DNA of 64,000 nucleotides from Amphiscolops sp. MND2022 (taxonomy: Eukaryota): contig OZ076418.1 of NCBI GenBank assembly GCA_964187785.1, positions 36,146,001 to 36,210,000 on the forward strand, given 5' to 3'. Position 1 is the first letter of the stretch. Each line of letters opens with the position of its first letter. Below, piece by piece: positions 1-64,000 of the stretch. The position numbers were made by a program, and so were the translations under genes. Under the pieces are notes generated by a model. The model did not search any database and was not told the origin of the DNA. It was given only the letters and a program-made list of their open reading frames with translations.

Positions 1-323
1 TTCTCATCGATTATGTTTGACAAATTAACCATGAAAAAATTGTTTCTTCTAAATCTACTCAAGAGAATGAATTTCAAGGCAAAATAACCAAATTTTTTAA
101 TACTTTAGAAGCACTTTCACTTCTGCTTTTTTATTGCTTTTTCAAAGTTTCAGTTTTTATTGCTTTTTCAAAGTTGATGACTGGATATTTCCGACGTTCT
201 CAAATTACAGTAAAAAAGCATAAAAGTCCTGATGAGCACTTGGATAGAAACATGAGAGCAAATAGTTGCAATAATCATTCAAGAATGACAGAGTTTTTGA
301 AATAGTCGAAACTTTTGTTTCAG

Positions 324-3300
324 AGCTACAGCCACTCAGCCCGGGAAACATTTTGGAATGCAAGACCTGAAAAGAATAGGATTGGTTTTCGGAGAATCTC
401 TCTTTGAGTACTCGAAAATCATTTCGGATCAAATGTAAGTTCAGCAAGCTTCATATATTTTGAGATTATAATTATGTGAATTGAGTTAGTTCTCTATTGT
501 TTTAACGTCTCTCTTCTTCCATTAAAAGGTCTAAAAAACTATCGTGAGTCTTTCGTTTTCTAACAATAGCTGTTAATGTTTCCCATAATTTTCATTTAAC
601 AGAATACCAGGGTTGATTTTTGAAAAAAAACTGCTCTGAGGATTTTTTCGAGAGAGGCATACTTCAGAAAAAAGTGGATTCTCGCAAAATGCTAAATGCA
701 TAATCGCTGTGTACCCTAGTTCATGAAAAAAATGCAATCCATACAAGATTCTTGCAAGATCTTTGCAAGCAATGCATTGTTCGCAAGGATCTAGAAAGGA
801 GTCCATTTTGAGCAATCATCTTGCAAGATTATTTCAAGGAACCCAAAGAAAGTACATTATCTTGCAAGATCCTTGCAATGAACGTATTTGTTCTCGATCA
901 GGGTATATTAAACATTCGTTGAAAAATCTAGTAAGAATGTGTAGTATTTTGACGTTGTAGACCTTGAAAATTTGTAAATTCTTGCAAGATCTTTCAAAGT
1001 ATGTGTACTTCACTAGCAAAGAAAATACTTGAACATTACTCCAACGTTGCATACCAATCCGCTGTTTTATCCGAGATACTCTACTAGAAAGATGGCAAGT
1101 TTATAAACTGACTGAAAGTCATGTAAACTAGATTCTAAACAAATTTATAAGCATGTCAGATTTGTTTAAATATCGTATGATATTTCAAATTATGAAGAAC
1201 CATTTTCTTTTCAATGTGCTATGAAGTTGCGATCTCTAATATTCTTTATTCGGAACCTTTCGTACCGTTCTTTGAAAAGCGTTGGTCGCGACGCAAAATG
1301 CTAGAGACCAATTTTGTCGAGTTGATCATGTTCTTTTTTTAACTCCAATTTTTTCTTTTAGAACCCTTGAAGAAAAAATACAAAAAAAATCAACCTTGGT
1401 TTTTATCATTTGTCCACGACAAATAACATCCATGACTAGTTATAACTAGTAAATAATTATGTATAATTAACACTAATCTACAAATTAATACTAATCTACA
1501 ATCACGAGTAGCATCTCGATTACACTGAACGCATGAACACTTAATTTTTTGGTTTCATCTTAAAATTTCATCATATCACAGAAATATTTAGTTCACTATT
1601 TAGGTTACAACGTAGCGTACTATTTTCCGTTCGACCCTTCCTTACCTTCAAAAAACCAAGAGTTAGTTTATTTAAAAACAAATTCAGGCTTTTTGAATTT
1701 TCAAATGCCAAAAAAAAACAAATCAAAAAATTGAAATGGCACTTTCTGGTTGCTTTAAAAAATCCAAACTAAATTCTGGTAGATCTCAAAAAAAATCAAA
1801 AATTAAGTTACGCTGCCTCAAGTTGTATAGATAATTATCACTTATTCAGTCGTGTAAAAGACCAGTATGTTCGATTTTGATCCTAAACAGTTGGTTTTTT
1901 GGCATGAAAACTGCATTTTGAAAATGAGATTTTTTTCGATATAATTTTGGGCCAGAAACAACAATTTTGAGAAGAACGATTACTTGATAGCTTTCCTTTT
2001 AGGGCACAGCACGACTACATTCTAGAGCTGACCCGAGTTATAGCGCATCAGATGATTGACCAATCATGTCTCGCGAAGCAGGAAGATGACGTAACCGAAG
2101 ATGTTCGGCAAGGTTTGCTCAACGAAGCAGACATTAAAGCCAAGAAGGAGGAACACCTCGCTTTTCTGAAGGCTGCCAAAGCTGAGAAAGATAAAGCCGG
2201 TCTGTTTTGTTTTAATGAAAAATGAAAAGAAGCCTAATTCAAGAAATCTTGCCAGAATTTTTCAGTTTTCTTTCCATGATTTAAACTCTTCAGTCGGCAC
2301 TTCTGCAGATATTTGAATAAGGCCTGTCGAAACGATAGATTTAGGATGAAAAATATTTAAAACTTTCTTTTGACGCCACCGAAAAGTCACTCCTTTGAAG
2401 GTTATGGTTTTTCACGGTTTGCTAAACTAGAAGATACCGAGGAATAACTCACTTTGGTTTCCTTTTGACACTGTGATTTTTCCTGAGAAAAAATTATTTC
2501 ACTATAGAAGGCCCCTTTTGGTTTTTTGATGTTTTCAGTTTCAAAGAAGTGTGTTTCGAGCATAAAATTCCCCATTGGGAAATTTTAGACTGTGAGAGTT
2601 TTTTTAACAATTCAACAACTTTCTTTATACACATATACCTCTGTACCTCTATATAAACAACTTTTTGAAAGCAATCGATGCTCAGAATCATCGAGCAAAG
2701 CGCGAGCTGAAGTTAGTCTGAAAATTCAGTTTAACCAAAATACCTCACGATTTTGTTTGTTAGTACGATCATTGTACGATAGTTTCCTCGTACAATGATC
2801 ATGATCATGCCAAGATGTTACCATGACGACCATGTTTCATAGTTATTATTGACCATGTTTTCTAGATCAAAAAAGTGGGTGTCAGGACATTTCAACCTAT
2901 GCATTTTCAACCGTTGCCATTTCAACTGCTCACAATTTCAACCTATTGCATTCTCAACCGTCCGCAATTTCGACCTAAACTAATTTTGGCTTTAGTCTTA
3001 ATTTAGTCCTAATTCGGTTGAGCTATTATCTCAGTACAATATTTACTAATGAGTCAAACAGCCCTAATTAATGGTAATTATTCATGAAGAAGCCAAAACG
3101 TATCAAAAGTGGCGCAAAAATTAGCACATTTGAATTTAGAAATGTATGAAAGCTAAAACCACCAAAATAATTATGTAACTAATTATGATCCATTAGCCAA
3201 AATTAGTTTAAGTCGAAATTGCGGACGATTGAAAATGCAATAGGTTGAAATTGTGAGCGGTTGAAATGGCAACAGTTGAAGTTGCATAGGTTGAAAGTGC

Positions 3301-6300
3301 ATAGGACGAAATGTCATGTAACCCTGATGTCCCTATGCTGTATTTTCAGCGAAGCACTCAATTCGTTATTGATATACATCGTGACAAAAACGTAGCCTCC
3401 TTTGGTTTCAAAGTGAACTCTTTTGAACCTAAGCAACCTGAGCCTCATCCATTTTATCACGAACTGGTTTTTCTTTTCAGTTGCCGAAGTTGCAAGTTTA
3501 TTGACCAAGACGAAAAACCTGAAAGATTGCTTAAAGCTTTTGGAGAAGATAAAACGAGCCGATATGTCTGTCCTTTCCGAGTGAGTAAAAAATCCTTTTT
3601 TAATACTTTGACATTCAAGATATTTATTTATTTATTCATTTGTTTACTCATTTTTAGCACAGATGACTCAGACAGTACTTCAGAATCGGAGTTTCTGGAT
3701 CCAAAAAGTGCCAAAACCAAAAAGAAGTTGAGATCACGACGGAAGTTCATCTTACAGGAGCAGCGAAAAGTATGTTGAATTTCTTTTTATTAAAGATTTA
3801 AAATTGAGTTGTTACAATCTGAGCACATTGAAGAGTTTTTAGAAGAAAAGAACACAATTTCAGTGAAAAGATTTTTCTGAATTTTGCAATGATTATAGAT
3901 AAATTGAAAGGAACTAAATTTATTGAAATCCCTGCGCACTTGAAAATATCTATATTGGTTAATTTAGAATAATTAATCTAAACAAACCAGTATAGATTTC
4001 TTTCAAAACGTAAGCAAAACAGTTAAACTTTTTTTCTCGCGTAAACTTTTTCATATACGTTCATTTCATCCAGGTCATATACAAACTTGCAAAACTACAG
4101 CGAAAATAGTAGAGAAAACCACGTGAAAACTCAGTACTGACACAATGTTCGTTTTCTCGTGATGTTCTGAGTTCTATCATAAGAAACTACAGTCCTCTTG
4201 AAACCCGAGGAATGTACACTTGAAATTCATCCCATTCCTATAATCTCACGAAATGTTTATCCAGATTCCTGTGCCCGAATCAACAATGTCTTCTGGCAAG
4301 CAGGAACTGGTGTCTCCCTCTAAGAAGAACCTGGCCTCCATGTCTATGTACCAGTCACCATACCAAGGCAGGAGTGGCGGGGGGTACCCCATATTCACAG
4401 AGGAGCGCATCTTGGACCGCAAGTTCAAAGTCAGTAGTCAATTGAAGTTTGAAAACATTAAATACCTTTAAATGCATGAACAAAAAAGATGTAGTTTTTG
4501 TGAAAGCTACCTAACACTATTACAGATGAAACAACTTTTGATTTCAATTCATCTAGATGGATACTGCCTCCTTTTCATATTCATTTCAAATGTTTGAAGT
4601 ACATTGTATTAAAATGTTCAGCTTTTCCCACCTGGAAGATCATAACTGAATCTGTTACGAGATTCAAAAAAAACTTATGAAGGTAACTTCTCAGATTACA
4701 CAAACTAGAATTCAAAAAGCATCCTGCATTTTAGATAGGATTCGAGATCTTACTCTCAAAGTCAAGCGAAGATCTTGTTTCAGGTGTATAGTCAAGATGT
4801 TTTTGTTGAGTACACAAATTTCCATGAGTAATGGTTGTTTGTTGAAATTTTTCTAAATTTTTTAAAACTCAATAGTGATAATGAAGGAAACTTATCAAAT
4901 TTGTTTTAGAAACCAGCCAAAAGAGTAGCAGTTGGGCCGTATTCACGAAACACTTTAATGCAGAATGGGTATGCATCGATGATCATACCAACTGCAGCCA
5001 CAACTGACAATGAAGATCTTTCTGTTAGCTCCGATTCCATCTAATTCGACCTTCAATTCTTCTAGAATATTCTAGAACATTTATTCTACGAACTTCTAGA
5101 ATCTTCCACATGATTTACGAATCGAACTGAAACTTTTAGTCAAGCATAATAAATTGATGTCAATTGTTAGATGATATATTGCAAACAAAATGTCGATACA
5201 GAACTTAAGAAACTTTGCATCCACGAAACTAAAAATTATCGGAAAATGTTACAAACTATCGGCATTTTCGATGACGTCATATGCAAAATGCAAAAACTTG
5301 TTGATTTTCAGACGCAGACATTCATGCAAAAAATCTTACGTAGAAACAACAGCAACAACAACAACAACAACAACAAATTTTGAGTAATTCTTTGCTACTG
5401 GCAAACTAAAAATTCTAACTGATGTTCTCTGATATATTACAATTATACGTGTATCAATTGGGCTAACTTCTTATCGTATGGTTCCTCAGGAGTCAGTGCG
5501 TGACCCTTTACATATCGTTCACCCGGGTACCAACTCCCCCCAAGATTCGATGGGTAAAGGACAGCACCTGTGTACCAGCTACAGGGAAGACCAGTACCAA
5601 CCATCTTCTTACGTGGAAAAGGAGCACTTTCTGGTGACGTCACCGGAAATCCCCGTGACAGAGCTGGAAACTGTCAAATCCAAATTGCGCCAAAATAAAC
5701 TAGTAAGTCGCCGAAAAACCAAGTGTTTAACTTCTACAGTGATTTCTTCCTCAAATGGAAAGAGGCAATCAATAAAACCTTACACAGCACATTTATCCTA
5801 TATGAAAACCAAAATTTGTCGTTCTTATTGACGATATATTGGACTAACTGGGAACAGTTGTTACTTCTGTCAATATAGGTTTTTCCGAGCCACCGGCAGA
5901 AAGTAACTGGAAAAAAGTGAAAATTTTCAAAAAACTTGCTTTTCTCAATAACTGAGGAAATGTTTGCTAAGTTACTGTCCCACTCTAGCAACACTGTAGG
6001 CCACCATTGAAACCGCATATAGAAGTTTTTTCAATGAAGCTTCAGCTATGTTCGATCGGCATTTCAAAAGAAATTATTTCTAACGAGAGAAAAAACTCAT
6101 ACGAGAAGAAAAAGTGCGATTTCTATTGGAGAAGAACACATTTATTGGAGAAAAACCCATTGAAGAAAAACCCAGTTTATTTTTGAAATTATGACACTAT
6201 GAGTCCAATTTACAGCATTTCTACAGAAAAAGATTCATTTTTTCAGATTTCAAAGCACAGTCGAGCAACGTCGGCGACCCCAACATGCACCAAAGACTCC

Positions 6301-7229
6301 TCGTCCTCTGCGAGTGTGAACAAAAGGTCAATGACCCCGGTCAAGAACCTGTTCATGGACACGTTCGGGGTCGATAGGCAACAACAACTGCATTGGGGGG
6401 AAATAGGTAAAGGGGCTTAAACGTATTTTGTATATATTGTCCACAGTAAAAAAAATTTCTGCGCAATTAAACATTTTAACAAAAATTTCTGCACAATTAA
6501 ACATTTTAACAAAAGAATGTTCCCCACCATAAAATTTTTTAAACTGGCTAGATTAGAAGTGAAGTCTTTTCTCCATAAAAGGGCATTAACCTATATTGGA
6601 ATAGTTTTACGTTTGAACAAAACATTTTTCACACACTTGGACTCTGATCAGCTTCAAAAATAAACTGTTTTCTGTATGACTATAAAAAGGAAGCTGTTGA
6701 TAATTAATCAAAAATGCGTGACTTCATACGGAATGAGTGTGAAGAAAGTTTGTATCTGAATCCTAAACTGTCACTTTGACATTAAATTGAAAATTTTTTG
6801 GTTTGTTTTTAGTGTTTTTGTCATGCTATTTTCACTAAATGGGGGCATAAAAGAACCAAGAGTATTACTATCAAACACTGTCTGAGATCTAAACACTCAG
6901 ACATCAAGTTCTAAATTGTCATATTACGTAATACTTACGTAATATTAACCTTTGTACAATCTTTGATTCCCCTTATTCCAGGCTCCAACAAATCTCGGCC
7001 CAGTCGCGCCCCCAGCAGTACCTTAGTCTACGGCAACTGTGGAGTTGGGGCACCCAAGTCTACAATATCCACACCCCCCATTTCCCATAACACCCACAAC
7101 AGTAGCAACAACCGTTCCCTCCACAGCAATGGGGGAGAATCCTTAGCACTCAAAGCCCTCTTCAGTGGGGGGCAAGCCGTTGATAGAACAAGCGGCACTA
7201 TCATTTCGTATTATATCAAAAAGAAATAA
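324..7229 (+). CDS. 3' portion of an unidentified multi-exon protein-coding gene (~470 codons seen; helical/coiled N-part, Ser/Pro-rich C-part)
   Basis: Ten GT-AG exons join in phase without stops: 324-434, 2003-2199, 3481-3580, 3658-3769, 4265-4429, 4735-4783, 4910-4968, 5490-5702, 6247-6406, 6982-7229(TAA). Joined reading: ...FGESLFEYSKIISDQ-M-AQHDYILELTRVIAHQ...KAEKDKA-V-AEVASLLTKTKNLKDCLK...GTIISYYIKKK*. No family recognised; 5' exons not found. Confidence 0.75.
713..1030. repeat. Intronic repeat with multiple CTTGCAAGAT motifs (MITE-like)
   Basis: About six copies of the near-palindromic (T)CTTGCAAGAT between ~750 and ~995; boundaries approximate. Confidence 0.45.
2877..3324. mobile_element. 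Foldback/MITE with ~115-bp inverted arms built of TTTCAACC-type subrepeats
   Basis: 2877-2990 is the reverse complement of ~3195-3324 (GGGTGTCAGGACATTTC... / ...GAAATGTCATGTAACCC). No clear TSD. Confidence 0.75.
5345..5376 (+). repeat. (AAC)n microsatellite
   Basis: About 10 AAC units with one AGC, intronic. Confidence 0.9.
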
Positions 7230-8475
7230 TGATTGCAAATTTCAATGTTACTGTGTATCGTTCTATTTTTCAAATTTAACGAATGATTTGAACAATAATT
7301 CAAGAAATTTTATTCTATTTCAATGATGTTCATAAATCTAATGGTGTTATTAGCTTTCACAATTTATGCATAGATATACACAGCATTGTTAAAGTGTTCG
7401 ACTTTTTGACCGAGGTCTTTTAAAATTTTTTTTCAAGTTTGGAAATTACTGCGAGGATCTCGATAAGTCCCGGTGTCTCGAATACACTGATTACTTGGCA
7501 GAAAACAAACAGTTTTCACTTCTCGACATATTTTCACTTTGAAAAGAAGACCATATTTTGATATCAGTATTGAATTTAAAAAAACATTCTACAGGTTTTG
7601 ACGGTAATCAGATTGTGCCCTCAGAGGTACAAATCATCAAACCATGATAATTCTGACAAGGTTACTGCTAGATTCACACAAAATTCGATTTCCGCAAGCT
7701 GCCCGCAAAGCTGAGAGAAATTCATGTGTTTCTCAAAATATCAGCCTCCATCTGAGAATTAGAGCTCCGCATTTTGCAAACACGTCCCCGTATTCTGCAA
7801 AATTTTGTAGATTTCACTTATTGGTTACATTACTCAGAAAAGTTTTAGAAGACCAATTTCAACCCATGATTTTATAGACCAAAATCAGAATAAATCACAT
7901 GTAAATTCATCTTATAGAATTAAATCTAGAATATAACGTTGTCACAATGTTTTCTTTCTTCGAAAACAGTTTCCTTTTTTAATAAAAGTCACAATGTTCT
8001 TTTACATCGAAGACATTTGGAAGCAGCTCCAGTTTTCAGGTGGAATCTAAAGGGCACCCTAACAGTATCCACAACACACAGCACAGTGTGAAATTCTTAT
8101 TTTGAAGCCCAGCAACGATTTTTTTGTCAAAAACAACGAACGAGCATACAAAAACTCAAAATTTCTCTGTTTGTTTTGAGACTTCTGCTTTGAAATGCTT
8201 CAGGTCATCGCGGGTATTCCTGAACTGCTGAAATTTTGGTATCAGTAAAGCCGATGAAAACTCAGAAAAAGTTACTCACAAAAGCATGCACAAGTTCAAA
8301 AACTTTGCCCGAAGGGTGTTAGCTTAGTTTCTTGAACTTTTTATTTTCCAGCGAACCAGCTTGCATATATCCAAACTATATCGGAACTAGTTGCTATAAC
8401 GAGCAAGCCAGGATCGGCCCGAGTTGGTGCCACTCTAAGAGCTCATTAAAGCGTAGAGAAGTATTTTTAAAACAC

Positions 8476-8802
8476 TTAGTGTTGGACGCCTGTGTGCGGA
8501 GCGATAAAGTCGTAGGAGCAACGTCCACTTGTCTCGGCATTTGGTTCTAATGATTTCATCGTTAACATTTTCAGGGTTGCAATTTCGCTTTGGAGCCGGC
8601 CAAACCTTTCTTCATTTTCCTGTTGAGTCTCATCAGTAACCAAAGATGGAGGAGATCTAACTTGTCCTCGTTCATTCGAAACACTTTTTATATCTTCCAT
8701 TTTGTTATTGGTTTTACTTTGTGAAGAATTTGGTTCTGAATTCAATTTAATTGGAATTTCGGCTTTCCCGTTTTTGAGTCTTTTGGGAGGGAGATCGCTC
8801 AT
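8476..8802 (-). pseudogene. Probable retroelement gag/ORF1-like N-terminal remnant
   Basis: MSDLPPKRLKNGK...EERFGRLQSEIATLK (basic NLS-like start plus short coiled coil) after a CT-rich leader; continuation degenerates. Assignment by general resemblance only. Confidence 0.3.
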
Positions 8803-10752
8803 ACGATGAGGAAAAAGTAGAGTTTGTAGGATAGGAGTTGAATTGTAGAAATCGAAGAGCAAGTTACTAGAATTTACAGGTAAAGGTAAGTGATAAAGAT
8901 AGTAAGCTTTGTAACGTAGATTTTGGTCTAATGGTATTTGGTCGGTAGCTTCTCGGAGGTAGGTGGTTAGACGTTTTTCTCACCACCTGGCACTCTCATC
9001 GGTTTAACAACGAGGTACTACTTAGAATTCGATATCGGTCACGTGACCGGTTAACGTCTTTTATGTTGGAGGGCTACCAACTTCAAAATTACGCGCCAAA
9101 GTAATTTCAACTTGATTTGCATGAATACATAATGAGTTTGAAGCACGTTGTGTAATTTACACCTTTGAGTCATTGAAAAGTGGTTAGACTAATCAAATGA
9201 CATCAAAAAGAAGAAGTTTGAACCTTTGGAAACTAATTTGTGCTTTTTCATTGTGGCGGAGATAAAAGAGATGCTTTCACTGTGATTAGGTGGCTAATGA
9301 ATGGTAAAAATGTACTGCATCATTTAGATATCGTTTTCTACTGTATGTGAGGGTAATCCACCACGTAGATGTGAAAACGAAAACTGATTTTCACTTTGTG
9401 AGGATAACAGAATTGATGACGTGAAAACGATGACATGTTGTAAAGGGCTTTCGTAAAGGGGGACGGAAATTCATCATTTTGCCATCGTTAGTGCATAATG
9501 GAGAAATCGATGAAGGGGCGATGAAGGAGCGATGAATGAATTCCATCGTTCTTTCATGGTGGGGTATGAGATGAGATTATTCACCAGGACGATGTAGAAA
9601 CGATAGAAGAATCCCATCTTATTTACATTGTCAGCGTTTAAGCACTATCAATTGAAAGAACTTTACAACAGTTGCTATATTAACGATGAGGAAAATTCAT
9701 CTTTTTATATCGTTTTATGAATTTTTGTTAGCTGCATCGCTCATGCGATGGGATATTGATGATATTTGAAATTAGGTCATGCAAGTTCGTCCTGAGGCTC
9801 GACGCGCCGTCGTCTTACATTTTTTGTCGTTTTATCATCGGTTTGCATAATTTCAATGTTTTGGTTTTCCTCTTACTTGTGACATATTTACCGCTGGGTG
9901 TTTGAACCCTGTTTCAAACAGATGCACAAATTTGGTTGAGGAGGCTCATAATACATAATACATTTTTCTAACTCAGGGTAGGGGATTAGGATAGTAACGT
10001 AAACTTGCGCACAACCATAAACTTATTATATGACTTCATATTGCCCATAATTATGTACATAAGATATTTAAAGTACATTACTTATATTAATAGATCTATA
10101 TTTCCTTCATGAGATTTAGTGCTTTTTAAGGTGAGCTGAAGAAAGAAACCCAGTCACTGTATTTGCTTTTTTATTTGCTGCAAAGAAAACGCCCATTGAA
10201 AATTACAGTCAGAATAGCTCTTGTGATCAAATGTTTTCCGTTGAAAATCATGTTTGGAATTTCAAGAGTCCATCCGTAGAGCTGTATCAACAAATAGCGT
10301 TGCCATGAAGCAGTCTCATCGTGAAATGACCAGATCTTTTCATCTTTTTGAGGTTATCAACAGTTTAGATGGAGATTTCCTAAAATTCCTACACAAACAC
10401 ACAAATTTTTCGGGAAACAATTTTGTCTGTTGTGCTCGACTTTATTAAGCTCCTTTAAATATTCAACAAAAAATTTGTAACGTTTTGTCGGATTTGAAGT
10501 GTCTTACTCTTTTTCCTCATTCAGCTGAGGGATCCTTGAATTACCGTCATTTTGATGCAAAAGAGCTTGGGTCACAATAAAAACTGAAAACTAACGTCCA
10601 CTTCTGCGTGCTACTTGAGAAGCGGTGATTACATCAGATGAGTAATTGAGAAATCATAGCGTGAAAACAATGTCTTTATCAAAAGAGTAACATCCGTTAT
10701 TTTGGTCATTGCATAGGCAACACAAATTTTACTCAGAATACACATCAGAAAC

Positions 10753-11179
10753 GGGAGCGGGACACAACAGTCGAGTTCAAACGGGACAAAACAGCCGATG
10801 TCCAAAATAGGACAAAACAGCCGATATTAAAACAAAACAAAATCGCAGATTAGTAAAATATTAAATCGTCGATTTTGTCAATTCGTAAGATTAGCAATCA
10901 ATAAAATTAATATTATAACGTAGTCAGCTATTTCACATACTCCTAGTGCCCTAAATGCAGGAGCGAATTTGCTACTCAATTTTGCTACTTTGCGAAGGGA
11001 GCGAAGCGACCGAGCCATACAACAAATATGAACCTCTTCAAGTAATTCAAGTTCCATGTATATTGGCTGTAGCAGCATCCATTTTGTTCCGTTTTGAAAA
11101 TCGGCTGTTTGTCCCGTTTTGAAAATCGGCTGTTTTGTCTCGTTTTAAAATCGGCTATTTTCTGTTTTGACCCGCATCC
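10753..11179. mobile_element. Mutator-like foldback MITE with 9-bp TSD
   Basis: Perfect TSD ATCAGAAAC (10744-10752, 11180-11188); GG..CC termini; arms of GGGACAAAACAGCCGAT subrepeats in inverted orientation. Confidence 0.85.
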
Positions 11180-11985
11180 ATCAGAAACGTCACGTTAAAG
11201 TGGTCAATATTGAATCAATTGGAAGTTTGTCTGATATCCGTCGATGGCTTCGATGGGACCAGGATGGCTATCTACAAAGTTCAGGAAGGCCTGGCGACTA
11301 ATTAGCACTCATCTCAATAAAAGCGCTGTGTCTGCTACGAAAATTGAATAAATTAGCTAAAGACTTGGAAAAGTATTGCCTCACTGCTACCAGAATTGGC
11401 GACGACAAAACGGGTATTTCATAATAAAGTAACGATAAATTGATTCATCTGGCCATAAACACTCCAAAGTAAGCTACTGATTACTTCACATGCAAACTTC
11501 GAAAAAAGTTGTTTTTCCACACAAACTGAACTTACCAAAGTTGATTTTTATATTTCATAGTTTTGTTTGTAGATTATTTTCCGGGCGCCCGATGTCCAGT
11601 AGGGATTTAAAAACAGTGGGGCTCCAGTTTGATGTAAGCGGTCTGTGTCGTCATCAAAAACTAGACTCACACTTTAGTTAAAACTACATGAACTTTTTGT
11701 ATGCATCAGGTTTTTTCATAATCTAAACATTTTGGACAGCTTGTAAACATCTGGCATAGTTTCACTGTGCTTTAATAATTTTAGCTAAGAAATCGGATTT
11801 CCGAGCCCCTAAGTCTTCTCCTTTGGATAGTTTCATCACTCCTATTTTTTTGGTTAAAAATTTCATATCACCAAAATGAGATTCGGATATATTCTGATGA
11901 TTTCACATAGAAAAAAAATCTTTTTATTTTGAAAAGTCACCCTTTGAATTTTGGAAAACATCATTAGTTGCGATCATTTAGTGTT

Positions 11986-13753
11986 TCAAACATTCAGATC
12001 ACACACTGAGAAATATAGCTCATATTCATTCACGTCGGATAAATAATGGTAATCGTCATAACGGAAATTCCCAACGTGGTACTGATGCCCGAAATTGTTA
12101 AAAATTTGCGAAGGGTCCCAAACAAGGAGACCATCGTCTATCAGGTTTCCATTCGGGTCAAGCCAGGTCACGTGATCATTTGTATATATTCCCAGCCAAT
12201 GAGACTGTCGGCTCTTTTCTGTTTTCAAACAACCCAACTCCTCTCTTCGAAACTCATTGAATTAATTGTTACAACAACCAAGAGAAAGTAAAGAACTCAC
12301 TTATTTAACATTTTACTTCTCATTTTTCGAGAGGTAAGCACCCATTGCTGGTTCGTTTTCACTATTTCCGTTTTCACCTCATCCGTTCATACAAGTGAAT
12401 CTACTCAAATTTGAAGTTCGTATAATGAAATCAAAAAATTAAAACTTACTATTTTTTGTGAACATTTTAATGATTTTTGTAATCCTTAAACTCGTTTTTC
12501 GTTTTCTTGAATTTTTGGATGAACTTTAACATCAACTAGGCAACATAATAGGGGAAATGATTCTCAGAAAAACTTTTTGTTTTAAGCTTTTTGTTTTAAG
12601 CCACATAAAAGAGCTGAATTGATAATTGAGCATACTTTCAATAAATCTAACTTCCATCAATCAACGAGAGTCATTCAGTGATGACAGTTATAGCTGCTCT
12701 GAGTTGATTAAAAGACCTTCGCTTTAGGTAATTTGAATGTTTAAAGAAATTACAGAAAAGAACCGCGCCTCTCCGAGTTTGTCGGATAAAAAATCCAACT
12801 GTTCCTTTGTTCCATCAACTTTCCAGAACAAGATGCCTTTTTGTTCACGGCAGTACGTCTCCGCTTCAGACCATGTTTTCAACTGTCGGACCCAAAGCAA
12901 CCAAGAAATGACTCTGTGTGGAGAACCTTCGGGACTTTTCCCACCATGGGCTGGTCGTAAGAGTTCGTTTCTCGTCTGGGTTTCCTTCCATTCGTTGTTG
13001 GTATCAATTATTGTCACCTTTTTTTTACAAGGATTGGATGTTGTATGTTTTGATTGACAAGAAGTTTGTTGTGCTTATTATCCTCCCTATGGCAGAATAG
13101 ATTGATAGGAGGGTTTATTCGTTGCCTTAATTTTCCGTACTTTAGTTGTTTTTTCATCATGAAACGGTTTTACATCACAGGCCAAAATTTGAGCCCAAAA
13201 AGAATAAAACGTTCAAAAACAAAAGGATCATATTCAGCATTTCATCAGTCTGCTTATTCCCAGAAATTTCCAATCCCGCTTTTTCTCCCCAGTCGCCCCA
13301 CTGGGCGTCAATCCGTTTTTGATTGATTTTGCATGCACTCAGCTCCAGATCATTTTGGATGTCCACTTTCCTGCGTTTTTCCTTACAAACAGGCATTTCC
13401 AGTTTCGAAATTCCCCAATAACTGCAAGAAGTACTTGTTGCGAAATTTGTTTCACTCTCAGGAGTCGAGTAAGCGTCTTGCGCAATAAGTTCGCAATGAA
13501 ATCGGCCACAAAAGTTAAATGAGAGACATTGCTGATTTCGATTGCAAGCCATTGCGCAACCTGTGAGAGAAGAAAATTTGAGAGGTTCGATAATTCGTGC
13601 TCTCAGCATTTGTCCCGGTTTAAAATCTTCATATGCAGTGGATTGTATAGCTTTTGTATCCATCTCCCAACATACTACACTAAATTGACTCAAAAAGATA
13701 AGAAAAAGAGCTGCATTAGCAATCAAGCGGGGAATAATTAGAATAGGAGACAT
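11986..13753 (-). CDS. Secreted PAN/Apple-domain + C-type-lectin-like protein (interrupted; gene or recent pseudogene)
   Basis: Hydrophobic signal peptide from ATG 13753; PAN/Apple Cys pattern (CAMACNRNQQCLSFNFC...C); WGDW motif to 13280; CTL N-half 13017-~12750 (KTWSEAETYC...LF); CTL C-half ~12210-11986 (HWLGIYT...W...DV...SVCDL*). Segments separated by non-coding inserts. Confidence 0.7.
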
Positions 13754-14308
13754 AATCAGAGAAAACCCCAAAGCTGGTAATGGTTCGCTTGAAAGCTAGG
13801 GTTTTATGCTTTCTTAATGACCTCAACAAATGTTTTGCTAGTAAATCTCAGCGTTTGAAAATTTGGGAATATTTGCAAAATTATGGGAAATTCCCCCGTT
13901 AACCTTTGCAATCCTGACAAAATCCTTGAATTTTCTCGGTGAGATACAGCATTTTCGAATTTCTTGGCAGAATCTTGAGAACATTTTACTGTCGAAACTT
14001 TTCCATTTTAGCTTTCCCATCTTAAACAGAACGAAAACTAAAACACAAAAGAAGATATTTAGGCAGAAGGTGGCATTCATCGAAAATTAAAATCTTCGGA
14101 ACACCGCCATGATCTCGGTTTATGCTGCAAATCCTGCCAGGATCGCGCGTTCTCTGATATTTTGGCAGAATCTTGCGAGTTTCATAATTTTTACAGCACT
14201 TCATATTTACAGATCCTGACAAATCATAACTACCACTAAGGTCTTGAAAAACAATGATGAGATAACTGAGATTCGCCTGTTTTTGGACGATGATTCTTGA
14301 TGTTCAAG

Positions 14309-14517
14309 TGTTGACGTGAAACTCGAATAGAATAGTAAAAGAATGAGAGGATTAAGAATGTAATATGTAGAATGTTGAATTGAAGTGTTTTTTGACGTGT
14401 ATCTTTCTCAAGGTTCTTGTGGCAAACTGATGCTAGCATAATAATCTTGAGCTAGACTTTAACAGGTTGTTGATACATATTTACAACTGCGTTAACACTT
14501 CAATGCTCTCTACCACA
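14309..14517 (-). repeat. 3' LTR of gypsy element
   Basis: TG...CA on minus strand, preceded by polypurine tract AAAACGGGGAA (14518-14528). Confidence 0.92.
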
Positions 14518-17500
14518 TTCCCCGTTTTGGGAGAATTTGTACAACTATTAATCCTCAATTTTACAACAAGTACTTTACTAGTAAAATTAACAAACTCAAA
14601 TAAAAACTGGTAGTACAGTTAACGTAACAGTAATGGTTTAATGTAATGTTTGACGATAGTGTTTTGATTTAGTTTTCAGACTCTTCGTCCAATTGGATGA
14701 GGTCAATCATGTATCTTTTTGTGGGAACGCGAATTCTCTCTGACGATCTCTTGGTGGTTTCTGGTGGCTTCTTATCCAGCTCCCACTTTGTTGTGGCCTT
14801 TATGGGGCATGTCGTTTTTTCCGGGTTTTGTACAATTCCTGTCATTTCGTCAGGGGTACCTCTTTGCTCCTCGCCCTTCTTTTTATTCAAATCTTCCTCT
14901 GTGCTGCTGCTGGCTGTTAAGTCAATCACAGGGGCCTCACATCTTCCTCGTTGTCCATTTCAAATTCTGCTGTGAACTGGGGGATTGCTTTTTTTTGCAT
15001 TTTCTTTCGCTCAATTTTATTTTCAGTGCTGTCTGACTCTGAAGTTTTCTCGATTATCGCCCGTTTCTTCTTCTTGCCGGGCTCATTGGTGATGCGGAAT
15101 TTTTCCTTTTGTTCTTTCGTTGCGACGGCCACATCTCGCTTTGCGTACATTTTGGGCTTGCTTGAACCTTCGGGCAGTAGAGTAATGGTGTGTGCTGACT
15201 CCTTTATCTTTCTTCAAGACTTTTTGTCAAAGGCTCCTTGCAGCTTTGTTCCTCTAGGCCTCTCTCTAACTAGAACGTCGAATCTAGCTCGTCTTGGAAA
15301 TCCGAACTGTCGAATTGGATGTCGGGGTCCTGTTTTGAAATATCCAGCAGTTTTGAGACTAAGTTCGTTTTCACCGTGTTTGGCTCCCTTCCCCATTGCT
15401 TTTCAAACGGCGAGCTACCATCTTTCTTTTTACTTATTCGTAGTGCGTACGAAATTTCCGACAATCCTGATTGGTCTTTTGTTACTATTATTTGCTTAAT
15501 TGTTAGCAAGCGTTCATTGATCGCTCTTACCAGTCGTTCAATTTCGCCATTTCCCCTGTGGTCGCGCACCGGACAAGTTATATGTTCTATTCCAAAATGT
15601 CTACAAAACCGGCGAATTCTTCGCTTACGAACACAGTGCCAGGGTCTGTTCTTATTTTCTTTGGGACTCCAAATTGGGCGATATAATGTTTCAGAAATTC
15701 AATTACCTTTTTCGTAGTCGCTTGATACCAATAAGTATTTATTTCCTTCTCTCGCATTTTGGAAGGGGCCCGCAAAATCTAAAGCTATTTGCTCATTTTG
15801 CTCTTTTGTTTTTGCAGTTTTTCCCAATTATTTTTGGTTTTAATACATTTTAAAGTTTTACCTGCTTGTAAGCATTTGTCGCTCAGGTGAGCTTGGTCTA
15901 TCACCTCTCGGTGGATTCGAGGCCACCAAATATCTCTAACCATCGATAACATCGCATCGCGACAGGGATGCCCGCAATGAAGCGAACACATTATCATGGC
16001 CCGCATTGACTGGCGAATAACCAGGCGGCTATCCGTATACAAGAAGTTTCGTTCGTCAGTAGAGAACGACTGGAATTTTTCTCGCCACGGGACGGGAGAC
16101 GGCTTACTGCTGTTTTGTTGTAATTTTTTACTATTGCGATAACACGTTGTAGTTTTATCGGCGAAGTAATTAGCTGGCAATAGCTTCTCATTAAGCAATT
16201 TAATCGCGGAGTCTTAGCTCATGCTTGACTTGTTTAGATTAGTGACACAATGAATCTTACTTGACTCCTGTGAATTGCGTTCGTCCCGCTTTCTGATTGG
16301 CTCACGTATTTTGGTCTGATTTATGCGGTTTACACTCATTCTTTCACTCTCGCTTTGTCTGCTTGCTTGCGTCCCATCTTCTAAAACATCTTTCAAACTA
16401 ATTACACTATTCACAGTAAACCATTCATTCCATAGTGCTTCTGCTTTTAAGCATGGTCCTTCTAATTCAGTTGTGTGACGGGATAAGTAGTCTGCCATCC
16501 CTAGTGTTCTTCCAGCTACGTGCACTACTTCAAATTCAAAGGGTAGTAATCTATCTACCTATCTGGTTACCCGGCTTGAAAAAGTTTTGTTTCCTCTATT
16601 CGTCTTCAATACTGACATTAACGATTGTGATCTGAGACTACTTTAAACTGTACACCATATACATAATTCTTAAAATGTTCGACTGCCCACACTATTGCTA
16701 ATAACTCCAATTCGTTTTTAGAGTATTTTGCTTCAAAATCTGTTAGAAAACGTGATGCAAAGCAAATTAGTTTCCATTCGTTATCGCTTTGATTTTGGTG
16801 TATAACGGCACCTAGCCCATTTTTGCTTGCATCACAAATGATTCTGATTTCTTGGTTCCTTTTAAAATGTGATAATTCTACTACATTCTTAATTTCTTTT
16901 TTATTTTGTAACAATGCTTTCGCGTGACTGTCATTCCATTCCCACTCTGCATCTTTCTTTAAAAAGGACCTAAGAGGGAAACTAATTGAGGCTAAACTAT
17001 GTATGAATTTATTAAACTGCTTGACTGCGCCCAGAAATGAGCGTAAATGCTCCAAATTGGTCGGTCGCAATCTTCCACTTATACCCTGGGATTTTGTTTT
17101 GATTGGGGAAATGCCAGTTCGCGTTAATTGGAAGCCTAGCCATTCTGTGCTGTCTTGAGCAATTATGTATTTTCCCGCCTTTAACTGCAAGTTGGCGTCG
17201 TCCTGTTTTCTCATGACTTCTGTTACTTTATTCACATGCTGTTGCTTAGTTCCCTTGGATATAATTAAAATATCATCTATGTACACAAATACACTATTTA
17301 TATTGGATAGCGTCAAATCTACTAATTTTTGAAATTCAGTTGGCATTACTGTCAGTCCGTAGTACCCAGTAGTAAATCGATATGTGCCAGTTGATTTTCC
17401 TTCTACTATCTGGAAATTGCAATGTTTTTTGTTAGCTCTTGTAATGGGATTTGTCCATAAGCATAATCCATATGTACAGACGATAACCAGGCCTACTCTT

Positions 17501-19316
17501 CAATTTTTCCCAATTCTTCCGCAATCATATCTATCAAATTGTCTAGATTTGGCATCTAGTATTTGTCTTTGGCTATTGATTCATTCAGCGCGCGTGCATC
17601 TATCGCTATTTTCACCGATTTGACCTTTTTAACTGTATTAACTGTTGGTTGAATAAATACGTCACCTTGAATTTTGTCTACCTTTTCAGTATGGCCGTCT
17701 TTTAACAGTTCTTCGATTTCTTTATCTACTTGGTCCTGTAATTGAATAGGAATATGGCGGCCCTTTTGTTGTGAAATTTTTGCAATATCTTTCATATCGA
17801 TTTTGATTTCGTATTTTTTTACGCGACCTTTCCTTTTGAACAAATCTGGAAATTCTCGCAATATTTGCTGAACTTCGGTACTGACACGTTCTTCGGGACC
17901 TGTCTCATTTATAACTTTGGCGTCATTTACCACTTCAGTGTTTACTTTGCACTCATCTGTTTCTATTGGCTGACTGATTTTGTAGCGCAGAGCAATTAGC
18001 CAATCACGGCCGATTATCCCGATTATCGACTTTCCGATGTTTGGTGCCACTAGCACTCTTGCTTTCGAGACGGTAACGCCGGCAGCTTCTAGGCGCACAA
18101 ATTGGTAGCCCAATAGATCCAGAGGTCTTTTGTTGTAATCTACATATCATATCGCTCATTGTCTATCATGTCCCGAAAACAACTTTTCTTTCCCCAATAT
18201 TTTTGGTCAGATCTCGTTTCGTTTAGTAAAAATAGGAACCAAGTATCGAAAATAGCTTTAAAATAGTTTCCACACATGGTTCCTTCCATGTAGAAGGGCT
18301 TGCTTCCGTTTCCATCGACTTGGAGAACTAATTGCTCTTCGTTGCTGTCAAATTCCTCGTCTTCGCTTTCTTCATCGATATAGTTTACTCTTCGCATTCC
18401 TTGGAAGTTGTTATTTCTGGACTTCAGCCTCTGCAGCAATTTTTCTGGCGTTGAGGGAACTTTTTGTAACAACATTTTTCCACATGCCCCACAAATTTAC
18501 AAAATTTACATCGATTGTTTGTTGCTGTACAGTTCTTTATGTGATCCGGGTTAAAGTTGGATTCCCCACATCTGAAGCATTCCCGCGGGTTAGATGATTT
18601 TTCACTTGCATGTACAGGCTCTGTTTTCACCACAGTTTTGGGGTTTTCAGTTGGTTGTAGGCCGTAAGTCTTTTGTCTTTTCACCCCCTCCTCGAACGCG
18701 ATTGCGAAGTCCAAGGCTTAATCTGGCTCACGGGGTTCAGTGCAAAGTTTCACTTGCACTTTTTTTACTATTCATATGTAGGATGAACCTGTCTAGTACG
18801 AGGGTTTTCTTTATTTCCCCGAAGTCGCAAAGAGCTGCTAGTCCATTTAGCGTATGCCAAAACTGTTGAAGCGTCTCGCCGGGTTGCTGCATTCTTGAAA
18901 AAAAATTTATGCCGGTCGAGCGTTCGGTTTCTTTTTATCTGGATACAGTCCGTGGCTAGCTGAGTCAGTTCTCTCACCTTTAGGTTCCAGAGGGTCGTAT
19001 GGGGATATTTGTCTTTGAATAACTTCCTTGCCGCCTCTCCAAGTGACAGATATAGCACACTAACCACTTTGTTGGCAAGGTCGTTATCCATACCCCCAAT
19101 AAAGCTCGTACCCTCGGATTCTGCTCATCCACATCGCGAGTCAGCTCTGTGATTAAGATGGAGAATTTGGCCATAACGGCCACCTGGAATAGATCCAGCC
19201 ACTTGTCCCAGTCCATAGTAGGGGTTGAATTGGCCTCATGCCAGTACATTGGAAGCCCGACGAGATGCGACATTGCAGTTGTTGACATTGTTAGAGAAGG
19301 GATGAATTGCTGCTTT

Positions 19317-19331
19317 CTGCTCGCAGCGCCA
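19317..19331 (-). promoter_or_regulatory. Primer-binding site, complementary to a tRNA-Ser(UGA/CGA)-type 3' end
   Basis: TGGCGCTGCGAGCAG directly after the LTR; complement CTGCTCGCAGCG-CCA resembles metazoan tRNA-Ser 3' ends. Confidence 0.7.
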
Positions 19332-19540
19332 GGTTGACGTGGAACTCGAATAGAATAGTAAAAGAATGAGGGGATTAAGAATGTATTATGTAGAATGTTG
19401 AATTAAAGTGTTTTTTGACGTGTATCTTTCTCAAGGCTCTTGTGGCAAACTGATGCTAGCATAATATTCTTGAGCTAGACTTTAACAGGTTGTTGATACA
19501 TATTCACAACTGCTTTGGCAGTTCAATGATCTCTACCACA
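19332..19540 (-). repeat. 5' LTR of gypsy element
   Basis: About 13 mismatches to the 3' LTR over 209 bp (manual count); followed by PBS. Confidence 0.92.
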
Positions 19541-20546
19541 TCAAGTCAATATCTTGATTTCTTCTATTTTAAATGCGGGTCTACTCTTAACAAGATTGCC
19601 TTCCGTTCTTGGCTATATCGGAGACTTTTGATTTCCGGAGATTTTTGAGATTTCCGGTAGACCTTGGCAACTTCCGCTAGGTCTTGGAAATCTTGGTAAG
19701 ATTATCGCTAGAACTCAGAAATTGTCGCAAAAATTTCATGATGTCAAACGCTGGGTTGAGGTTTTGCGTGCCTAAAAAACCTGTCGTTCACGTAGTTTTG
19801 GTGGATATATTGCAAGTTCAATAATTCTACGTGCAGCTATTGTGTTCAACGCGACTTAACAATTCAACAGAAACATAAAGAAAAAATGAAATTAATATCA
19901 GCTCCTCGCTAGAGGTTTACTTTTCAGAAACTCGTATAAATGTTATTCAGAAAATCAAATAATACAAAATGCAATTTCGCAGAGATTCAACAGCCAAGAA
20001 AAACAATTTTTAGTTTTTAGTTTTTCACAAGACGACTGTGCTTTTTTCTCAATTTTTGATGACGCTTTGAAAGGGAAAATTGACCTTAGTGCCAATAAAC
20101 AGGAATAAATAATTAAATTGTTCATAGAAAAACGCTGAAAATTTGATGTTTTAAAGGAAACTCAGCTTTTATTAGAAGTTGTCTGTACACCTGAGAACAT
20201 AATACCAAACCTTCCAATCTTTTCAAAACTCATAATTTTTTAAAGAGTCCATATTACCAGCTTTTCATGCTTTTGTTTTTCTTTATTTATTTCTGGTTTC
20301 AATGGTTTTTGCTAAATAGAAGAAATTAAAATTGCGAAATCAGCTATACGCAAAAAACTGTTGAGCGGAAAAGGCTTCACTTAAAACCTAAGATGTGTCA
20401 AATCAAGATAACTTCGCGAGCTGAAACAAAAAGGAACACAAAAATTATTTTGATCGGTAAAAATTATGACATAACCTGAAAATTAAACCAATTAAGCATT
20501 CCAATCAGAGTGGGTTACGAACACGTTATACGTCTTTTCAAAATTT

Positions 20547-20729
20547 ATTCTGGTAAGAATACGGAAACTTCGAGTAATTCTCATGTAAAAATCTGGTCAA
20601 AATGCGTGTCACAAATCAAAAAAAGCTGTCCATTCTAGTTCACATCTAAGAGATCTTCTCGGACATCAATTTGGGAAAAGTAGATTTTTACATGAGAAAT
20701 ACTCGCAGCTTCGTTATTCTTACCAGAAT
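20547..20729. repeat. Inverted repeat (~48-bp arms), MITE-like
   Basis: ATTCTGGTAAGAATA...TCTCATGTAAAAATCT versus AGATTTTTACATGAGA...TATTCTTACCAGAAT. Confidence 0.65.
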
Positions 20730-21500
20730 TCACTGTCTTAATAGTGTCCCATATAAGGAGGGCGTTGTCAGTTGGTTCTCCGTTGGAACCGAGTCACGTT
20801 GTGTAAATCAATGTATAAATGTCGATCCAGAGTGTAAACCCAAATAGGTTGAAAAAGAAATCTAATTGCTTTTCGAGCCACCAACTCCTGAAAAAAGTTT
20901 ACATTTTTTTCTGAATACATTTTTGGTTCACTTCGTTGTAGCTTAGTCTCAGCTCAATGCAGAGCAACCAAGAAACAAGTCGATGATTCGAACAGCAAGG
21001 ATTTTTCACAGGTTGAAGTTTCACGACTACGGCGTTAAGTGTTAATTACAAACTGCCGAATGTTTTACAATTCCAAGTTTCCAAGTCGCTACGTTTCCTT
21101 AATTGATGTGTACACTACCTATCCTGAATGGATTTTATTTAGTTTTCATTTTATGGTGGGAATTTAGTGTTTTTCTGTAGACCGACTAATATAGAGGTCT
21201 TCCTTATAGAGACCTTGAGCAAGTCACTTTGAAACCACAGCTTTAAGCCCACCATTGCTTGACTACTTGGCTGCAAACATGACAACATAACATGTTATGG
21301 GAAGATAGTATATCCGAAGGCACACCGACTTAGAAAAGCAGAGCTGCTTATTCGGCGTCCACCCCGCGGTAATGGGGAAATTAACTTTCTTCCTTTCCTC
21401 GGTTTTTCCGATTCCACTTGATCTGATTTAAAGAGTTCCAAAAATTCTACACTTGTAGGCTTGGATCTAAAGCGCATCAAAATGGCCAAAGGGTCCCAAT

Positions 21501-24500
21501 TGAGTGAATGAATAATTTATTTATTTGTTACCCGTACAAATTACGAACAATAAAAAAATGATAATTAGCTAGTACTAGTTGTATAAGCTTTACTTATGAT
21601 ACCGCACAGGGCGGAAAGTTTTTTTAATAATTCAATATTCACGGTGTTCATCAGCTGATCAAATTTCACCATATTCAGATACGAGTAATAAAAATCCGGA
21701 AAGAGTTCTACCCTACTAACTCTAAAATATTCACATACCATAATCATTGCTTTACGGCAATCATTCATCTACGGCTTTACATTGCTTACAGCAAAACAGA
21801 CAATTTTGGTTATAGTTGTCCGTGATTCTCTCTGTCACTCTCGGTGACGTGTACGGTGCGCAGCGAAATTGGCACAGTTGCACCCTTTGTTTACTCTTCA
21901 ATTTTTTAAGATAAAGTTATAGAAGCAGCCGATGTTTGAAACCCCTTTAGCAGTCGCAAATGGAGGTGGAATGTAGCATCGTATGCCAGGATTGAATTCG
22001 GCGTCTCTGTTGTAATTCACGTATGTATCTACCATACGTATTTTGCAGCTAACCATAATATTTTTCACACTCAGAATCCATTTGTTCTCGTATTCGTTGG
22101 AAATGATTAGCCAAAACATCGAATTCGCAAAACTTTTTTCATCGTACGAAAGTTTTTCGCAAAAAAATGACATTCTTTGACATATTGTAAATTTCAGTTC
22201 CTGTTGCCCTAACTCCTCATATGTCATTGCTTAAAGGGCACTTTTTCAGAAACATTATGAAAAGAAGTGGCGATAAACTGTCACCTTGACGTGCACCTAT
22301 CTTGCAATGGAAGACATCACTTAATTCTCCATTGACTCGAACACATGCTTTGGTTTTCTGATAGAGGCTTTGGATGACACGTGAAACTTTTACCTATTAT
22401 TTTCGCTTGTCCTAATTTTTGCCAAAGTAATCCATGGTCTACCTTATCGAAGGCTTTTTCATATTCAATGAATGTAACAAAAAGTTTCTTCTTCTGTGCA
22501 AGGTATGTGCTCAAGGTTGATGATATAATGAAAACAAGATCAACGCATTAAGTATTTTTTCTGAAACCTGCTTGTTCCAATCCTAACACATCTCGTTTCT
22601 CTAGGTCTTTTTGAATTCTTTCAGTGAGCACCGATTTGAAGAGCTTACAGACACAACTGGCTAGAGATTTACCCCGGTAGTGGTTGGGGTCCATTTTTTC
22701 TCTTTTTTGAAATTGGGCTGGTATATTGAGGTCGCCCAGTCATCGGGCACTATACCTCTATCAAGTATTTTATTGAAATAAGCTATTATCATGAGAAAAA
22801 GTTCATCGGGAAAAAACTTTAACAACTCAGGGTAGATATCATCGAGACCAGCTGGTTTACCATTTTTAATCTTTTCCATACATAAACGTACTTCACTCTC
22901 TGTAATGGGTACATTCAGGTCAGCATTGTCATCATTCATATTCACAGAAGCTTGCGGAGACCCGAGAGCCTTGTTCAGGTATTTGAAGTGATCGTATAAT
23001 TTAGATTTCTCAAAGGGGATATTGTTTAGTTCGCTTGAGTCTTTTGAAAAAAGACCAAAATTCTTTCGGGTTGTCAAATTTTTTCTGGCGTAGTAGCTGA
23101 TTAGTTTCAGACTCCCATTTACTTTTCCTTTGCAGCAAAAAAATTATATTTTTTACCGGCTGCTTTCCTCTCGCAATGATTGGATGTTTTATTTGCTTCC
23201 CGTAACTTTCTGCGGTAAATGCGGAGTCGGATTTGGCAGTCACTATCAAACCAGTCATTGCGTGGTTCAAATGCGGGTTTACGTTTATGTTTTAAAGCGC
23301 CAACTGACTTGGCACTATCGAGTAATACTTCTGTCAGCAGGGCATTACCTGAATTCACTACTGTATCTGTTTGCATTTGAGCCTCGAAACAAGCTTGAAT
23401 TTCCAAAAATCCTTTGTTTTTAAGTGTTTCAAAACTTTTTTCTTAGCTTCATTCCAAACTCGTTTCATTTGAGTCGCACTTTGAGGCGATTCGACCTTTG
23501 GAGGTACTTTGCAGCATCCAAGTTCGAGTACTAGACAGCAGTGAACATCAGATATAGATGGATCGAAGTTTTCACAGAGAGCTTTAGAATTGAGTCGAAG
23601 CAACAGTGCTCCGCGAGAACGTAATCAACACTACTTTTTCCATTATGTTGTACGCACGTGTATTCACCGAAATGCTTGTCTTCTTCGATTCTACCATTGA
23701 GGATAGCAATTTCTGTTGTTTTACACAGGTCAACTAGCAGCCTACTCTTTGAGTTGATCTTTGTATCTCTATTTGCTCTAGATTCTATATTATTTAACTC
23801 ACCGTCTAGAAGAAGACAGTCGTCTAGGATTCCAGTTGGGGCATTGAAATCACCTATTAATAAAATATTACAAGACGGATTTTTAAACTTAAGTATGTCT
23901 TCTTGGATTTCATCAAAATAATTGCCATCCCAATGTCTCGAGCTTTCAACGGTCTAAAGTAAAGTCCAATCGAGTAGTCAACGCAGTTAAGTTATACATC
24001 AAACCAAAGTCCCAGATTGCTTCCAGTAAAGTGGTATTTCAGGCTCTTACGTATTAGAAAAGCAAGGCCCCAGAAACCTTTCAGTTTCGACTTATCAGTT
24101 CCAGTTAAAGTTTTGTGCCCATTGAATTGTTCAGCGTCAAAAACATTAGTTGGTGTTTACACTGACTACTCGTTGGATTCTTTTCAAATTTATTTTGATG
24201 TTTAGCCGCCTCACATTCAAAAGACAAAGTGTGATCTTTGAAGCCATTAGGACAAAATCGCGTTGTTGATTGCTATTTTGCAAACATTTCTTTCATTTTG
24301 GCACGATCCCATCCCAATTTCGAGGGAAGTTCAGCCAGAGAGTTGAACACACCATGCTTCCTATCGTGGGTGTGTGGGTGTATAGTAGTCGGGACTCAAA
24401 AGTGCTGATTCTAATTCCTGCTTCCTTCATATGGTAAATGGCTTTCGACCTCGCTTTTGTTAGATGTTCTTGTACATAGATATTGTAATGATTCAGCGAT

Positions 24501-24960
24501 TCTTTAAGCCAGTGTTTCGATTCAAAAACTTCATTTTTCACACTTCTGCGAGTAAATATGGCAATAATTGGCCTCGGCTCGTCTCTTCGGCGGGTTCTGA
24601 TATGTAGGCAGTGGCTGGTTGAGACGTCGGCAGCAGTAATATTCACGCCCGTAGCATGGGCAGTTAGGACTATTTTCTCAGTGCAGTCCTCGAACTCCAT
24701 ATAGTATAGTCTAAAGAACGGTAGACAGTCTCTTCTACTATACTGCTCCATAGCCTCCAGTCTACATTCAGTTTCGGCATCAAAACCAATCTCACGTAAT
24801 AGTAAATCTTTCTCGGTACACGGAAGATGGTTTTGTTGCTGTTTGTAGCATTTGTGACACTTTCATGACCACACGTTCATCCAAACTAGTCTGAGTAACA
24901 CAGGTTTTCTTGAGGTTGTCCAACTCATGTTCCAAAAATTTGTTTTCTTGCAATAAACTG
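21501..24960 (-). mobile_element. Decayed, 5'-truncated, internally deleted APE-type LINE (CR1/L2-group-like)
   Basis: ORF1 remnant (coiled coil, MEQYSRRDCL, RPIIAIF, EHLT; 24293-24950); ORF2 remnants: APE start MASKITLCLLNVR, GDFNAP, GKPAGLDDI, FIEYEKAFDKV, QGDSLSPLLF, then a jump to the C-terminus (YADD region missing); 3' tail AATAAA + (ATTC)n near 21501-21525. Confidence 0.85.
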
Positions 24961-24989
24961 GTATGGATGGTAGGGGTACTGCAACTTCT

Positions 24990-25900
24990 TCACTGTTCCA
25001 CTTGTTTTCAATTCCTTTTAGACATCAGGTGTCCCAAATCTGCGGCAATAAACAACAGCATTGATTCGATCTCGATAGTGACCTAGTAATTTGGCAAGTT
25101 CTTCCGGTGTGAGGGCCGGCGTTCGAGTTTTCCAATGCACTGATAAAGAGTTTTTAATGATGTGCCAAATTATCAGATTTTGTTGTTTTGCCCAAGATCC
25201 CTTCCGTAGGAGATTCTGCAAGTTTTTGAGAGGGTTACTCGATAATGTGTTGAAACTTAGACCAGAGATAGCTGTTACACGCTTCCCGTATTTTTTTGGA
25301 CTTGTAATGTATTGCGCTCACCGCGTTCTTCAGAGAGCTTGCACCTGCCACATTATGAGTAACCATAATGAGTAAACTAAACCTTTTGCTTTGGAATTCT
25401 TTTGCATTGTACAACATATTGGACTTTTTATCACAATGTGTCCCTCTTTTGGTTTTGTGATGATTAACGTTTTCAATTAGGAGTTTTCTTTGAGTACGAA
25501 GGGTCCATGCGTATGCTTTTTTGCCCTGTGATTTTTGGAAATCATCCCAGGAGCGGCACCGGCGCTCGTTCAAGAGTGTGCTCTTTGACCTTTAACCGGG
25601 ATGACAGCCCACGTGGTTACAGGCTTCCGTCATTAATTAGATTGTTTCTAAGTTGATCGTAGCCAATCCCCCCTGTAATCAAGCAATGACAGCGCTCGTA
25701 ATACTTATCATTTGCATCATTGCGAACCATTTTAATTCAAAAAAATCTTCACGTCCTGGAGACGTATTACATAATTTCTCTGGGAGGTCTTCTCTTGAAA
25801 GAACTTCTCTGGGTTGTTCTACTTGATTTGCAAATGGACCAAAGCTACATAGCAAAAGGTCCGCAAAAGAGCAGATTTAATCATCAAACAAGAGGCGCAG
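24990..25900 (-). pseudogene. Degenerate ORF with SGNH/GDSL-hydrolase-like motifs (probably TE-derived)
   Basis: Fragments VAGASSLKNAV, LQNLLRKG, LIIWHIIKNSL, AVVYCRRFGTPDV*KELK and an upstream CDKH..C..C; similarity judged by eye. Confidence 0.4.
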
Positions 25901-26179
25901 CTTTCACTGCGATGTTTGTCGCATTCTGTTACCTAACTATAAAAATCGCAAAAACCTGAATTATTTTTCCCGATACATTTCAAGTTGGTTTGCGAAGAGT
26001 CGCAAAGTTCAGATTTTACCATTTCGCCTCAAAAACACATTTTATTAACTGAAGACATCAAAAAATACCGGGATAGCGAACCTCTAATGAAAAGAAAAAA
26101 CGACGTAAAAATACAGAGCCGGAAAAAACCTTAGGTCTTCTCCACAATTAGACGAAATTCTAATCAGTCTCACAGAATC

Positions 26180-26403
26180 AATAACTATCCAGACGTCTCC
26201 TCTCAACAGGAAACAAAACATTGAAAAAATTCTTCGACAAGTCGCACAGTGTCGAAAAACGATACAGTGCGTTCTGTGCGAACAAAACGCTTTTCTTCAG
26301 AACGGGGCTTTGGTGTGCCGTACAATAAAATCTTGGTCGAGCGCGGGACTTGAACTCACTCACCTTGATGAGAAACCCGCGCTAACCGCTAGGCCACCAG
26401 TGC
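26180..26403 (-). mobile_element. tRNA-derived SINE (head plus body)
   Basis: A-box TGGCCTAGCGG and B-box GAGTTCAAGTC in 26334-26403; no complete cloverleaf. Confidence 0.6.
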
Positions 26404-27627
26404 TTGTAGTATTTATTGGCAGAAACTGATGGAAAAAATTCCCTGAAAGTGTCGATTAAGAAAAAACCTTTGTAGCAATTATTCAGTAACAGGAAGGTGG
26501 GCGGGCTGGCCGTGTTACAGAATTATTCCAGAATGGTAAAATTTAGAATTGCATCTTTTGGAATCACTGTTGGGAGACAAGAAAGTGTCAATAGTCATTA
26601 GATTGCTACTTTTATGCCTTTATCATTAGCTTCATTTACATATACGCTGGTTTATCAGACAAATTAAATTCTGTTCTCGATGCTTCAAATGGGAAATCTT
26701 CGTCAGTAGAAAAACATTTTCTGCCAGATTTTAGTAAAATTCCAGAAGTCTCATAGTGGCGAAAAATGATCTTGAAGCTCGCAAAACGATTTTCCAAGCC
26801 GAAAACATTCCAAAAGTGAAGGGACCCTTTGACCAAATGAATATTTTTCGAGAATCTCGGCCTCCCTCTGCTATAGCAAGTATGAATGGTTTTGTTCCAA
26901 CGCAGCATTCTAACCCACGTACATCTAGTGGATCTCATTGAAAGAAACTTGCGTTAACCTGTTGTAGAACAAGTAGCATATGAATTACGTATTATGAATT
27001 TGAACCTATAGAAAAGCATATAGAAATGTGCCAGCTTGCTGGTCTTAAAAAAAGCCGCTAGTAGATTCTGCATTTTCAACGAAATCGTCGACTAAAAATG
27101 ATCTTCTGATACTCGCCGAAGTTTAGACATATACTTTAAAGATTCATGGTAAATACCATATGCTGTATTTGATAACCCTGATTTCTAATTAAATGCAAAG
27201 AAACTCATGTTCAAATTCAAAACTATTGTTTCCAACATTTCCGGAGAAATTATCTCGAAGTCATTAAACATTTCAATTATTCTGAGCAACAAATTTCATC
27301 AAAAGATGACAAATAGCAATTGAATAAATATTTTGTGATCAGCAAACGGAAAGGACTATAATAATCTAAACCGTAACCTAGATATAATCTATTTATATAC
27401 AGGATACAAAGCGATATGCACGAAGATTGTTTGTTCATTACTGTTGAAAGAATGTTCTTCTCTATCGTCATTGCGTATTCGAGAACAACCAGTCCCCAGA
27501 AACTGAAGCCAAGTTTTTGAAATGGATAACTCATCGCTGTCCCATTCAGATGAGCCGAGTTCGAACCCCGCCCACTGCTGGGTTTTTGAGAACCCGATTA
27601 GATCATCATTCACCATTCAATCACGTG

Positions 27628-30600
27628 TCATCTGTGTGCATGGAGTGCGTGGGGCATTTCAGCCCCCGCGTGAGGCGCCTCTCCAGCCATGAGCCCACCT
27701 GCGACCGCTTCGTTTCCGTGGAAATCCCGCATATGGCTGGCAAACCTGGAAAAGCAAAGGCATTACAAAGATCACAAACCAAAACTCTGTCATCTGCATC
27801 GACAATTCGTTGAAGCAAGTTTTTGCGAAAATGATCTGTGCACCTGTGAATTTCATGTGAATGCACAACCTGCAAAAGGAAGTGAAGATCAACTTTCTAA
27901 TAGCCCTCTAAACTGAATAACTCAAACTGGGGATAAACACACCCCTGGAGTATTATTACTCCAGATACTTTTCTAAGATACAAAACAATCCAAGTCAAAA
28001 GTGATCATTTTGACAAAGGAGAAATTAAGAAGCTCTTACTGCAGATAATTCATTTCCGATTACTTCCAAGCTACAAAATAAGCTACCTCAATTGGTTATT
28101 ATTATTATTACAGTCAACTCCGGTTAATTCGTATCCGGATAATTCGGATCTTCGTTTAATTCGTATGTATCTGAGACCCCCATTTCGCGAGGACCAAAGT
28201 AATATCATCCGGTTAATTCGTATTTCTCACTATTCGTACTATTCTATTCGGTCCCCAGTGATACGAATTAGGCGGATTCTACTGTATAATAAATGAAGAA
28301 ATTGAAAAAAAAATGTAAGTGAAAAATTCACCCGTGCAAAAATTACTCTTTTCAAGATGTCTTGACGGAGACAAAAGCGTCTCAATCAATTAATACACGC
28401 CCATGCAAATATTTGAGATCATTTTTCACGAATGCAATCAAATCTACTTGAAGGTCTTCAATGAATATAGAAATTCATTGAAAAAAATTTTCATAGCTGT
28501 CCATCCCGATGAAAAACTAGTCAACCTGCTAATTTTGGCAATTCAGGACCAAATATATAAATTTCTCAATGATTCTTCGTCGTCTTGAAATAATTTATCA
28601 GAAACTCGCAAAACTCCAAACCGACAATTCTAAAATAGAAGTTCAGTCTAAAGTCTTGTAGACTACTTCTATTGACACTACTCCAAGACTGCTTCCATAG
28701 ATACCACTTGGCATTTGAATTGTGATTGAAGACCACTTCGAGGCGTTTTAAATTGAGATGTAAATGGACACAAAGATTAAGGATCGGGTAGCTGTGATTT
28801 TGGCCGAACTTGATGAAAACCGCTTGAGATTATAACCGAATCTGCATGTATAAACTTTGATTTTTTCTGACTGCATTTAATTGTTACATAATAGTTACGA
28901 GATTGAAGCTTCTTTCTCAAATGGTTTGAAAATTCAATCTTATTCTGCTATAAAACTATTCGTCTCTAATCCTGTTCGGCTATAATCCATACCACCTAAG
29001 GATCGATCGACATATTAAGCTGATATCAGAAGATGAAATTCACTCACTGTGTTTGACAGTCTTGGGACAAATCTCGAATATCTGAAGCCCCCAGTGAGAA
29101 TCTGTAGAGGACCATGAAGACTAGAGCATGGAGCAGCAGTGCGTAGCAGAAGGCCATCACTCGCGCCTTACGGTTGGAGAAGATGAGTTGACCCACGTTG
29201 AGCACTACTTTCTCCACCGTCGCCAAATTGGCATACTTCCTGTTGCGCTCCTGTGAAGCAAACAGCCTTCATTTTGGGGTCACGAAACATCAGCTTGACC
29301 ACAATGGAAATCAAAAAACAAAAGGGCTAGCACAAAAGAGTTTATCCAATAAGGAAAATGTTCAAGAACAGTGTAAGGGGACATGGTTTGTAATTAACTC
29401 CAGTATTTTCCAGATATCGCATGGTAAACTTCAATAAATTTGAAGTTTCCGAACATACGAAATGATTCAACTATACAAAATTTTCATTAGTTTTCCAAAC
29501 AAAAGATCCCAGTTACGATGACTCTCTCTGCCGTGGAGCTTTTGTAAAAAAATCCATATCCGTAGAAAACCTGCTCTTAAAAATTTTTAGCAATGAATCT
29601 AAATATCTTTAGCCTTTTGGTGTGAACAAACCACAGTGTGAACAAAACTTGAAGTTAGGACAAGAGATGAAACTAATAATGTTCCAGGTGTGCTATGATT
29701 GTACATACCCGCTGACTGAAGGTAGTGAAGGGGTCTAATCTGCTTTCGTAGTCGGCCGAGTACCTGCTTTCCACTGACGAATCCGAAGACTTGTTGGTTG
29801 CTGCGTTTAGGCCTCCCTGAAACCAATAATCAGCTACGTGAACAACTGTCAACACCTTTGACTGAATCGCTAAAACTTTTGAACGAATTAAAATGAAACA
29901 AGCCGGGACCGCCCAAGTCGGCGCCATATCCAAGGCTCAAAAATAGCAAAAGGACATCAAAGTTTCAAAGTATTTTCTTCTACAGCACTAAAATTTTTTT
30001 GAAAAGTCTCACAACGCCGAAAAAAATTGAAAGGGAAGACCCTTCGGGATTTTTCTATACCCAGTCTGTCGCAAAACCCAAAAAAATTGGAGGGGGGCCC
30101 TTTGGGGAATTTTTTTCCGAAAAAAAGTCTCGCAATGCCGAAAAAAACTGAAAGGGGGACCCTTTGGTCTCGTCCGGCATTGTATGTTATGCGGGAAACT
30201 TTTTGGTTCTGTTCCCTGAACTAACAGGTGAAATTTGAAATTTTGTAGAACTTTTGGTAGAACTATTTCGGTCAGTTCAGGTGGTCTTAAAAAAACACTG
30301 ACGAAAAGCCTTGACTATAGTCGACTCTTTTCTTTAGAAAAGCGCCGACTAAAAATGTTGAAAATAACTTGAAGCTAGAACTTCAGGATTCAAGTTGAAA
30401 CCCAAGTTGAAAACATTAAACTCTTTAAAAAAATAGAAATGCTTGTTCGAGTGGTTTACTATTTACAAGATTGAGTTTAATTTAGTCCCCCAGGAATCGG
30501 CTAAAAAATCTTAACCGAAGTCAATGAAATTCAACAGTATGAGCTACCCCGTCAGTCCATTGTCGCCGGGGCTATTCAAACTGCCAAAAAAATGAATTTT

Positions 30601-33600
30601 GGAGATAAAAGTAGCTAAAATGCTAATGACTCGGCTTTTCTTTGCAACCCTCCAAGTCAGGTCGGCCTTCGTCAAGGAAGCCTTAGAATAGTAGTGAAAC
30701 GTTACTCCGCTTCCCGCATGTACTTAGATTATCAGAGGTACGTGGTATAACCAATCAGAACTCACTTCAAGCTTCACTTCAAACCATGCTAAACGGTTTT
30801 CTCGCGTTTTTTGTCATCAGACTTTATCTAATCAAATCATTAAAAGTAGTGAGTTCTTGATTCAAAATTCCAATAGATCACAGTTGATTTTTGGCATGGA
30901 TGAAGCAGTGTAGTGTGTTGTATATAGCTAACAGTGTTGTAAGTCTGGAGATATCTGATTTTCTCGTACAATTGCACGTTGTCAGCTCTCAACTTGTCAC
31001 ACTCGCTTCTCAGAACTGCTATCTTCTGCTGGTGGCCTTTGTTCTCCTGCAAAACAACACCACCATCATTGAATCAGTCAACAAACCACGTTGACACCTG
31101 ATATTCTACGACAATGAAAGTCATCACAATAGACAGGGTCCTAAATGGACAAGCAGTTTCCGAAGACATCCAAGAATTTGCTACATAAACTTGAAACCGT
31201 CATATCTCCTTAAATTATTTGAGTCCGACAAACGATTTATAGCTCGTTTGAAAGAAGACAATCATGGCTTTGAAATTAATTTCTGAAAATTAACTTCATG
31301 TCGCTGATTGCAATTCAGTATGTTTCAAAACATGCTAGAGCCGCTTCAATCCAACCTTGATACCAGTGGGATAAAGTGACCACAAACAGACCCTTGGAAA
31401 ACCCGAAAATCTGCACTGTTTTATTTCGATTTTTTTGGTCCCGGTTTCTTGATTTTAGAGACATCAAATCAGTATTCCGTGAAAATGTTTGCAATTCTCT
31501 GTAATAAGGTCTAATAATATTGTTCAAGAGTTTTCTGTTCCATACTTTCAGCTAGCGCCTTCAGAAGTTTGCAGAAAGAAGCTGGTACGAAATCGTACCA
31601 TGGTCGATTTAGGGTTAATTACTCACAGCTTCGAGTTCCTGGTTTCGGTTTTTGAATCTTTCGCGTTGGCTGGAAACGATGGACAACAATGTATTCTCTG
31701 GTTCGTTCTCTGAAACAAACTTCGCATGGATTTTTTTAAAATTAATTAAGAATCAGTATAGAAATATACCAATAAAAGGCGGTATAATCCATTGGATCAA
31801 ATAGAAATACTAAATGTTAAGCATGTATCTGGGCATCTGCCTAGCATGCCGTCTAGAAAGGGTATTTCCAAAAAAAGTATTCCTTCGGTTTGGGTTTACT
31901 GAGGAACTCCCCATTCCTCCAGTAATGGAGGGAATGAAGGTTCCTCGAGTAACTTCGCATGGAAATAAAATGGATAAGATAATGACAGGATTGAAATCAT
32001 TGAACGATGAAAAACCCATTCAATAGACATTTGACACCAAATATTCCATTCAAAGTACAATGGAATTCTTCATGCATACAAAAGGTTCATTTAATTTCAT
32101 TGGAAAAACTTGTAATTTTCTTTCGAAAACATTTCTGAGTTCACGAGGTGAACAGATTGCTTTCAAAACCTTTTGTCTTAGCTGAGTCTACGATCTCACC
32201 GTTACGAGAAATGTATCCACATCTTAATGGGAGGTGATTGAGATTTTAAAAAAGTGTCAGATTTTGGCAAATTCAAGTATCAATGACAGTCTCCTGTAAG
32301 TCACATACTCCACATACATATCAAAATACCCTGATCAATATATATGGTTTTTATGATCTAAATGTTTTTTTCGCCCATATAATTCATATATCACAATGAG
32401 ACAGCGGAAAACTAATCTAAGCTGCGGTTTTTTGCAGTTTGTCATACTCAAAACGTAAAGAACCCATTCCGTAGAAATCAATACCAAAACGTTTATTCTG
32501 TACCACCTAGATTCATGATCTAAATATCTGAACTTTTTAAAAGAAGACCCCTCAAAAATTCTCAAAAAACACTTCATTTTTTTTACAAATTTTTGTGCGA
32601 GTTTCCATAAATTTTCAAACTGTATGTCGCAAAAATAATCAAGGACAGAGAAATTCCGATGCTTAGCGGTCGTCTGGTTATATCTTAGAAAATCACCTTC
32701 TATTTTCTCCTGAACAGCTACAGCCAGCAACTTCTGTTCACTCAAGAACTCCATGTCCCCAGAATTAGCACTTGCCCCTGACGGGTACACTCCCCCGGGA
32801 GCCGCCCTCTCAAAGGAAGACACTGCCATGGGGTTAGGAGCTCCGTCGCCTTCTGTTCTGAACTTGGAGAACTGAGCGTTGACTGAGAGCAAGTCCTGTT
32901 CTAATTGGCCAATCAGGGTTGACTGTTCCTCAACTGTCCGCTTGCTGGTGCTGAGCTCAAGCTCCAAGGACGTGACACGTTCTAAAAGATATTTTACTGT
33001 TCCAGAAACAATCGAAAACAAGACCGAAAATCATTGCTCAGTCACGGTATGAACTTTAGCCGCAATGAAACTTTTCACTTTTTTTTCTTGAAATACTCAA
33101 TTCTAGACACCAGAAAAAAATTGAGGGCAAACTTCTTCGAATAGTATGCAAAGATTTTCGCCGAGCAACTTTTTTCTTCAAAGAGGACCATATTCAATTA
33201 CGACTGCTACTGGCTGAACTTATTTTGGACAAGCTGTTGCTTTGCTCATATGTGGAATTTTTCGTCCAAGTAGCTCCACGCTGCAGGCCCGCCAGCATGA
33301 AAAACAAGCCGCAAGTTGGCGCCATACCTAAGGCTTAAAAATAACACAAGGACTTCAAAGTGTCAAGTATTTTCTTCGACAGTAACCGAAAAACCCAAAA
33401 GGGGATCGAACTGGCGCGCTAAAAGGAGGGATTCCTTGGGATTTTTTAACATCCATTCTGTTACAAAATATCTGAAATTTGAAAAGGGCCCTTTGGAGAC
33501 ATTGAAAAATTTTCGAAAGTCTCACAATGTCGAAAAAACTGATAGGGACCTCACATTCCACACAGTAAAGTTATCAATTGATCCTATTTGGGGGCTGCCA

Positions 33601-36600
33601 TTCATATATGGTCTCATAGGAATCGATCCGGTTCACCTTGGAGTGACGCGTTGTTATTTCTCCACACAGTGGCCTCATTCTGCAGCTTCTTGTTCTTTTC
33701 CAGCAACAGAAGCTCCAAAGACTGTTTCACTCCGGCTTCTCTGGCTCCTCCTCCACTGACTGAGCCAGAGATAAGGTCTGGCTGTTGACCGGAGCCATTG
33801 TTGTCTGCAGAGGAGTCCGAGGATTCAGAAGCAGGAGAGATACCGAACTCCACCGATTTCATGATGCTGACCGGAAATAACATTTTCATGAGTCATAAAA
33901 GTTCAAAATATGATTCTCAGAAGCAAAATTTTGTATGAAGTCAAGAAAAAAAACATTTAAGTCTCGAATTCATGGCGCTGACCCCAAAGATGTTTCATAA
34001 CTGTGAATTCCAGAATGCAACTTATCGCGAGCTGCCAAGTTTGGAGATTCCAAAAATATCACGGCAAAAGTCTTCGAAAAAAGTGCTCTTCTAAAAATTA
34101 CCGCTACTTGTACAATTCTACTACCGAGCGGGAGAGTGAAAAAAAACATCCAAACTTCAGATTCGTGCAAACATACGTGTCCTTAATCTTGAATCGAAGT
34201 ATAAACTATTACTAACTCTAATTCACGCTTCATTTCTGCATAGTCTCTCTGAGAGTCCAGTTTCTCTTTCTGAAAAACAAAACTCCGTTTTTGAGAATCT
34301 GACCAAACTCATCTGAACCATTCACAAAAAATGATTGTATGTAGCTAACCATTGCTTCTATTTGATTTTCCAGAGTGGAGTAATCTTGCTGATGTTTGTG
34401 TCGCTGTAGATCAGCTGTTTCTTTCAGATTGGTTACTGAGTTGCTCAACTTCCGGTTCTCTTCTACCAACTGCTCTATCTGTGAAAAAAATTCACATTAC
34501 ACTTGTGACAGAATTCAATTTATACCAATACTTCGGAAAAAACTTAGAGATAAAATTAACATAAGTTCATAATTGATTTTATCATTACATTGCCATTGAA
34601 GTGAAAATTTGCCCATCGAATGTGAATCGACGCTGCAACGAGTTAAAATATTGATTGAAACTGATATATCATCCTCAAGTTAATTATCAAAAAGCGACTC
34701 CAACGTGTTGAAACCAGACCTCACCACATAATTGATTTTCATGGATTCTGTTTCTTCATGAAACTTGGTAAATACCAAGCTTTTGGCATTGGTTCCATTC
34801 AGATTCTTGGCCATTTTCAAAAATTCCCAATTCAACTATTGTCAGTTTTGCGACAACTTTATTCATATTTTAAGAGGTCACTTTTCTCAGAACCTGATAG
34901 TAGTAGTATCAGGGAACTCTTAGAGTAATCAAACTTCACAGAGTACTGGGTGAACAAAAAAAACGGAACGCACAAGAAGTTTCGAGGTCTCAAAGTTTCG
35001 AATATTTGTAAACAAACGTTTCCCAACGACTTTGAAAGGAAGGTAAAACATGCTCAGTTGAAGATGTGATTACGTAATGAAAGCTTCACTTTGAATGCTC
35101 GACCGAAAATGTGAAAGCTTATCAGCGAATTGTTTACAAATATTACAATTTTTAAACAGTGAAATTTTTGTGAGTTTCGTTTTTTGGTTCACCTAGTAGT
35201 AGTAAATAGAGTAAGTTGTTGGCATCCCTGACCTGTCTCTCCTTGGCGAGCAGTTCTGCCTCTAGACTGGAGTTGGCCAGTCTGTGGAACGCCTCCTCCA
35301 TCTCAGAGTGGCCGGAATCCGATTGGTGGCTGAAGGCCTGTCTGTCGATCATGCCCTGTGCCTCAGAAAGCTGCGAGTGGAGATCCATCACGTCTTTCTC
35401 GGCTGCAGCCAACTTCTGAAAACAAATCAGGATATGTCAGGAAGCAGCCAAAAATGATACGTTCCTACATTTAAAAAATTTCACATTACAGTGCAGAGAC
35501 AAGCTTATTTTCTACAGACACAATTTTGTGTGTGTAACCCCATAGATTCCACAGATATATCTTCAAACCTGCAAAATTGATTGAATTCCACTAGTTTTGT
35601 GGAAACCGGGACACCGTCAACGCGACAACAAGAAATGATTTGGGGCTGTGATTTATTCAAGAAACGTGGAAGTTCCAGTAGAATCTGCAATTTTTCCATA
35701 AAGTTTCTCAGATCCGTGTTTTTTGGAAATTTGTTAAGGAGAAACCACAGCTGAAAAAAAAAAGTGAAATATCAGACTCGCGGTGAATGGTATGTTCGAA
35801 TTGCAATCCCGATTATGGTATTCTCAAATGTGGAATCTAACCCCAGCTTTCCAGTGGATTAGGCATGTACTTCAAATCGTGTATAGTGTTTTGCTAATTT
35901 TTTCTCAACGGATTGTGTATCGGCATTATGTACGAACAAAAAAATTCTATACGGTATGCGAAGAATTTTCTACGGTTTATAGAATATTGTATTTTTATAA
36001 AATTGACTTTTATAAAAACGCATTTTCAAACATTTTTTCACATTTTGATAACAGTAACGTTCCCTTCGTCTGTAAAACGCCCTTCTTTCCAGTTTAGCAC
36101 GTCAAAACAGCCCTTTTTTGTTTTATAATTTGAAATAAAATCAAAAGTCTGGCAACTTTTTTCAGGTCAATTTTTAGTCAGCGCGTTTTCCTTTTAAGGA
36201 AAAATGCCCGACTATAGCAGTGACCTTTTTTTCTTCAGACCACATTACTCACACTGATCGGTCCACATTTTAGGAACATCGCTGAACCACCTAAGGCCAA
36301 GTCCGGCCCAGGCAAACTTAGTGCAAAGGGTCCCCCTTTCATTTTTTTACTTTTTCAAGGTAGCCTACAAAACCGGACGGGACTAAAGAGTCTCCCCTTT
36401 CGATTTTTTTCGGCACTGTGCGACTTTTTTTCGAAATGTTTTTAATGTCCCCAAAGGCCCCCCTTTGAATTTTTTATTTTGCAACAGAATGTATGTTTAT
36501 AAATCAAAAAGGGTCCCCCTTTTTACATTTTTCAGCACTGTGCGACATTTTTCGACAGAAAAAATTCAAAAATTTCAAGTTTTTTCCAAAAAAATATTTT

Positions 36601-39473
36601 GCGCTTTTTGAGACTTAGATATAGCGCCGACTTTAGACGTTCCCGTCTTGTTTCAAGTATGCTAGCTCGACCGGGAGTCAGATCTTACCAACTTCCTCGT
36701 GTATTCAGTTTATTTCTTGTAAACAGTGTGGTTCAGTAATTCACGCAGCGTGTACTGATAACCGTGTAGATTTCATCTTTTTTCATTATTCATTGAGAAA
36801 AACTATTCCCTCCTTTGCTTTATTCGCAGTTCCATTCCATGTATTCAGTTTGACCTGACCTGACCTTACCTGATTGGCGATCTCGAGGTCAGTGAGGACA
36901 AGTTCCATCTCGCTGTTCTTGGCACTCTGTTCGTCATCCAGTCGACTGCGCAACTCAAACAACTCAGCCTGAGCAGCGTTGTAAGCTGAAAAGGCACAAA
37001 CACATTATTTGCTACCATTTCAAATTACAATAGTTTGATACCAACATTGTCAATTGATGACAAAAAATTCAAATTACATTAAAATAGGGCAAAAGATCCT
37101 CGATAGTTGAACCCGCCTAATTCGTACCGCTAGGGACCGAATAAAATAGTACGAATAATGGGAAATACGAATTGACCGGGTGATATTCCTTTGGTTCTGG
37201 CAAAATGGGGGTCTCGGATGCATACGAATGGAAGATACTCGAAAAGAGACAAAGCTGACTAAAACCAGCATGAAGTTGAAATTTAAAATTCGAGAAAAAA
37301 TAATGAAATATGTAGTAAATGTTTCTGGTCATAATTCTGTGGAAACCTTTATACCAGAAAAAAAACAACAACAAAAATCTGAAATCTAACAAAACCAAGA
37401 AACGAAGAAAAGCTATAAATTGTTTCTGCAATCATAAGGTATGCTCCGAAGGTAATTATAAGGCATCTAAGACACCCCCCGTTCATCAGACGCACTTTGG
37501 TACATTGTGTGAAATATAAGGCATTCGTTACAATAGAACACGACAGAAGAATTACCTGATTGCAAAGCATGTGAATTGTGTTCAGATTCATTGAGACGTT
37601 TCTCCAGGTCGATTTGCGAAGAAGCGATCAGCTGGTTTTTCTCCTCGTAGCTCTTGGCCAATTCTCGCTCTTTCTCAACCAGACGAGCCGCGACGCGAGA
37701 CTCAACCGAGTCCTCCAACTCTTTCACTCGTTCACGAAGTCTGTTGATGGTTACTTCTGTAATCAGTGCAGAAATTATACACAATTGAGCTCATTTGACG
37801 ACAACAGTAATGAAACACGAATGGCCAAAAACTTCAGAAACTGCATTACACCAGAGAAAACTCACAGAAAGATGACATTTCCTATTTTAATGAATAAGAT
37901 ATTATCAGACTACCGTTAACCGGGCATATGTCCTTGGAAACCTATTTTACTATTCGATGAATGAAATCTGTATTTTTACTTTCGATTCACCATCGCATAG
38001 TGGATAATTATTTTCCGCACACATATAATGGGGGAGGAGAATCATAATCTGTGTTGCGGTTTTTTCTAAATTCTGCCAAATCTCCACGATAATAATCTTT
38101 TTAAATAGTCAAGCAACTAAAATAGTCAACTAAGAGGCGGAAAATATCCCGGTGCTTAGCGGGTGTCTTATTCAAATATCAAGTCGAAAAGCATAAATAC
38201 GGAGTTTCAAAATCGAGATGATGAACCCAATTGAAACTTGTTTGAACAACAACATTAGACCGACGCTTCAATGAATAAACTAATTAATCTTGCGCTTAGT
38301 ACATCTTGATTCAAAATGAACATTAACTTTTCCATCTTTTGTCCACTGGGCCGCCAATTTGTACAAAAACATGTCCTTGATTGTCCAAATTTTCTTCCTA
38401 GATCATTTTTTATTTGAAGATTTTATCTATAGAAAATTGAAGACTTAAAAACCTTGATTCTTCACTTCGGCAAATTCTTTGTTGTACTCCGACAGAGTTT
38501 CTCTCAGCTTTCCATTTTCCAGTTCAAGGTCGGCAACTTTGCTCGCCTTCGTTTGTATAGACTGCACGAATTCCAGCGAAGCGAGGGGATCTAAAAATTG
38601 GAAAAAACACCGAATATACTCAACTGAGAGATACAAAATTAACCAAGATTACAATGATTTCAAGAAGTTATGACTTTTCAAGATCAGGGGAAGACTTTTC
38701 CCAACTTTCTCATGCAATTACTCTCCGACCAGTTTAGAACGAATATTTTTCATAATTTATATAACATGTATTATAACAGCTTTGAAACCTGTCTCAAAGT
38801 AGCATCACATTCACCCCTAACTACTTATTAATCACTACGAAAAATGCATGGGATAAAATGGGAATAATCCTAGAAAGACTGACTGACAATAACTATCAAT
38901 TAGAATCCATTTTATACAAATGCTTCCTTCAAAAACTAACGGTTTATAAAACTAATCAAAAGCGAGACTTGCCTATAATTAATGGAAACATTCTATGATT
39001 CGGGAACTCAAACTTTTGGGTGAATATTGCTTTATTTTGACTGATCAAAACCATGTCATTTTTCCAATACAATAATTTCACGGTAGACACCAGTTGAAGA
39101 AGGGATCAACAAAGCCGTAGTAGACCTTTCACTAACCAGGTGCTTCGACAATTCGTTGGTAAACATTCAAGAAAGCAGCTTCGGCGTATTTACTTCTTTT
39201 CGTTAAGTTGTCGATCTAAAACACAAATGGTTACTCTTGCAACAAAGAGGCAATCATACTAAAGACGATTACATCGACTAAGAGAATCAGGTAAAGAAGG
39301 CAAAACAAGACCACCTCTGATTGGAAGTTTTTAAGAAGAGGAGCAGCTTGCTTCTTTGTCTCTGGGGACGCATTTTTCTTGAACTCCTTGTTCTGTTCAA
39401 CCAAGGTTTTCCTACTGGAGTCACTTGCATCAATCCTCTCTGCGAGCTCAGTGGCAACTTGATCTAATTCCGT
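27628..39473 (-). CDS. CUX1: Protein CASP (CUX1 alternatively spliced product / COY1-type Golgi coiled-coil TM protein); first exon not located
   Basis: 15 GT-AG exons in phase: 39315-39473, 39137-39215, 38453-38590, 37556-37756, 36870-36985, 35233-35415, 34350-34478, 34217-34269, 33637-33866, 32742-32981, 31627-31709, 30933-31046, 29709-29816, 29048-29250, 27628-27745 (717 aa + stop). Hallmarks: [126 protein letters not shown], luminal FASHMRDFH. Confidence 0.95.
28111..28284. mobile_element. Tc1/mariner(pogo)-type MITE
   Basis: TA|CAGTCAACTCCGGTTAATTCG...CGAATTAGGCGGATTCTACTG|TA. A partial second copy in opposite orientation lies at ~37102-37235. Confidence 0.8.
29898..30355 (+). mobile_element. 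HINE/DINE-1-like (Helentron-associated) non-autonomous element, copy 1
   Basis: Subterminal inverted repeat AGTCGGCGC (29916-29924) / GCGCCGACT (30342-30350), palindrome GACTATAGTC just upstream of the 3' copy, terminal A-run; related copies at 33304 and 36171. Confidence 0.6.
33304..33548 (+). mobile_element. Partial copy of the same HINE-like family
   Basis: ACAAGCC..AAGTTGGCGCCATACCTAAGGCT start shared with copy 1. Confidence 0.6.
36171..36651 (-). mobile_element. HINE-like family, diverged full copy
   Basis: Reverse strand reads ACAAGAC...AAGTCGGCGCTATATCTAAG ... CTATAGTC ... GCGCTGACTAAAAA. Confidence 0.6.
37102..37235 (-). mobile_element. Partial copy of the 28111 MITE
   Basis: CCGCCTAATTCGTA..GGGACCGAATA.AATAGTACGAATA...GGGGTCTC.GAT matches the reverse complement of 28111-28284. 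Confidence 0.7.
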
Positions 39474-39779
39474 CTGAAACACAGTAAGTATATGATTTGA
39501 TCAGTCATTGATGGAAAAACCATTGGCTTTCCATCAAAAATGAGAAAACAAAATTCATTTTTTTCCAGAAAGTGGAGTGTACAACAGTAGGGTACCAGGA
39601 GTTCACGAACACTCAGTGTGTTTTAGAATTCTCACATTTTTCGCTGAAAAAGCATTTCTGGGCAAATCCATGTTTGGTGTTTAATTTTCGTGAACCTCAT
39701 TGTGAAAACTTTCCAAAAGGAGCTTCCCATGAAAATCTTTATATTGCATCCAAATTGTTCACAGGGTTATAATCTGGTA

Positions 39780-39975
39780 CTGCCAAAAAGTAACCCTCAG
39801 ACCTGATTTGAAAACTAATACAAGCTGATGATAATGACGTTTTGCAATAACTCCTTGAAATGCAGTGAAAACTCTCAGCGAAAAAGTCTCACAAAGCCGA
39901 AATAACAGGGATAAAAACACTTTTGGTAAAGTGCGAGACTCCAACCCACGTCCTTCTGCTTCTCAGGTCTCAAAA
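39780..39975 (-). mobile_element. Degenerate tRNA-derived SINE
   Basis: B-box-like GTGGGTTGGAGTCTCGCAC followed by a body sequence; A-box decayed. Confidence 0.35.
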
Positions 39976-40550
39976 ACTTGGCAGAAGTTACAAGTTACTA
40001 AGCAACAGTTTATGAAACTGATTAAGTTCGTCGTAAAAAAGTCACCACTATAGCCTGGTCTATTCTTTCTACGATCCAGTTTATCTCTGCTATTTTCCCC
40101 CAAACATTTCAAAAGTGCATTTACAGGGGGCAGCCCGTGTCCAACTTTCTGCCAAACAAAACCATTTGGCTTATTCACGGCAAGTTTCAGCGTCCTAACT
40201 TTTTCTGATCAAAAGTTCTAGGACTTTTTTCAAAAAATATATTCAACTTCAGGCCTCTAAAAGTCAGGAAGCGTCCACACTTAGGTTTGCAAGTGGATGT
40301 ACGTGGAAAGCATATGTACAGACGATAAAAACGCCACTATGAAAAGTGCCAAACTATTAGAATGGCTAGTTTTTTTCCGCTGTACCACTTTTTGTGCACT
40401 TTTACTTAATTTTGAATGCATCCAAAGCCTCTAACATCGGCTGCAAATCCAATGCAAAGCAGAAAGAAACTACTACTACTACTACTATAAGACTGAATTG
40501 ATACTAGTCAACACAAAAGAACAACTTGATGATAACATGTACAGATTTTT

Positions 40551-43380
40551 TTAACAACAGCTACATTTCAGGAACATTTTACAGCCACTATCTTCATATT
40601 TAGTTTTGTAGTGATTCCAGTAAATTCTCTTTAGATCGGATTCAAATGCGGCAGGGTGGTTTGGCAGTTTAATGTTGTATTCTTGTTGTACAAAATTGCT
40701 AAGATTGATGATTCGATTGAAGAAAAATTCCCGTGTACACTTTAAACGTGTGTAGTCAGACATGAAAATATTTTTGGTGTTACTTCTGAGCTCATAATTA
40801 TTGTTGTGTTGATTTGAACACACATAATCCCATATGGTGAAGTCATAAAGGCCCATTGTGAGCTTGTTGAACAGTAGCAGATCCTGCATTTGAAGATGTA
40901 AAGAGATCGGTAAATGGTGATATTTGTCAAGAAGTTGATGAAATGAGCTCCTATAGTCAATCCACTTGAAACAGATCCGCTGCAGCCTTTGTATTTTTTT
41001 TTAAGTCTCCTCTGTTCGGATGCCAAACACCTGAAGCATAAGCAAGTGCGGGTAAAATGTAGATGCGGTACAGTTTAAATTTCATGTCAGGGTTAAGCAT
41101 TTTAGGAAGGTTCCGACGTAGCATGGCTAGGCGTTTATAACAATTTGCTATTTTAATATTTATGTGATCGGTCCATGTCAAATTTGGAGAGACCCAGACA
41201 CCAAGATCACGAATACTCTTTGTTGTAGGATAGATATCATTTTCTCCCATGTGTAGGACAAGGTTATCACATTGCATCTTTGATTTACTGAAGTGTAATA
41301 ATTTCGTCTTCTGCAAGTTAAAGTCGAGTTTGTTTTCTTCACTCCACTTCATTAGTGATAACAAATCGTTCTGAAGCTCGAACAGAGATGAACTTGCCAG
41401 TTTAAGGTCGTCAGCGAATAGAAATGGAACACACTCACAATTCTCGGGCAGGTCATTTATAAACGCAATGAAGAAAAGCGGGCCGACCACTGAACCTTGG
41501 GGCACACCACTTGTAATAGGACACTCTTCTGATTGACAGTTTTCAATTTTAACTTGTTGCACTCGGTTCTGCAAATATGAAGCTATTAGTTTGAGTAGAG
41601 ATCCACCCAGACCCAGAGATCGAAGTTTTTTCAGTAGTATAGAATGAGGGACTCGATCAAATGCTTTAGAATAATCCAAATAGATTGCAAAGGCTTTTTC
41701 TTTGGAATCGATCCACTCAAAGATTTTAGCAAAGAACGACAGTAACTGGATGATACATGATCGGGATTTTCGAAAACCAAATTGATGGGAGGATAGTTTG
41801 TCCTGTAGATGCTTGGAAATGCTCCTGAAAAGAATTCTTTCAAATGCGAGTGAAAGTTTGCTCAACGAAGCAATTGGACGGTAGTTGGCTATCTCATTTT
41901 TCAATCCCTCTTTGAATATGGGTGTGATAATGGTTTTTTTCCAGGATGTAGGATACACTCCAGTTTCTATGATAACCTTTGATAGGTTGTAGAAATGTAT
42001 GGAGAGACTGTTTGAACACTTTCGTAAAATTTGACCATGAATACCATCAGGGCCAATGCCATCGGTTGATAAATCTAGAGCCTCTTTTGCGATTTCGGTA
42101 GATAGTTCTACATCATTCAGTACATTATCAGTAAAATTGGTGAATGTATCGTCAGAAGCATTGAATACTGATCCAAAATACTGATTGAAGGCGTTTGCAA
42201 TTTTGGAACTTCCAGTAATTTTTTTCTTTTTGGGATCAATCATTGTCTTCGGAATGTCGGAAATTTTGAGTTTTCTAATCAGTTTGTAACAATCATTTAC
42301 ATCACCATTTACGGCACAAAACTTGTCGAGGAATACATTTGTGTCCAACTCAATAGAATTTTCAAGTTCTTTACAGATAGTATTGTATTTCATATAATTT
42401 TTCAAGTTGAGGCCATTTAGTTGCTTTAATTCTGTTTGGAGGCAGTTGAAGAGATGAATACTGTGAGAGCTCAAGTAATCCGGCAACATTTTTCGCTTTT
42501 GCCGTTTGCTAACTAAGAACTGTTTGAGAATGTTTTGAAATGAAATCAGCCAGTCCGCAATGAAGTCGACAGAATTTTGGTCTAGTTCGAACGAGAATAG
42601 TGACTGAGCTAGTGTTAGGTCAATCGAATTTAAGTCGGTTGCTGCGAGACTGTATTGTTTGAGGTCAGTTTGTGTGTACATTGTTCCAGAGTTTTTAGGG
42701 ATACCCACAGATATGCTGAAATGATCAGAAAAAGTTGGATGTTTTTCAATATCAAGAACTTCAGGCTCGTCATAGTTTGTAAATACCAGGTCAAGGACAT
42801 TACCATCTTTGTGGGTTGGTTCCTTTACAAGCTGGGTGAAATTTTTAGCAGTAAGGAATTTTTCGGTTTCACAGAAATATTCTGTACTGATCGCTGGGAA
42901 CTGTGCCCAATCCTCGTTTGGTAAGTTGAAATCGCCCATAATTAATACTTTATCAATGGAAGCGTTACTGAGAACATTATAGGCCGAGGATAAGCAATTT
43001 GAGATTACATCATCAGGAACACGATACTCACTAGGGTTTGGAGGATTGTATAAAACAATAATTCCATAGGTATCAATTGATATACCACAACAAAATGTAT
43101 TGTCCAAGCATTCTATTTTTGATGCAACCAGTTCTTTTTTTGCCATAATAGCCACACCTCCATGCTGATTTGTTTCACGCACGGCTTTTGCTATGACTGA
43201 GTAGGCAGCTGTGAGAAAAGTATTGTCTGAGGAAGATTCATCCCACCAGGTTTCAGTAAGGCAGAGAATATCGGGTAATCTTGATTGGAGAATACACGAT
43301 AAGTGAAGTCTTTTTTCTAGGGATAAGATACTGCGGCAGTTTAAAAGAAAGATGCGGTGGACGTTTTCGTAATTTTCTAG
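40551..43380 (-). CDS. LINE ORF2p (APE endonuclease + reverse transcriptase), AUG-less, in frame with ORF1
   Basis: Open from 43380: LLNCRSI, CLTETW, HGGVAI, MGDFN, LDLVF, SDH, GPDGI, NYRPIA, YLDYSKAFDRV, GVPQGS, FADD. Stop at 40957 is caused by one extra A in an A9 run; removing it joins the frame to 40551-40889 (~942 aa). Confidence 0.9.
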
Positions 43381-44232
43381 TCAGTTCACCTCTACCAGTT
43401 CGTTGTCTTTGTAGAGTCTCAATTTTTTTATTTTCAAACGGCTACGATCTATGCCACTCCTGATCAATTCGTAACGTTTGGCTAACAGTTGTCTTTCCAG
43501 TAAAAGGTCCTTTGGGGACAGTTCAGGGGTGATCAAAACCCTTTTGTTTAGGAAATATTTTTTCTCGATGGCCTTTGCGATGACTTTGCGAGCATCCCAT
43601 ACAGATCCAAATGTTACAAGTAGGTTCCGAGTTCTATTTTTATCAAATTTCCCAAGTCGTTGAGTTTCGATAACATTTCCGGAGCAATTTAAATCATCAA
43701 GAACCTTTTCGACTTCGGACTTATCATGCAGTTGTCTATCTATGAAAAACTTGGAATCCATTTCCTCAATTCCGGATATTCTGATTTTGTAATGATAATT
43801 ATTGTCCTCAGTTATGGTCGTTTCAGGTACATGCCGATCTCGTGTTTTAGGTTCTTTCGTAGATATAGGAATTTTGTTCGGCAACTTTTCTTCAATGACG
43901 TTTTCGACGATTGTTTTGATATCTTTTTTAAGTTCATCTAGTTTAGCATTTTCGGTTGAGTCATCAAAGGCTGATTTTTTGCTAACACACGAATCACAAA
44001 AATAGGAGAAATTTTCAGACGAGGATAAGTAAACGAAGACTTCCTTTGGTATTTTCAGACACTGAGAGTGAAGCCAGTGAGAACATTTTTCACATTGAAT
44101 CCAGTCCCTCGTTTGTTGCGATCCATGACATACAGAACAGAGTCCATGATCCACAGCACATGTTCCACCCAGTTGAGTTGTCCCATCACTGTTGGAAGAG
44201 GAGACCAGTGCACTTCTTGTGAGAACCATCAT
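43381..44232 (-). CDS. LINE ORF1p with PHD finger, short coiled coil and RRM-like C-terminal part (283 aa)
   Basis: CSVC..WIQCEKCSHWLHSQC..YFCDSC (C4HC3 PHD); IRISGIEE, RLGKF..RTRNLLVTF, ITPELS..R..LL..RY motifs; first ATG 44232. Confidence 0.88.
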   Translation of the reverse strand: MMVLTRSALVSSSNSDGTTQLGGTCAVDHGLCSVCHGSQQTRDWIQCEKCSHWLHSQCLKIPKEVFVYLSSSENFSYFCDSCVSKKSAFDDSTENAKLDELKKDIKTIVENVIEEKLPNKIPISTKEPKTRDRHVPETTITEDNNYHYKIRISGIEEMDSKFFIDRQLHDKSEVEKVLDDLNCSGNVIETQRLGKFDKNRTRNLLVTFGSVWDARKVIAKAIEKKYFLNKRVLITPELSPKDLLLERQLLAKRYELIRSGIDRSRLKIKKLRLYKDNELVEVN

Positions 44233-44914
44233 CAAGTTTTCATATAACCGGAAACTATTTAATAAGTTTATCACAACAATTATCACAACAATTAGAAAGA
44301 TCACAATTCAAATTTTTCACAATCTTGACCGAACAACTACTGCTCTCAAAGAAGCTAGTTATACATTTTCCGTAAGAGGAGGGATTTCCCTAGGAAGAAA
44401 CAATAGCAACAACTGCTCGACATCAATCATCTAAATTTGGTAAGTGACTCACTTGAAAATTTGAGAGGTTGAAGTCCCGCCACGCTTTAGTAACAGTTGT
44501 CAAAGTGGATGCCATTAAAATTACATTTTCTAAAAAAACAGTTTAACATCATCGATACGGTATATGATTACAGTTAACAGTCATCTTTACCAACCAACCA
44601 TATATCTTCGGCTCACCGTGAACCTAGATTTACATGACATTAGCACACAGACTTTCATACCATGAATTTTTTTCCATCTAATCTTTTCAATTTCCTTCTC
44701 AGATGACATAGATCGTGAGGTGCCATGTAGGTCATCATGTAGGTTTACATTGTAAGGGGATGACACACAACAACAACAACAAAAAACAAAAACGACAAAG
44801 CACATCTTCTACTCATGACACTCACTATCCCAGTTAACCGACAGAAGCAAACCAAAAAATCACAACCCACGCTGCTAGTTCAGTTGCAAAGATGGAAGCC
44901 AGTCCTAGAATCCG

Positions 44915-45085
44915 ATACTTTATATGATATATTTTTTCAAGAGCATCTGTCAATCACTGTTCCTAGAACACATGTCGCATTGCAGATTTGTAGAGCCATT
45001 GAGATGAATTGCTTTAATAAGCTACCAGGTTGCTGATCACCGTGCGAAAAACAGAGCATTTCACAGAGACGCTTTAAGAATAATT
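44915..45085 (-). mobile_element. CRE-like (restriction-like endonuclease) non-LTR element, extreme C-terminus (left half)
   Basis: SELFLKRLCEMLC...GSLLKQFISMALQICNATCVLGT continues the frame broken at the BEL TSD. Confidence 0.75.
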
Positions 45086-45283
45086 TGTTCGGAATGAGTT
45101 ATCTTAATTTGACTAACATTGATATTCGTAGAATAATTCCGCCGTTGTTGTAACGTTGTTCTGTCATCGTTTTAAAGCTGTTTCGATTACGTAACCTCAA
45201 ATAACAATCGAAAGATGTTTCACATCGCTCTGTGAATTTGACATCAAATAACAAGCGAAAGATGTTGCTAACACGTTTGAAAC

Positions 45284-46253
45284 GGATTCCGGACGTTTCG
45301 GCGAAAACATGGCGGCGGACGTTTCGGCAAAAAAATATGCCGAAACGTCTCAGGCTAAAAACATTTGCCGAAACGTTTCGTATGATATGTGGGGCCTATC
45401 CGGTGTATGCACGCTCGCCCTCACCGTCGCTTAGCAGGATGGGAATATAAGCGGCCCCAAGGGGCCGCAGGGCACTAGAGGACATGGGGACATATCCGAG
45501 GCACGTTTTATGCTTTGCATCATTCCTACATTGATGGTCTTATCGTTTTCAATTTCAGAACTCTACAGACTGGTATTCTACAAACTGGACCTAACCAGTT
45601 TGTAGAAAACCAAAAACAAAACCAAGATAATACGGGACGTTTTGGCAAGAAAAATTTGCTGAAACGTCTCGAGATTTTTTTGCCGAAACGTCTTTGCCGG
45701 AACGTCCTGCTCGGGTGGCTGTAAATAGGTTGAATTTTTCTGGTCGAAAGGACAGAGGTCGAACCTTTTGAAAGAATTGCAGGGATCGAATGGAATGCAG
45801 TCGAATTTGGTCGAAGCCTTCTTTGATCGGTCGAATTTGATCGAACTGGTCGAAAACGTTGTTTGCCTCAAGTCGCTTGACTATCATAATGCGGGGCATA
45901 TGCGGTGTATGCACGCTCGCCCTCACCGTCGCAAAGACCAGCTCCCACTACGATCGCTTCACGATCTCCGTTCCCGCTAGGTCTTTGCTCCTGTTCGACC
46001 TCGCTTAGCAAGATGGGAACATAAGCGGCTCCAAGGGGCCGCGGGGCACTAGAGGAAAAGGGGACATATCCGAGACACGTTTTATACTTTTCTAGAAAAT
46101 TCTGTCTGCGGCAATTGGATTTGTTTCCCAAAAATCAAAATTTCGATCCGAGTTGTTTTTGTCCCATTCAAAAATTTGGTATGTCGACCCGAGGACTAAC
46201 TCTGATTTTCGATCCCGTTCCTTCGACCTTTTTCCGCCAACCCGTCCTGCTCC
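45284..46253. mobile_element. Mutator-like foldback (GAAACGTTTCGGC subrepeats) inserted in the BEL 5' LTR
   Basis: GGA..TCC termini; degenerate 9-bp TSD GTTTGAAAC/TTTTAAAAC; LTR sequence resumes at ~46258. Confidence 0.7.
45713..46243. mobile_element. Mutator-like foldback (GGTCGAA subrepeats) nested in the right arm of the previous element
   Basis: Perfect 9-bp TSD GTCCTGCTC (45704-45712, 46244-46252); termini GGGTGGC / GCCAACCC. Confidence 0.85.
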
Positions 46254-46457
46254 TTTTAAAACAACAAAGTCTTGACAAGTGAGCGCAATGACGTCTGCTA
46301 CGAAAATTGAACTGAATGCTCGCACTTGTTCTTTTTGCAAATGTTATTGACCTTCAAACTTTGACAGTTCGATTCGAAACTTTCATTTCAACTTCTCAAG
46401 ATCTCAAAAATCTATGTCTAAAAGTTAATGTCACAAAGGTTTACAGTCTCAGTACAC

Positions 46458-47678
46458 TGAAAAGCAGAGGAGGGAATAACGTCTATGGAATAACGTATAA
46501 AGGGCCACCGGGAATAACGTCAAAAAGGAATAACATTTAAACTGAAATATTAGGGATTTACGTCTAAAAAAAGGGCAGGGACGTTTCGTCACCGGCCATT
46601 TGGGCGACAAAAATTTCAGCCCATTTCGGCGACAATAATGTCGCCCAACTGTCCCGTAGACTAAATGGCCAAATATGTTCACATACCCCTAGTGCCCTAA
46701 ATGCAGGAGCGATGCGAAGCGGAGCGACGTGCCATATGGCCATGCCTCAATATTGCTACTTGGCAAAAGGAGCGAAGCGATCGAGCCATACAACAAATAT
46801 GCTAACCTCTTCAAATATATCAGTTAATTGATCAATTTGATCAACCCATTTGGTCGACACTTTCGTCGCCCATGTGACCGACGCCATATTGTCGCCCAAA
46901 TGGTTGGTGACAAAATGTCCCTGACTCCTAAAAAACGGGAAGAACGTCTGAACAGGGGAACAACGTCTAAAAAGATGAATAACGTCTAAAATCGGGAAGC
47001 GTCTAAATCGGAAAAGTCCAAAATATCAAAAAACCAACATAATACGTCTGAAAAACATGAAAAACGTTTAAAATTGGGAAAAAGGCCTAAAACATCCAAA
47101 AATCATTATATTAGTTCTAAGAAACATAATAACGTCTAAAATCAGGAAATGTCAAGTCAATCAAGATCTGAAGCTATTAGGTGATTCAAAGTATAAAACG
47201 TGTCTCGAATATGTTCTCATTTCCTCTAGTGCCCCGAGGCCCTCGGGGTCGCTTATGTTCCCATCTTGCCAAGCGAGGTCGAACAGGAGCAAAGACCTAG
47301 GGGGAACGGAGATCTCGAAGCGATCGTAGTGGGAGATGGTCTTTGCGACGGTGAGGACGAGCGTGCATACACAGTATATGCCTCACATTATGATATTTCC
47401 GCTTTCAACAAGTCTGTTTTTGCAGATGTAGAAAACTGCGCAGTAACGTCGGCCTTGGATGAATTCGAATTCTGCCATGTAGTCTAAAAATTGTCAGTTT
47501 TCAAATCCGATAATTTTTGAAAAAAATTCTTGAAGTTTTTTTTCGGGAATAACGTCTAAAAAACCAGGAATAACGTCTAAAAAACAGGACGTTTTTCCCG
47601 AAAAACGATTTAAATTTAGACGTTATTCCCGCTTTGAACTTAGACGTTATTCCTTAGACGTTATTCCCGCCCGTCACT
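46458..47678. mobile_element. Foldback element with GGAATAACGTCTA subrepeats inserted in the BEL 5' LTR
   Basis: Many GGAATAACGTCTA units, inverted (TAGACGTTATTCC) at 47617-47670; LTR resumes at ~47679; boundaries approximate. Confidence 0.75.
46573..46928. mobile_element. Mutator-like foldback (GGCGACA subrepeats) nested in the 46458 element
   Basis: TIR GG.CAGGGACGTTTCGTCACC / GGTGACAAAATGTCCCTGACTCC; TSD-like TAAAAAAA / TAAAAAAC. Confidence 0.75.
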
Positions 47679-50600
47679 AAAAAGAGGGACAGTTTTCCCT
47701 GAAAACCAGAAAGAGTCGGGACAAGTTAGGTTTGGCTGACTGGTACTTTCGAACGGGAGGAAGACCTCCTGTCAAGGACAAAAACGCGAACAAGTGGCTC
47801 AAGAATATACGTTATTTTCATCCCAGAAAGATAGTCGTTTTTCCATATTCTTAACAGTACAAAATGCCTCAAAAATCTGTCATTTCACTTCATTTATTGT
47901 CGATAATATAACATTGTCAGTGAAACCTCTTGTTATTCTTTTGTATCACTCTGTAAAATGGTCAATACTGCTGAATAAACGATTTCTTGTACAATATTGT
48001 TCGACCACCACTACTTAGTAGAACTTCCAGAGAATCAACCAGTGCTCCTGGCAGGACACCCAGCAATATTTTGGTCGGACCTCTCACTTTCTATCCACGA
48101 CGTGGGTGATGCTGGTCTGCTCTCAGTGTGTGTCGATGTGAGGCTGGTCTTCCCCCATAGTTGTTCCATCTGGCACATTGATGACAACGTGATGTTCAAC
48201 AGTGCAGTGGTTTTTCGTTCTTCTGGGCTGTGCGTTAGATGCAAGGTGTCTCTGCAGCAGTTATCGCTTTTGGTCTTTTGGTCCCTGCGTACAGTGGACG
48301 AACTGAGTTCTCCTTTGTCGTCGGCAGTGTTTTACCGAAGAGTTCGGAATTTTGGTAGTTCACAAATTGTTAGTTGAAACTTGTAGTGTGGGTTGTTTTG
48401 CGAAAAAACACTTTGTTGGAGAATTTTCGTGCCAAATTTGAATTCCGTTTTGTCAAAAAAGTAGCAACGACTACGGCTGCTTGTGCAGATCGATAATTTT
48501 GATTTTTTAGCTGTTTGCTAACTTTTGTCTACTGCTTTTCCCATTAGCTATAGAAGTTTGAGTTTGGTTCCCATGAAAAACTCTTCAGCTCCTTCAAATG
48601 TCCTACCGAAACTTTTGCTTGCGATCTTTTGAGCCATATTTTGCAATTTTGCCCCTATGGCAGTTTTTTCTCCAACATTAGACCCTCCTTCACTTTTTGT
48701 CTCTATCTCGACCTCTATGATACTTGTTGAAAGGCCGTTCTTGACTGGAGAGGTACTCTGAAACTTATTTGTTGCAAAACGTTCGATTGTTATGTCTTTC
48801 TTGAGCTTCCTTTGCGTGTCTTGTAAACTAGACAGACTAGTTGCTCCGATATTTTGATAACTTGATATGTGACTTCGATATTTTGATAACTCGATACACA
48901 AAGGCACTGAGCCTCAGTCGTCAACTCCGCTGATCAGAAGGTCAGGCTCAGGTGGTTCCCTGGGCAAGTCGTCGGTCTGCACTGCAGATTGGCGCAAAAG
49001 CCGCTCTGTCGACTGAGTCTCTGTCAAAAGTAGTTGGTCTGCTCTAACCCAAGTTATTCAAACTCTCAAGGGAGGAAAGTTTTCAGGAGCAGCTGTCTTT
49101 GTCTTGTTTCGTTGGTCTTGTTTGCTGGGGCTCTTTTTCGGTTCTTTTCACTTCAAAAAACGTAACTTAAGTCCTGAGACAGTTAACCTTTGGCATGTTG
49201 GTTTCTCGTTCAGTTTCGGTCTCGTTGTTTTGTGTGCATTTTGTTGTACGTTTGTTCGATCTTTCACTCTTTTTACTTGAACGCTTCACAAGTACCATTT
49301 TGACTCTTGATTCAAGAAACAAAAACGAAGTACCCACTTGAAGCTGACTTTCTAACTCAAAATTTGGTTCTGCAAACGACTGTCTTCATTCGTTTCTTCA
49401 CTCGGTTTCTGATTGAATGACTTTTTGTGGTTCTTCGGTTTTGTTCATTCATTAGGACAATTGAGTATTGCATGTGTTTGCAAGTTCGTCTGTAAACGAT
49501 TGTCTTTCTTCATTCGTTTCTTCTTTCGGGTTCTCATTGTAACGAGTTTTCGTGTTTTTTTGGTTTTGTTCGTTCATTAGGATTCTTCAATATCTTATGT
49601 CTCTGCAAGTTTCTGTGATGGAAAAAACTGTCGCTAGTCACGACAAGATTCCTGGTCAGTTGTACGAGCGCCTTGAGCAATTGGAGGATATTCTGAAAAA
49701 TCAAGCAAGGCGAACGGAATTTTCGAGACTTGATTATTGCTTTGATCTGAAGTCAAAAGTTAGCGAGATGAATAAAATATTGATGTCTTCGAATGTTGAG
49801 GCTCTTGTTATTGGAGCCTCTGCCTCATCTAACAAAGTCAATGATCATTGTCGATTTGTCTTAGGTTCTGCCCGTGATTATTTGTTGATCGAGCACTCAC
49901 TAGTCAGTCTTCTGGTAGGTCTTCTAAAAAGCCGTCGACGTCGTCCAAACGTTCTAAGAAGTTGTTGAAGCTTCAAGAAGAGGAGTTAGAGCGACAAGCT
50001 GATGCCCGCAAGGCTATCCTTGATGCTAAACTTCGTGTAAAGCTACTAGAGATAGATGACTATAAGCGTCAACAACTCCAGAAGTATCGAGACGAGTGTC
50101 AGTTGGATGAAATATAGTCAATTTCTAGTGAATCGGGTTGTAATGTTGATGAAACTCTTAAAACAAAGACTTCAGATTGGGTCAATTCCTTGCTACCTAG
50201 TGCTACAGTTGACTCTGGGCCTAGTCGTTCGCAACCTAAGTCAAATTTGATAGAAGAGCCTCTTCAGATTTCTCATTCTAACGGTACACCGGGGCAAGTT
50301 GTTGATATTTTCACAACTCAGTCTTCGTTTGTGAAAAATTCAGTTGGATCTTGCTTGCCCTTTGTTGATGTTAACGCTCCTTTGAAGGCTCCGCTCAGTT
50401 CTTCTGGTGTGGTTGATAGCACGTTCGGTGCTTTGACTCTCGCTAACGAAGTAGTTTTCCCGAACAACGAAGCATTTGGTTTGAATGTACTTCAGTCTTC
50501 TCTTGCGAGTACTTTGCCTTCAAAAATTGATAACAGGCTTCAAAATACGTATGTGCTGCCTTCGAGCCAATTAGTGTCTTTACCTACAGCAGTTGTTTCA

Positions 50601-53600
50601 CAGGGTAAAACCACATTGTCTTCTTCTGGCCCTCCTAGGGCTCCGACACTTCTACCGGAAATGGTTTCCAACCGATAAGTATAAAGAGTTTTTCGAGTTT
50701 CTCCCTTCTGAATTCTCAACCATCTGTCAGTGTTCATCCGAGTGTTAGGACTAGCAAGGTTGCTCAAGCCTGCACAGTGATCAATAACAGTGCAATGCTA
50801 AATCAGCAACCAAACCTTCAAATGCTATTTTAGTCTATTTCTGCTACGCAACCCCCTCTCTATCCTGTAAAAGCGAAGGCAACTATTGATGGGTTAGGTT
50901 ACTTGGGCGTTCACTTTGACCAAGCATTTGCTTCACTTCAGAAAAGGTTTGGAGCTCCACATATCATATTTGGGGCACAAAGCGAAATATTTAGCAAAAA
51001 TCCTCTAGTGAAATTGCACAACTCTCCATCGATAATTAAAATTTCACAGAGCTTTGTTGTGAAGAGCTTTGTTTCGGTCTTGTCAGCTGCAAAATTTTTC
51101 AGTGATTTGCAGTGTTTAAGTAATTTGTCTTTGGTTGTGTTCAAGCTGCCAATTAAACTTCATGAATCTTGGTTTGGCTTTTTTGAGCGTTTTTCGGTTG
51201 TCAACTTGATCACTTTTCGGGATTGGCTGCAGCAGAAAGCCGCAGTGCATGAACGACTTTTGATGTCTAATTGGTCTAGTTTTGCCCAATTGGAGGAAAA
51301 TAACAAACTGTCAAGAAAGTCACAATATCTGGAAATGTTCTTCGTTTTTGTCCAAGTGAAACAGAGGTCCGCCTTTGTTCGCGAAAAATAATTTTGTTTT
51401 ACTTGCCTCCAATCGGTTTACATGGCTCGGGAGTGTTTATCTAAGTTGAAATGTCGCAAATGTGGTTGTGAGAAATCACATAACAGTTTGTTGCAAAATG
51501 ATACCCCTACATCTGTTGTCCTCGGTTCCAAGAATGAGAATGGTGTTACATGTTGCACAGTATCTCGTGCCTGCACATGGGGCTTTGCAGGTTGTTGAGA
51601 TAGGATTGAAGAGTGGCTCTTCGAACACCAGACCTTGAGCTCTTTGCGAAACCGGTAGCGCCCATTTGTGGGTTTCCAAAAATGTAAGATCTTGTTTAGG
51701 TCTCGTTGGATCTAGAAAAACTGTTTGGTTACAGGATTCTTGGAAGGTGACAGATCGTGTGTCAATCTTGAACTTTTCTTTTTGGAAGACGAGTCTTTCA
51801 TCCCTCTGAAATTTTACGCTTTAGTGAGTGCTGATTTGTCACTTGGAAATGAAAACTTGGATTTGAAAAATGTGAAGTCATGTTGTCCACATTTGAAGGT
51901 TATCAAAGCTGATGTCATTGACTATTCAAAAATAGGCGTGATTCTCGGACAAGATGTTTATTTTGCCAATTGCCCGATTGGATATCAAACTTCTGGTAGT
52001 CATTTGCCTCGGGCAGTTAAACTTCTGATCGGTTGGGTCTTGAGTGGACCACGTCCCAATTGCAGGTCTCCGAAAACTATCGTTTGTTTCGCATCTTCGA
52101 GCGCTTCTGTTGACGAGTCTGCTGATCTTGATTTAGCAACACAATTTTCCAAGTGGTGGGCCCTCGAATCATATGCATCATTTGTCAGTGTTGATCCTCG
52201 TTCGAAGAGTGATAAGAAAGCGCTCGAAACTTTAGGAAAAACTTGTGTCTCCACTGGAAAGCGCTATTAGGTTGGCTTATTGTGGAATCTTGATGCAAAA
52301 CCGTTGGCCAACAAGTTTTCCTCGGCAAAAGTCAGCATTTATCGCTTGAACGTCTACTTTGCAAGAACCCTGAGATGCAAGTTGGTTATGTGAAACCTAT
52401 TGAGGATGACAATGCTAATGGCTATGTGCGTAAGGTTCATTTCTCCGAAGTAAAGACCACTCATTGCTTGCTTCAATGGTATTTGCCACACCACTCCGTT
52501 TTGAATCCCAACAAACCTTTTAAAATTCGTCGTGTCTGCAATGCTGCAACACGTTTTGCTGGAAATTCCTTGAATGAAGTCCTTGTTCCTTATCCGGATT
52601 TGCTTTCCGGTTAATAGGAATACTAATTCGCTTTCGTTTGTTCAAAGTTGGTCTCTCTGCTGACCTTGAGGCAATTTTCATGCAAGTTGAGGTCCCAGAG
52701 CATGAACAACGCTTCCAAAGATTTTTGTGGCAGGAGGCTCCGTGGTCCCAAATTGAAATGTTTCAGTACACCGGGCACATTTTCGGAGCAAAGTCATCTC
52801 CAACTTGTGCAAAGTTTATAGTTCAAGAGACAGCTCGTGATTTCCGATTGCTGCGAAAGTTGTTTTTCTACAATCGCTTCCATGTGAAAGTGATGCAGTT
52901 GCACTACCTAGTCAATTGGTGAAAATATTGACTGAGGCTGGCTTTAATTTAACGAAGTTCGTCACAAGTAATTTGGAAGTCAATTTGCCCTGTTGCATAT
53001 TTTCGTTCATTACCCTCTGAAACTGTAGTTGTTTCGTTCCTGGTTGCCAAATGTAGGGTTGCTCCCATTAGCGCAAGTACTATTCCCAAAATTGAACTTC
53101 AAGCCGCTGTGATTGGCTTGCGGTTGTCAATGTCCATTCAGTCCTTTCTTCCTTTCCGTGTCCAAATCCGTTTGTTTTGGAGCGACAGCTCCAGTACTCT
53201 TCAATTGATTTAGTCGTCTGACAAACGTCTTCCTGTTTTCGTTGCTAAAGGTGTGGCAGAAAACATAGATGGTAGTAATGTGAATCAATGGAATTTCGTT
53301 CCTGGTCAGAATATTCAATCCTGCTGATATTGGTACCAGAGGTATCAAAATATCTGAACTTGAAAACACTGACTGGTTACGGGGTCCTTCTTTTCTTACG
53401 CTTGATAAATCAAAGTGGCCTGAAAAGCCTCAGTTTGTTGATAGTGTCTCCAGTGCTACAGTGAATTTGACAGAGCGATCTTGTCAAGACTTTGACGTTT
53501 CAAACGTGTTAGCAACATCTTTCGATCGTTATTTGATGTCAAATTGACAGAGCGATCTTGTAATTGGAAATTCATTCTGCCATCTTCCCCTCCCGTTGGA

Positions 53601-54175
53601 AGTGCATGGGAGCGACTTGTGTGCTCGTGCAAGAAAGCTATGTTTGCCATTCTTTCGTCATGTCGATTGACCGAGGAAATTTTGAGCACAACCGTGTGCC
53701 TTGTTGAGCAAGTATTGAACGCTCGTCCTCTTACTTGTGCTAGCAGTGACCCTGATGATTTTGAGGCTCCAACGCCAAACCACTTCCTGTTAGGTCGTGC
53801 TTCGGTTTCTTTACCAGTAGGTGTAGTCAAACCAGATGATTTCAATCATCGTCGTGTTTTTCGCCAATACGAGTCCCATTTGAGTTGGATTTGGAAACGA
53901 TGGTTGCAGGAATATGTTCGAGATTGTAGCGACGCCTTAAGTGGTTTTCAGACTCCAATTGTAACATTTGTGTTGGATCCCTTGTTTGGATTGTAGATAC
54001 CGTTAGTCCCAAAGATCATTACCCTCTTGCGCGAGCGACTAAACTAAACATCGGTGATGACGGCGTAACTCGATCCGCCCTTGTGAAAACTTCGAAAGGC
54101 TCTTTTGTTCGTCCTTAAGTCAAACTTGTCCGATTGCCATTTTGTAGTTCTTGTGACCAAGAACGGGCCCCGGGA

Positions 54176-54898
54176 TGTTCGGAAAAGTTATCCTAATTTG
54201 AATAACATTGATAATCATAGAATAATTCTGCCGTTGTTGTAAAGTTGATCTGCCATCGTTTTAAAGCTGTTTCGATTACGTAACAACAAATGACAATCGA
54301 AAGATGTTGCAAACGTTCGAAACAACAAAGTCTTGACGAGTGAGCTCAATGCCGACTGCTACGAAAAATGAACTGAAAGCTCGCACTTGTTGTTTCTGCA
54401 AATGTTTTTGACCTTCAAACATTGACAGTTCGGTTCAAACCTTTCTTTCCACCCTCTCAATAGTCTATGTCTTAAAGTTAATGTCACAGAGGATTACAGT
54501 CTCATTACACCAAAAAGAGGGAAAGTTTTCCCTGAAAACCAGAAAGGTTCGAGACAGATTATGTTTGACTGACTGCTACTTTCGAAAACTGCGTAAGACT
54601 TTCTGTCTAGGGCATAAGCGGGAGAAAGATGCTCAAGAATATACGTTCTTTTCATCCCAAAAAGATAGTCATTTTTCCATATTCATAACAGTACAAAATG
54701 CCTCGAAAATCTGTCATTTCACATAATTCATTGTCGATGAAATAACATTGTCAGCGAAACCTTTCATAATTCATTTGTATCACTCTGTAAAGTGATCAAT
54801 ACTGCTGAATAAACGATTTCTTGTACATTCTCTTTCGACCACACTGCTTAGCAGAACTTCGCCTTCAACCAGGGATCCTGGCAGGACACCCAGGAATA
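54176..54898 (+). repeat. BEL 3' LTR (723 bp)
   Basis: Starts TGTTCGGAA after PPT AAGAACGGGCCCCGGGA; colinear with the pieces of the 5' LTR; ends AATA followed by the TSD. Confidence 0.9.
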
Positions 54899-55200
54899 TA
54901 ATTCACTACTTCACCTAAAGCCGTACGTCCAATACCACCGGCTGGAAGATGTATCCGTTGTCAATCAATCCTTGAAACTTCCCGAAATTCCGGTATTCTG
55001 CATCGGTGGCGGTGGTGCCAGGATTACCCAAGGACACTTGATTCAAGCAAATGGGTGCAAGGTGACATCCGTGACAACCCAAATCAACTGTTTACCCATT
55101 TCACAAGGAATCTTGGTAACACAGTCTCGACGTTTGCCGTCTGTTCGGTACAGTCTACAGGGTTTCAGCATTGGAGGCAAGTCGAGCGATCCCAATGTTT
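54899..55200 (-). mobile_element. CRE-like RLE domain fragment (right half)
   Basis: IRQTLGSLDLPPMLKP..LYRTDGKRRD.VT.IP..MGKQLIW.VT ... GNPGTTAT.AE ... LIDNGYIFQPV: PD-(D/E)xK-type endonuclease C-terminus, degenerate. Confidence 0.75.
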
Positions 55201-55793
55201 GCCTTATGAAGAGGTGAAGAAAGAATTTGAATTTACTCTGATGCGTATGGAAATAGCATATTCCCCAGAGACTATTTGCTTTGATATCTACTCATCGCTC
55301 TTCTTCATAATTCTCTTTAGGACAACTTGTCTAAACGTCTAAACTTTCGGCAAATTTGTACATTCTCTTTCTATTTTCCCATTCAGAAATTCTTTTAACA
55401 CGTGTTTATAAAATTTTTCTTTTTTCAAAGTGGACCTTGAAGCTCAAAATCCCCTAAGAACCATAGCAACGTACTTATAAGAGCAATACAGCTTCTTTCA
55501 AACCACCAGAACAAACATCAATGGACAATAAAGTTAGTTTCATCACACCTGTCAAAACATCGATTATTTCCATGCAGAAAAGGACTGTGTTTTCACAGTC
55601 TGTTGATAAACTAATCAATAGAATTTCCTCGTTTTGCTTGGCTTAATTTGAACGCAGTAAAATTACTGTTCGAAAAGAATATTGACATTTCTTTGGTTGA
55701 ATCTCTTTAAAAATTGATGTGCCAACGTTTTTAAAACACTACTTCAATTGAGGCCGAACCTTAGTTTTAAGGCTGATAGTTTCTGTATGTATA

Positions 55794-56941
55794 TTCGTCC
55801 TTAAGTCGAACTTGTCCTATTGCCATTTTGTAGTTCTTGTGACCAAGAACGGGCACCGGGATGTTCGGAAAAGTTATCCTAATTTGAATAACATTGATAA
55901 TCATAGAATAATTCTGCCGTTGTTGTAACGTTGATCTGCCATCGTTTTAAAGCTGTTTCGATTACGTAACAACAAATGACAATCGAAAGATGTTGCAAAC
56001 GTTCGAAACAACAAAGTCTTGACAAGTGAGCGCAATGCCGACTGCTACGAAAAATGAACTGAAAGCTCGCACTTGTTGTTTCTGCAAATGTTTTTGACTT
56101 TCAAACATTGACAGTTCGGCTCAAACCTTTCTTTCCAACCTCTCAATAGTCTATGTCTTAAAGTTAATGTCACAGAGGATTACAGTCTCATTACACCAAA
56201 AAGAGGGAAAGTTTTCCCTGAAAACCAGAAAGGTTCGAGACAGATTATGTTTGACTGACTGCTACTTTCGAAAACTGCGTAAGACTTTCTGTCTAGGGCA
56301 TAAGCGGGAGAAAGATGCTCAAGAATATACGTTCTTTTCATCCCAAAAAGATAGTCATTTTTCCATATTCATAACAGTACAAAATGCCTCGAAAATCTGT
56401 CGTTTCACATAATTCATTGTCGATGATATAACATTGTCAGCGAAACCTTTCATAATTCATTTGTATCACTCTGTAAAGTGATCAATACTGCTGAATAAAC
56501 AATTTCTTGTACATTCTCTTTCGACCACACTGCTTAGCAGAACTTCGCCTTCAACCAGGGATCCTGGCAGGACACCCAGGAATATAATTCACTACTTCAC
56601 CTAAAGCCGTACGTCCAATACCACCGGCTGGAAGATGTATCCGTTGTCAATCAATCCTTGAAACTTCCCGAAATTCCGGTATTCTGCATCGGTGGCGGTG
56701 GTTCCAGGGTTACCCAAGGACACTTGATTCAAGCAACTGGGTGCAAGGTGACATCCGTGACAACCCAAATCAACTGTTTACCCATTTCACAAGGAATCTT
56801 GGTAACACAGTCTCGACGTTTGCCGTCTGTTCGGTACAGTCTACAGGGTTTCAGCATTGGAGGCAAGTCGAGCGATCCCAATGTTTGCCTTATGAAGAGG
56901 TGAAGAAAGAATTTGAATTTACTCTGATGCGTATGGAAATA
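55794..56941 (+). repeat. Direct ~1.15-kb duplication of 54109-55256 (pol end + PPT + 3' LTR + CRE flank)
   Basis: About 15 substitutions by manual comparison; includes the LTR/TSD/flank junction. Confidence 0.92.
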
Positions 56942-57298
56942 GATGGACGTATACAAAAAAACTTTCAAACAACTAAATAAACACACACAGCACCAGAGAG
57001 GACCCTCCGAAGGTATTCCTGAACAAGGGAGGGCCCTCAAAACACAAGCGCATCAGTAAAAGACTACGTCTGTCAGACGTTCACAATACATTTCAATCGC
57101 AATTTTTAAAATTAACTTTTTCGTCTCATTTTTACCGATAGATTCATAATTGCGAGATAAGATCTTCGTTTTTAGTAGATGTGTCAGTACTAGAGTTCCG
57201 CGATATTTAAGTTATTGTCGACTGACTTTTGTTCGTACTTTAGGTGCATGGAATTTATTGGAACAAACACTCCGAGTAAAAGCGGGTGAACTTTTGAG

Positions 57299-58188
57299 CA
57301 GGGCTGCTAAATTGGCTGGATCCAGTAGATGCTTTGTTGTATCCAGCTGCTGGATCCAGCAACAAATAAAACGAGATGTTTTAAAACGTTTAAATATCGT
57401 CATTATTATTGTCTAAATCAATAACAGGTGAATCAGAATCTCCTACTCAATGTTATTCCACGAACTTGAAAAAATTTGGTGCACTCGCTGGCGGATTGTG
57501 CAACTTGTGCAAGGAACTATCCGTTTTCATGAAGATCTTTCAAACATTTGTCAGTTTCGCTGTAAATCACAGCTGCAGGTTTCTCGCGCGCAACAACACT
57601 TGTCCAGTAAAACCGTCATCCCCAGTTTTTAAAATAGAACACAAATGATTATTACCGGTAATTGAGTTGATCCAGCCATCCAATATGATGAAGGTAAACT
57701 TTCCAGAAACAAAATTGACAATTTTTTTGCGTCCAGTCTCTGGCTTATTATGCGGCATGGTTTGGTATCTGCTCTCGACTGAAAATTCCAGCATCAAAAA
57801 CCCAGGGCAAAACATCGTCCTCAACAATGTTGAAAGACAATGCATGCTTGGATGCACGAATTCCAATAGTAACTCTGTCCAGTTTCAGAAGGGCAGGAAT
57901 TTTCTTGCCGCAGTTTTTTGGAGAAAAAAATTCTGATAGTTCTTATACCTTTGCCGGAGTTTCATCTGAGTCAATAAGAAGGTTGGGGTGTTTTTGTTGT
58001 AAGTGCCGCTTCAAGGTTGTTTGATGCCTGTTGGCTTGTTTTGTGTAAATTTAGAGTGGCTTTCATTTCTTAGCTGTATTTATGCTCTCAATTCCAGCAA
58101 ACTGGACTTCCGTGTCATAATTGCTGGACAATATCCAGCAACATGTTTTATCCAGCAGCCGGATCCAGCATTGCTAGACGCAGCCCTG
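57299..58188 (-). mobile_element. hAT-superfamily deletion derivative
   Basis: TIR CAGGGCTGC/GCAGCCCTG; 8-bp TSD-like CTTTTGAG/TTTATGAG (6/8); subterminal (GGA)TCCAGC repeats; minus-strand remnants TLKRHLQQKHP (BED end) and IILDGW. Confidence 0.7.
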
Positions 58189-60061
58189 TTTATGAGTGTT
58201 AAGATTAGCATGACGCGAGAAGCGACTCGCACGTTTGTTGAACAAAAAGAGCCGTGTAAACAGTCGATATTTTTTTACCACATCAGTGTTTGCCCTCAAC
58301 AGATGTTTGCTCCAAGATCTAGACCAAAAGATATCATTAGCTGATGATCATCAAGCTTCACGTCCAAGTGTTTACTGTGAGCGACGTTTACTCACTGCCA
58401 CCCTAATTTACATTGATTAGCGTTGAAAATTATCGATATAGTTATCGATGTCATTCTGAGCAGTACACTTAAACACGGGGGTGGGTCCAGTTTCTCTGGG
58501 GCACAACCGATAAGCCTCTTCTGTTCGTTGGTCAACAGAAAAACCTTCGAAAGTTTCCGAGAAAAAAGTCCTTAGAAAGTCTTTCGCACTAAAGGTTGAA
58601 GCCAAAAAGGCAGGAAACGCTAATAATAATGCGGGTGTTTCCCCTGACAACCCAATTCAGCCGTCAAAGTCAACTGAACACTCAAATTATTGTCAAACTA
58701 AACGTTGCACTTTTCAGAAGTCCTTAAGGGTTTGGTATCATTTCTCCAGAAGCGTAAATTATAGCTTTGTATGCGAAAATTAAGTGTACAAACGTAACAT
58801 TTTTGGCTTTGAGTCAGTTTCGTCTGCTCTGGTAGCTGTCCGAGTCTTCCAACTTTTCGGGCTATTTTTTGTTAGCGGATAGAAGTCTTTAACATCCAAA
58901 GAGGATTTATTCTAGCATATTCCCCAGAGACTATTTGCTTTGATATCTACTCATCGCTGATTCCATAGAAAAGTTTCGCATATTTGTCTGTAGTTTCTAT
59001 GATCTAATTTAATTGTACCCGCTTTCTAGGAAAAAGGGCGTAGGCGTGTTATAGTGAAATCTTGGTAGCATGAGCGTTTAGATGGCATTTTTGCAGAAAA
59101 AGCGCGTCTAGGAATATACGTTAAGAGATGCTTAGGGAAGAACAATTCAAACAATAACGTCAAATAGTGAATGTATTAGGATTCGGAACGAGCATGACTG
59201 AGCATGATTTGGCTTTTGACGTTTTTCCTTTTACTGTTTTCCTGCTCGAAATTTTGGGATCGAAGCCTTATCTAAGAGCAACACCTTCCCTTGACTCAGA
59301 TTTCGTAAGGACAAATTTATGACTTTTCAGTGACAGAGCATTTACCGAATTGGAAGGAGTCTTTTTTGAGACATATTCGACACAATGTAATCCTATAGTT
59401 GACTGTTTTTGTTTGATTTTTATCTGCCGCAGATCTCGTTCGATTTCGATGTTTTGTATTACGTTGTTTTGAGATTACCTCAGAGGTGGATCATATGGAT
59501 CGCATGCATTCTCGACAGCGATCAGAACGTAGTTACCGATTGAGAACCCTGGTCTCACTGTGCGTGAAAAAACTCGCTACATTTTTAGTCCTTGGTTCGT
59601 TGATTTTGTTGCTCAATTTGAGAACAATTTCATCTGCTTTCACAATTTCGGGTTCTTCTAGCAAATTTTCAGTGTTTGGCGATGTGATTTATTTGAGGGC
59701 ATGTTGGACAGCATTCGTGTTAAACTTGTTAGGGCGGAGCATTTGTTAATAAACTTACATGTTCGGTCGCTTCTTCCTCAAGAAACGCGTTCTGTAAATG
59801 CGACGTGTTGACGAAGGATCCTAACACACGATCATGGTCAATGAAGTCTCTTTTATCCTCATTGAAAACGAAGGCTGCTTTCTCTTTCTGCACAGCAGGA
59901 CTAGATGGCACTCGGTCAGTTCATAACTGAAACTAGGGCCGCTGTACTTCACTCCAATCACTTTGTGACACTGGCATCCACATGTGTCAATCCAACAAGT
60001 GTCAATGATAAACCTTGGCGAATGATATGACACAAAACTACCTGCCAATGATCTTATGTTT

Positions 60062-63000
60062 TGAAGTCATGTAGTTACAATAAAAGATACATTCTCAATG
60101 ATAAAGTACAGTCGCTTTAGATAACTTGTATTGCATTGAATCATTCCATTTTAATTTACTCTTTGAACTTTTCCTGGCTTACTTTATGGCGCAGTCAGCA
60201 ATCTGATCAAAACAATGGATAACAACAACACCAATCCGAATCTAAGCGAAGGTGAGCCGAATACATCGGAACGACCATCCAGAACGAACAACAACATCAC
60301 AACATCGTCAGAACGGATGGAGAAAACCAAATATAAAATTCCCATTCTATCAGACAGGGAAACAGACCTCACCAAAATCAACCCTAAAATGTGGTGGGAG
60401 CAGATTTCGGAATATATCCATTTGACATACAACCGAAATTTAGAAGAAATCATCGATGAAGGGACAGAATACATGGACCCCCACACAGTCTACCACATCA
60501 AAGGCGATGTCATCTGGGCACTTGGCCCAAAGGCCAAGCACGAAATCATGAGAGGCCAATGGGGCCGCGAACTAAAAGAAGTGAATCTTCCCGAACTACT
60601 GACCTTATTCAAGAAAACTTTCCTCCCTGCGAGAAATGTATTTCATAGCCGAGCACAATTCTTTAACATGAAGCAGGAAGACAGCGAAACACTCGATGAA
60701 TACTGGAAGAGACTCGTGGATATTGAGAGAAAGTGCGACTTCGGCAACATCACAGCAGAGGAAATTATTGCATACAAATTCGCATCAACAATCAAAGACA
60801 AGAAAGCCCGTGATAAATTCATAAAAGGCCCTTTGAAACTACAACTCGTTCTCGACACGATAGAACTCGATAATTACAACCGAAAGTACGGGGACAAGAG
60901 GCCGAAAAGCAAAAAAGCCCGGAAAGATTCATCAAACAGCTCGACATCCACCGAAGTGATCGGTCATACTAACCAATCACGGAAACGCAAAAAAAATTTT
61001 ACGGAGAAGAAGAAATTTTCAAACCGGGATTGCCGCTTTTGCGGAAAACCAAACTGGTCAATGGAACATATTTGCCGGCACGGAAGGCTCAATGTAACAA
61101 TTGTAAAAAGATGGGACATTTTGCCAAAGTATGTAAATCCAAGACCGTCAGCCGGATAAAAGAAATGGTTTCATCGGACAGCAGTACCGAACCATGGCCG
61201 GAAATTGATCACATTCAGTCCGTCAACGGTGTGAACCGAATTGACTTTTACAAAACAACCCTATTGGTCCATGGCCAACCAATAGAATTCATCATCGATA
61301 CAGGCTCACCCGTGACTATCATACCTCCAATTATCACACCAAAAGACATAAAGAAAACGACAAAAACTTTCGTCGACGTGAACAAAAACCCCATCAAATT
61401 CAAAGGCGAGGCGATGGTCGAAGTGAAAACGGAAAAAAGCAAAGAGACACTACCTATCCTGATCACAGAGAACAAAAACACACAACCACTGTTGGGATTA
61501 GACTGGCTGGATAAAGTGGAAATTGGATTGCAAGGCAGCAAAAAGACAAATGTGATCCGCTATGTGGAAGAAGATGATAGACGAAAGAAAATTATCAGCG
61601 AACACGAAGACTTATTCAAAAACAACCACACCATAAAAGACCTAACGATTGACATCCAGTTGAAGAAAGATGGAAAGCCCATACAACAAAAGGGACGGCC
61701 AGTTCCCATACACTTTCAAAAAAATGTCCGAGATGAACCAGAGAGATCAAATCGGGACATATCGAGAAAGCGGACGAAACCACAGGAAATTGCTTTATTT
61801 AAAAAAAGACAAGTCGGTCAAAATTGCCCTGGATTCAAGAAAACTTAACGAGGCATGCATAAAACGAAAAGCAGCAATGCCAAACATGGAGAAATTAATC
61901 AGCAAAATCTCCGCTAAAATAACTAACGGCGAAGGCGAAATCTGGATGTCTAAGATAGACCTAGATTACGCCCACGGTCAGGCAAAATTAGCAAAAGAAG
62001 CAGCCAAACATTGTGTATTTTCAATCATTGGCGGAGACTTCACTGGTCATTATCGCTTCAAGAAAGGTTTTTATGGATTATCTGACATTCCAACGGTGTT
62101 CCAGGAACACATCGATAATGTGCTAGAATTCAAAACTCCCGTCTGGCTAGATGACATTATTTGCGTGACGAACGGCAGTATTAACGACCATGAAAAAGAA
62201 GTACGAGAAGTCCTGAAGAAATTGCAAAACGCCGGATACCGAGCTAGCGAAAAGAAAACGGAATTGTTCAAGAAAGAATTAACCTGGCTCGGCTACTTTA
62301 TTAATCAGAATGGCGTAAAACCAATCAAGGACAAAACGGAGGTGATTACGAAATTAGCCGCACCGAAAAACGCGAAGGAGTTAAAATCTTTCCTTGGTTC
62401 CATACAACCCTTGTCCAAATTCATCAATAACTTGTCAAAGAAAACCGACCGAATGAGGAGATTACTCAAAAAGGATGTCAAATGGGAGTGGACAGCAGAA
62501 ATAGACGACGATTTTCAAAAGTTGAAGAATGAGACTACGGAAGCCCCGTGTCTGGCCCACGTCGACCCAAAAAGGGATAACTACATCACAACAGACGCTT
62601 GCAACACTGGACTGGGGGCGACCCTGTGGCAAAAGGAAGGTATAGTATTCAGGCCCATAGCTTTTGCCAGCAGATTTTTAACCGATTGCGAAAGAAAATA
62701 CGCAATAAATGAACTAGAGTTATTGGGAGCTTTATGGGGTTTAGAGCACTTCCGATTTTACGTTTACGGTAAGAGAGTTAATTTGCTAACAGACCACCAG
62801 GCACTGCAACCGTTACTGAAAAAGAATCGGGCACATAAACAATACAGCGCACGGTTGACTCGCTGGTTGGATAGATTGAGCCACCTCGATGTCAATATTC
62901 AATACACGGCCGGCAAAAACATTCCACTTACGGATTACTTAAGCCGTCATCCGATCGTACCGACCAAAATTGCCGATTAAGAAAACAAAGCGGACGGACA

Positions 63001-64000
63001 AAATGAAGTGGAAGCCGACGAAGAGTTCGTCGTTAACCAAATATACGGCCTATTTGAATTCAATCGAGAGCGGGGAAGCATTAAGCGATCCACCGAACAA
63101 CTGAACGCGAGAAAGAACTTCGACCAATCACAGCACGACAAAAATACACGCGAGCAGAACTTGAACACTCATTTGTTTAAAACCTCACCGCCGCCAATTA
63201 ACGCTATCCATCGCGAATCATCAAATTCAAAAATGGACAAAGTCAATGGCATTAACATGAATTTCATTTTCAAGAAAAGGGGCCATTCCCCAGAAACCAA
63301 ACGCTTGTGGGTCGAGAGAAACCACCTACTGAAGCCGGATTGGACACGAATTGTCGGGAAAGGCAAAGAAAGTGAACGGATACAGGAGTATCGACCAAAT
63401 CAGGCCAGCAGAAAAAGAATTAGAGCTCAACATCAAAATTTACAACCGCTGCTTCCGATATTGTGAAACGCTCGAGACGACACCTCTGCTGGAATACCAG
63501 CAAAACAACAACGAATCTTGGTTGCACAACAAACAATCAGATGGAGAAAGCGAGACCAGCCACATCAAACGAGACAAGTGCCCCACAAACGCCTTAAAGA
63601 AGTTCAAGAAGCACGAAACCGTATACTTGATCCGACTTAAACAGACAGCGACAAAAAACACACTCAGCAGCGACCAAAAGGAAGGCACAGAAGAAGCCAT
63701 CAAAAGAGTGGAAAAGGATTTCGCGCTAGACATTCCACTACTTGTAGACGAAACAGCACGAGACATAAAGATGCTCAATGCAATCGCGGCCATTGAGAGC
63801 CAAGAACCGGATAGCATTTTCTATCCTTATCGTCCACACCGGTCACATTTGTCCACGAGATTTGGCCTACTGTTCTACAACGACAGGATAGTGATATCGG
63901 AGAATATGCGGACAACGGTGGTAGCTATGTTACACCACGGACATACATCGGCCGGAAAAATGGAAAAACTAGCCGAAGCCTTCTGGTGGCCAGGAATGAA
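60062..64000 (+). mobile_element. Ty3/gypsy LTR retrotransposon, runs off the right edge
   Basis: PBS TGGCGCAGTCAGC (60187-60199); gag 60215-~61140 with CRFCGK..HIC / CNNCKKMGHFAKVC; protease FIIDTGSP; RT (KIDL..AHGQ, FYGL, WLDD); RNase H (TDACNTGLGA, ELELLGA); integrase His motif HHGH..WWP near 63930-63990. Several frameshifts. 5' LTR start not defined. Confidence 0.92.
60215..62980 (+). pseudogene. gag-pro-RT-RNase H of the second gypsy (frameshifted at ~61075 and ~61740-61800)
   Basis: Overlapping ORFs 60215-61159, 61030-61848 and 61670-62980 carry consecutive domains. Confidence 0.85.

Follow-up and report, generated by a model that had tools for sequence, protein, structure and literature searches.

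An in-frame UGA-CUAG between ORF1 and an AUG-less ORF2 suggests stop codon readthrough in a CR1/L2-like LINE of Amphiscolops

How the second open reading frame (ORF2) is translated from a bicistronic LINE RNA is a long-open question; human L1, SART1, Zorro3, and 2A-bearing elements differ in this respect and are partly unexplained. The Arabidopsis Ta11/ATLN LINEs have been described as carrying an in-frame nonsense codon between the ORFs. Readthrough of the ORF1 stop has already been suggested once, for a Paramecium LINE: ORF2 of the Group 3 non-LTR elements was inferred from the consensus to need it, and for the sister groups frameshifting or reinitiation was proposed (Guerin et al. 2017, PMC5405496). 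The motif UGA-CUAG by itself gives percent-level readthrough in mammalian cells and is sufficient in mammalian genes, with no need of an RNA structure (Loughran 2014, PMC4132726). We found no description of readthrough in CR1/L2-like LINEs in the open literature. The LINE described here lies in a 64,000-nt stretch of the Amphiscolops sp. MND2022 genome (the window), and its many young copies, textbook readthrough heptamer, lack of an alternative start, and relatives with frameshift sites make the question directly testable.

The element and its two ORFs

The LINE lies on the minus strand and is composed of the following features, in window positions.

40470..44283, minus strand: whole LINE insertion of ~3.8 kb, with a short 5' UTR, ORF1, ORF2, a short 3' UTR, and a (TAG)6 tail (read-contig depth, sequence)
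43384..44232, minus strand: ORF1, 283 sense codons, with PHD finger, helix, disordered linker, and RRM-CTD (translation, Pfam, AF2)
43987..44139, minus strand: PHD finger, ORF1 residues 32 to 82 (Pfam PF00628, E=1.5e-8)
43384..43791, minus strand: RRM-CTD module, ORF1 residues 148 to 283 (AF2 pLDDT ~80-90, Foldseek)
43381..43383, minus strand: UGA stop of ORF1, in frame with ORF2 (sequence, copy alignment)
43377..43380, minus strand: CUAG immediately downstream of the stop, with CUA (Leu) as the first ORF2-frame codon (sequence)
43363, minus strand: subfamily marker, C in the window copy and T in most copies (copy alignment)
40957..43380, minus strand: ORF2 open frame, 807 sense codons plus a stop at 40959-40957 (translation)
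42661..43380, minus strand: APE endonuclease, ORF2 residues 1 to 240 (Pfam PF03372, E=1.1e-12; AF2 pLDDT 88)
41197..41901, minus strand: reverse transcriptase (RT) with FADD motif, ORF2 residues 494 to 728 (Pfam RVT_1, PF00078, E=1.2e-30)
40994..41002, minus strand: A9 homopolymer that breaks the ORF2 frame in the window copy (frame comparison)
40551..40993, minus strand: C-terminal part of ORF2 in another frame, with a stop at 40553-40551 (ORF 40551..40889 plus the open frame upstream)
40470..40487, minus strand: (TAG)6 microsatellite 3' tail (sequence; reads cut at the repeat)

The depth and variant data come from WGS-like (DNA-like) contigs of four runs of one sample. Read-contig depth is 400 to 5000 over 40470..44283 versus 22 to 96 in the flank, with loose contig ends at 44281-44283 and a drop below ~40500; relative to the flank, it amounts to ~20-30x at the 5' end of the LINE and ~60x at its 3' end in the four runs. 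At least 40 junction copies of this family (family A) are found on many chromosomes, and 12 of the 33 copies sampled are uninterrupted across the 2.6 kb examined. The family shows the marks of a LINE, being dispersed and multicopy with 5' truncation and a microsatellite 3' tail; its ORF2 carries an N-terminal APE followed by the RT, and its ORF1 is of the RRM-type RNA-binding kind with the optional PHD finger (Pfam for the PHD finger, Foldseek). It is probably a recently active CR1/L2-like element of the Jockey superfamily, as placed in a tree of the relatives surveyed.

ORF1 begins with an ATG at 44232, followed by a second at 44229. Its PHD finger scores 35 bits against a PF00628 cutoff of 24, and the PHD Cys/His columns are invariant in an alignment of four lineages. 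In the AF2 model, residues 148 to 283 adopt a beta-alpha-beta-beta-alpha-beta domain followed by a CTD; the best Foldseek matches of ORF1 are the human L1 ORF1p trimer (2ykq/2yko/2ykp, E ~2e-5) and the Pygo PHD. Further ORF1-length classes of 262, 265, 305, and 316 aa also occur in the Amphiscolops genome.

The preliminary description of this locus counted 808 open codons past the ORF1 stop, which correspond to the 807 sense codons (43380 to 40960) plus the stop. The Pfam Exo_endo_phos match spans ORF2 residues 30 to 220. Beta-strand 1 of the modeled APE is formed by residues 7 to 14 (43339-43362, minus strand) and carries the catalytic Asn14 (43339-43341, minus strand); N14, E43, D150, and N152 are among the APE columns conserved in two alignments. 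The motifs LLNCRSI (codons 12 to 18) and CLTETW (codons 40 to 45) lie, as had been pointed out, upstream of the first in-frame ATG, which is codon 79 and leaves 78 codons devoid of AUG. A start at this ATG would delete the endonuclease active site, and ORF2 annotation should therefore not begin there.

The window copy had also been described as near intact, with a stop unlikely to reflect decay. The stop has withstood comparison, being present in 38 of 40 copies; the frame, for its part, is broken at 40994-41002, where an A9 run of a length that varies among copies in the read contigs shifts the last ~145 ORF2 codons into another frame. Because of this break, the readthrough product of the window copy would be ~1091 aa long and lack the C-terminal part, rather than the ~1225-aa fusion originally envisaged. 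The other APE-LINE of the window (24220 region) does have the ATG-started ORF2 ascribed to it, the ATG lying 10 codons before the catalytic Asn, but the copy is decayed. The two ORFs of this second element share one reading frame as well, with TGA-AAG followed by 16 codons.

The junction among copies and related families

The junction of the window copy reads GAG GTG AAC TGA CTA GAA AAT TAC on the minus strand and contains the single in-frame UGA-CUAG reported earlier, with the stop at 43383-43381. The TGA survives in 38 of 40 genomic copies, 33 of which continue with CTAG. Those retaining the stop include subfamilies that are 81-84% identical and differ by ~0.3-0.5 substitutions per synonymous site. 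The proposed copy alignment bore out the expectation attached to it, since TGA-CTA is kept in sister copies and old subfamilies while the neighboring codons diverge. The dN/dS values are 0.2-0.5 on either side of the stop, 0.2-0.4 for ORF2 codons 1 to 93, and 0.13-0.7 for the first 13 codons. The contigs of the four WGS runs contain neither a variant nor a joint at 43377-43383. Decay was rejected as the origin of the stop, because the stop is conserved in the copies of family A and recurs in distant families. Most copies have T at position 43363, which produces an ATG at +17, out of frame, and with it a uORF of 8 codons; the corresponding G>A (plus strand) is present in all four runs.

Family A has no AUG overlapping or close to the stop, nor any other within ORF2 codons 1 to 78, and none of codons 1 to 6 is a near-cognate start. 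The stimulatory stem suggested in the preliminary description was not found: stretches of 60, 100, and 150 nt downstream of the stop, folded in four lineages and scored against dinucleotide shuffles, gave z values of -0.8 to +1.0 and no unusual structure. A search of 40300-44800 returned no SECIS element or other Rfam family, apart from one chance SCARNA7 match far under the threshold.

A metagenome scan with the APE alignment yielded relatives (a scan with the ORF1 alignment gave none), and ~45 related LINE families were surveyed. Two further Amphiscolops families have the junction, which reads UGA CUG in family B and UGA CUA GAC in family C, and L041, from another organism, has UGA CUA. Together with family A, they form a clade (SH-aLRT 100%) with branches of 0.7-1.45 substitutions/site; their ORF2 identity is 30-38%, and the residues flanking the junction are not conserved. 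Outside this clade, the in-frame junction is found in L075, L086/L140, and L130 and probably in L134 and L118; UGA-CUA itself recurs in L041, family C, L075, and L134. Three features are conserved across deep lineages: the UGA-C(U), the placement of ORF2 in frame 0, and its start devoid of AUG. The families and elements with an ORF2 identity of 30-38% retain UGA-CU(A/G). ORF2 is open for at least 900 codons in L041, L075, L086, and L130, and the catalytic Asn lies 10-14 codons past the stop in every in-frame lineage. No AUG separates the stop from this Asn in L041, family B, or L075; one is present in frame in L086/L140 and in family C, where it lies 3 codons before the Asn.

Several candidates were set aside. 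L080, an apparent single ORF1-APE ORF, is without the Asn motif, looks rearranged, and was left uncounted. L133, L089, L124, and L156 keep the frame, but additional stops or a long spacer led to their exclusion from the single-stop junctions. L158, from another assembly, is 95-96% identical and rearranged, with TGA-CTAG in both junction copies; it may belong to the same species and so provides no independent support. One copy of family B has apparently lost the stop and has an open frame of 1128 aa, and single-ORF PHD-APE-RT relatives occur naturally (sequence comparison; PMC4120745).

The type of stop differs between the two classes of junction. In all 7-9 in-frame lineages the stop is UGA and the nucleotide at +4 is C, a combination shared by 2 of the 36 out-of-frame families; the p value of this association, ~1e-6 to 6e-8, ignores shared ancestry and is therefore optimistic, the lineages being phylogenetically nonindependent. 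Out-of-frame junctions have mixed stops; UGA is one of them and ends ORF1 there in the ordinary way. Immediately past the stop, 8 of the 9 in-frame lineages have CUA, CUG, or CUC, and none has UUA or UUG; relative to the elements' own codon usage, the post-stop Leu is always CUN (P ~0.02), with CUA accounting for 5 of 8 (P ~0.002). Among the 30 families with ORF2 in the -1 frame, 21 have an X_XXY_YYZ heptamer in register with ORF1 where the overlap begins, whereas the shifted registers contain 0 and 4; the candidate -1 frameshift sites include A_AAA_AAC, U_UUU_UUA, and U_UUA_AAC. In L153, a -1-frame family whose candidate site combines A_AAA_AAC with a stem-loop, the ORF1 stop falls within the region coding for beta-strand 1.

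How the ORF2 enzyme may be produced

These comparisons support the gag-pol-like readthrough fusion put forward in the preliminary description, and we consider it probable that the ORF2 enzyme is made as an ORF1p-APE-RT fusion by readthrough of the UGA. The LINE RNA would be translated from the ORF1 AUG, and most ribosomes would stop at the UGA to release ORF1p, the PHD finger-containing, L1 ORF1p-like RNA-binding protein. In a minority of ribosomes, a near-cognate tRNA would read the UGA, leaky in its CUA(G) context, and translation would carry on in the same frame. The enzyme would come, in gag-pol fashion, from the resulting fusion alone. Made in this way, it would be kept low relative to the coat protein and would remain tethered to the ORF1p oligomer that sits on its own RNA. 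The junction has the UGA-CUA(G) context, a conserved stop and surroundings, and a stop-free in-frame ORF2 under purifying selection, as expected for readthrough; a downstream stimulatory structure, which some viruses require but the mammalian UGA-CUAG genes do not, was not seen in the folds of four lineages. The restriction of in-frame junctions to UGA-C, together with the heptamers of the out-of-frame families, points to a gag-pol-like fusion by recoding, and we infer that readthrough takes place and yields a functional product.

The main competing explanation, unlikely in our judgment though deserving of some weight, is termination-dependent, AUG-independent reinitiation at the UGA or within the first 4-6 codons past it, giving free ORF2p, a mode put forward for human L1 and, through UAAUG, for SART1. 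With beta-strand 1 beginning at codon 7 and the Asn 10-14 codons past the stop, the N terminus of ORF2 must indeed be at the stop. Human L1, moreover, can start ORF2 without an AUG once ORF1 has terminated and tolerates other sense codons in its place (PMC1965478, PMC5972666), so an AUG-less ORF2 does not by itself call for readthrough. The first ORF2 codon of family B, CUG, is the best near-cognate start, and family C offers an AUG 3 codons before the Asn. However, reinitiation requires neither frame 0 nor a weak stop, whereas the in-frame lineages all have UGA-C; in most of them the first codon, CUA, is no near-cognate start; and a SART1-like downstream structure was not found in four lineages. 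In relatives of the L153 type, with the stop inside the beta-strand-1 region, a restart past the stop cannot work, and the heptamers suggest a fusion. Readthrough in the in-frame lineages would have its counterpart in these overlapping-ORF relatives, whose -1 frameshift heptamers make an ORF1-ORF2 fusion appear the normal product of the group.

The remaining explanations account for parts of the pattern. Removal of the stop in a subset of transcripts, either through A-to-I editing that turns UGA into UGG (with a precedent in the amber/W site of hepatitis delta) or through a small splice, would also require frame 0 and would account for the exclusive use of UGA. It is nevertheless very unlikely: no double-stranded structure for an editing enzyme was found around the stop in the folds, C-U conservation at +4/+5 is left unexplained, and the junction is free of joints and variants in every contig, though the runs are DNA-like. 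Little more credit can be given to the idea that the elements are ORF1-only or nonautonomous, with ORF2 supplied in trans or unexpressed and the layout an accident of a nonsense-mutated single-ORF ancestor. Single-ORF PHD-APE-RT relatives are known and the window copy is broken late in ORF2, but purifying selection directly past the stop, the long open ORF2s of L041, L075, L086, and L130, the uninterrupted copies of family A, and the persistence of the arrangement across >1 substitution/site speak against it. Exclusive UGA would also fit a standard sense codon, selenocysteine or a variant nuclear code, but this is scarcely credible, since no second in-frame UGA occurs in the ~1100 codons of the element or in the relatives, 40300-44800 contains no SECIS, and UGA is an ordinary ORF1 stop in out-of-frame relatives.

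More tentatively, the survey is compatible with a wider rule in which ORF2p of the CR1/L2-like superfamily would normally be made only as an ORF1p-ORF2p fusion by recoding, mostly by -1 frameshifting and, in several lineages including three young Amphiscolops families, by UGA-CUA readthrough, with repeated switches as in retroviruses. If recoding fusion were general, LINE cis-preference would gain a physical basis, with the enzyme covalently joined to coat protein sitting on the RNA that encodes it.

Comparison with known systems

The Paramecium Group 3 elements belong to a ciliate clade with the ciliate code, and readthrough was proposed for them in one sentence, without analysis of context or conservation (PMC5405496). 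The CR1/L2 elements with PHD/RRM ORF1 types belong to the same superfamily as family A and have the same modules upstream of the endonuclease; they were described as a continuous ORF without RRM-CTD or as separate ORFs, the junction and readthrough being undiscussed (Metcalfe & Casane 2014, PMC4120745). Human L1 and SART1 resemble family A in their bicistronic LINE RNA and in tying ORF2 expression to ORF1 termination, the AUG being dispensable in L1. However, a spacer of 63 nt, with stops in frame, separates the ORFs of L1, and SART1 combines an overlapping AUG (UAAUG) with a downstream structure, whereas family A has a single in-frame leaky stop and no spacer, AUG, or structure.

In its signal, family A shares the identical heptanucleotide with alphavirus nsP3/nsP4 and with OPRK1, OPRL1, AQP4, MAPK10, and MDH1 (PMC4132726), and the UGA-CUA-GAC of family C is the sequence of MDH1 and ONNV. 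The leakiness of UGA-CUAG is known from mammalian cells and is presumed for the invertebrate-like LINE host; what readthrough adds in vertebrates and alphaviruses is a short peptide or a viral polymerase, compared with ~940 codons of endonuclease and RT in the LINE. If readthrough occurs here, the UGA-CUAG signal would extend past vertebrate genes and alphaviruses.

In its layout, the closest likeness is to gag-pol of MLV-type gammaretroviruses. The MLV signal consists of UAG-G and an obligatory downstream pseudoknot, compared with UGA-CUA(G) and no detected structure in the LINE, and the LINE also departs from MLV in being a non-LTR element, in using an APE endonuclease, in its unrelated ORF1, and in having no protease to cut the fusion apart. 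Both place an RNA-binding or structural protein and an RT enzyme in one frame separated by one stop; the fusion is made by a minority of ribosomes in MLV and would be in the LINE, and sister lineages use -1 frameshifting, as the heptamers suggest for the LINE relatives. If the readthrough reading is correct, non-LTR elements would share the stoichiometry logic of retroviral gag-pol.

Architecture of the window copy and position of the ORF2 start

The LINE in the window, a member of family A, is organized as follows.

about 40470-44283, minus strand: whole element, with a (TAG)6 3' end
ATG at 44232 to TGA at 43383-43381, minus strand: ORF1, 283 codons by translation
directly 3' of the ORF1 TGA, minus strand: CTA GAA AAT TAC, as read from the sequence
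to 40960, minus strand: ORF2 open frame, 807 sense codons, in frame with ORF1

The in-frame UGA-CUAG junction and the roughly 808 open codons of the preliminary description are therefore present, and its placement of the endonuclease motifs ahead of any ATG also holds, the first in-frame ATG of ORF2 being codon 79, far 3' of LLNCRSI (with the catalytic Asn14) and CLTETW. The element had also been called near intact; ORF2 is indeed open for 807 codons, but its frame breaks within an A9 run (40994-41002), leaving the final ~145 codons in another frame, and the copy is not quite intact. The length of this run varies between copies in read data; copies often differ in length at A-runs of 7 to 9 nt within the ORFs, and these hotspots are the source of many frame breaks, in the window copy as in family B loci L043, L051, L055, L068, L069, and L072, and the family B run sits just 3' of the stop (TGA CTG GCA AAAAAA).

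Pfam places a PHD finger in ORF1 and Exo_endo_phos and RVT_1 in ORF2. In the AlphaFold model of ORF1, the PHD is followed by a long helix and disordered linker, a well-predicted β-α-β-β-α-β domain, and a C-terminal extension; among PDB entries, it best matches trimer structures of human L1 ORF1p (E about 2e-5). The model of ORF2 residues 1 to 240 (mean pLDDT, 88) assigns β-strand 1 to residues 7 to 14, so that the protein would have to start no more than six codons past the stop, or upstream of it; codons 1 to 6 include neither AUG nor a near-cognate start. At 43363 (minus strand), most family A copies carry T, which makes an out-of-frame ATG 17 nt past the stop and opens an 8-codon uORF; C (ACG) is found in the window copy and the copies nearest to it. 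In the 5' UTR, about 30 nt (44251-44281) have a contig depth of about 36000-66000, versus 22-96 in unique flank and 400-5000 in the element body; this piece also belongs to a far more abundant repeat, which may be a SINE or a 5' end that several LINE families have in common.

A second LINE (21800-24800, minus strand), described earlier from the 24220 region as having a normal ATG-started ORF2, does have an in-frame ATG, but the copy is decayed. Its ORF1 (24751-24293) ends in TGA-AAG, a poor readthrough context; 16 codons further comes its own ATG (MASKITLCLLNVRRL...), also in frame with ORF1, with several frameshifts downstream.

Retention of the stop within and beyond family A

Across many chromosomes, the junction region occurs in at least 40 copies, of which the majority are 95 to 100% identical and five 81 to 84%; of 33 copies with a common downstream anchor, 12 are uninterrupted across the ~2.6 kb examined. 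Compared with unique flank, contig depth points to 20 to 30 copies with full-length ends and about 60 3' ends, a ratio suggestive of the 5' truncation typical of LINEs. An alignment of copies had been set beforehand as a check on whether TGACTAG is kept: the stop is TGA in 38 of 40 copies (TAA in one, CCA in one) and is directly followed by CTAG in 33 of 40, although young and old subfamilies differ by a dS of 0.3 to 0.5. Between these subfamilies dN/dS is 0.2 to 0.5 in the ORF1 C terminus and 0.2 to 0.4 in the ORF2 N terminus. Both flanks thus changed in the manner of coding sequence around a stop that was kept, and, as first supposed, decay is an unlikely origin of the stop.

The nearest ORF2 relative outside the genome (P0003, 35% identity) lies on contig L041, 3' of a homologous PHD-RRM ORF1 ending ...TCT TGA CTA TCA; its ORF2 is in the same frame, with the catalytic Asn at codon 11 and no earlier AUG, and L041 has no DNA match in the Amphiscolops genome. 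Searching that genome with the L041 ORF1 returned more than 1000 candidate homologues in discrete length classes (262, 263, 265, 273, 296, 305, and 316 aa), a large radiation of one LINE group. Junctions were read in two further families of the genome, B (...AAA TGA CTG GCA) and C (...ACT TGA CTA GAC), both with ORF2 in frame and Asn at codon 10. Identities among A, B, C, and L041 are 27 to 28% in ORF1 and 33 to 36% in the APE domain; residues on either side of the stop are unrelated, but the post-stop Leu codon is an invariant column. In the ORF2 tree the four form a clade (100% support) with terminal branches of 0.7 to 1.45 substitutions per site.

Outside the window, a family B copy (G000:C7:58363364-58363783, minus strand) has its ORF1 match inside a 1128-aa open frame, and there the UGA appears to be swapped for a sense codon, fusing ORF1 to ORF2. 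On another contig, G000:C1406, an ORF1 homologue of the 316-aa class, its match split in two, is repeated at 9227-10141, 54387-55301, 99541-100455, and 144686-145600, exactly 45.16 kb apart; the element sits inside a large unit that is tandemly repeated.

In-frame and out-of-frame junctions across related LINEs

A metagenome scan with the APE alignment gave 80 loci, and look-ups added 5; for each, the catalytic Asn, the upstream ORF1, and the ORF1/ORF2 frame relation were located. Further in-frame junctions are listed below.

L075: TGA CTA CCT, single stop, in frame near Asn, ORF2 of 970 codons
L086/L140: TGA CAA, single stop, in frame near Asn
L130: TGA CTC, single stop, in frame near Asn
L134/L135: TGA CTA CAT, in frame, less clean
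L118: TGA CTC, in frame, less clean

L075 and L134 have no DNA matches in the Amphiscolops genome. Because L075 and the L086+L130 pair fall outside the A/B/C/L041 clade, at least three changes along the tree are required to account for the in-frame trait. A UGA followed by C in the +4 position occurs in all seven robust in-frame lineages (9/9 with the less clean ones), whereas the 36 out-of-frame families stop at TAA (16), TAG (11), or TGA (9) and have UGA-C in only two (hypergeometric p about 1e-6 to 6e-8, shared ancestry ignored). Against the elements' own codon usage, a post-stop Leu codon that is always CUN has P about 0.02, and CUA in 5/8 has P about 0.002.

In 30 of the 36 out-of-frame families ORF2 occupies the -1 frame, usually with an AUG-less overlap of 25 to 120 codons with ORF1. 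In 21 of these 30, the overlap contains a canonical slippery heptamer (A_AAA_AAC, U_UUU_UUA, U_UUA_AAC, or C_CCA_AAC) in ORF1 register, mostly within the first dozen codons; shifted-register controls gave 0/30 and 4/30. Examples from relatives L073-L157 (metagenome and assembly) are:

L153:1166-1172, heptamer
L123:1209-1215, heptamer
L095:1275-1281, heptamer

In L153, a 16-bp stem-loop (z = -2.8) begins 3 nt downstream of the heptamer, and the stop of ORF1 precedes the Asn by 14 nt, within the region coding for β-strand 1, so a post-stop restart could not yield a whole endonuclease. These patterns suggest widespread programmed -1 frameshifting among CR1/L2-like LINEs; the heptamers and the L153 stop position together argue that ORF1-ORF2 fusion by recoding may be the usual route in the group, and in-frame lineages with UGA-CUA would then represent its readthrough version. 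Relatives with a single PHD-APE-RT ORF exist (PMC4120745; also found here), which indicates that a design with the PHD covalently joined to the enzyme on its upstream side is viable.

Probable readthrough, its alternatives, and known systems

The comparative evidence supports leaky UGA-CUAG readthrough linking ORF1 to ORF2, which we regard as probable. A possible alternative is termination-reinitiation without an AUG, proposed for human L1 (PMC5972666; PMC1965478): it would fit an ORF2 N terminus right at the stop, the CUG that follows the family B stop, and the AUG that family C and L086 have close to the Asn, but it leaves frame 0, the exclusive UGA-C, and CUA unexplained. UGA-C, CUN, and CUA are nucleotide-level constraints of the kind that a readthrough signal, not a restart mechanism, would impose.

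Removal of the stop by RNA editing or splicing is unlikely, and four element-bearing runs (WGS-like, one sample) contained no variant or joint at the stop. Decoding of UGA as selenocysteine is also unlikely, since neither a SECIS nor any other Rfam family is present in the element. The stimulatory stem envisaged downstream was not recovered, no unusual RNA structure following the stop in the four lineages folded; a structure-free junction fits mammalian UGA-CUAG genes, in which readthrough needs no more than about 12 nt (PMC4132726), yet it removes one possible support for readthrough.

Plant LINEs such as Ta11 have been described in which an in-frame nonsense codon separates the ORFs. For Paramecium, one sentence of a 2017 paper infers readthrough in one group of LINEs (PMC5405496), and in the open literature on CR1/L2-like LINEs we found no paper describing an in-frame UGA readthrough junction. 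The in-frame UGA-CUA junction is unlike the mechanisms already studied in LINEs (L1, SART1, Zorro3, 2A). In function the window arrangement resembles gammaretroviral gag-pol readthrough, and its junction uses the same UGA-CUA(G) signal as alphaviruses and vertebrate genes; the recoding signal and its logic are thus known, and what would be new is their presence in an element class where they had not been demonstrated before.
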